This document shows positions 1 through 64,000 of a DNA stretch of 64,000 bases, piece by piece. The DNA comes from the human T2T-CHM13v2.0 reference genome, Homo sapiens. The first letter of the stretch is position 1, and every line of letters starts with the position of its first letter. A program made the translations under genes and the position numbers. The stretch is from the NCBI RefSeq assembly GCF_009914755.1, contig NC_060943.1. The stretch is one strand, 5' to 3'. The notes beneath the pieces were generated by a model that did no database searches, had not been told where the DNA came from, and saw nothing but the letters and a program-made list of their open reading frames with translations.

Positions 1-748
1 TTCTGTAGGTTGTCTGCTCACTCCGTTGATAGTTTCTTTTGCTGTGCAGAAGCTCTTAAAGTTAATTGGATATCACTTGTCAATTGTTGTTTTTGTTATG
101 ATTGCTTTTGGTGTCTTTGTCATGAAATCTTTGCCCATTCCTGTGTCCAGGATGGTATTGCCTAAGTTGTCTTCCAAGGTTTTTATAGTTTGGGGTTTTA
201 CACTGAAGTCTTTAATCCATCTTGAGTTGATTTTTGTATATGGTATAAGGAAGGGGTCCAGCTTCAATCTTCTGCATGTGGCTAGCTGGTTATCCAGCAC
301 GGTTTATGAAATAGGGAGTCTTTTCCCCATTGCTTGTTTTTGTCAGCTTTGTCAAAGATCAGTTGGTTGTAGATGCACGGCCTTATTTCTGGGCTGACTA
401 TTCTGTTCCATTGGTCTTTGTGCCTGTTTTTGTACCAGTACCATGTTGTTTTGGTTACTGTAGCCTTGTGGTATAGTTTGAAGTTGGATAACTTGATGCC
501 TCCAGCTTTGTTCTTTTTGCTCAGGATTGCCTTGGCTATTTAGGCTCTTTTTTGATTGCATATGAATTTTAAAATAGTTTTTTCTAGTTCTGCAAAGAAC
601 GTCATTAGGATTAGCTTTCAATCTGTAAATTCTTTGGGCAGTATGGTCATTTTAATTATATCGATTCTTCTTATCCGTGAGCATGGGATGTTTTTCTGTT
701 TGTGTCTTCTCTGATTTCTTTGAGCAGTGGTTTGTAATTCTCACTAGA
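1..748 (-). mobile_element. LINE-1 fragment (ORF2 3' region) in a ZNF766 intron, running off the window start
   Basis: ORF 73..300(-) reads [20 protein letters not shown]...[21 protein letters not shown], typical of L1 ORF2. It is absent at the paralogous ZNF480 position (~32340). Confidence 0.92.
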
Positions 749-965
749 GAATAAATTTTAATGGACAAAGCAATGGGTTAGTGCAGTAGTATAAGCCTAT
801 AATTTGAGCTTCTTGGGAGGCTGAGATGGTAGGATCTCTTGAGTTTGAGACCACCCTGGGCAACATAGTAAGACCTCACATAAATTTTAAAACATATTAT
901 ATTTATATATTTGAAAATAGGTATTTGTGACTGGAGTTCAAGTTTCTATGTTTTTTTTTTCATGA

Positions 966-1142
<177 letters not shown>

Positions 1143-1725
1143 TAGCTAATTTTTGCATTTTTAGCAGAGACGGGGTTTCACCATGTTGGCCAGGCTGGTC
1201 TCGAACTCCTCACCTCAGGTGATCCGCCCGCCTCAGCCTCCCAAAGTGTTGGGATTACAGGCGTGAGCCACCGCTCCCAGCTGGTCTACTTTTTTTAAAT
1301 AGCTTAATATACAATAATGTTTATAAACTAAACTGAGTACTATTTATACATTTTTATTGTTGCAAAGATGCTGAAATACACATTAGCAAAAATAATAATG
1401 ACTGCCAGGCAGTATGTGCACCGTTAGCCCCAGTTTCTTGGGAGGCTGAGGAGGGAGGATCATTTGAGATCAGGAGTTCAAGGCTGTACTGTGCTATGAT
1501 TACTCACTGTACCCCAACCTGGACAACATAGCAAGACCCAGTCTCTAAGAATTTTTTTTAAAAAAGATGACAAATACCATCTAAAAAATAGGTCATTGAG
1601 AGACAACTCCTTATTTCATCTGATGTGTAAATTGTATATGTGTATTACTTTATAAACTAAGTGTGTGTAAGTGTATACATGTGATGTGTTTGCATGAGTG
1701 CATGGATAAGCAAGCCTATAGTTAA

Positions 1726-2354
<629 letters not shown>

Positions 2355-2404
2355 TTATATTTTGAACAGTTGAAATTACATCTGAAATACTTGCCATGAC
2401 CTTA

Positions 2405-2701
<297 letters not shown>

Positions 2702-2983
2702 TCAATAAAAAAAAATGTGTTCTACACTATCACGTTAATAAGTTAATGGGAGTAAGAATAGTAATGTATTATGAGGAGGATACATGTGTATGCATATAGA
2801 ATGACCTTTTACGCAGATTCAGATTTTTGTCCATGAACTTAACTTTACTCAGTTAGGTAATTGTCAGTTTACTTTTAATGCTGATCTGTTACTTAACTGC
2901 TTGATTCTTTAGGTTTGATTCTAATGCCCAGACACAAAATTAACCCACAATTCTATAGAAGTGTTAGGTATTATGTTCGACAC

Positions 2984-3080
2984 ACCAAGTGATATTCATT
3001 GTCTACCTGAGCTAGAATACAAGTAGTTGGCGTCTTCAGAGACACTTGTATGCTAGCTCAGGTAGATATTGAATGAAAAA
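2984..3080 (+). ncRNA. MIR643: Pre-miRNA hairpin miR-643 (mature approx. 3044-3065, ACTTGTATGCTAGCTCAGGTAG), intronic in ZNF766
   Basis: Long imperfect inverted repeat: ATTCATTGTCTACCTGAGCTAGAATACAAGT pairs with ACTTGTATGCTAGCTCAGGTAGATATTGAAT. It matches my recollection of hsa-mir-643 and its host gene. Confidence 0.9.
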
Positions 3081-3297
3081 TCTACACTAGTTTAAAGAAT
3101 ATCATAACTTTTTATGGAAAAGTATAATAAAACTCAATCACAGACACATAACTAGCTCAAAAATACCTTAATGTGGATATGTCAGAATGTTCACGTCAGC
3201 ACTTCAGTTGAGTCAGTCCTTACAACCCTCTTCTCATTTCGTGTGAACATAATTACTCTCTCCTTACCCTGTTGGTCAAATACATCTTTTATTTTAG

Positions 3298-3462
<165 letters not shown>

Positions 3463-3712
3463 TAGTATCTCTGCATTTTCCCTTGTGTGCCTCTTGGGAG
3501 CCCCTGCATTGCTTGACTGAGATTGAAACCCTGTTGACTTGGCTGGGCACGGTGGCTCATGCCTGTAATCCCAGCACTTTGGGAGGCTGAGGTGGGTGGA
3601 TTGCTTGAGGTCAGGAGTTCGAGACCAACCTGACCAAAATGATAAAACCCCATCTGTACTAAAAATACAAAAATTAGCCAGGTGTCACAGTGCATGCCTG
3701 TAATCTCAGCTA

Positions 3713-3898
<186 letters not shown>

Positions 3899-4471
3899 TC
3901 AGACATTCTGTATCCTTCATGATACACCTTTGGGTGGTACCTGGGCTTAAGTGTGCATAAAACCTTATGACAAACTTTTAAAATATCCAGTTCCCTGTTT
4001 TCTACCCCTGTGCTTTTGATTCTATAGTTCTTGGAAGAGAGTTCGATGTCCAATTATTACACAGTTCCCTACGCATTCAGAAGCAGACAGTCTGTGGGTG
4101 AATTTGTGAAATGTTTTTCTTGAATTCTTGATTAGTTTTTTTATTTATTTATAGTAGAATGACTTATAATCCTTTGAGTATATACCCAGTAATGCGATTG
4201 CTGGGTCAAATGGTATTTCTGGTTCTAGATCCTTGAGGAATCGCCGCACTGTCTTCCACATGGTTGAACTAATTTACACTCCCACCAACAGTGTAAAAGT
4301 GTTCCTGTTTCTCCACAGTGTCTCCAGCATCTGTTGCTTGCTGACTTTTTCATGATCGCCATTCTAACTGGCTTTAAAGGATTAATTTTTAATATCATCT
4401 CTGCTGCCTAAACAGAGGGCTTGGATTTTGGAGACATCACAGCACATCTTGATTCTTTCTTTTATAAACAG

Positions 4472-4600
4472 GAATCTGTCTTCCTGACCTGAGTATTATC
4501 TCCATGATGAAGCAAAGGACAGAGCCCTGGACTGTGGAGAATGAAATGAAAGTAGCAAAAAATCCAGATAGGTGGGAAGGTATCAAAGATATCAACACAG
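4472..4600 (+). CDS. ZNF766: ZNF766 KRAB-B exon (129 bp)
   Basis: AAACAG acceptor and GTAAGA donor. Translates (G)[42 protein letters not shown], phase-compatible with the flanking exons. Confidence 0.93.
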
Positions 4601-4841
4601 GTAAGAGCTCAGATGGACAGAGTGAAAGCCACACTTTTTTTTTTTTTTTTGAGACAGTCTCTGTTCCCCACACTGGAGTGCATTGGCCATCATAGCTCAC
4701 TGCAGCTTTGAACTCCTGGGCTTCAACAGTCCTCCTGCTTTGGCCTCCCAAAGTGATGTGATTATAGGCATGTGCCCCTTGCCTACCAGAGCCACACTAT
4801 TAAATCGTGTTTATAAGTGGGAGAATTGTGTGGAGAAATAA

Positions 4842-5159
<318 letters not shown>

Positions 5160-5639
5160 TGATCCGCCCGCCTTGGCCTCCGAAAGTGCTGGGATTATGG
5201 TGTCAGCCACCGCGCCCAGCCCACGCTGTCGTTTAGATGTGTAATAGTTTTATGTTTTTGCCCTGCAGTGTTACTGCAGCCCAAACAGAGGCAAAAGCAA
5301 AGGCTTTTATCATGATGGACAATACCCTGTCATGTGGCTTCTGTCAACTCTTTAGTCCTTGATTCTGAGGGTCACAGAGAGCGCTGCTTCAAAGGAGTCC
5401 CTTTTCCCTGTGGTCTCTTCCTGTATGGGATTTTATCTGATGCTCAGTTCTCTGTCCTTATACATCAGAGCTGAGGTCTGCATAGACCTGCCTCCTTGAC
5501 CTATTCATGATCTGCCCATTTCCTGTACTGGGAAGACCTGATGGGGAGATGGGAAAACACAGGCTGCTGTCTTTTGCATCTGGGTCCTGGAAACTGCATG
5601 GAGCTGTTTCAAGCCCTCTTTGCCTGTTCAGTTCTGTTT

Positions 5640-7151
5640 GAGGTGGGAAAAAGTCAGTGATTTTCCTACTCTCACATGCTACTTGGCACAGAATGCTTCA
5701 TTTCTGGTCACCAAAATGTGTGGAGATTTCTCCCCACCAGCAACCAGTTTTGGGGTTTCCTGCAATTCATTGGTGACACTATCTACCTGAGTTAGAGTCG
5801 CGTCCCACAGGCTAAGGGTTGAGTTCCCAAGCCTGTCCGCCACCAATTGCCAGTAGCGGGTTGTCACCTTTCCATCTGACCAACCAGCCACAAGTCAGGG
5901 TTCCCTCGACCCCCTTCTTCTGTTTGGTTACTTTGCTAGGGTGGCTTACAGAACTCAGTGAAACACTTCGTTATGTTTATTGGTTCATGAGGAAGGATGT
6001 TTCCAAGGATACAGATGGACAGCCAGATGAGGAGATTCACAAGGCGAGGCACATGGGAAGATTCACTGGGTGTGCCGCCCTTGAGGCCCACCGCACGTGT
6101 TCAGCATGTGGAAGCTCTCAGGAACTTTTATGGAGGCTTCATTACTTAGGCATGATTGGTATTAACTCAGTCTCCAGCCCCTGTACCCTTCCTGGAGGAT
6201 GGTGGTTGGTGCTGACAATTCTGTGCTTCTAACCATGGCCTGGTCTTTCTGGGCTTTCTATACCTGCAGATATAGAAACCATGGATATGAAGGCCAATAG
6301 TAAGGGACTTGAGCATCACACATTTTGGTATCTCAGGGTTTTTTAGCACAAAACTCGCAAACCATGTTTTTCCTCTGCTCTCACACCACCACGACAATTA
6401 TCAACACAGAAGAAGACTTCTCTGACCAAAGGTGTGGGGGGTTTTCCCCATACACCAAGCAGCAGACAGCAGCTGGGTGTCCTCCAACTCACTTCCAACA
6501 CTGTATCTGGAGATAGGGCCAGGTCCCACAGGTTTAGGGCTCAGTCTCCAAGACTTGCCCCCCTTCCTACCAGTTGCAAGTCTGGGTCTCCAAACTTCTG
6601 ACCAACTGGCTTCCAGTTGAGGTTTCCACAATCCCATCTTTGGGCCCAATTAGTTTGCTAGAGCAGCTCACAGAAGTCACAGAAACACTCAGGTTTACCG
6701 GTTTATTATGAAGGATATTGCAAGGGTACAGATGAAGAGACATGTGGGACAGGTATGGGGGAAGGACTGTGGAGCTTCCAAGCCCTCCCTGGGCGTGCCA
6801 CTCTCCAGGAAGCCGCCATGTGTTCAGACATCCTGAAGCTCTTGGAACCCAGTCCTCTTGGGTTTTCATGGAAGCTTTGTGACATCAGCATTCCTTCCCC
6901 CAGGGTATACAGCAGGAACCTCTCTGGGGAGGTCTTAAGACCCGCAATCAGAAAGGTAGGGGGAAAGTTAGAGTCCTGCCTTAGGGCAGGTGAAAGAAGA
7001 GGAGGAGAAGGTTGGAGAGGTTATTTTTCTTAAGGTCTGCAGAGAAGGTCTAACCCAACATTATACCCAAAGACTGTAGCAAGGGCTATGGGAGTTATGA
7101 GCCAGGAACTGTGGACAAAAACCAAGGTATATGTGTATCATAACACCACAC
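5640..7151 (-). mobile_element. Two adjacent MER21-family LTR-type elements (approx. 5640-6250 and 6330-7151)
   Basis: Shared motifs GACACTATCTACCTG..TCCCACAGG..GGGCTCAG..TCACAGAACTCAG. The end TATCATAACACCACA resembles a reverse-complemented MER21 start. Family assigned from memory. Confidence 0.6.
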
Positions 7152-7379
7152 AGAGGAGCCTGGAACGTGTCCTCCCTGGATACCAAGGGAGGGATTCTGA
7201 ATCGAAATAATGGATGTGCACCCAGTCAGTAATCAATGAAAGAGAGTTAATAAGCACAAGTGGGTACCACTGCATTTAAATGATATAAGACCAGAGAGTC
7301 AAGAAAGACCTGGATCCCGGAAGAGCTCAATTAAAAAAAAAAAAAGAAAGAAAGAAAGAATCCAAGTGGGCTTTTCCCC

Positions 7380-9572
<2,193 letters not shown>

Positions 9573-9792
9573 TAGTTATTTAGTTTTTAAGAGATAGGGT
9601 CTCACTGTGTCACTTAGGCTGGAGTGCAGCAGCATGATCATAGATCCTGGAATCCAGTGATGATCTCACTTTAGCCTCCTGCGTAGTTGGGACTACAAGC
9701 ACACGACACTGTGCCTCACTAATTAAAACTAATTTATTTTATTTTATTTATTTATTTTGTTTAGAGATAAGGGGTCTCACTTTGTTGCCTAG

Positions 9793-9999
<207 letters not shown>

Positions 10000-10052
10000 T
10001 AATTTTCCTTTTATTTTATTTTTATTTATTTACTTTTATTTATTTATTTTGA

Positions 10053-10163
<111 letters not shown>

Positions 10164-10394
10164 TAGCTGGGATTACAGGCGCACGCCACCACACCTGGCT
10201 AATTTTTTTTATTTTTTTATTTTTAGTAGAGATAGGGTTTCACCATGTTGATCAGGCTGGTCTTGAGCTCCTCACCTCATGATCCACCCACCTTGACCTC
10301 CCAAAGTGCTGGGATTACAGGCGTGAGCCACCGCATGTGGTTTTTTTTTTTTTTTGAAACGGATTCTCATTCTGTCACTCAGGCTAGAGTTTAA

Positions 10395-10565
<171 letters not shown>

Positions 10566-10907
10566 TGACCTCAAGTGATCCGCCCACCTCGCCCTCCCAA
10601 AGTGCTGGGATTACAGCCACCACACCTGGCCTATGCAGCTGCTCATAAGTGTCTTATTTTCCCTAAGAGACTCATCCTGCTTTTTCTTAGAAGCTTTCAA
10701 TTTCTGTTGTATTTCTCTACTCATAATCCCTCTCAAACTCACCTGTAATCCTCCTGAGTCCTGTAGATTCCCCATTGCTCCATTGCATCACCCTACCTTT
10801 TGGGTTTTCTCCACTGCCAGTGTGATACTATGCTGATATTTCTTCCAGTGTCTGAATCAGATGAGGCAGATTCCAGTTCCTCCATCAGGGTCTATACATG
10901 CCAGAGT

Positions 10908-12385
<1,478 letters not shown>

Positions 12386-12565
12386 GTTTGGCAAACTCTA
12401 TCATAAGTTCTAGCAGTAATCAACATCCGAGAGTCTATACTAGAAAGAAATCATTTAAATGTACTATATGTGGCACAGGCTGTATCGAGACCTACCAAAT
12501 CACTAGACATCGAAACATTCATCTTTGGTGAAACCACACAAATGGATTGTGTGTGCCAAGGCCAA
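12386..12565 (+). pseudogene. Decayed zinc-finger repeats in the ZNF766 3' UTR
   Basis: TACTAGAAAGAAATCATTTAAATGTACTATATGTGGC and GAAACCACACAAATGGATTGTGTGTGCCAAGG are degenerate linker/CxxC units. Confidence 0.75.
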
Positions 12566-12782
12566 CAAGTCAAAATATGTTGAACCTAATGATATGATGT
12601 GTATAAAGGGTGCAAGGACACGTGGAAATGATCTGTAATATTCGGGTTATTAAAAATGTAATTGGCTGGGCGCAGTGGCTCACACCTGTAATCCTAGCAC
12701 TTTGGGAGGTTGAGGCAGGTGGATCACAAGGTCAGGAGTTTGAGACCAGCCTGGCCAATATGGTGAAACACCATATCTACTA

Positions 12783-12995
<213 letters not shown>

Positions 12996-13884
12996 TCATG
13001 CCTATAATCTCAGCACAATAGAAAGCCAAGACAGGAGGGTCACTTGATGCCTGGAGATCAAGATAAGTATGGGCAACGTAGCAAGGCCCATCCCTACAAA
13101 ATAAAAAAAATAAGCCAGGCCCTTGGCATGTGTCTGTAGTTCCAGCTACTCAAGAGGCCGAGGCAAGAGGATTGCTCAAGCCCAGGAGTTTGAGAGTTTG
13201 AGCAGTGAGCTCTGATCTTGCCATTTGTACTCCAGCTTGGGTGACAGAGCGAGACCCTGTCTCAAAAGAAAAAAAAGGCTAGTTTTTATGACTTCAACCT
13301 GAACTTTGAAATTTCTTCATGTGCCTTCCCTACAGGCCTTTCACTGTGGTCTGGGAAAGAATCAGTAAGATGACAGGGCTGACTTCATTAGATGAGGAGC
13401 GTTTCTATCCAGTTTCCTGGAGGAATAAGGACACTGCCTTTTCAGATTAAAGATTGTCTGATTTAGAGACCATGGAGGTGGACAGAGAATAACAAAACCG
13501 TGATGGCAGTCATCATGCTTATTGCAGTTAGCACACACTTTTCCTGACAGGCACAGTGCTGCTGTGCTCTACAAATGACCATGAAATAGAGCACGCCATG
13601 ACTTTAGGACACAGGAATTTTTATGGGAAGAGAGTTCATCAGGGACTGATTACGTAGGAGAGACGATGCAGGGGAAATGGTGGCCACCGTCTCCATTGAA
13701 TAGCAATAGCTGCTGTTTAGCAAAGACTGATTAAAAAGTACTCTGATTTTTCAAATGGAAGAGAGAACAGTTAAATCAGAGTAGAGAGTTTAATCAAAAC
13801 TACCAGTGGAACATGTTCTTGAGTAGGATTCACATTTAACTGCTGGCATAATTTGCAACTGTTGGATTTTCTCATGTTTGGAAC

Positions 13885-13890
13885 AATAAA
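13885..13890 (+). terminator. Probable ZNF766 poly(A) signal
   Basis: AATAAA in unique sequence about 1.5 kb after the stop, followed by GT/T-rich sequence. Confidence 0.55.
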
Positions 13891-14019
13891 GTTGAAATTT
13901 TCCAAAGTGTGAATGATTTACCTTCTTTCTACCAATATTGTTTTATCTCGTCTCAGGAGGATACTTTATAGCAGACAATAATAAGGCACCATTAGGATTT
14001 TTAAATTAATTTATTTTTA

Positions 14020-14519
<500 letters not shown>

Positions 14520-14827
14520 TAATTTTTTTGTATTTTTAGTAGAGATGGGGTTTCACCATGTTGGCCAGGCCGGTCTCGAAGTCCTGACCTCGGGTGATCC
14601 AGCCATCTCGGGTTCCCGAAGTGCTAAGATTACAGGCATGAGCCACGGCGCCTGGCCAGGATTTTTAAGGTTGAAGCATCCACAACAATTTTGTGTGTGA
14701 AATGAAATGACATGCACTTTTGGGTATATACACTTGGGTAAGTATGATTTTGGGTAATAATACTTAGTACTTAAGTTATTCTCTCTACTCTTTGTTTTTG
14801 TTTTTTGTTTGTTTTGTTTTGTTTTGA

Positions 14828-15147
<320 letters not shown>

Positions 15148-16142
15148 TGAAAATCACATAACAGTGCAGCTTCATCATCATATGCCCTCAATGTTCATCA
15201 CTGTTGATAAACATGCACTGTATTATGTTTCTGTGTGCCTTTTTCTTGTGTGCCAAGTAAGACCCATGGCAGGCACCTTCATTTTCAGGAAGCGAAAATA
15301 CAGATACAGTAATATGGAAAATAGGACAAAGTGTGGACTTCAGGATGAAAATATTGTAACAATCTTGCTGTTGACCTCGTAGCGCTCAGTGACATAATTT
15401 GAAAAAATATTAATGTTCAGAAATGTTCTCTTGAGGATGAACACACAGATTGGGAATTTCGTTTTGCTTTGGTAGATTAACTAGAAACTTCACATTTTCA
15501 CCCTTATAACCTTTTTGGTAATTTGAACTTTTGATCATTCTTCTGGAACTGCTTTGACATCCACCTGAAGTTTGGTTTGGGTATTGAGAATGATGATGCC
15601 ATTCACTAATGTGATCTCAAAATGTTTACTCCATAATGAGGCTTTCTGGGGAGAGCAGGGTAGACTTCCCCGGTTGGTCCAAATATGACTAGGGAATCGG
15701 CATAGGTGACTGGCTTGGGGTATGATGATTGTTAAGGGATAGGGCTTGGGCAGGGGTGCCCACTTGTGGTTTGAACTTTCAGCTGGTGCCAAAGGAGTGG
15801 GCACTGAGGATTTTTCAGTTGACCAGATGGGCAGAATAGGAAGAGGGAGTGCAGAGGTGTAAAAGGCGTTGGTGTTCAGACATCACAAAATGCAGTCAAC
15901 TCTAGGACAACTCTAGCTTCCTCTGGAAGCTCCTGCCATCTTGGTTAGGAAAGACTCTGATTTTCTTCATGATAATATCTTACGTTCCTTTTATAGTTAC
16001 AGATACAGGTCTCATTGCACAATATGATTGTTGAAAACACTTGTGAAATTTTTTTAGTAAAATTGCCTAAGATACTTTTTATAGTAGACAATGAAAATTA
16101 GTGTGTGGGTTTATAATAAATATAATGTATTATATAATATGA

Positions 16143-16761
<619 letters not shown>

Positions 16762-16922
16762 TGACAAGAGTATGCACAAGACAATGGCAGGTATAAACGT
16801 TTTATTGTAAATATGAAAAAGGAAAAAATGCTTTCACTATATTAGAGGACTTGAAGTAACGTGAAGTGATTCCAACCCTTTATCTTTATTTTATTTATTT
16901 ATTTTATTATTTATTTTTTTGA

Positions 16923-17192
<270 letters not shown>

Positions 17193-17290
17193 TGAGTTTA
17201 TCAATAAATTGATATTGTATATGTCTCTATCTGGGTGTCTTTGATTTCTTTCATCAGCATTTTGTAGTTTTAAAATCCTGAGAATGTTAA

Positions 17291-17544
<254 letters not shown>

Positions 17545-18230
17545 TGATCCACCTGCCTTGACCTCCCAAAGTGCTGGGATTACAGGTGTGAGCCACCTCG
17601 CCCGGTTAATGCTTTTTTAAAACCAACAATTGGTGACCTAAATTCTCACTGGCCTTAGCCCTCCATGCCCCTGGTGCTGTCACTAGAAAACTCTCTGGAG
17701 CTGAGCACAGGGTTACCTCTGTCCCTCCCGAAAGAACAGGGAATAGAAAAGGAGAGGATTTCTATTCTGCTTTGTGGGCCGTCAGCATGAAATTGCACAT
17801 TCTGCCCAGGCAGGGCTTTGCAGTTCATGTATTAACTTGCGTCGCTTTCACAGACAATCCCAGGGCTTAATTAAATTGCTAAATTTAGTTTTTTATGTAT
17901 TTATTTGAGAGACTGAGTCTCTGTCGCCCAAGCTGGAGTGCAGTGGCCGTCATAACTCAGTGTAAACTCGAACTCCTGGGCTCAAGCGATCCTCCCGCCT
18001 CAGTCTTCGGGGTAGCCGGGACTACAGGTGCCCGACCGCACGGTCGGCTTAAGATTAACTTTAATAGCAGGAATTTTCCTGGATCTAATCATTAGCCGAC
18101 TTTGCTCAGTCCCGGCAAGAGTACAGTTCCGAGACAGCTGAGTTGCTCCAGTCTCCTTGACAGGTCTCCCCGGCAAAACCCGGAAAACAGAGGCACTGGA
18201 AGCGAGGCGGAGGGAAGCGCAAGCCCCACT

Positions 18231-18334
18231 CCGCCCCGCCCCCGCCCCCAGCCCCGCCCCCGCCCCCGCCCCCGCCCCCGCCCCCGCCCCCGCCCCCGCC
18301 CCCGCCCCCGCCCCCGCCCCCGCCCCCGCCCCGC
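18231..18334. repeat. GC hexanucleotide tandem repeat; 12 perfect GCCCCC units at 18256-18327
   Basis: Read directly from the sequence. Confidence 0.97.
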
Positions 18335-18360
18335 TCGGACCCCTCCGCTGCGCGCGCAGT

Positions 18361-18412
18361 TTCCCACAAACCCGGAAGCGGATCGCGTGGAGTGAAGGTC
18401 ACGCCGCGGCGC
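18361..18412 (+). other. ZNF480: ZNF480 non-coding exon 1 (start approximate)
   Basis: Strong donor GC|GTGAGT at 18413, immediately after the ETS motif. Confidence 0.75.
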
Positions 18413-19069
18413 GTGAGTTTCCCTTTGTGTAAATTAATCTGCGCTTCCCAACTCCCCCGCGCTTCTGTACCCGGGATCTGAGGGGCCACACAGACCTTGA
18501 AATCCTCGCACCGCTCCCTCTACCCCGACCAAATTCAGGCGTCTCCGTGAGAGTCAGGCGGTCGCTTCCCTGTGTGTTTAAATCGCTCGGCGGCGGGTCC
18601 TGTCCCCCGTCCTTCTGCCACAGGGCCATGTAGTCACCTCCTGTCGCGGAGTTTTCCTGTTTCAAGTCCTTCAGTGATGCTTACATCCGCCCCGCACAGC
18701 GTAAAGTCCTCCCCCGCTAGGCGGATTCCGGTCTATGCGGTCCCCCAAGCCTCGCCTTTGTTGGCCCTGGAGCACAGCGCTCCAATCTCAATCCAGGAGA
18801 AGCCGCGTCTTCTGCCCAGTGCTGGGATTCTGCAGACGCCACCCATCTCTTGATCCAGACCCTACCTTTACCCTCCTTGATACGGGGCCCCGCTACTCCC
18901 CAGGCCTCCTCTTCCCAGACACCGCTTCTCCTAACCCTGCGTGTGGGGAGGTGACTTACTCTGTCTCTTGACATCCAGTGTTCTTGCGGGCCAAATAACA
19001 CCCCACTGAAAAGGTGTTCTGCTTGTGGACATCGGATCCCAATTCCTTCCATGTGAATGTGTGCAGAAA

Positions 19070-20110
<1,041 letters not shown>

Positions 20111-20389
20111 TGCAGATGAACGGTGAGTTGATTGGATATTATGATTAAGTTGTGACATTGATTTATCTATTTATAATTTGATAATATGAAATATACTTTA
20201 AAAATACAGATGAAAATGGATATGCAAAACTCCTGTCTGTAAGGCTGGTGCATTTTATAATTCTTGGCATCAGACTTTAGCTTCCACTCACATTCCCTAT
20301 TCAGGCACAGGTCAGTGACTTGAGTCATTCAGGTGTGGGTCACCCACTTTCCTTTTCCTGGGATGGGGTAGGGTGTGGGCGAGTGTAAA

Positions 20390-20830
20390 AGATAGCAGGA
20401 AAACCAAAGTGTTTTTCCTACTCTTGCAGTCAACACAATAGTGAACACTCAACACAGAATGCTTCATATCTGATGAACAAAATGTGTGGGGATTTCTTCC
20501 CACCAACAAGCAATTCGTCAGACACCGCCTGGGTGATCCGTAATTTCAGTCAAGTTGACACTGTCTACTTGAAGTTAGCATCAGATCCCACAGGTTGGGG
20601 GCTCAGTTCCACAAGGCTGCCGCTACTTCACGTGCTGGTTGTAAGTTCCTGGTTGGGACCTGAACTTCAACCAAACATCTAAAAATTGAAGATTCCCTTG
20701 ACCCTTTGCTCAGATTTTATTAATTTGTTAGCCTCATTCACAGAACTCAAGGAAGCATTTTGCTTAGTTTTACCCATTTGCTATGAAGAATATTGCAAAA
20801 GATACAGATGACTAGCCCGATGGAAGAACC
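20390..20830 (-). mobile_element. MER21-family LTR fragment (paralog at ~59150-59600)
   Basis: Same motifs as 5640-6250 (CAGAATGCTTC..AAAATGTGTGG..CAGATCCCACAGGTTG..GATACAGATGA). Confidence 0.55.
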
Positions 20831-20837
20831 CTCCTAG

Positions 20838-21377
<540 letters not shown>

Positions 21378-21582
21378 TAGGAGGGGAGCAGGTTCTGAAG
21401 ACGAGTAAAAAACTCACTTGTTGTTCTTCCTGTAGGAGTTTCTTGTCTCTGCATCAACTCTGGTGCAGTGGGCAGCAGAGGACATCTTTCCGCAGGGTGA
21501 GGTCTAACCTGTGTGTGTGATTGTGGCACAGGAAAAGGGTGTGTTGATTCTAAGCCCTAAACAGCATATTTTTGACATTTAG

Positions 21583-21671
21583 GATTGACTTCTAAAGAGT
21601 CATGCTGTGATGAAAAAGCCCAGAAGAGAAGGAAGAGGAAAGCAAAGGAGTCAGGGATGGCTCTTCCTCAG
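21583..21671 (+). CDS. ZNF480: ZNF480 exon 2; in this allele the in-frame CDS starts at ATG 21657 (MALPQ)
   Basis: TTTAG acceptor and CAG|GTGAG donor. ATGGCTCTTCCTCAG is the family-typical start, in frame with KRAB-A. The upstream ATG at 21602 reads ATG CTG TGA. Confidence 0.88.
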
Positions 21672-21806
21672 GTGAGATGATATTCTCGGTGGATTGTTCT
21701 GTCTCCTTTCTTTCAGAAACGCTGGGCCTTCGAGTTGGGAGTCTTCTCTGAGTCTGAAGTGTCCTGCCTGACAGGTTTGCTCACGCTTACCTATGCCTTC
21801 CCTCAG

Positions 21807-22278
21807 TGCCGAGACCAGCTTGGTCGTGGGGACCCTAACCTAGTGGCACTAGAGGAATTAAAGACACAGACACAAGAATAGAGTGTAAAGTGGGATCAGG
21901 GGCCAACAGCCTTCAGAGCTGAGAGCTGCGAACAGGGTTTGACCCACATATTTATTGACAGCAAGCCATTGATAAGCATTGTTTCTATAGATTATAGATT
22001 AACTAAAAGCATTCCTTATGGGAAACAAAACATTCTTAGCAAGGAGTAGAGAAACAGTCTTTGGCTAATTATCTGCAGCAAAAACGTGTTAAGGCACAGG
22101 CCACTCATGCTATTGTTTGTGGTTTGAGCAGTTTTCCACTCCGGGCAGGCCAGGTGTTCCTTGTCCTGCTCCAGTAAGCCAACAGCTTCTAGCAGTGTGT
22201 GTCATAGCCATCACAAGCACGTTTCATTGCTGCAAAAATCCTGCTTATGGCCAATTTCTTTAAAGCCTGTTGCCAGCA
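21807..22278 (-). mobile_element. 3' LTR (MER9)
   Basis: Minus strand reads TGCTGGCAACAGG...AATAAATATGTGGG...CTGGTCTCGGCA, preceded by the PPT AGAAAGGGGAACA. Confidence 0.9.
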
Positions 22279-22289
22279 TGTTCCCCTTT

Positions 22290-23150
22290 CTGTTTTTGCA
22301 AAGTGACAAAGGCAAAGGCTGCTTTGTCACGGTGGGCTACTTCTCACAGGATTCGGGATTCGGGATTTGGATCTGCATGCTACACAAAGACAAACAACAC
22401 AGATTAAAAGCACAATCATCATTGAAATCAGGGAGCCTCCAATTGTCTTGATCCATTTTAACGGGTTAATAGCTGCTAATCTGTCTGCAGCTCCTTCAAG
22501 CTCTTTAGTTCCTGGCATTAGCATCAGATGTGCCTGAGAGGCTTGGAATACTTGTTCCTTCAGTTTTGTAATATCTAAAGATAAATTTCCAGTATGACCC
22601 TTTAAATGTCTCTTAACTCTTTCCTACTCATGCTCTGTTTCATTATACAGATGAGGAGTAATGCAAAAATCAGAAGTATTCCAATCACATTGTATCTGCA
22701 TTCTATATTCTAGACTAACTACTTGATCTCCTAGCCGCATTACAGTTTATCGGAGATCATTGATTTGATTAGCTAGTTTTCGATCTGTGTTAGTTTGGGA
22801 ATTCCACTGCAAAGTAGAATTTTTCTGCCAATTATTTACGTAGTCTGCTCTTTGTACTGTGGAATGCAAAGTAACTCCAGCTACCGTGGCAGTAGCTGTG
22901 ACAGCAATCAATCCCATAATGATTAAAATTAAAGTGGCAATGAAACACCGAGAGTACCTCAAACTCTTTTGAAGAATTTCAGTAATGTATGCACAGAAGG
23001 AGAGGCTTCCCAAGGACAGGAAAGCTTTACAGGTATCCATACTCCTTCTCAGGCTCTTACCACTAAAATAGAATGATGAGTATTATACAGGGAAGAATTC
23101 AAGAAAACAATGTACATTCTTGACAAGTCACATGATGATTAGGGAGATCA
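22290..23150 (-). pseudogene. HML-3 env remnant (mostly TM; most of SU deleted)
   Basis: ORFs read [31 protein letters not shown]...[10 protein letters not shown] and LAAINPLKWIKTIGGSLIS, a betaretroviral TM. The IN tail joins env abruptly near 23170. Confidence 0.85.
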
Positions 23151-23189
23151 AGTTTTAAATCACTTACTCCAAACAGAAAAGGAGGCCTT

Positions 23190-25780
23190 ATTGTCAGTCT
23201 CGACATGGCTGCAACTGGGGGGTCCTCGGGTTCCTCCCAAAATCTCTTCCTCAGCATCTGGCTCATGATAAGGTTTCAGGTGTCTTAATGGTATCCAAAT
23301 CGGCTGCTGGTTTTGGCCTGGAGATACACAAGCATAACTTCTACCCCAAGTTATTATTTTACCTATTTCCCAACTTTTTGTTATGGGATCTCTCCACCAA
23401 ACCAGTTCTGCTTCTGTCTTTGCCGCTGATTTCTGTAAATGCTGTTCAGCTGCTGATAGCATTTGGCCTTTAGGCAGGCTCAAAAAATTTAAAGTCAATA
23501 ATGCTAGATTCAGTTGCATAATTGCAGTTCCATAATCACTGTTCCCCCCTTTGTGTTTTTGTAATTGCTGTTTTAGGGAGAGATTCATTCTTTCCACAAT
23601 GGCTTGTCCTTGTGAATTATATGGGATGCCAGTAATGTGTTTAATACTCTATATAGAGAAAAATGTAGCTAGAGCTTGGCTAGTACGGCCTTGGGTGTTA
23701 TCTGTTTTAATAAAAGCTGGAATGCCCATCACTGCGAAGCATTGCAGAAAATGCCATTTAACACAGGCAGAAGAGTCCCTCGTTTGACAGGTAGCCTAAA
23801 CAAAGTGAGAAAAGGTATCTACACATACATGCACATAAGCCAGTTTACCAAAAGAAGGAACATAAATGACATCCATTTGCCAAACAGAATTAGGTTCCAA
23901 TCCTCGAGGATTAACTCCTCCTGTAAAAGATGAGGAATGCACCAATTGGCAAGTTGCGCATTGCTGGATAATAGATTTAGCTTCTTTCCAGGTAATGCTG
24001 TATCTATGTTTTAGACCAGAGGCATTAACATGGGTTAAATTGTGAAAGTGTCTGGCATTAGATATTGCAGTAGCAACTAGGCGATCAGCCATTTGATTCC
24101 CTGCAGTTAAAGGTCCTGGAAAGGGTGTATGAGCTCTAATATGAGTAATGAAAAAGGGTGCATTCTATTCCTAACTGTGGTTTGTAACTGGGTAAATAAA
24201 GTCATTAGCTGTTCATCTGTTGAAATCATAACTGAGCATTTTTAATTGTGTGGAATGGACTACATATGAAGAATTAGAAATTACATTGACAGGCATCTTA
24301 AAAGCAGTCAGTACCTTAATTACAGCTACAAGCTCCGATTTTTGAGCTGAAGTATAGGGCGTGTGGAAGACTTTAGTTTTTGATCCAGAGTAAGAAGCTT
24401 TACTGTTACTAGACCCATCTGTAAAAACATTTTCAGCACTTTTAATTGGTTTAAATTTAGTCATTCTAGGGAGCATCTAGTTAGTTTTAAAAATTGAAAT
24501 AATTTTGTTTTTGGAAAGTGATTATTAAGCACTCCCACGAAATCAGCTAAGTGGTTTTGCTAAGTAAGATGATTTATAAAGGATTGTTGTATTTGTGCCT
24601 TTGTAAGAGGGACAATAATTTTTTCAGGGTCATATCCATGCAGTTTAACAATTCAAATTCTCCCATTCCCTATCAGAGTAGCAATTTGATCCAAATAATG
24701 AATTAGAATCCATGAATTCATATGTGGAAGAAAAAGCCATTCTACCAAGTCTGCTTTTGGACAGTAACACCAGTAGGTGAATGCTAAGTTGGAAAAATCA
24801 ATAAATCTAAAGCCTTTTCTGGATCTATTCTATTTATTTGAGGTTTTATGTACTTGTTTTTCAATGAGTTGTAACTCTGCCTCAGCCTCCTTTGTTAATT
24901 GCTGAGGGCTAGTGAGACTAGGATCTCCTTTAAGGATAGAAAATAGATTACTCATGTCATAGGTAGGAATGCCTAGAGCAGGTTGTATCCAATTAATGTC
25001 CCTTAGTAATTTTTGAAAGTCATTCAGTGTTTTCAATTGATCCTTATGGTTACTTTCTGTGGCACTACTGTAGTGTCATTTACTAAGGTCCCTAAGTAGG
25101 AGTAAGGAGTAGTGGTCTGAATTTTTGTCAGGAGCTATAATTAAACTGGCATGAGAAATCGAATTTTTTAAGTGATCATAATATTGGAGTAATATTTCCT
25201 GAGTGGGGGCAGCACAAAGAATATCGTCCATATAATGAATAATATAACACTGAAAATTTTTTATGAGTAGGTTCAATTGCTTGTTCTACATAAGTCTGAC
25301 AAATTGTTGGACAGTTTAACATGCCTTGTGGCAACACTTTCCAATGAAAACGCTTAGCAGGCTGCAGGTTGTTTACCGCAGGAATTATAAATGCAAACCG
25401 TTCACAGCCTTGCTCAGCTAAGGGGATAGTAAAGAAACAGTCTTTTAAATCTATGACTATTAAAGACCAATTTTTTAGAATCAGCAGGAAAAGGCAGTCC
25501 TGGCTGCAATGTCCCCATAGGTTGTATAACTGAATTAATGGCTCTAAGATCTGTCAACATGCTCCATTTATGTGATTTTTTTCTTAATAACAAAGACTGG
25601 AGAATTCCAGGGGGAAAATGTTGGAGCTGTGTGTCCTTTTTCTAATTGTTCAGTAACTAAGTCCTCTAAAGCCTCCAGTTTCTCTTTACTTAGCGGCCAT
25701 TGTTTTATCCAAGTTGGTTTATTTGTTAACCATTTTAAAGGTATAGGTTCTGGAGGCTTAACAATGGCTGCCATGAAAAA
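23190..25780 (-). pseudogene. HML-3 pol remnant (RT, RNase H, integrase), frameshifted
   Basis: RT: [36 protein letters not shown]. RNase H: VFTDGS. Integrase: HNLTH..CATC, WQMDV..VDTFS, VWWRDP. Confidence 0.92.
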
Positions 25781-25789
25781 TTATATCCT

Positions 25790-26900
<1,111 letters not shown>

Positions 26901-28669
26901 CATAAATCTACTACCAGCTGTGGCAGGGGACAGGTATTGTATGGGGGTGAGGGAGTGGCCTGAGCTGGAAATGCCCCGGTTTGGAATGAGGCCTGGGACG
27001 GGCCCCTCATGGCGTTTCCTGAAATCGGGTTCCCATCTTCATCAAACTTAGAGTGACACTGATTAGCCCAGTGTTTTCGTTTTTTACATTTTGGACATAT
27101 TTCAGGGTCAGCAGATTTCTTTTTTCCCCCAACTGGCAGCCTGACTTGCTGGTTTTTTCTACATTCTTTTTCACTATGATCATGCTTCCCCCAGTTAAAA
27201 CAAGCTCCAGGAAGTGGAGTATTTCCTTTACCCACTTTCAGTCCTGCCATTGCCTGGGCTAGCAGAGTAGTCTTATGCAGATTACCTCCAATACCATCAC
27301 AAGCTTTAATATAGTCAACCAAATGTGCTTTTCCCCTAATAGGTCACAGAGTGGCTTGGCACTCAGGATTGGCATTGTCGAAAACTAATAACCACAACAC
27401 TACGTCCTGAGCAGCTGAATCTGCAATCACCTTTTTAAGAGACTCCTGTAATCTAGCTATAAAATCTGCATACAGTTCTTTCAGTCCCTGCTTGACAGCA
27501 CTTGAAGGGTATTGTTCCCTGCCTGAAGTGATTTTTTTCCCAAGCTCTAATGCACACTCCTCTAAGCTGCTCTATGGCATCATCCCACATAACCACTTGT
27601 GCATCTAAACCACACCAGCCACCGACTCCCAAAAGTTGGTCTGCAGTTATATTAATTTGAGGTTGGGCCTGGGCGTTGTGAGCAGCCTGGATGGAAGCTT
27701 CATCTGCCCACCAAGTTTTAAATTGTAAGAACTGAGCAGGAGTTAGACAAGCTCAAGTAAGTGCATTGTAGTCAGTAGGAATCATTTGACTGGAGACAGC
27801 AACATTCTTTAACAGTCCCATTACAAAAGGAGAACCTGGTCCATATTGATTAATAGCTTGTTTAAATTCTTTAAGTATTTTAAAAGGAAAAGGCTCAAAT
27901 GTAGCCATCATATTCCCCTGTTGATCAGGTGGGTGTATTCTAACAGGGAACTGCCAAGCATCCATATCACACTCTCATCTAGCTTGCTGGATTCCTGCCT
28001 GAATAGAACCGAGAGCAGTTGCTTGAGGCGCTGCTCGAACAGTCACTAGGGCAACTACTTTTTGTCCAGTGTCCTCTGGAAAAGAAAGACCTGGAGGGTG
28101 AGGCCACTCTTTTTCTTCAAAATGATGAGGGGGTGTAGATGGGTAGGGACAAACCTCTCCCTCCTTTGCTGCTTTAGCTGGCAAGGAAACCTTCTCTGTC
28201 ACTTCTTCTGTACTTCATTACACTCCCCTTCTTCCTCTGATTCCTCTTCCTTATCATCTGTGTGGAAAGGCTCCAAGGTGGAATGAACCAGAGCCCACAC
28301 TGACCAGACAGTTATAGGAATATCCTCAGCGCCATCCTTATATGACTTCTTCAGTGTGCTGCCTACCTTTTCCCAGACCTCTACATTCATAGTTTCTCAG
28401 TCCGGATACCAGGGGCAATATTTCTCTACCACACTAAAAACCTGCATGAGTCAGCTAGTGCTAACCTTTACTTTTCCTTTTCTGAGGAGCTGCTGAAGGA
28501 GACTCAAATAAGCCTCGTGTCTGCTCGACCCTTGTCCCATTGTTACCCTGATGCTTCTGAGCTCCCCTTCTTACTCACCGCAGGGATTGCTTAACAGTAC
28601 TTGGGTGTTCTCCAGTGTAGTTCCACGTTCTCCAGCCGTCACTCTGGTGACCCTTCGACAAGGGTTTGA

Positions 28670-28687
28670 GCCCCATGTTAGGCGCCA
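28670..28687 (-). promoter_or_regulatory. Primer-binding site, tRNA-Lys1,2(CUU)-like
   Basis: TGGCGCCTAACATGGGGC versus canonical TGGCGCCCAACGTGGGGC, 2 nt after the 5' LTR. Confidence 0.88.
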
Positions 28688-28689
28688 CT

Positions 28690-29179
28690 TGCTCAGACCA
28701 GCTCGGTCGTGGGGACCCTAACCTAGTGGCGCTAGAGGAATTAAATACACAGACACAAGAATAGACTGTAAAGTGTGATCAGGGGGCCAACAGCCTTCAG
28801 AGCTGAGAGCTGTGAACAGAGTTTGACCCACATTTTATTGACAGCAAGCCAGTAATGCTTCTATAGATTATAGATTAACTAAAAGCATTCCTTACAGGAA
28901 ACAAAACATTCTTAGCAAGGATTAGAGAAACAGGCTCTGGCTGATTATCTGCAGCAAAAACGTGTTGTTAAGGCACAGGCTACTCATCCTATTGTTTGTG
29001 GTTTGAGCAGTTTTCTACTTTGGGCAGGCCAGGTGTTCCTTGCCCTTCTCCAGTAAACCAACAACTTTTAGCAGTGTGCGTCATAGCCATCATGAGCACA
29101 TTTCATTGCTGCAGAAATCCTATTTATGGCCAGCTTCTTTAAAGCCTGTTTATGACAGGCTTAGGGCCTGTTGCCAGCA
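28690..29179 (-). mobile_element. 5' LTR (MER9)
   Basis: Direct repeat of 21807-22278 with small indels. Confidence 0.9.
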
Positions 29180-31958
29180 CCGCAGTCCTTCTAACCTCAC
29201 TTAGATTCCATCTCCCGTTACCCAGTGACATGAACTGGGGATGAGGCTTCACTGGGCATGGTTCTGGGAAGGGCTCACTCCCTAGCATGGATGGAGATGG
29301 GGTGCGGGCCCCATGGTGTTAGAGCTGTTGGGCAGTAGGGATTGTTCAGGGGCCACATCTGACTTCACCGTCACCTCTCTGTAGACCAGAAGCTGCACGT
29401 GGAAGTCATGTATTATGCACAAGCACCTAGTAAATTCTAGGAAAGGAGTGAAGGAAGGAAAACGTTTTCTGCTTGATTTTTTTCTTCTTTTTTTTTTTTT
29501 TTTTTGAGACCGAGTCTTGCTCTGTCATCCAGGCCAGAGTACAGTAGCGCAATCTCGGCTCACTACAACTTCTGTCTCCCTGGTTCAAGCAATTCTTGTG
29601 CCTCAGTGTCCCGAGTAGCTGGGATGTCAGGTGCCCACCACCACGCCCAGCTAATTTTTGTATTTTTATTAGAGATGGGGTTTCAACATGTTGTCTAGGC
29701 TGGTCCTGAACTCCCGAGCTCAGGTGATCCACCCACCTCAGCTTCCCAAAGTGCTGGGATTATAGGCGTGAGCCACTGTGCCCAGCCTTCCTGCCTGATT
29801 TTTACTACAGTTGAAGCTAAACGCCTTTCCCAGTTTTTTATGTCTACCTTGGTTCAGGGAGGACGTTCTCTCATCATTCTCAGCATGTGCCTCTCACAGA
29901 GACCGATTTTCCTTTGGGGAGTCTCCTGCACCAGCTGTGTTAAGCAAAAAATGTGATAATTTTGCTCAGAGATTGGAGCAGATTTTTTTTTTGTCAGAGA
30001 GGAGGAAATCATATTCTTGTCCACGAATTATTATCATTTTTTCAACATCAAATTATGTATAAATTTGTCTTATAGGAAAACTCCAAATGTACAGGTTAGG
30101 CCATCAAATACAAAACATTCCCTGTCCTAAATGTCTATGTGACATGTAAATAATTGTTATGGGAGGGAGCCTTCCACCCTCTCTCAGTCTCACTGGGACC
30201 CACTCCTGTCACCTCTGTCAGGAGTGAGAGCAAGTCCTGTAGAATTATATGTATACAGCATTGTGGTGTTTTAAGTAAAATTCTCAGTGATTGTTTTATG
30301 ATACTTTATTCTGTAAGTTGTGAAAATTTACTCCTTTACAACTTCATGTGAACGTTCTCTGAATTAACAATCAGTCACCTCTCTGTTTTTAGTGTCTGGC
30401 TTGGTTCAGGGAAGATGCGCTCTGGTCAGCCCAGCTGGAGACTCTGGAGGTCCCTCGCCTTGTCTGGGATGTGTCCTCTCTGGGCTTTGCTTGTTACCTC
30501 CTCACTGAAGGGGGTGACCAGGTTCTGCTGAGGAGTGTCCCTTTCTGCACCTGCTCTTCAGCCTGTGTGGGGCAATAGGAAGCTGGGGTCTGCACTGTCA
30601 CCTGGTGTCTGCCTGCATTACTGCTGGCTCTGGTTTATACTGGTGCCTTTGTTCTCAGTGGCTTCCTGACCTGGGGCCCTGTTACTTCAATGCTTATGTT
30701 CAGACAAGACAGAAACTTGTCCCTTAGGCAGTTCCCTGAAAAGTCAGAAGGTTGGATAGACATTCCCATTGTTTTCCTCTCTCAGGAGATATCTGGAGTT
30801 TGTGGTATCCTCTGGATGATGGCATGTCATGCCTGGGCAGGGGTTCTGGTGGGCGTGTGTCACATTTTCACACTCAGCTCCCAGTAGGTTGACTTGGTAC
30901 TGGTGCATCTCTGGGTGCAGCCTCCTGAGTGGCTTCTGGATTTCTCACAAAAGTCAGTTGGCCCACGTATTCTTGTTTAATTTGTGTCCACATGGATTCA
31001 AAATGGTCCGGGGCTTCCTATTCCTCTGTCTTGCTGACATTACTCTTTTAGTAGAGTTGCAGATTTCTAACACAGGTCTGGAATGTCTTCTAGTTAGGGG
31101 CCATTTCCTAAGGGAGATGTCAGATGTTTCTTTCCTGTATGTGTCATTTTATAAATAATGCTGCTAAAGAAGGAAATTTTTTTCAATATATTTTTTTCTT
31201 TTTTTTAAATTTATTTTCTTCTTTTAATTCATTTTTCTTTCTTTCTTTTTGAGACAGAGTCTTGCTCTGTCACCCAGGCTGGGGTGCCGTGGCAGGATCT
31301 CAGCTCACTGCAACTTCTGTCTTCTGGGTTCAAGCAATTCTCATGCCTCAGCCTCACAAGTAGCTGAGATTACAGGCACCCACCACCATGCCCAGCTAAT
31401 TTTTTGTATTTTTAGTAGAGATGGGGTTTCACCATGTTGGCCAGGCTGGTCTCGAACTCCTGACCTCAAGTGATCCGCCTGCGTTGGCTTCCCAAAATGC
31501 TGGGATTACAGGCATGATCCCAGCACTGCACCAGGCTAATATATTCTTATTAGTTAATATGTTAAAATGACATTCTTTGTCTTGGTTAAAATAATTTTGT
31601 TAATTATATACATTTTTAAATCCAGCTTTTTCCTGCCTCCAACACCAACTAATTTTTTTTTTTTTAACCTCTCTTTCTGGCCCCTGCCCAGGCATCCTGT
31701 GCAGTGGTGATTGGCTGCAGCACAGACCAGCCCCCTTTTCCCTGCCTTAAAGTCAAGGAAATGTCTGCCATGTTTACTGCTGATTATCATGTTTCATGAG
31801 ACGTTCTTGCTTAATGATATGGTTGTTTTTGTTTTCAAATTTTATTTTTGTCCTTGTTTTTAATTATCTAGTAATTTCTTAAGATGTATACTGCTAGCCG
31901 GTCATGGTGGCTCATGCCTGTAATCCCAGCACTTTGGGAGGCCGAGGCGGGTGGATCA

Positions 31959-32246
<288 letters not shown>

Positions 32247-34328
32247 TTATTATATCATATTAATAAATTTTCTGTCATGTATTAATGTTTTATTAATGGA
32301 ATATATTGATAAACCCCATTGGGCTTTTGTAAATACCAAATAGATAAATTTTATGGACATAATTATTATATTTATGTAAGTCGGGGTTGATCACATGTGT
32401 GTAGAATCCCAGCTTCTTGGGAAGCTGAGGCAGGAGCATCCCTTGAATGCAGGAGTTTGAGACCACCCTAGGCAACATACTGAAACCCCATCTCAATTTT
32501 TTAAAATATTATATATAATCATATTTTTTATATCAATAAAGATGGGATCTTTCTATGTTGCCCAGGCTGTTCTCAAACCCCTGTCCTCAAGCAGACCTCC
32601 CACCTTGGCCTCCCAAAGTGCTGGGATTACAGGTGGAGCCACCATGCCCAGCCTACATTTATATTTTTGAATCTGGGTATTTAATAGAGATTGGAGTTCA
32701 ACTTTCTGTGTTTTTTCATGGTCTATCATTTTTTAATGGCTTAATATACAGCAATGTTTATAAACTCAATTGAGTACAATTTATACATTTTTGTTGCAAA
32801 CATGCTGAAATGTACATAGCAAAAATAACAATGACAGGTGGGTGCAGTGGTACAAACCTTTAGTTCCAGATACTTGGGAGGCTGAGGAGGGAGAAACATT
32901 TGAGCCCCAGGAGTTCAAGGCCATAGTACACTGTGAATAAGCCACCTCCATGCAACCTGGACAACATAGTGAGACCCTGTCTCTAAAAATTAAAAAAAAA
33001 AGTGATGACAAATGTCATCTAAAAAATAGGTTATTGACAGACAACTCCTATTTCAGTTGATGTGTATAAGTATATATGTGTGCTAGTGTATATGGGTCTA
33101 AGTGTACATATATATAAGTGTGGACCGTGATGCGTGTTCATGACTGCACAGATGAGCAAGCCTATGGTTTTATTAAAGACATGTCATCATTTTTATGTAT
33201 TTTTTTAACAGTTGAAATTACATCTGAAATATTTTCCATGACCTCGGAAATTGTCGTACACCATCATGTTAATGAGTTGATGGCTGTGAATAGTAACATG
33301 GGATACATGTGTGTACTCATATATAATTTTTTTTTTTTTTTGACAGAGTCTCTGTTTGTCACCAGGCTGGAGTGCAGTGGCGCGATATTGGCTCACTGCA
33401 GTCTCGGCTCACTGCAATCTCTGCCTCCCAGGTTCAAGTGATTCTCCTGCCTCAGCCTCCTGAGTAGCTGGGATTAAAGGCACGTGCCACCATGCCCAGC
33501 TACTTTTTGTATTTTTTAGTAGAGACTGGGCTTCACCACGTTGGTCAGGCTGGTCTTGATCCCCTGACCTTGTGATCCACCCGCCTTGACCTCCCAAAGT
33601 GCTGGGATTACAGGCATGAGCCACCATGCCCAGCCATAATGACCTTTTATGAAGGTCCATGATTTTATCCCTAAACTTGTTTTAACTTTTTTCTTAGGTA
33701 ATTGTCAATTTACTTTTGATGCTGAGCTGTTCATTGTTTGATTCTTTTGGTTTGGTTCTAATGCCCGGACGCCTGGGATCTGGTGCTTACTTTGCTGTTT
33801 TTAGTCCTTACATCTGGGGCGAGTTTCTTAGGGTATCTGTGACACAGTTGTCTTCTCAGTAAGACAGGGACAGGTCTTTCTTTCATGGGCTTTTGTTGTT
33901 ATAGGAGTTAGTACATGTAAAGCATTTAGAATAGTGCCTGTCACATGGAAAGTGTTCAAAAGCTTCAGTCATTGCTATTGTTATCATCCCAGTTTTATAA
34001 TTCTTTTTTTTTTGAGACAGAGTCTCACTCTGTAGCCCAGGCTGTAGTGCAGTGGTGTGATGTTGGCTCATCGCAGCTTCTGCCTCCTGGGTTTAAGCAA
34101 TTCTCTTGCCTCAGCCTCCTGAGTAACTGGGATTACAGGCACCCACCAGTACCCCCAGCTGATTTTTGTATTTTTAGTAGAGGTGGGGTTTCACCATGTT
34201 GGCCAGGATGGTCTTGAACTCCTGACCTCAAGTGATCTGCCCTCCTCGGCCTCCCAAAATGGTGGGATTACAGGCGTGAGCCACCGCGCCCAGCCTATAA
34301 TTCTTTCTCTTTTTTTTTTTTTTTGTGA

Positions 34329-34433
<105 letters not shown>

Positions 34434-34739
34434 TGAGTAGCTGGGATTAACAGGTGCATACCACCACGCCCAGCTAATTTTTGTATTTTAATTAGAGACG
34501 GGGTTTCACCATGTTGGCCAGACTGGTCTCTAACTCCTGACCTCAGGTCATCTGCACACCTCAGCCTCCCAAAGTCCTGGGATTACAGGCGTGAGCCACC
34601 ATGCCTGGCCTATAATTCTTTTTTTTTTTTGAAGCCACTGTGGACATTGTCATCTCCAAAGACACCACTTGTCTTGTAGTGGTGGTGATATTGGTAGGTA
34701 TTCAGATCAGGTAGATACTGAATATGACTTGGAGTGTCA

Positions 34740-35192
<453 letters not shown>

Positions 35193-35325
35193 TCACAGAT
35201 ACCTTAATGGGGATTCGTCAGAACATTCTCTTCAATCCAGTTAATCTTTACAACTCCCTTCTCATTTTGAGTGAAGATTAATACCCTTTACATATCCTGT
35301 TGGTGAAATGTGGTTTTCATTTTAG

Positions 35326-35974
<649 letters not shown>

Positions 35975-36509
35975 TCATTAAAAAAACAAACAAACAAACA
36001 AAAAACTAAAAACCTTGTTGACTCAGAAATGAAAAGCTCCATAGTGTTTTCTGGAGTTGAAATGTCCTTTTTCTTCAGATGTTCTGTCCCCTTCATTATA
36101 CATCATTGGGTGGTACCAGGGCGGAAGTATGCATAAAACCTTTTTTGTTTGTTTTTGAGATTGAGTCTTGCTCTGTTGCCCTGGCTGGAGGGCACGTGAT
36201 CTTGGCTTACTGCAGCCTCTGCCTCCCAGGCTTAAGCAATTCGCCTTAGCCTCCCTAGTAACTGGGATTACAGGCACGTGCCACCACACCCGGCTAATTT
36301 TTCTATATTTCATTTTTACAGTGTTGGCCAGGCTGGTCTCAAAGTCCTGGGCTCAAGCAATCCACTTGCCTCAGCCTCCCGAAGTGCTGGGATTACAGGC
36401 ATGAGCCCCCGCACCCAGCTGCATAAAACCTTATGGCAAACTTTTCAGATACCCACTTCCCTGTTTTCTACTCCTGTGCTTTGTTTTATGTTTTGTTTTT
36501 TTTTTTTGA

Positions 36510-36835
<326 letters not shown>

Positions 36836-36986
36836 TGATGTCTGCATGTTATAATATTCCCTAAGCATTCAGAAGGAGGCAGTCTATGGATGAATTTGTG
36901 AAATATTATTCTTGATTCATTTGTGATATCCTGTCTCCTTCCTACACATAGGGCTTGGATTTTGGAGATGCTACAGCACATTTTGA

Positions 36987-37202
<216 letters not shown>

Positions 37203-37343
37203 TAGTTTTGGTTTTTTATGTTTGTATTTTTGTTTGTTTTGTTTTTGAGATGGAGTTTCACTGTCATGAAACAGAGCCTGAGAGACAGAGCGAGACTCAG
37301 TTTCAAATAAATAAATAATTTTTTTGTTTATTTGACTGGAGAT

Positions 37344-37366
37344 CTTTCTTTCTCTCTCTCTCTTTC

Positions 37367-37408
<42 letters not shown>

Positions 37409-37425
37409 TTTCTTCCTTTCCTTTA
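37344..37425. repeat. (TC)n/(TTTC)n microsatellite at an Alu tail
   Basis: Read directly from the sequence. Confidence 0.9.
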
Positions 37426-37859
37426 TTTGAGATGGAATTTTGCTCTATTGCCCGGGCTGAAGTGCAGTGGCGCTATCTCAGTTCATTGCAACCTCTGCCT
37501 CCCGGGTTCAAGGGATTCTGCTACCTCAGCCTTCCAGGTATCTATGATTATGGTCACCTGCACCATGCCTGGCTAATTTTTGTTTGTATTTTCAGTTAAG
37601 ACAGGGTTTCACTATGTTGGCCAGGCTGGTCTCGAACTCCTGACCTTAAGTGATCTATCTGCCTCGGCCTCCCAAAGTGCTAGAATTACAGGCATGAGCT
37701 ACCGCGCCCAGCTTCTTTTTGTTTTTCAGATACAGGGGTCTTGCTATGTTGATTTTGAACCCCTAGGCTTAAGCAATCCTCCTGCCTCAGCCTCCATAAG
37801 TACTCTGATTACCGGCATGAGCCATGATGCCTAGTCTTATTTTTTTATTTCGAATTTAG

Positions 37860-41520
<3,661 letters not shown>

Positions 41521-42647
41521 AAGGCAGTTGCTTTAAATATTTGTCAAGGGCCAGGTGCAGTGCCTCATGCCTGTAATCCCAACACTTTGGGAGGCCAAGG
41601 CAGGAGGATCACTTGAGCCAAGGAGTTCGAGACCAGTCTAGGCAATATCACGAGCCCTTGTCTCTAAAAGAACACAGAAAAAACTTGCTGAGGCTGGATG
41701 TGGTGGCTCACGCCTGTAATCCCAGCACTTTCGGAGGCTGAGGTGGCCGGATCATGGTCAGGAGTTCCAGACCAGCCTGGCCAACATGGTAAAACCCCAT
41801 CTCCACTAAAAATACAAAAATTAGCTGAGCATGTTGGCCGGCACCTGTAGTCCCAGTTACTCGGGAGGCTGAGGCAGGATAATTGCTTGAACCTGGAGGT
41901 GGAGGTTGCAGTGAGCTGAGATTGCGTCATTGTACTCCAGCCTGGGCAACAAGAGCAAAACTCCATCTTAAAAACAAACAAAAGAAATAACAAAAAACCC
42001 CAAAACTTGCTGAATGTGGTGGTGCATGCCTGTAGACCCAGCTACTCAGGAGGCTGAAGCAGGAGAGATCGCTTGAGCTGGGGAAGTAGATGCTGCAGTG
42101 AGCTACACTATACCACTGCACTCCAGCCTGGACGATAGAGTGAGACCCTGTCTTAAATAAATAAATAAATAAATATTTGTCTAGTAATTTAGAGAGCTGC
42201 CTGTCTTTTTCTAGGTTTGGCTTTATTTATTTTTTAGCCATATTTCTCTTTCCTTTCATAGGCCTTGTAATTTTTGGATTAGGTTTGGTAAAATAACTGC
42301 TTCTCTCAGTTGTTTTGTATAAGACTTGGTCAGAGGGAGATCTTTTCTAATTAGCCTGTTGTAAAGGGTGTGGGAACACTCACTCCTTTTCTGGGGATGT
42401 GCCTTTCCTAGCTTTGTGCATGTACTGTTATTATGTATACTGCTTCTCTTGAGTGTCTTATTTTCCCTAGAGACTTGTCCCTTCTTTTTCTCAGAAGGTT
42501 TCAATTCCTGTTCTATCTCTCTACTCATAATCCCTCTCAAACTCACCTGTAATCCTCCTGACTCCTACAGATTTCCCAGAACTCCAGTGCATCACCTTAC
42601 CCTTTTCTATTTTCAGCACAACCAGCGTGATGTACAAAGTGTGCTGA

Positions 42648-44036
<1,389 letters not shown>

Positions 44037-44261
44037 AAACTACAAATGCAACAAATGCGTCAAAGAATTTAGTGTGCACTCAAGCCTTACTACCCATCTT
44101 TTATTCCATACTGCAAAGAAATTTTGCAAATGTAAAGAATATGACAAGGTCTTCAAACACAAGTTTTTCTAATAACTCATTAGAGAATTTATACTGGAGA
44201 GACTTCACAATTATAATAAATGTGTGGAAAAGTCTTCAAAAAAATTTCACACCTTGCAAAA
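44037..44261 (+). pseudogene. Decayed zinc fingers after the ZNF480 stop (part 1)
   Basis: Reads [38 protein letters not shown] and [13 protein letters not shown]. Confidence 0.88.
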
Positions 44262-47097
44262 GGAGATCTAAAAAACACAATCAGAAATGACAAAGGGGAC
44301 ATTACCACCAACCCCACAGAAATACGAAAAACCCTCAAAGATTACTATAAACACCTGTATGCACACAAACTAGAAAACCTAGAAAAAATTAATAAATTCC
44401 TTGAAAGATATAACCCCCCAAGATTGAACCAAGAAGAAATTGCATCCCTGAACAGACCAATAATGAGTTCCAAAATTTAATCACTAATTAAAAATCTATC
44501 AAACAAAACTCTGGACCAGACAGATTTATAGTTGAAGCCTACGAGATGTATAAAGAAAAGCTGTTACCAATCTTACTGAAACTGTTCAAAAACATGGATG
44601 CAGAGGGACTCCTCCCTATCTGATTCTATGAGGCCAGCATCATTCTAATACCAAAACCTGACAGGCACAATGAAAAAAGAAAACTTCAGGCTGGTACTCC
44701 TGACGAATATAGGTGCCAAAATCCTCAGCAAAATACTAGTAAACCAAATCCATCTGCACATCAAAAAGCTAATCCAACATTATCAAGCAGGCTTTAGTGT
44801 TGGGCTGCAAGGTTGGTTCAGTATACACAAATCAATAAATGTGATTTATCACATACACAGAACTAAAAACAAAAACCACATGACCATGATCATCTCTTTA
44901 GATGCAGAAAGGTTTTTAATAAAATTCAACATCCCTTCATTTTAAAAACCCTCAACAAATTACACATTGAGGGAACATACTTCAATAAGAACCATCTATG
45001 CTGGACTCACAGCCAAATTAATACTGAACAAGCAAAAGCTGGAAGCATTCCCCTTGAGAACTGGAAAATGACAGGGATGACCACTCTCACCACTCCGATT
45101 CAACATAGTACTGGAAGTCCTAAGCTTAGTGATCAGGCAAGATAAAGATATGAAAGGCATATATAAATAGGAAGAGGGGAAGTCAGTTTCTCTTGCAGAA
45201 GATATAATTCTGTATTTAGAAAACCTGTTGTCTCTGCCCAAAGGCTCCTAGATCTGATAAACAACTTCAAAAAAGTTTCAGGATACAAAATCTGTGTACA
45301 AAAATTAGTTGCATTTCTATACACCAGTAATGTCCAAGCTATGAACCAAATCAAGAATGGAATCCCATTCACAGTAGCCACAAAAAGTATAAAATACCTA
45401 GGAATACAGCCAACCAGGTAAGTGAAAGATTTCTACAATGAGAATTACAAAGCAGTGCACAAAGAAATCAGAAACAATAAAAATTGAAAAATATCTCATG
45501 CTCATGGATAGGAAGAATCAGTATTGTTAAAATACTGCCCAAAGCAATTTACAGAGCCAATGCTATTTCTATCAAACTACCAATGGCATTTTTCACAGAA
45601 TCAGAAGAAAACATTCTGAAATTTATTTGGAACCAGAAAAGCCCAACCTAAATAGCAAAAGCAATCCTAAGCAAAAAGAGCAATGTTTGAGGTATCACAC
45701 TACCCAACTTTAAACCATACTACAAGGCTACAGCAACTAAAACAGCATGGTACTGGTATAAAAAAAGACACATAGATCAATGGAATAGGTAAGAGAACCC
45801 AGAAATAAAGGCATATACCTACAACCATGTGATCCTCAACAAAACTGACAAGCAATGAAGTAAGAACTTCATTCAATAAGTGGTGCTGGCATAACTGGCT
45901 AGCCATATGCAGGATATTGAAACTGGACCCCTATCCTTCACGATATACAAAAATCAACTCAAGATGGATTAAAGACTTAAATATAAAACCTAAAAGTATT
46001 AAATTCCTAGAAGAAAACCCAGGAAATGCCATTCTGGACATAAGTGCTGGAAAAGACTTAATGATGAACACCCCAAAGCAATTGCAACAAAAACAAAAAT
46101 TGACAAGTGGGACCTAATTAAACTAAATAACTTCTGCACAGCAAAAGAAGCTATTTGCAGACTACAGAATGGGAGAAAATGTTTACAAACTGCATCTGAC
46201 AAAGATCTAATCCAGAATCTATAAAGAACTCAAACAAATCAACAATGAGAAAAACAACCCCATTAAAAACTGGGCAAAGGCCATGAATAGACCTTTCTCA
46301 AAAGAATACATACATGTGGCAATAAGCATATGAAAAAAATGGTTAATATCGCTAATCATTAAGGAAATGCAATCAAAGCCACAATGAGATACCATCTCAG
46401 ACCTGTCTGAATGGGTATTATCAGAATGGGTATTATTAAAAAATCAAAACATAGATGCTAGTGAGGCTGCAGAGAAAAGCAAATACTTATACACTGCTGG
46501 TGGGAATGTAAATTAATTCAGCCATTGTGGAAAGCACTGCAGCGATTTCTCAAAGACATAAAAGCACATAGCATTCAACCCAGCATCCCATTACTGGGTG
46601 TATACCTAAAGGAATATAATCATTCCACCATAAAGACAAACACTTGTATGTTCATTGCAGCACTATTCTCAATAGCAAAGATGTGGAATCAACGTAAATG
46701 CCCATCAGCAGTAGACCAGATAAAGAAAATTTGGTACATATACACCATGGAATACTATGCAGCCATAAAAAAGAACAAGACTGTGTCCTTTACAGCAACA
46801 TAGATGGAGCTGAGGCTCTTATCCTAAGTGAATTAATGCAGGAACAGAAAATGAAATATCCCATGTTCTCACTTATAAGTGGGAGCTAAACATTGATTAC
46901 ACATGGACTCAAAGAAGGGAACAGTAGACACGGGCTTATGGGTGGAGGTTGGGAAGAGGATGAAGATTGAATAACTGCCTGTTGGGTACTATGCTGATTA
47001 CCTGGGGACAAAATTAACTGTACACCAAACTCCTGCAACATGCAGTTGACCCATGTACACATACTCCTTGAACCTAAAATAAAACATGAAAAAAAGC
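44262..47097 (+). mobile_element. 5'-truncated LINE-1 (about 2.8 kb, older L1PA/L1PB type) inserted in sense inside a relic zinc finger
   Basis: ORF2 fragments [42 protein letters not shown] and WYIYTMEYYAAIKKN. 20-bp TSD AAATTTCACACCTTG(C/T)AAAA at 44242-44261 and 47098-47117. Confidence 0.93.
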
Positions 47098-48209
<1,112 letters not shown>

Positions 48210-48693
48210 CTATTGAACATGAGAGCACTGAGCATTTACAGAAGAAATAACTCAGTCTCTAGTACTTCCGTATTAATATATGACATAGCATGTTGCAGAA
48301 AAATTACAAGCCAAAAGATACCAAGCCTCATGATGCAAGGGTATGTGGAAATTGCGATTTTTATTCAGGTTATTAAAATATTTAATTCCTTGGGAGTTTT
48401 GGAAAGGCTACTTTACTCTTTATGACTTTCAGCCTAAACTTAAAACTCTCATTATGTGCTTTTCCTACAGGCCTTTCACTGTGGTCTCTGGGAAAGAATC
48501 AACAGCATGACAGGGCTGATTTTATTAGCTGGGGAGCATTTCTATCCAGTTTCCTGGAAGAAGGACATTGCCTTTTCAGGTTAAATATTGTTTGATTTAG
48601 ACAGCATGGAGGTGAGCAGAGAATAACAAAACTATGTATCAGTCATCCTACTTACTGTGTTCAGCAAACCTTTTTCCTGACAGGCACAGTGCT

Positions 48694-49707
<1,014 letters not shown>

Positions 49708-51083
49708 TTATTTTCACTGATGTCCTTTGCCATTTTAAAGTGATGGAGGTCTTTGTACCATAATACGTTAGGCTAAGTAATGGGTTTCTGAAACATGTTA
49801 AGAGACAAAATACTGTAAGACTGAAGTTAAATTATTACTGATTACATATCATATAATGGATTAATAATGAAGGCATATTTAATTTAGGAATAATGTAATT
49901 ATTGAAATTGACTGGGCTGGGGGCAGTGGCTCACACCTGTAATCCCAGTACTTTGGGAGGCCGAGGCAGGCAGATTATGAGGTCAGGAGTTCAAGACCAG
50001 CCTGACCAACATGGTGAAACCCCATCTCTACTAAAAATACAAAAAAATTAGCTAGGTGTGTTGGTGCGTGCCTGTAATCCCAGCTACTCAGGAGGCTGAG
50101 GCAAGAGAATCACTTGAACCCAGGAGACAGAGGTTGCAGTGAGTCAAGATCACGCCACTGCACTCCAGCCTCAGTGACAGAGTGAGACTCCATCTCAAAA
50201 AAAAAAAAAAAATGAGGAAAAGACAAACACTAAAAGTGGCATCTAGATTTTTTTTTTTAAGATGGGGTCTTTCTCTGTGGTCCAGGCTGGAGTACAGTGG
50301 CGTGAACACAATCCATTGTTGCTTCAGCCTCCCAGACTCCCAAGTAGCCGGGACCACAGCCGTGCACCACCATACCTGGCTAATATTTATTTATTTAGTA
50401 GAGACAGAGTGTTGCTATGTTGCCAGGCTGGTTTAGAACTCCTGGGCTCAAGGGAGCCTCCGACCTTGGTCTCCCAAAATGCTGGGATTGCAGGCATGAG
50501 CCACCATCCACCAGATTTTTTTTTCTTTTCTTTTTAACAGAGAACTATCACAAGATACATCTGAACCTGCAAACTGCCAATTCCCAGATTTTTTTCATCT
50601 GAAACTCATCATAATGCTAACTTTTCTACAAACAGATATTGCCTAAGGCCAAGAGGGATAATAGTTTCACTATAATCAGCAGACCTCAGATATTTTCTGT
50701 GGATAGTACTGTATCCATGAAGCATATAATATGCCCACCTTTCAGAAAAAAAGTAAGTTATTTATATTGCAGCCATTGCCTCTCAGACATTCAGTTTTTT
50801 GATATAATTGTCACATAGTTATATTTATTCATCATGACATGAAAAGAGGCTCTATACTGACACCTCTATTATCCTGAAAATCATGTTTGTAATTTTTGTA
50901 GGCTGGATAAACTTCACAACTACAATTGCAGTGTGATTTAAATATCAGATAATAGTATAGAATAAAACATCAACCATCACCACAAGTGTGGATTACATTA
51001 AATTACTGTCAGAGGTATTAGGGATTTGTATAGACGGGAGGACCAAGTGCTCCAGATTATTTCAACAACTCATTGGGATGTAG

Positions 51084-51378
<295 letters not shown>

Positions 51379-52662
51379 TGAGCCGTCACACCCAGCTGGA
51401 CCCGTTTTTATGAAGAATTTTCTGACATAAGCACTTCTCCAGATTCCTGAAGGCCTCCTTACCTTCACAGATGCGCCTCTCAGAACAAAATAGAAAATAC
51501 TCACCAGACTCTTTTCTGCTCCCAGGATGGTGGGCTCAGTGTGAAGGTTATAACAGCCAGTATATCTGTGAGAGGGAGACAGCCAGGCCCTGAGATAAAG
51601 GTTTGTGATTCTGCGACCTCACCTCCCCGAAGAACCACAGTTATTAGTTTACCTTTAGCAAAATTGCAGTGCATGCTAGGAAAGTCAAAAATATTTTTTC
51701 TAATAATTTGTTTCCATTCTCAATTACCAGAAACAATTACAGTGTCTAGTGAGCATCTCCAAAGAGACTAATGCAGTATTTAGAAGAGGCTTTTTTATTT
51801 CCATGGACCCTGGAAGCAGACAGGGGCTCAGGTGGAGAGTGCAGGACACGCTGAGGTCTGAGCCATGAGGGACTCTCAGCAAATTGTACACCTCACGCGA
51901 CCTTCTGCTTCCTTGAGTTCTGCTCAAAATCTAACTTTTTCCTGACTCTGAGAACCATATGCTTCCAGACCCCTTCTAGATTATGGGAAGGCAAATGGGA
52001 TACCATGAAGAGACCAAGAAGGATCTATTAATGCACTAAGAGTGAAATGAAGAATGTGATGTCAATAATTGATAGTCTGAAACATTAAATGGCACTTTCT
52101 GATATACATGAATGATTAAATAAATAATTGGGAGATAAGAGACCCAACTCCTATGCAGAAAAATTCCAAATAACTCTTGTAGACACTCCACCTCCAAGGA
52201 GGTGGAATACACATAACTCCCAACTCCACAAATGCAGGCTGCACAGTGCTGCTTCCTTTTAAACAATACAATATGGCAGGGAGAGAATGTGAGGATTTTT
52301 ATAGCTGAGAAACCTGACAGACACAGCCTCAGACAGGTGATCAAGGTTGACATCCAAAGGGGATTAAGTAATGTTAATAGTATACACCTTTGATAGGATG
52401 TGATAAAAATGGCACTTCTCATTGGTTTTTCTCCCCAGTATACTTAACCTTTGTCTAATCATGGAAAACATCAGACAAATCCCAATAGAGTGGCAGTCCC
52501 CAATAACACATTGACAGCCCTGCTACCTAACCAGTACTCCTCAAAGCTGACCAGGTTATAAAAAACAAGAGTCTGAGAATCTGTTAGAGCCAAGGGGAGC
52601 CTAAAGACACATAATGGTTAAATCTAATGTGGTGGCCTGGACAGGATCCTGGCAGAGAAAAG

Positions 52663-53081
52663 GTCAGGGAGCCGAAGGCCTGTGGGACGTGACCAACTCA
52701 GCATTCCTCTGGAGGCTATATGATCAAACAGCAAACTGTTTATCAAGAATGCAGGATATGGGCAAACTCACACTTCCCTGCCACCAAAAGGTTTGCTGAG
52801 GGACATGTCTCCCTTGCACCGGGCTCCTTGAAGTTATCTAATGAGAAATCTAGCACCTATTATTCAAAGGATGCAGTCTTGCAAGCCTGCTGTGAACCAA
52901 ACGGCTGACTGACAATTACCTGACAATCACCCTGCCTTTCTCGCTCTCTCTTTTGCCTAATAAATATGGAGGGCTGTGTAAAGCTCAGAGCCCTTGTCCA
53001 CTAGAGGCAAATATACTCTCTTGTCTTTTATTTCCACATTTGCCCCCTTTGTTCAATCCCCCTAGGTCCATGTGGGTTACA
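52663..53081 (+). mobile_element. LTR3 (HML-6 5' LTR)
   Basis: GGGAGCCGAAGGCC.GTGGGACGTGACCAACTCAGCATTCC...GGAGGCTATATGATCAAACAGCAAACTG; ends GGGTTACA just before the PBS. Confidence 0.85.
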
Positions 53082-53083
53082 AG

Positions 53084-53101
53084 TGGCGCCTGAACAGGGA
53101 C
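53084..53101 (+). promoter_or_regulatory. Primer-binding site, tRNA-Lys3(UUU)-like
   Basis: TGGCGCCTGAACAGGGAC versus canonical TGGCGCCCGAACAGGGAC. Confidence 0.9.
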
Positions 53102-55486
53102 AGAATTGGGTGCTTTATAAGTGGCATCACGAAGTGGCACCCTGAACAGCGACAGTGGCATCCAAACTCGGGACTATGAGGACATAAACGAAGAAGGTCT
53201 GCTGGAGCAGAGGAACTGAAATTGACAAGGTGAACAAGGACCCCGGGACGAGTCTGCCAGCAGCGGATATAAGGTCAGTGCCCTAAAGAGGTACTGGGAG
53301 CAGTGCTTTAAAGAAGTACTGGGAATGGGAAGTTTTCTGAATCAGGGTAACAAGGGGAATAATTTGTCTATTGAAGAAACATTATTTGCAGTTGTAAAGT
53401 TCTGTTGAGACAGTCTGCAGCTCAGGTTAATTTGCAGACACTAACTAACCTCCTGCAGAAGCCCCAAAAAGCTATTATGCGTAACCCATGGTTTCCACAG
53501 GCAGGCACTCTTGATGTGGAAAACTGGGATAGAGCAGGAGATGGATTGAAACAGGCTCATCAAAAAGGTTTTAAAGTTGATTCTTCAGTTTTTTCCACTT
53601 GGAGTTCAGTTTGTACTGTATTTCTGCCATTATCATCTTCTTATTCTGTGGGACAGCAAGCTGAATCTAAAAATCTGAAAGAATATGTTGCTCTACCCAC
53701 AGCTCCAATTGAAAATAAAAAACAGGAGAAGGAGGATAAAAATTGGGCTATACAGCCTCCTCCAATTGCAGAAACATTTGTACCACCTCTTTCGGTGGCA
53801 GAAATAAGAGACCCTAATACAAAGAATTTTATGCTCTGCTGTCATAGCTGGAGAGCCCTTAGGACCTTGCACTTTTCCTATTTCCGTAAGACCTGATCCA
53901 TATAATCCACAGCAGTTTATTCATGAACACACCCCACTAGAATTTAAGTTGTTGAAGGAATTAAAAACTAGTGTGGTCAATAACGGAGTACAAAGCCCAT
54001 GGTTCCTGGAGGAAGGAATGCTAGACGTAGAACTCTGAGAACAAGTGAGGAGAAATCTTAACATCAGGCGCAAAGGCATCAGGTCCAATAAAATCTTTAA
54101 TGTTACGGGCTTTAATTAGATCAGCCTTTGCTCAGTTACACACAGAAGAGCCTAAAAAGAGGAAGGAGGAGAAAACATCACTTGCCTTATCACCTCCTCT
54201 TCCCTCAGCCCCAGTATCATCAGGCCAAAATAACAAAGAGGAAATGGAAGTCTTACCTAAGCCTCCTCTTCCAATAGATAGGACAAAGGACAGAGGATAC
54301 ACTACAGCTATCAGTCCCTGTGTTAAGCAGGCAACATTAGAAGGAGAGCTCTTAACCTGCTCAGTAATGCAAAATCGGCAAGGCAATCAGGTGTATGTTT
54401 ATAAAAAGATAAGAAAAAACGCATTAGAAGCCGAAACTGCGCAGCCAAGCAGGCAGTAGGTGGAAGAAAAGGCTCAGCAGCAGAAAAGCTCCCGGTAACC
54501 AAGCCGACAAGGCCTGCCCAGGCTGGCAACATCCCCCTGGCAAAGGAGGGAGGGACCGGCGCAGACACAGGCAAAGCCTAAGAAAGTACAACATGGCTGC
54601 CTCCCAGGACCTGCACCGCTGCCCTCTGGCTCTGTGGGCAGCCCGTAGCAAAATTTCATGTGTTACGTCCCAGGCTATGATTCTCTGCTAAGATTTAAGT
54701 AAAATGTAAGAATTTGAAAAACCTGCTTTCTAATAATGGTCACTGTTGTTACCTCTCTTCTATCCCTGACGTAGCTTTCCAAATTCAATTTAAGTAAAAT
54801 AGTAACCTCTGAAGGGAGAGAGATTACAGAGGGCCCATGAATTAGTTAAAGAGTAATTAAAAGCTAGGCATGTAAAACCACACATTACTCTTTAAAGGAG
54901 AACTTTAAACCTAATTAAATGGTATTTGTTAAATTAAAAGGTAAAAATGCTGTGCCCTTCTCAGAAAGTGAAGAAAAGTTGTATGTAAGTGTAGTGAAAA
55001 ACTTATGCATGAATGACTGTCTTAACCCACTGATTACAGATAGTCTTTGATTTGTGCTTGCTAAAAGAGTCCTAAATTGAGTTCTCCAGCTATGGAGTCA
55101 CTGTTTTCAAGACTGTTTGCCAGATTAAACTCCATAAACTTGGTCACATCCCACGGGCCTTCAGCTCCCTGCAGAAAAGAACATGAGTTAAAACCAAAGA
55201 AATCAGAATAAATTATGAATAAGTTGATGGTAGTATATCAACAATGGTTTATAAACTGTAAAACCCATACAAAACTAGTATAAGATGTTAATAATAGGGA
55301 AAACGGGTCAGGGTATATGGAACTTGTCTACCTTTTTTGAATTTTTTAAATATAAATCTATAAATCTTCTAAAATAAAGTGTATTAGTTTTTTAAATAAC
55401 TAATTTAGGCCGGGCTTGGTGGCTCACGCCTGTAATCCCAGCACTTTGGGAGGCCAAGGCAGGTGGATCACGAGGTCAGAAGTTCA

Positions 55487-56342
<856 letters not shown>

Positions 56343-56759
56343 CTAACACGGTGAAACCCCATCTCTACTAAAAATACAAAAAATTAGGCGGGCGTGGTGG
56401 TGGGTGCCTGTGGTCCCAGGTACTCAGGAGGCTGAGGCAGGAGAATGGCGTGAACCCAGGAGGCGGAGCTTGCAGTGAGCCTGGGTGACAGAGCGAGACT
56501 CCGTCTCAAGAAAAAAAAGCAGTTGGTGGTGGCCTAACATCCCTCCGGGGACAGGACCCATCGCCGAACGATGGGTATGGTGGCATGTGCCTGTAGCGTT
56601 TTTAACACACAGGGAAGCGACCGCCAGACTCTCACGGAGATGCCCCGTTCGTTCTGCCTTGGGCCAGGTAAATACGGATTCCCAGGTTGGCCTTAACCCT
56701 CCAACGCGCTTGGCGTTGTCCCTCGGAAACTCTCTAGAGATGAGCACTCTAGAGATGAC

Positions 56760-56907
56760 TCAGTGGACTGGGAAAGGCAGACCCACCTCAATTTGGGTGG
56801 GCACAATCTAATCAGCTGCCAGCACAGTCAGAATAAAAGCAGGCAGAAGAACGTGAAAACACTAGACGGGCTTAACCTCCCAGCCTACATCTTTCTCCCG
56901 TGCTGGA
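56760..56907 (+). mobile_element. MLT2A-like (HERV-L LTR) internal fragment
   Basis: CAGTGGACTGGGAAAGGCAGACCCACC..GGGTGGGCAC.ATCTAATCAGCTGCCAGC..GAATAAAAGCAGGCAGAAGAAC..CATCTTTCTCCCGTGCTGGA. Confidence 0.75.
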
Positions 56908-57299
56908 GATCAGAGATGATGATGGAAAGGGAGAAGATTTCTATTATGTTCTGTGGGCCGTCAGCATGAAATTGCACATGCTACCCAGGCAGGGCTTTGC
57001 ATTTCACATTTTAACTTGCATCGCCTTCACACAGAATTCCAGGCCTTTTAAATTAAATTGTTAAAATTAGTTTTTATTTACTTATTTATTTTAGGACAGA
57101 GTCTACACTGAGTATAGCACTGGGTCTACACTACGCCCAGGCTGGAGTGCAGTGGCCATGATAGCTCAGTGTACACTCGAACTCCTGGGCTGAAGCGATC
57201 CTCCAGCCTCAGCCTCTCTAGTCGCTGGGACTACAGGTGCCTGCCACCACGGCCGGCTTAAAATTGATTTTAATAGCAGGAAATTTCCTGGATCTAATC

Positions 57300-58060
57300 C
57301 TCAACTGACGTTGCTTTGCTCCGGCAGGATCCCAGTTTGCAGAGGGCTGAGCTGCTCCAGCCTCACTGCCAGCAAAACCCGGAAAACAGAGGCACTGGAG
57401 GCGTGGCCTAGGGAAGCCCCGCCCCGTGCCGTCCCGGTCCGCTCTCTATGCTGCGCGCGCGCAGTTTTTTGCAGACCCGGAAGCGGATCGCGTGGGTAGA
57501 AGGTCACACCGCAGCGCGTCAGTTTCCCTTTGTTTAGATTCAGTCTGGGCTTCCCAGCTCCCCCGCGCTTCTGTACCCGGGATCTGAGAGTCAACACAGA
57601 CCTTGAAATCCCCGCACCGCTCCCTCCACCCCGTGTAAATTCAGGCGTCTCCGTGAGAGTCCGGCGCTCGCTTCCCTGTGTGTTAAAATCGCTCGGCGAC
57701 GGGTCCTGTCCCCGCTCGTTCTGCCTTGGGCCAGGTAAACACGGATTTTCGAGACTCCTTTCCGCTTAAAACTCTTTACTGACCCAATGTCCTGCCCCGC
57801 GCTTTTAAAAGTCCTTACCGCAAGGTGGATTCCCGCCCGGGGAGCCTCCCAACCTCGCCCCCGGCCCCTGAAGCGCAGCGCCGCAGCCCCAGTCCCGGCG
57901 GGGGAGGCCGCGTCCTGTGCTGGGTCCTGGGACCCTTGAGACCCCACACTTCTAATAATTCAGCCCCACCCTTTTCCTCCTTGATCCGGGCCTTCCTACT
58001 CCCCAGGCCTCCCCTTCGCAGCCATCGCTACTCCCGACCCCCGGGTGTGGGGACGTGACT
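57300..58060 (+). promoter_or_regulatory. ZNF610: CpG-island promoter and non-coding exon 1 (approx. 57470-57734) of the next KRAB-ZNF gene
   Basis: Paralog of the ZNF480 promoter (CTGCGCGCGCGCAG, ACCCGGAAGCGGATCGCGTGG) with donor CAG|GTAAAC at 57735. The name comes from recalled gene order only; no coding exon lies in the window. Confidence 0.7.
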
Positions 58061-60007
58061 TCTTCTGTCTTAGGACATTCAGGATTCTTCGTCCCAAATT
58101 CCATCCCACTAAAAATGTGCTCTTGGCGGAGGTGGGCACCTTATTGTACTCCCCTGCCTATGGATGTGTGGGGAAAGATGGTGAAAGAGTGGCAGGAAAT
58201 AGAAAAATTTTGAAAAAGAAGCATGAGGGAGATCCATAAGCAGACGGCAGAGAGTAGCTGAGAGATTTACAGAGACAGTGAATGAAGCCGAGAATGTAGC
58301 AGGGGGAGAAAAGTAACTGGAGAAATGTAGAGAAAAGCTGGGTCTCCAGAGAGATGAAGATGAAGCAAGATTGGGAGAGGGGCAGAAAGGGGGAGGCTCC
58401 TCAGACAGAGTAGGGGAGAGGAGGAGGGATTTGGAGCCAGGGCAGACAGAGCAGCATGGTGCTGGGACAGCAAGAGGGGGCAGCTGATGACAAGGAGAGC
58501 AGAGGGAGAACCACAGCATGGGGAGGCCTGGGATCCGGGGGGGCCAGAGAGTGGGGACAAGAGAGTGTAGCAGGGAAGAGGAAATTTAACAGGGAGAACA
58601 GAGAGGAAGCAGAGATAGGGAGGGCAAGAAACAGGCAGAATGGAAATTGGGGACAATCAAAAATTGGACACAAAGAGGAACAAGGGGTAAAACAAATTGC
58701 CAGAATGGAGCAGAACAAATGGAAGAGAAGGAATAGAGGGAAGAGGGGGAGAAACAGCAGGAGAGGAGAGGGGCAGAAAAATAAGCCAATTCTTATGGGA
58801 AAAATGAAGTGAAAAAAAGCAGGAGAAAGAAGGTAAGAATGAGAGAGATGTACAGAATGAGGGAGGGAAACATACTAATGACAAAAGAGGGGTAACCTGA
58901 GTGCAGATGAGCGATGAGTTGATGGACTATTATGATTAAATTGTGATATACTGATTTCTCTAATTGTAGTCTAATAAGCACAAAATTTATTTCAAAAGTA
59001 CAGATGAAGATGAGACTTGCAAAGTTCCTGCCTATAAGGGAAGTGCATTTTATAATTCTTGACATCACAAGTTAGCTTCCATTCACAATCCCTGTTCAGC
59101 CAGAGGGCAGTGACTTGCCTCATTCGGGTGTGGGTGAGTGGGTAAGACAGGAGGAAAAACCAAAGCGTTTTTCCTACGCTTACAATCAACACAATAGTGA
59201 ACACCCAACACAGAATGCCACATCTCTGGTCACCAAAATGTGTTGGGGATTACTTCCCACCCACAAGCAGTTCATCAGACACCACCTGGGTGTTGTGTAA
59301 TTTAACTCAATTTCACACTAACACTATCTATGTGGAGTTAGCCTCAGATTCTACAGGTTGAGAGCTCAGTTCCACAGGCATGCTCCCACTTCAGGTGCCA
59401 CTTGCAAGTCCTGGGTTGGGACTTGAACCTTGTGACCAACCAACTATGAACCGGGGGTTCCCATGACCCTTTCCTCACATTTTGTGAATTTGCTAGAGTG
59501 GTTCACAGAACTCAGGGAAACTTTTTGCTTAGTTTCACCCATTTGTTACAAACCATATTACAAAGGATACAGATGAACAGCCAGATGGAAGAGCCTTCCT
59601 AGCAAACTAATCAAAATGAGGGGCTTTTGGACCAGGCGCAGTGGCTCTTGCTTCTAATCCCAGCACTTTGGGAAGCCAAGGTGGGCAGATCCACTTAAGG
59701 TCAGGAGTTCAAGACCAGCGTGGCCAACAAGGTGAAACCCCATCTCTACTGAAAATACAAAAATTAGCCGCGCATGGTGGCGTGTGCCTGTAATCCCAGC
59801 TGCTTGGCTGAGACACAAGAATCTCTTGATCCCAAGAGGTGGAGGTTGCAGTGGGCCAAGATCGCACCACTGCAGCCTGGGCAACAGTGAGACTCTGTCT
59901 CAAAAAAAAAGGAGGGGCTCTTAGTAAACATGTTTTTTTTTCTTTGAGACGGAGTTTCGGTCTTGTTGCCCTGGCTGGTGTGCACTGGCGCGATATTGGC
60001 TCACCAC

Positions 60008-60960
60008 TGAAGGGGTGGCCTGCCCCTCCACACCTGTGGGTGTTTCTCGTCAGGTGGAATGAAACACTCAGAAAAAGAAAGAGACACAGAGCAAAGTACA
60101 GAGAAAGAAAAGTGGGCCCAGGGGACCGGCGCTCAGCATACGGAGGACCCGCGCCGGCCCGGTCTCTGAGTTCCCTCAGTATTTATTGATCACTATCTCT
60201 ACCATCTCGGAGAGGGGGATGTGGCAGGACAAAGGTAATAGTGGGGAGAGGGTCAGCAGGAAAACATACGAACCAAGATCTCTGTCATAAATAAGGAAAC
60301 GTGCTGTGCCTTGATGTGCATGTATACAAACATCTTGGTGCAGTAAAGAGCAGTATTGCTGCCAGCATGTCTCACCTCCAGCCCTAAGGCGGTTTTCTCC
60401 TATCTCAGTAAATAGAACATACAATCAGGTTTTACACCTAGACATTCTATTGCCCAAGGACAAGCAGGAGACAGATGCCTTCCTCTTATCTTAACTGCAA
60501 AGAGGCCTTCCTCTTTCACTAATCCTCAGCACAGACCCTTTATGGGTTCCAGGCTGGGGGATGGTCAGGTCTTTCCCTTCCCATGAGGCCATATCTCAGG
60601 CTATCACATGGGGAGAAACCTTGGACAATACCTGGTTTTCCTAGGCAGAGTTCCCTGCGGCCTTCCACAGTGTATTGTGTCCCTGGGTACTCGAGACTGG
60701 AGAATGGCGATGACTTTTACCAAGCATACTGCCTGCAAGCGCTTTTTAACAAAGCACATCCTGCACAGCCCTAAATCCATTAAACCTTGAGTCAACACAG
60801 CACGTGTTTCTGCGGGCACAGGGTTGGGGCTAGGGTTACAGATTCACAGCATCTCAAGGCAGAAGAATTTCTCTTAGTACAGAACAAAATGGAGTCTCTT
60901 ATGTCTACTTCTTTCTACATAGACACAGTAACAGTCTGATTTCTCTTTCTTATCCCCACA
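60008..60960 (-). mobile_element. Solo LTR5 (HERV-K HML-2, LTR5A/B type) inserted into an Alu
   Basis: Minus strand reads TGTGGGGATAAGAAAGAGAAATCAGACTGTTACTGTGTC...GGGGCAGGCCACCCCTTCA. TSD CACCAC at 60002-60007 and 60961-60966; the host Alu resumes at 60961. Confidence 0.92.
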
Positions 60961-61882
60961 CACCACAACCATTGCCTCCTGGGTTCAAGTGATTCTCTTG
61001 CCTCAGCCTCTCCAGTAGCTGGGATTACAGGTGCCCGTCACCATGCCTGGCTACTCTTGTATTTTTAATAGAGATGGGGTTTCTCCATGTTGGTCAGGCT
61101 GGTCTTGAACTCCCGACCTCAGGTGATCCACCCGCCTTGGCCTCCCAAAGTGCTGGGATTACAGGCGTGAGCCACCGATCCTGGCTGGAAACCATGCTTT
61201 TTATCTGCATCTAAACTGAGGGGCAGCCTTGTGGGACTGCACCTTTAACCCGTGGAATCTGTGCCTATCTCCAAGTAGACAGTAGCAAAGTTGAGTTAAC
61301 CTGTGGGACACACAGCTGCGAGCGTGCCACAGAACTGGTCAGCACGGGCCAGACGCGTTGGCTTAAGCCTGTAATCCTAACACTTTGGGAGGCTGACTCA
61401 GGCAGATCACTTGAGGTCAGGAGTTCGAGACTAGCCTGGCCAACGTGGTGAAAAATAAAAAATTAGCTGGGCGTAGTGGCTTGTGCCTGTAATCCCAGCT
61501 ACTCAGGAGGCTGAGGCAGGGAATTGCTTGAACCCTGGAGGCAGAGGTTGTGGTGAGCTAAGACCGCGCCACTGCACTCCAGCCTGGGTGACAGTGAAAC
61601 TCCGTCTCAAACATGGGGGAAAACACACATTTTGGTGATGGGCGGCATAGTATTCTGTGCTGAATTTGAGTGTAGTAAAAACAGTTATCTTTTTTCCTTA
61701 CCTCAAACAGTAAAGGGAAGAGACTTGGCCCACCAGTCTCAGGGCCTGTGATGTCTACTCAATAGTGATGGAATGATCTGTCCCTGCTCCTGGCTGCTGC
61801 TGATCCTGAGACTGTACACCATGTGCCAGCCCCACTTACAGTCTCAGAGTGGAATGACATCCCTCCTCTATGGTGTCGTTAA

Positions 61883-62236
<354 letters not shown>

Positions 62237-62452
62237 TGAAATGGAGGTGTTGTCCACTGAAACACACACACTCACATACTCACTCACTAAAGCCTTTTCG
62301 TTCCATTCTTCAATCTTTAAAACAAAAAATACTGTATTTACTACATTTCTCCCTGCAGTAAGTACCCCTCTTGCATGCTCTATTTAAGATCACAGTACAC
62401 TAAAATCTTGTTTATATTCTCTCTTCAATTCTTGCCCCTAGTTCTTGGTTGA

Positions 62453-62813
<361 letters not shown>

Positions 62814-62855
62814 TAGGCATGAGCCACCGTGCGTGGCCCCTAAATTTATTTTTAA

Positions 62856-63056
<201 letters not shown>

Positions 63057-63059
63057 TGA

Positions 63060-63203
<144 letters not shown>

Positions 63204-64000
63204 TAATATTTTGGTTTTTTATAGAGTTGGGGTCTTGCTATGTTGCCTAGGCTGGTCTCAATTTCCTGGCCTCAAGCGATTCTCCCATCTCAGCCACCCG
63301 AGTAGCCAGGACTACAGGTTTGTGCCACTGTGCCATGCTAATATTTTGATTTTTGTAGAGTTGGGGTCTTGCTGTGTTGTCCAGACTGGTCTTAAACTCC
63401 TGAGCTGAAGTGATTTTCCCACGTCAGCCTCCCAAAATGTACCCAGATGGAGGCATCATTCATTAAAACACATTCCTACATAAAATAAAGGTTTTATTTT
63501 CCTTCTACTCTTCTATCTTTAAAACAAAAAATATTATATTAACTACATTTCTTCCTCTAGGAAGTACCCCTCTTCTGTGCTCCCAAATCTCTGGAATTAC
63601 AAGGATGAGCCCCTGCACCAGGCTTAATAGTTTTTAAATTTTTGTCCTCATCTTTCTTTCCCTGTCAGCAGCAATTTGCACAGCCGATCACTCCCTCTTC
63701 TTTTTTCTTGGCTTTGAAGAGATTCTTCATAATTTAAAAAATCTGTTTAACTTTTTTTTTTTTTTTTTGAGACGGAGTCTTACTCTGTCACCCGGGCTGG
63801 AGTGTAGTGGCGCAATCTCGGCTCATTGGAACCTCTGCCTCCCGGGTTCAAGTGATTCTCCCACCTCAGCCTCCTGAGTAGTCCCGAGCTGGGACTACAG
63901 GTCCGTACCACCACACCTGGCTAATTTTTGTATTTTTAGTAGAGATGGGGTTTCACTGTGTTGGTCAGGCTGGTCTTGAACTCCTGACCTCGTGATCCAT

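What the first reader, a model, noticed from the sequence alone, without database searches (positions are those of the whole stretch)
52657..55179. HML-6 retroelement with two U3 ends: a 34-bp terminal inverted repeat inside a perfect 6-bp TSD
Seen: there is no 3' LTR. Instead, 55140-55173 reverse-complements to TGCAGGGAGCTGAAGGCCCGTGGGATGTGACCAA, matching the first 34 nt of the 5' LTR at 29/34 positions, and the three internal mismatches are all CpG transitions. GAAAAG flanks both ends exactly, and the interrupted L1M continues seamlessly. Established: betaretroviral integrase makes a 6-bp TSD and normally joins one U3 and one U5 end. Inference: this DNA integrated through two U3 att sites. 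One route is a short PPT-primed plus-strand fragment jumping through CCAA/TTGG microhomology to prime minus-strand synthesis in env. The result is a retroviral fossil with DNA-transposon-like TIR architecture, possibly an overlooked class.
Basis: partly seen in the sequence, partly recalled or inferred. Interest (0 to 1): 0.8.

Follow-up and report, generated by a model that had tools for sequence, protein, structure and literature searches.

The report
Retroviral fossil with two U3 ends
A truncated HML-6 endogenous retrovirus in a ZNF610 intron was inserted through two copies of the same (U3) end of the viral DNA, and two more such insertions elsewhere in the genome show that this replication accident recurred.

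Summary
At 52663-55173 lies a 5' LTR, a Lys-type primer-binding site, partial gag and a 1.1-kb internal segment. It ends in the reverse complement of the first 34 nt of the LTR, and GAAAAG flanks both sides. Eleven paralogous copies of the interrupted old repeat carry one copy of that hexamer. Nine related loci share the internal sequence up to TTGGTCA (55140-55146) and then continue into pol and a normal 3' LTR. The window instead turns into inverted U3, so the junction is a 7-nt microhomology.

Integration through two U3 ends is the best reading. Two more HML-6 insertions have the same architecture:
- chr11, 233 nt of inverted U3, 8-nt microhomology, 6-bp duplication with one CpG change.
- chr3, a full LTR plus about 350 nt of inverted LTR, perfect 6-bp duplication.

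No element with U5 at both ends was found.

I favour two PPT-primed plus strands annealing 3'-to-3' and extending each other; that step is inferred. A mutant MoMLV provirus reported in 1988 is an experimental precedent. I found no germline fossils of this kind in print. The element is a dead-on-arrival by-product, not a new mobile class.

The parts
52380..52656 (.).
   Evidence: 40 matches at 67-79% identity from 446 candidates; paralogs continue directly into the right flank.
52657..52662 (.). Left copy of the 6-bp target-site duplication, GAAAAG
   Evidence: A single copy is present in 11 of 11 paralogs that have both flanks adjacent.
52663..53081 (+). Complete 5' LTR (U3-R-U5). It starts GTCAGGG, where other copies have TGCAGGG, and ends GGTTACA.
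   Evidence: 47 genomic matches at 80-90% identity; both ends aligned to other copies.
53084..53101 (+). Primer-binding site TGGCGCCTGAACAGGGAC, two bases after the LTR
   Evidence: the same position holds TGGCGCC/TGGCACC-type sites in other copies. The assignment to tRNA-Lys is recalled, not tested.
53066..53273 (+). U5, PBS and leader stretch annotated as an alternative ZNF610 exon, with AG before 53066 and GT after 53273
   Evidence: Hub annotation plus the sequence (cctag|gtcc and taag|gtcagt).
53375..54038 (+). Decayed gag: matrix-like p10 and the first residues of capsid p24
   Evidence: Gag_p10 at E 1.5e-12. Gag_p24 N-terminal part at E 6e-5, 23.4 bits against a curated cut-off of 24.
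54001..55139 (+). Internal segment shared only by a subgroup of HML-6-like loci; no recognisable domain on either strand
   Evidence: 30 of 46 other rows stop at 54000; 9 other loci at 84-93% identity; no Pfam hit; absent from the 1.5 kb that follows gag in typical copies.
55140..55146 (.). Junction microhomology TTGGTCA. It is both the last bases shared with relatives and the reverse complement of LTR nt 28-34.
   Evidence: 6 of 6 relatives diverge right after it (4 read TTGGTCA, 2 read TTGATCA); 9 of 9 loci end at this base.
55140..55173 (-). Inverted copy of LTR nt 1-34 (the U3 terminus), ending ...CCCTGCA at the host junction
   Evidence: 94% identity to the 3' LTR start of L027, E 1e-8.
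55174..55179 (.). Right copy of the 6-bp target-site duplication, GAAAAG
55180..55400 (.). Right flank: continuation of the same old repeat, followed by an Alu from about 55406
   Evidence: for the repeat. for Alu-type matches from 55406.

Best explanation
This is a dead-on-arrival HML-6 (betaretrovirus-like) insertion whose linear DNA carried the U3 terminus at both ends. Integrase joined both U3 ends to the host in one concerted reaction, which made the 6-bp duplication. These points are shown by the sequence: a U3 terminus ending in CA abuts each copy of the duplication; the host repeat is otherwise uninterrupted; and the inner junction is a 7-nt microhomology between an internal site and LTR nt 28-34 in inverted orientation.

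The route is inferred. During reverse transcription, two plus strands both started at the polypurine tract, so both began at U3 nt 1. One was a 34-nt nascent strand. The other had already run through LTR, PBS, gag and the internal segment. Their 3' ends annealed over TTGGTCA/TGACCAA and each was extended on the other. The result was a blunt duplex with an authentic U3 end on each side.

The same scheme, with different strand lengths, accounts for the chr11 element (233 nt and about 2.35 kb) and the chr3 element (about 350 nt and a full LTR). The product has no 3' LTR, pol or env, so it could never replicate.
For: 1) TSD and host continuity.
2) The right arm is the LTR start. Each arm differs from a natural copy (the L027 3' LTR start) only at CpG sites, apart from the left arm's first two bases.
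3) Exact breakpoint with 7-nt microhomology: 6 of 6 relatives aligned; 9 of 9 loci end at 55146.
4) A normal family member (chr1 provirus) has a 6-bp TSD, CTCACT.
5) Recurrence. L065 (chr11) has LTR-PBS-gag up to the dUTPase domain, then the 8-nt microhomology CTTGCAAG, then inverted LTR nt 1-233. Its flanks are TGCGTG and TGTGTG, and its arms are 91% identical. Two of 2 paralogs fit a single target copy. L064 (chr3) has a full LTR plus inverted LTR nt 1 to about 350, a perfect TCTTCA duplication and arms 93% identical. Five of 5 paralogs have one copy of the target.
6) In L063 (chr20), an inverted LTR+PBS joins internal sequence at GTCCCTGT. [quoted passage not shown] This fits a plus strand acting as primer.
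7) Precedent: the title of Colicelli and Goff, J Virol 1988 (a MoMLV provirus with inverted LTRs, 'integration utilizing two U3 sequences') was seen in a reference list.
Against: No orthologous empty site could be examined, because only this genome is held. The single-copy target is inferred from paralogs at about 70% identity.

The left arm now begins GT, not TG, which requires two substitutions at the very terminus.

Nothing in the sequence separates an RT-stage event from host end joining of two viral DNA pieces before integration. Nothing tells which strand primed on which.

The chr3 junction has about 7 nt (TAGTAGA) that I could not assign, so it is not a clean microhomology.

L063 has no left LTR and no TSD, so it supports only the priming idea.

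The 1988 paper itself was not held. What I say of its content beyond the title is recalled.
Confidence: 0.7

Rival explanations
1. The two-U3 DNA was made by host microhomology-mediated end joining, not by reverse transcriptase. A broken linear viral DNA (left end to TTGGTCA) was joined to a 34-bp left-terminal fragment of another viral DNA in inverted orientation, and the chimera was then integrated.
For: The junctions of 7 and 8 nt are also typical of alternative end joining. The outcome (two U3 ends plus a TSD) would be identical.
Against: It needs two breaks and a 34-bp fragment that stays with integrase. The L063 junction sits exactly at the 3' end of strong-stop DNA, a natural polymerase primer end rather than a random break. 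All three inverted parts begin precisely at U3 nt 1.
Confidence: 0.15
2. A normal provirus was integrated and later rearranged by an inversion or fold-back repair with deletion, which removed pol and the 3' LTR and left an inverted U3 piece.
For: Internal inversions of proviruses do occur. L063 may be one.
Against: A later rearrangement would have to break exactly at the provirus-host boundary, leaving U3 nt 1 abutting an intact second copy of the TSD. Fold-back copying would instead run on into the inverted left flank, whereas the right flank continues the host repeat in register. The same coincidence would have to have happened three times.
Confidence: 0.07
3. Two independent HML-6 insertions in opposite orientation, later trimmed by deletions.
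For: HML-6 copies are dense in the chr19 zinc-finger clusters.
Against: Only one 6-bp duplication brackets the whole structure. The host repeat loses nothing. The inner junction is a clean microhomology with no second TSD and no host DNA between the parts.
Confidence: 0.03

Closest known systems
[quoted passage not shown]
   Same: An integrated retroviral DNA with U3 termini at both outer ends, joined by integrase with a host duplication.
   Different: That was a laboratory isolate of a gammaretrovirus with whole LTRs inverted (and, as I recall, from an att-site mutant). Here the cases are germline fossils of a betaretrovirus-like ERV. The inverted part is only 34 nt (233 and about 350 nt in the other two), it is joined at a microhomology, and the duplication is 6 bp.
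Ordinary HML-6 provirus or solo LTR
   Same: The LTR, PBS and gag are homologous, and the 6-bp TSD matches the chr1 provirus.
   Different: There is no 3' LTR, pol or env, and the right terminus is U3 in reverse rather than U5.
HIV-1 proviruses with asymmetric LTRs or inversions (Joseph et al. 2022, PMC9278108; passages read)
   Same: Defective proviruses ascribed to template switching during reverse transcription that are still integrated.
   Different: In the passages read, those keep a U5-side 3' end with deletions in U3/R. None was described with U3 at both ends.
5'-inverted LINE-1 insertions (twin priming; recalled, and the category is named in the abstract of PMC2912911 listed)
   Same: A microhomology-guided second priming event during reverse transcription yields an inverted segment inside one insertion bracketed by a single TSD.
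   Different: That is target-primed reverse transcription on the chromosome with no integrase. The inverted part is the element's 5' portion, not a terminal recognition site.
Cut-and-paste DNA transposons with terminal inverted repeats
   Same: Terminal inverted repeats of 34 nt inside a short TSD.
   Different: There is no transposase. The junction is unique in the genome. The three elements have different internal ends, and the repeat is a by-product of plus-strand DNA synthesis.
Guppy foamy-like ERV noted as having 'inverted LTR' (PMC5210030; one sentence read)
   Same: It may be the same kind of product in another retroviral genus.
   Different: It is a one-line remark. The passage gives no junction, TSD or mechanism.

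Membership tests
HERV-K(HML-6), betaretrovirus-like class II ERV | LTR and gag homologous to other members of the group | tested here: met
   LTR with 47 matches at 80-90% identity; gag with 47 matches. One matching locus (C3:46442842-46443678, 86%) lies where the published HML6_3p21.31c (hg38 chr3:46426676-46433564, PMC8275748) is expected. That link is inferred across assemblies.
HERV-K(HML-6), betaretrovirus-like class II ERV | Betaretroviral gag domains (p10 matrix-like, p24 capsid) | tested here: met
   Gag_p10 at E 1.5e-12. Gag_p24 fragment at E 6e-5, just under the curated cut-off. A typical copy, L017, has p24 N and C, zinc knuckles, dUTPase and protease.
HERV-K(HML-6), betaretrovirus-like class II ERV | PBS complementary to a lysine tRNA | not tested
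   TGGCGCCTGAACAGGGAC is present at 53084-53101. The match to tRNA-Lys is recalled; no tRNA was aligned.
HERV-K(HML-6), betaretrovirus-like class II ERV | 6-bp target-site duplication | tested here: met
   GAAAAG on both sides. The chr1 provirus of the family has CTCACT on both sides.
Complete provirus (5' LTR-gag-pro-pol-env-3' LTR) | A 3' LTR in direct orientation ending in U5 | tested here: not met
   no LTR homology after 53081 except the 34 inverted bases.
Complete provirus (5' LTR-gag-pro-pol-env-3' LTR) | pro, pol and env present | tested here: not met
   no such domains in 54000-55173; the downstream parts of relatives are absent from the window.
Provirus integrated through two U3 ends (as in the MoMLV case of 1988) | The U3 terminal sequence, ending in CA, abuts host DNA on both sides in inverted orientation | tested here: met
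   The right end is ...CCCTGCA|GAAAAG. The left end is GAAAAG|GTCAGGG, with its first two bases changed relative to other copies.
Provirus integrated through two U3 ends (as in the MoMLV case of 1988) | A host duplication of the length typical for the virus, with nothing lost from the target | tested here: met
   11 of 11 paralogs with adjacent flanks.
Provirus integrated through two U3 ends (as in the MoMLV case of 1988) | Whole LTRs in inverted orientation | tested here: not met
   Only 34 nt are inverted here, against 233 nt and about 350 nt in L065 and L064.
DNA transposon with terminal inverted repeats | Many copies sharing the same termini and internal junctions, moved by a transposase | tested here: not met
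   the junction 21-mer occurs once; hits at up to 3 mismatches number 42 against 33 for the control. The three elements have different junctions.

The most novel reading that the evidence does not exclude
Insertion through two U3 ends is a regular minor outcome of retroviral replication. It has left an unrecognised layer of fossils in ERV families generally, where current annotation reads them as 'provirus lacking a 3' LTR plus a stray antisense LTR fragment'. In HML-6 it accounts for at least 3 elements among roughly 160 LTR 5' regions scanned, and no U5/U5 counterpart was seen. If so, these fossils record plus-strand priming errors and show that a betaretroviral integrase did not need a U5 end in the germline.
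Probability: 0.45. Interest if true: 0.7.

Novelty: new variant of a known kind. Interest (0 to 1): 0.58.

Why it matters
- It is natural, germline evidence that a retroviral integrase can complete concerted integration with two identical (U3) ends.
- The fossils preserve the exact junctions of an aberrant reverse-transcription product (7-8 nt microhomologies; one partner starts at U3 nt 1). That makes the frequency and route of such errors countable from genomes.
- For annotation, 'provirus without a 3' LTR' is usually read as later deletion. Here the element was born that way, so LTR-LTR dating and recombination-based reasoning do not apply.
- The inverted U3 stub is easy to miss or to misread as a second insertion.
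- The U5-leader part of this dead element now supplies an alternative ZNF610 exon.

Tried and rejected
- **Env breakpoint:** rejected.
- **A second break at LTR nt 34-48:** the scan gave 108 hits, 100 listed, control 5. Among the 36 exact hits, only the window's right arm leaves the LTR; 34 continue normally and 1 has a small deletion. Patterns ending in G at the last place were blind.
- **U5/U5 counterparts:** none of the LTR-type hits (62 hits, control 7) breaks off. One odd hit was fetched and proved to be chance. No divergent LTR pairs within 10 kb appeared (100 of 162 listed; 85) or 72 (90). This is a weak negative. Short inverted U5 stubs elsewhere in U5, and the 62 unlisted rows, were not seen.
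- **L063 (chr20) as a fourth case:** its left end is missing and it has no TSD, so it is kept only as a lead.
- **Identity of segment 54001-55139:** there was no Pfam hit on either strand in 71 ORFs from the window and six relatives. There was no DNA or protein similarity to the 1.5 kb after gag in typical copies.
- **Prior print:** searches found no description of ERVs with U3 at both ends. Pisano et al. 2019 (the HML-6 catalogue) and Colicelli and Goff 1988 were not held, so the catalogue may already list this locus. Its text and supplements were not seen.
Full report
**What is there**

The stretch 52663-55173 is the only HML-6-like DNA in the 64-kb window. From left to right it holds the following.
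- A complete LTR, 52663-53081. It has 47 genomic matches at 80-90% identity, and its ends were aligned to other copies.
- Two spacer bases and the primer-binding site TGGCGCCTGAACAGGGAC, 53084-53101.
- A leader.
- Decayed gag. Gag_p10 scores E 1.5e-12. The first residues of Gag_p24 score E 6e-5, just under Pfam's cut-off.
- A segment, 54001-55139, with no recognisable domain on either strand.
- 34 bases, 55140-55173, that are the reverse complement of the LTR's first 34 bases.

GAAAAG lies immediately outside both ends.

**Is it more than chance?**

The arms match at 29 of 34 positions. Three mismatches are CpG transitions. The other two are the first two bases: the left arm has GT where the right arm and other copies have TG. 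Compared with a natural copy (the 3' LTR start in L027), the right arm differs at two CpG sites. The left arm differs at one CpG site plus the terminal dinucleotide. Two copies of one sequence decaying independently would look like this.

The chance of 29 or more of 34 at a fixed alignment is 2.4e-13. The chance of a 6/6 flank match is 2.4e-4.

The flanks belong to an old interspersed repeat (446 candidates, 40 scored). Of 29 paralogs fetched, 11 had both flanks adjacent. In all 11 the repeat runs straight through with one A-rich hexamer where the window has two GAAAAG. The other 18 gave no adjacent right-flank match, which is expected for copies at about 70% identity or truncated copies. A normal provirus of the family on chr1 has a 6-bp duplication, CTCACT. 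The duplication length therefore fits the family's integrase.

**The inner junction**

Nine other loci share the window's internal segment at 84-93% identity, and all nine alignments end at window base 55146. I fetched six of them. In all six the sequence reads ...CCATAAACTTGGTCA (TTGATCA in two) and then GCC(C/T)GAAAACTCAATTACAAG... The window instead continues CATCCCACGGGCC..., which is inverted U3.

TTGGTCA is also the complement of LTR nt 28-34. The bases on either side differ between the two partners, so the microhomology is exactly 7 nt. The 21-nt junction occurs once in the genome. At up to three mismatches there are 42 hits, against 33 for the reversed control.

**Where the breakpoint lies**

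It is not in env. In the relatives the breakpoint is followed by G-patch, RNase H, integrase core and integrase C-terminal domains, and then within about 150 nt by the polypurine tract and the 3' LTR. In L031 the integrase zinc-binding domain lies 441-770 nt downstream of the breakpoint. No env domain was seen in these relatives.

Most HML-6 gag copies match the window only as far as 54000 (30 of 46 other rows). After that point they continue with p24, zinc knuckles, dUTPase and protease. The window therefore belongs to a rearranged subgroup whose 54001-55139 segment I could not identify.

**Other elements of the same build**

I looked through LTR-motif scans for LTR starts that face each other, and through gag hits with an antisense LTR nearby. 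Two more elements turned up.

L065 (chr11) has these features.
- An LTR, PBS and gag collinear with a typical copy as far as the dUTPase domain.
- The 8-nt microhomology CTTGCAAG.
- The reverse complement of LTR nt 1-233, ending ...CTCTACA at the host junction.
- Flanks TGCGTG and TGTGTG, which are one CpG transition apart.
- Arms 91% identical.
- Two nearby paralogs of the flanking DNA with 10-11 nt where a single target copy predicts 12 and a double copy 18.

L064 (chr3) has these features.
- A complete LTR.
- About 7 unassigned bases.
- The reverse complement of LTR nt 1 to about 350.
- A perfect TCTTCA on both sides.
- Arms 93% identical.
- Five of 5 paralogs of the flanking repeat with one copy of the hexamer.

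Counts from the scans:
- LTR nt 28-69: 162 hits, of which 100 were listed.
- Poly(A) region: 85 hits.
- LTR nt about 80-110: 90 hits.

Convergent pairs within 10 kb were only these two. Among 36 exact hits of an LTR-start motif, only the window's right arm leaves the LTR after nt 34. That makes at least three such elements among roughly 160 LTR 5' regions. The figure is a lower bound from an incomplete search.

No mirror-image element with U5 at both ends was seen. That search was less sensitive.

**How it most likely arose**

Three things are shown directly.
- Both ends are U3 termini ending in CA, each joined to one copy of a 6-bp duplication.
- Nothing is missing from the host.
- The inner joins are 7-8 nt microhomologies between a plus-sense internal site and an inverted position inside U3/R.

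Later rearrangement of a normal provirus would have to break exactly at the virus-host boundary, three times over. Fold-back repair would copy on into the inverted left flank, which is not seen. Two separate insertions would leave a second duplication or some host DNA.

The simplest scheme, which is inferred, runs as follows.
1. Two DNA plus strands are each primed at the polypurine tract, so each begins at U3 nt 1.
2. Their 3' ends anneal over a short complementary stretch.
3. Reverse transcriptase extends each on the other.
4. The result is a blunt duplex with an authentic U3 end on both sides.
5. Integrase then inserts it.

The strand lengths would be 34 nt and about 2.5 kb in the window, 233 nt and about 2.35 kb on chr11, and about 350 nt and one LTR on chr3.

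A rearranged chr20 copy (L063) joins internal sequence to an inverted LTR+PBS at GTCCCTGT. [quoted passage not shown] This fits a plus strand acting as primer. However, that copy lacks its left end and a duplication, so it is only a lead. Host microhomology-mediated end joining of two viral DNA pieces before integration gives the same sequence and cannot be excluded.

**Comparison with what is known**

The title of Colicelli and Goff, J Virol 1988, describes a MoMLV provirus with inverted LTRs integrated through two U3 sequences. I saw it only in a reference list; the paper is not held, and its details are recalled.

HIV proviruses with asymmetric LTRs and inversions are ascribed to template switching (PMC9278108, passages). 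In the passages read, none has U3 at both ends.

One sentence in PMC5210030 notes a guppy foamy-like ERV with 'inverted LTR'.

Full-text searches found no description of ERV fossils of this build. The HML-6 catalogue of Pisano et al. 2019 was not held and may already mention this locus.

The resemblance to a DNA transposon is superficial. There is no transposase, each junction is unique, and no copies exist.

**Verdict**

The core interpretation, integration through two U3 ends at a microhomology junction, is well supported. The env placement is wrong. 'Overlooked class' holds as a recurrent replication accident rather than a mobile family. I rate it a new variant of a known kind, of moderate to good interest for retrovirology and ERV annotation.

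Noticed in passing
window 53066-53273: The alternative ZNF610 exon in the hub's annotation lies wholly inside the element, covering the end of U5, the PBS and the leader. It has an AG acceptor inside U5 and a GT donor at 53274 (taag|gtcagt), which looks like the retroviral leader splice donor.
   Followed up: partly
window 54001-55139; L027-L032: A subgroup of about 10 HML-6-like loci replaces canonical p24, NC, dUTPase and protease with a 1.1-kb segment that has no Pfam match on either strand. In L027 and L028 the integrase C-terminal domain is followed within about 150 nt by the polypurine tract and the 3' LTR, so these copies show no env.
   Followed up: partly
L063 (G000:C20:25690400-25693400), positions 1241-2348: Internal sequence in sense orientation (equivalent to window 53668-54321) is joined to an inverted LTR+PBS at GTCCCTGT, the complement of the PBS's last 8 nt. 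The left end is truncated and no TSD is seen. About 25 nt just upstream (1214-1238) resemble inverted PBS/leader (21 of 25).
   Followed up: partly
G000:C11:48792082/48792940 and C11:54655318/54656230: Pairs of same-orientation LTR 5' regions lie only about 0.9 kb apart, at two places that look like duplicates of each other. They may be tandem LTRs or a heavily deleted provirus.
   Followed up: no
window 55527-55592: A perfect tandem duplication of a 33-nt stretch (AAAATACAAAACTTAGCCAGGCATGGTGGCACG) sits inside an Alu downstream of the element (family D1).
   Followed up: no
G000:C19:54639797(+)/54655705(-) and C19:55007140(+)/55019173(-): Two further convergent LTR pairs on chr19 lie 12-16 kb apart. 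That is too far for my 10-kb criterion, and they were not fetched. They could be separate insertions or large examples of the same architecture.
   Followed up: no
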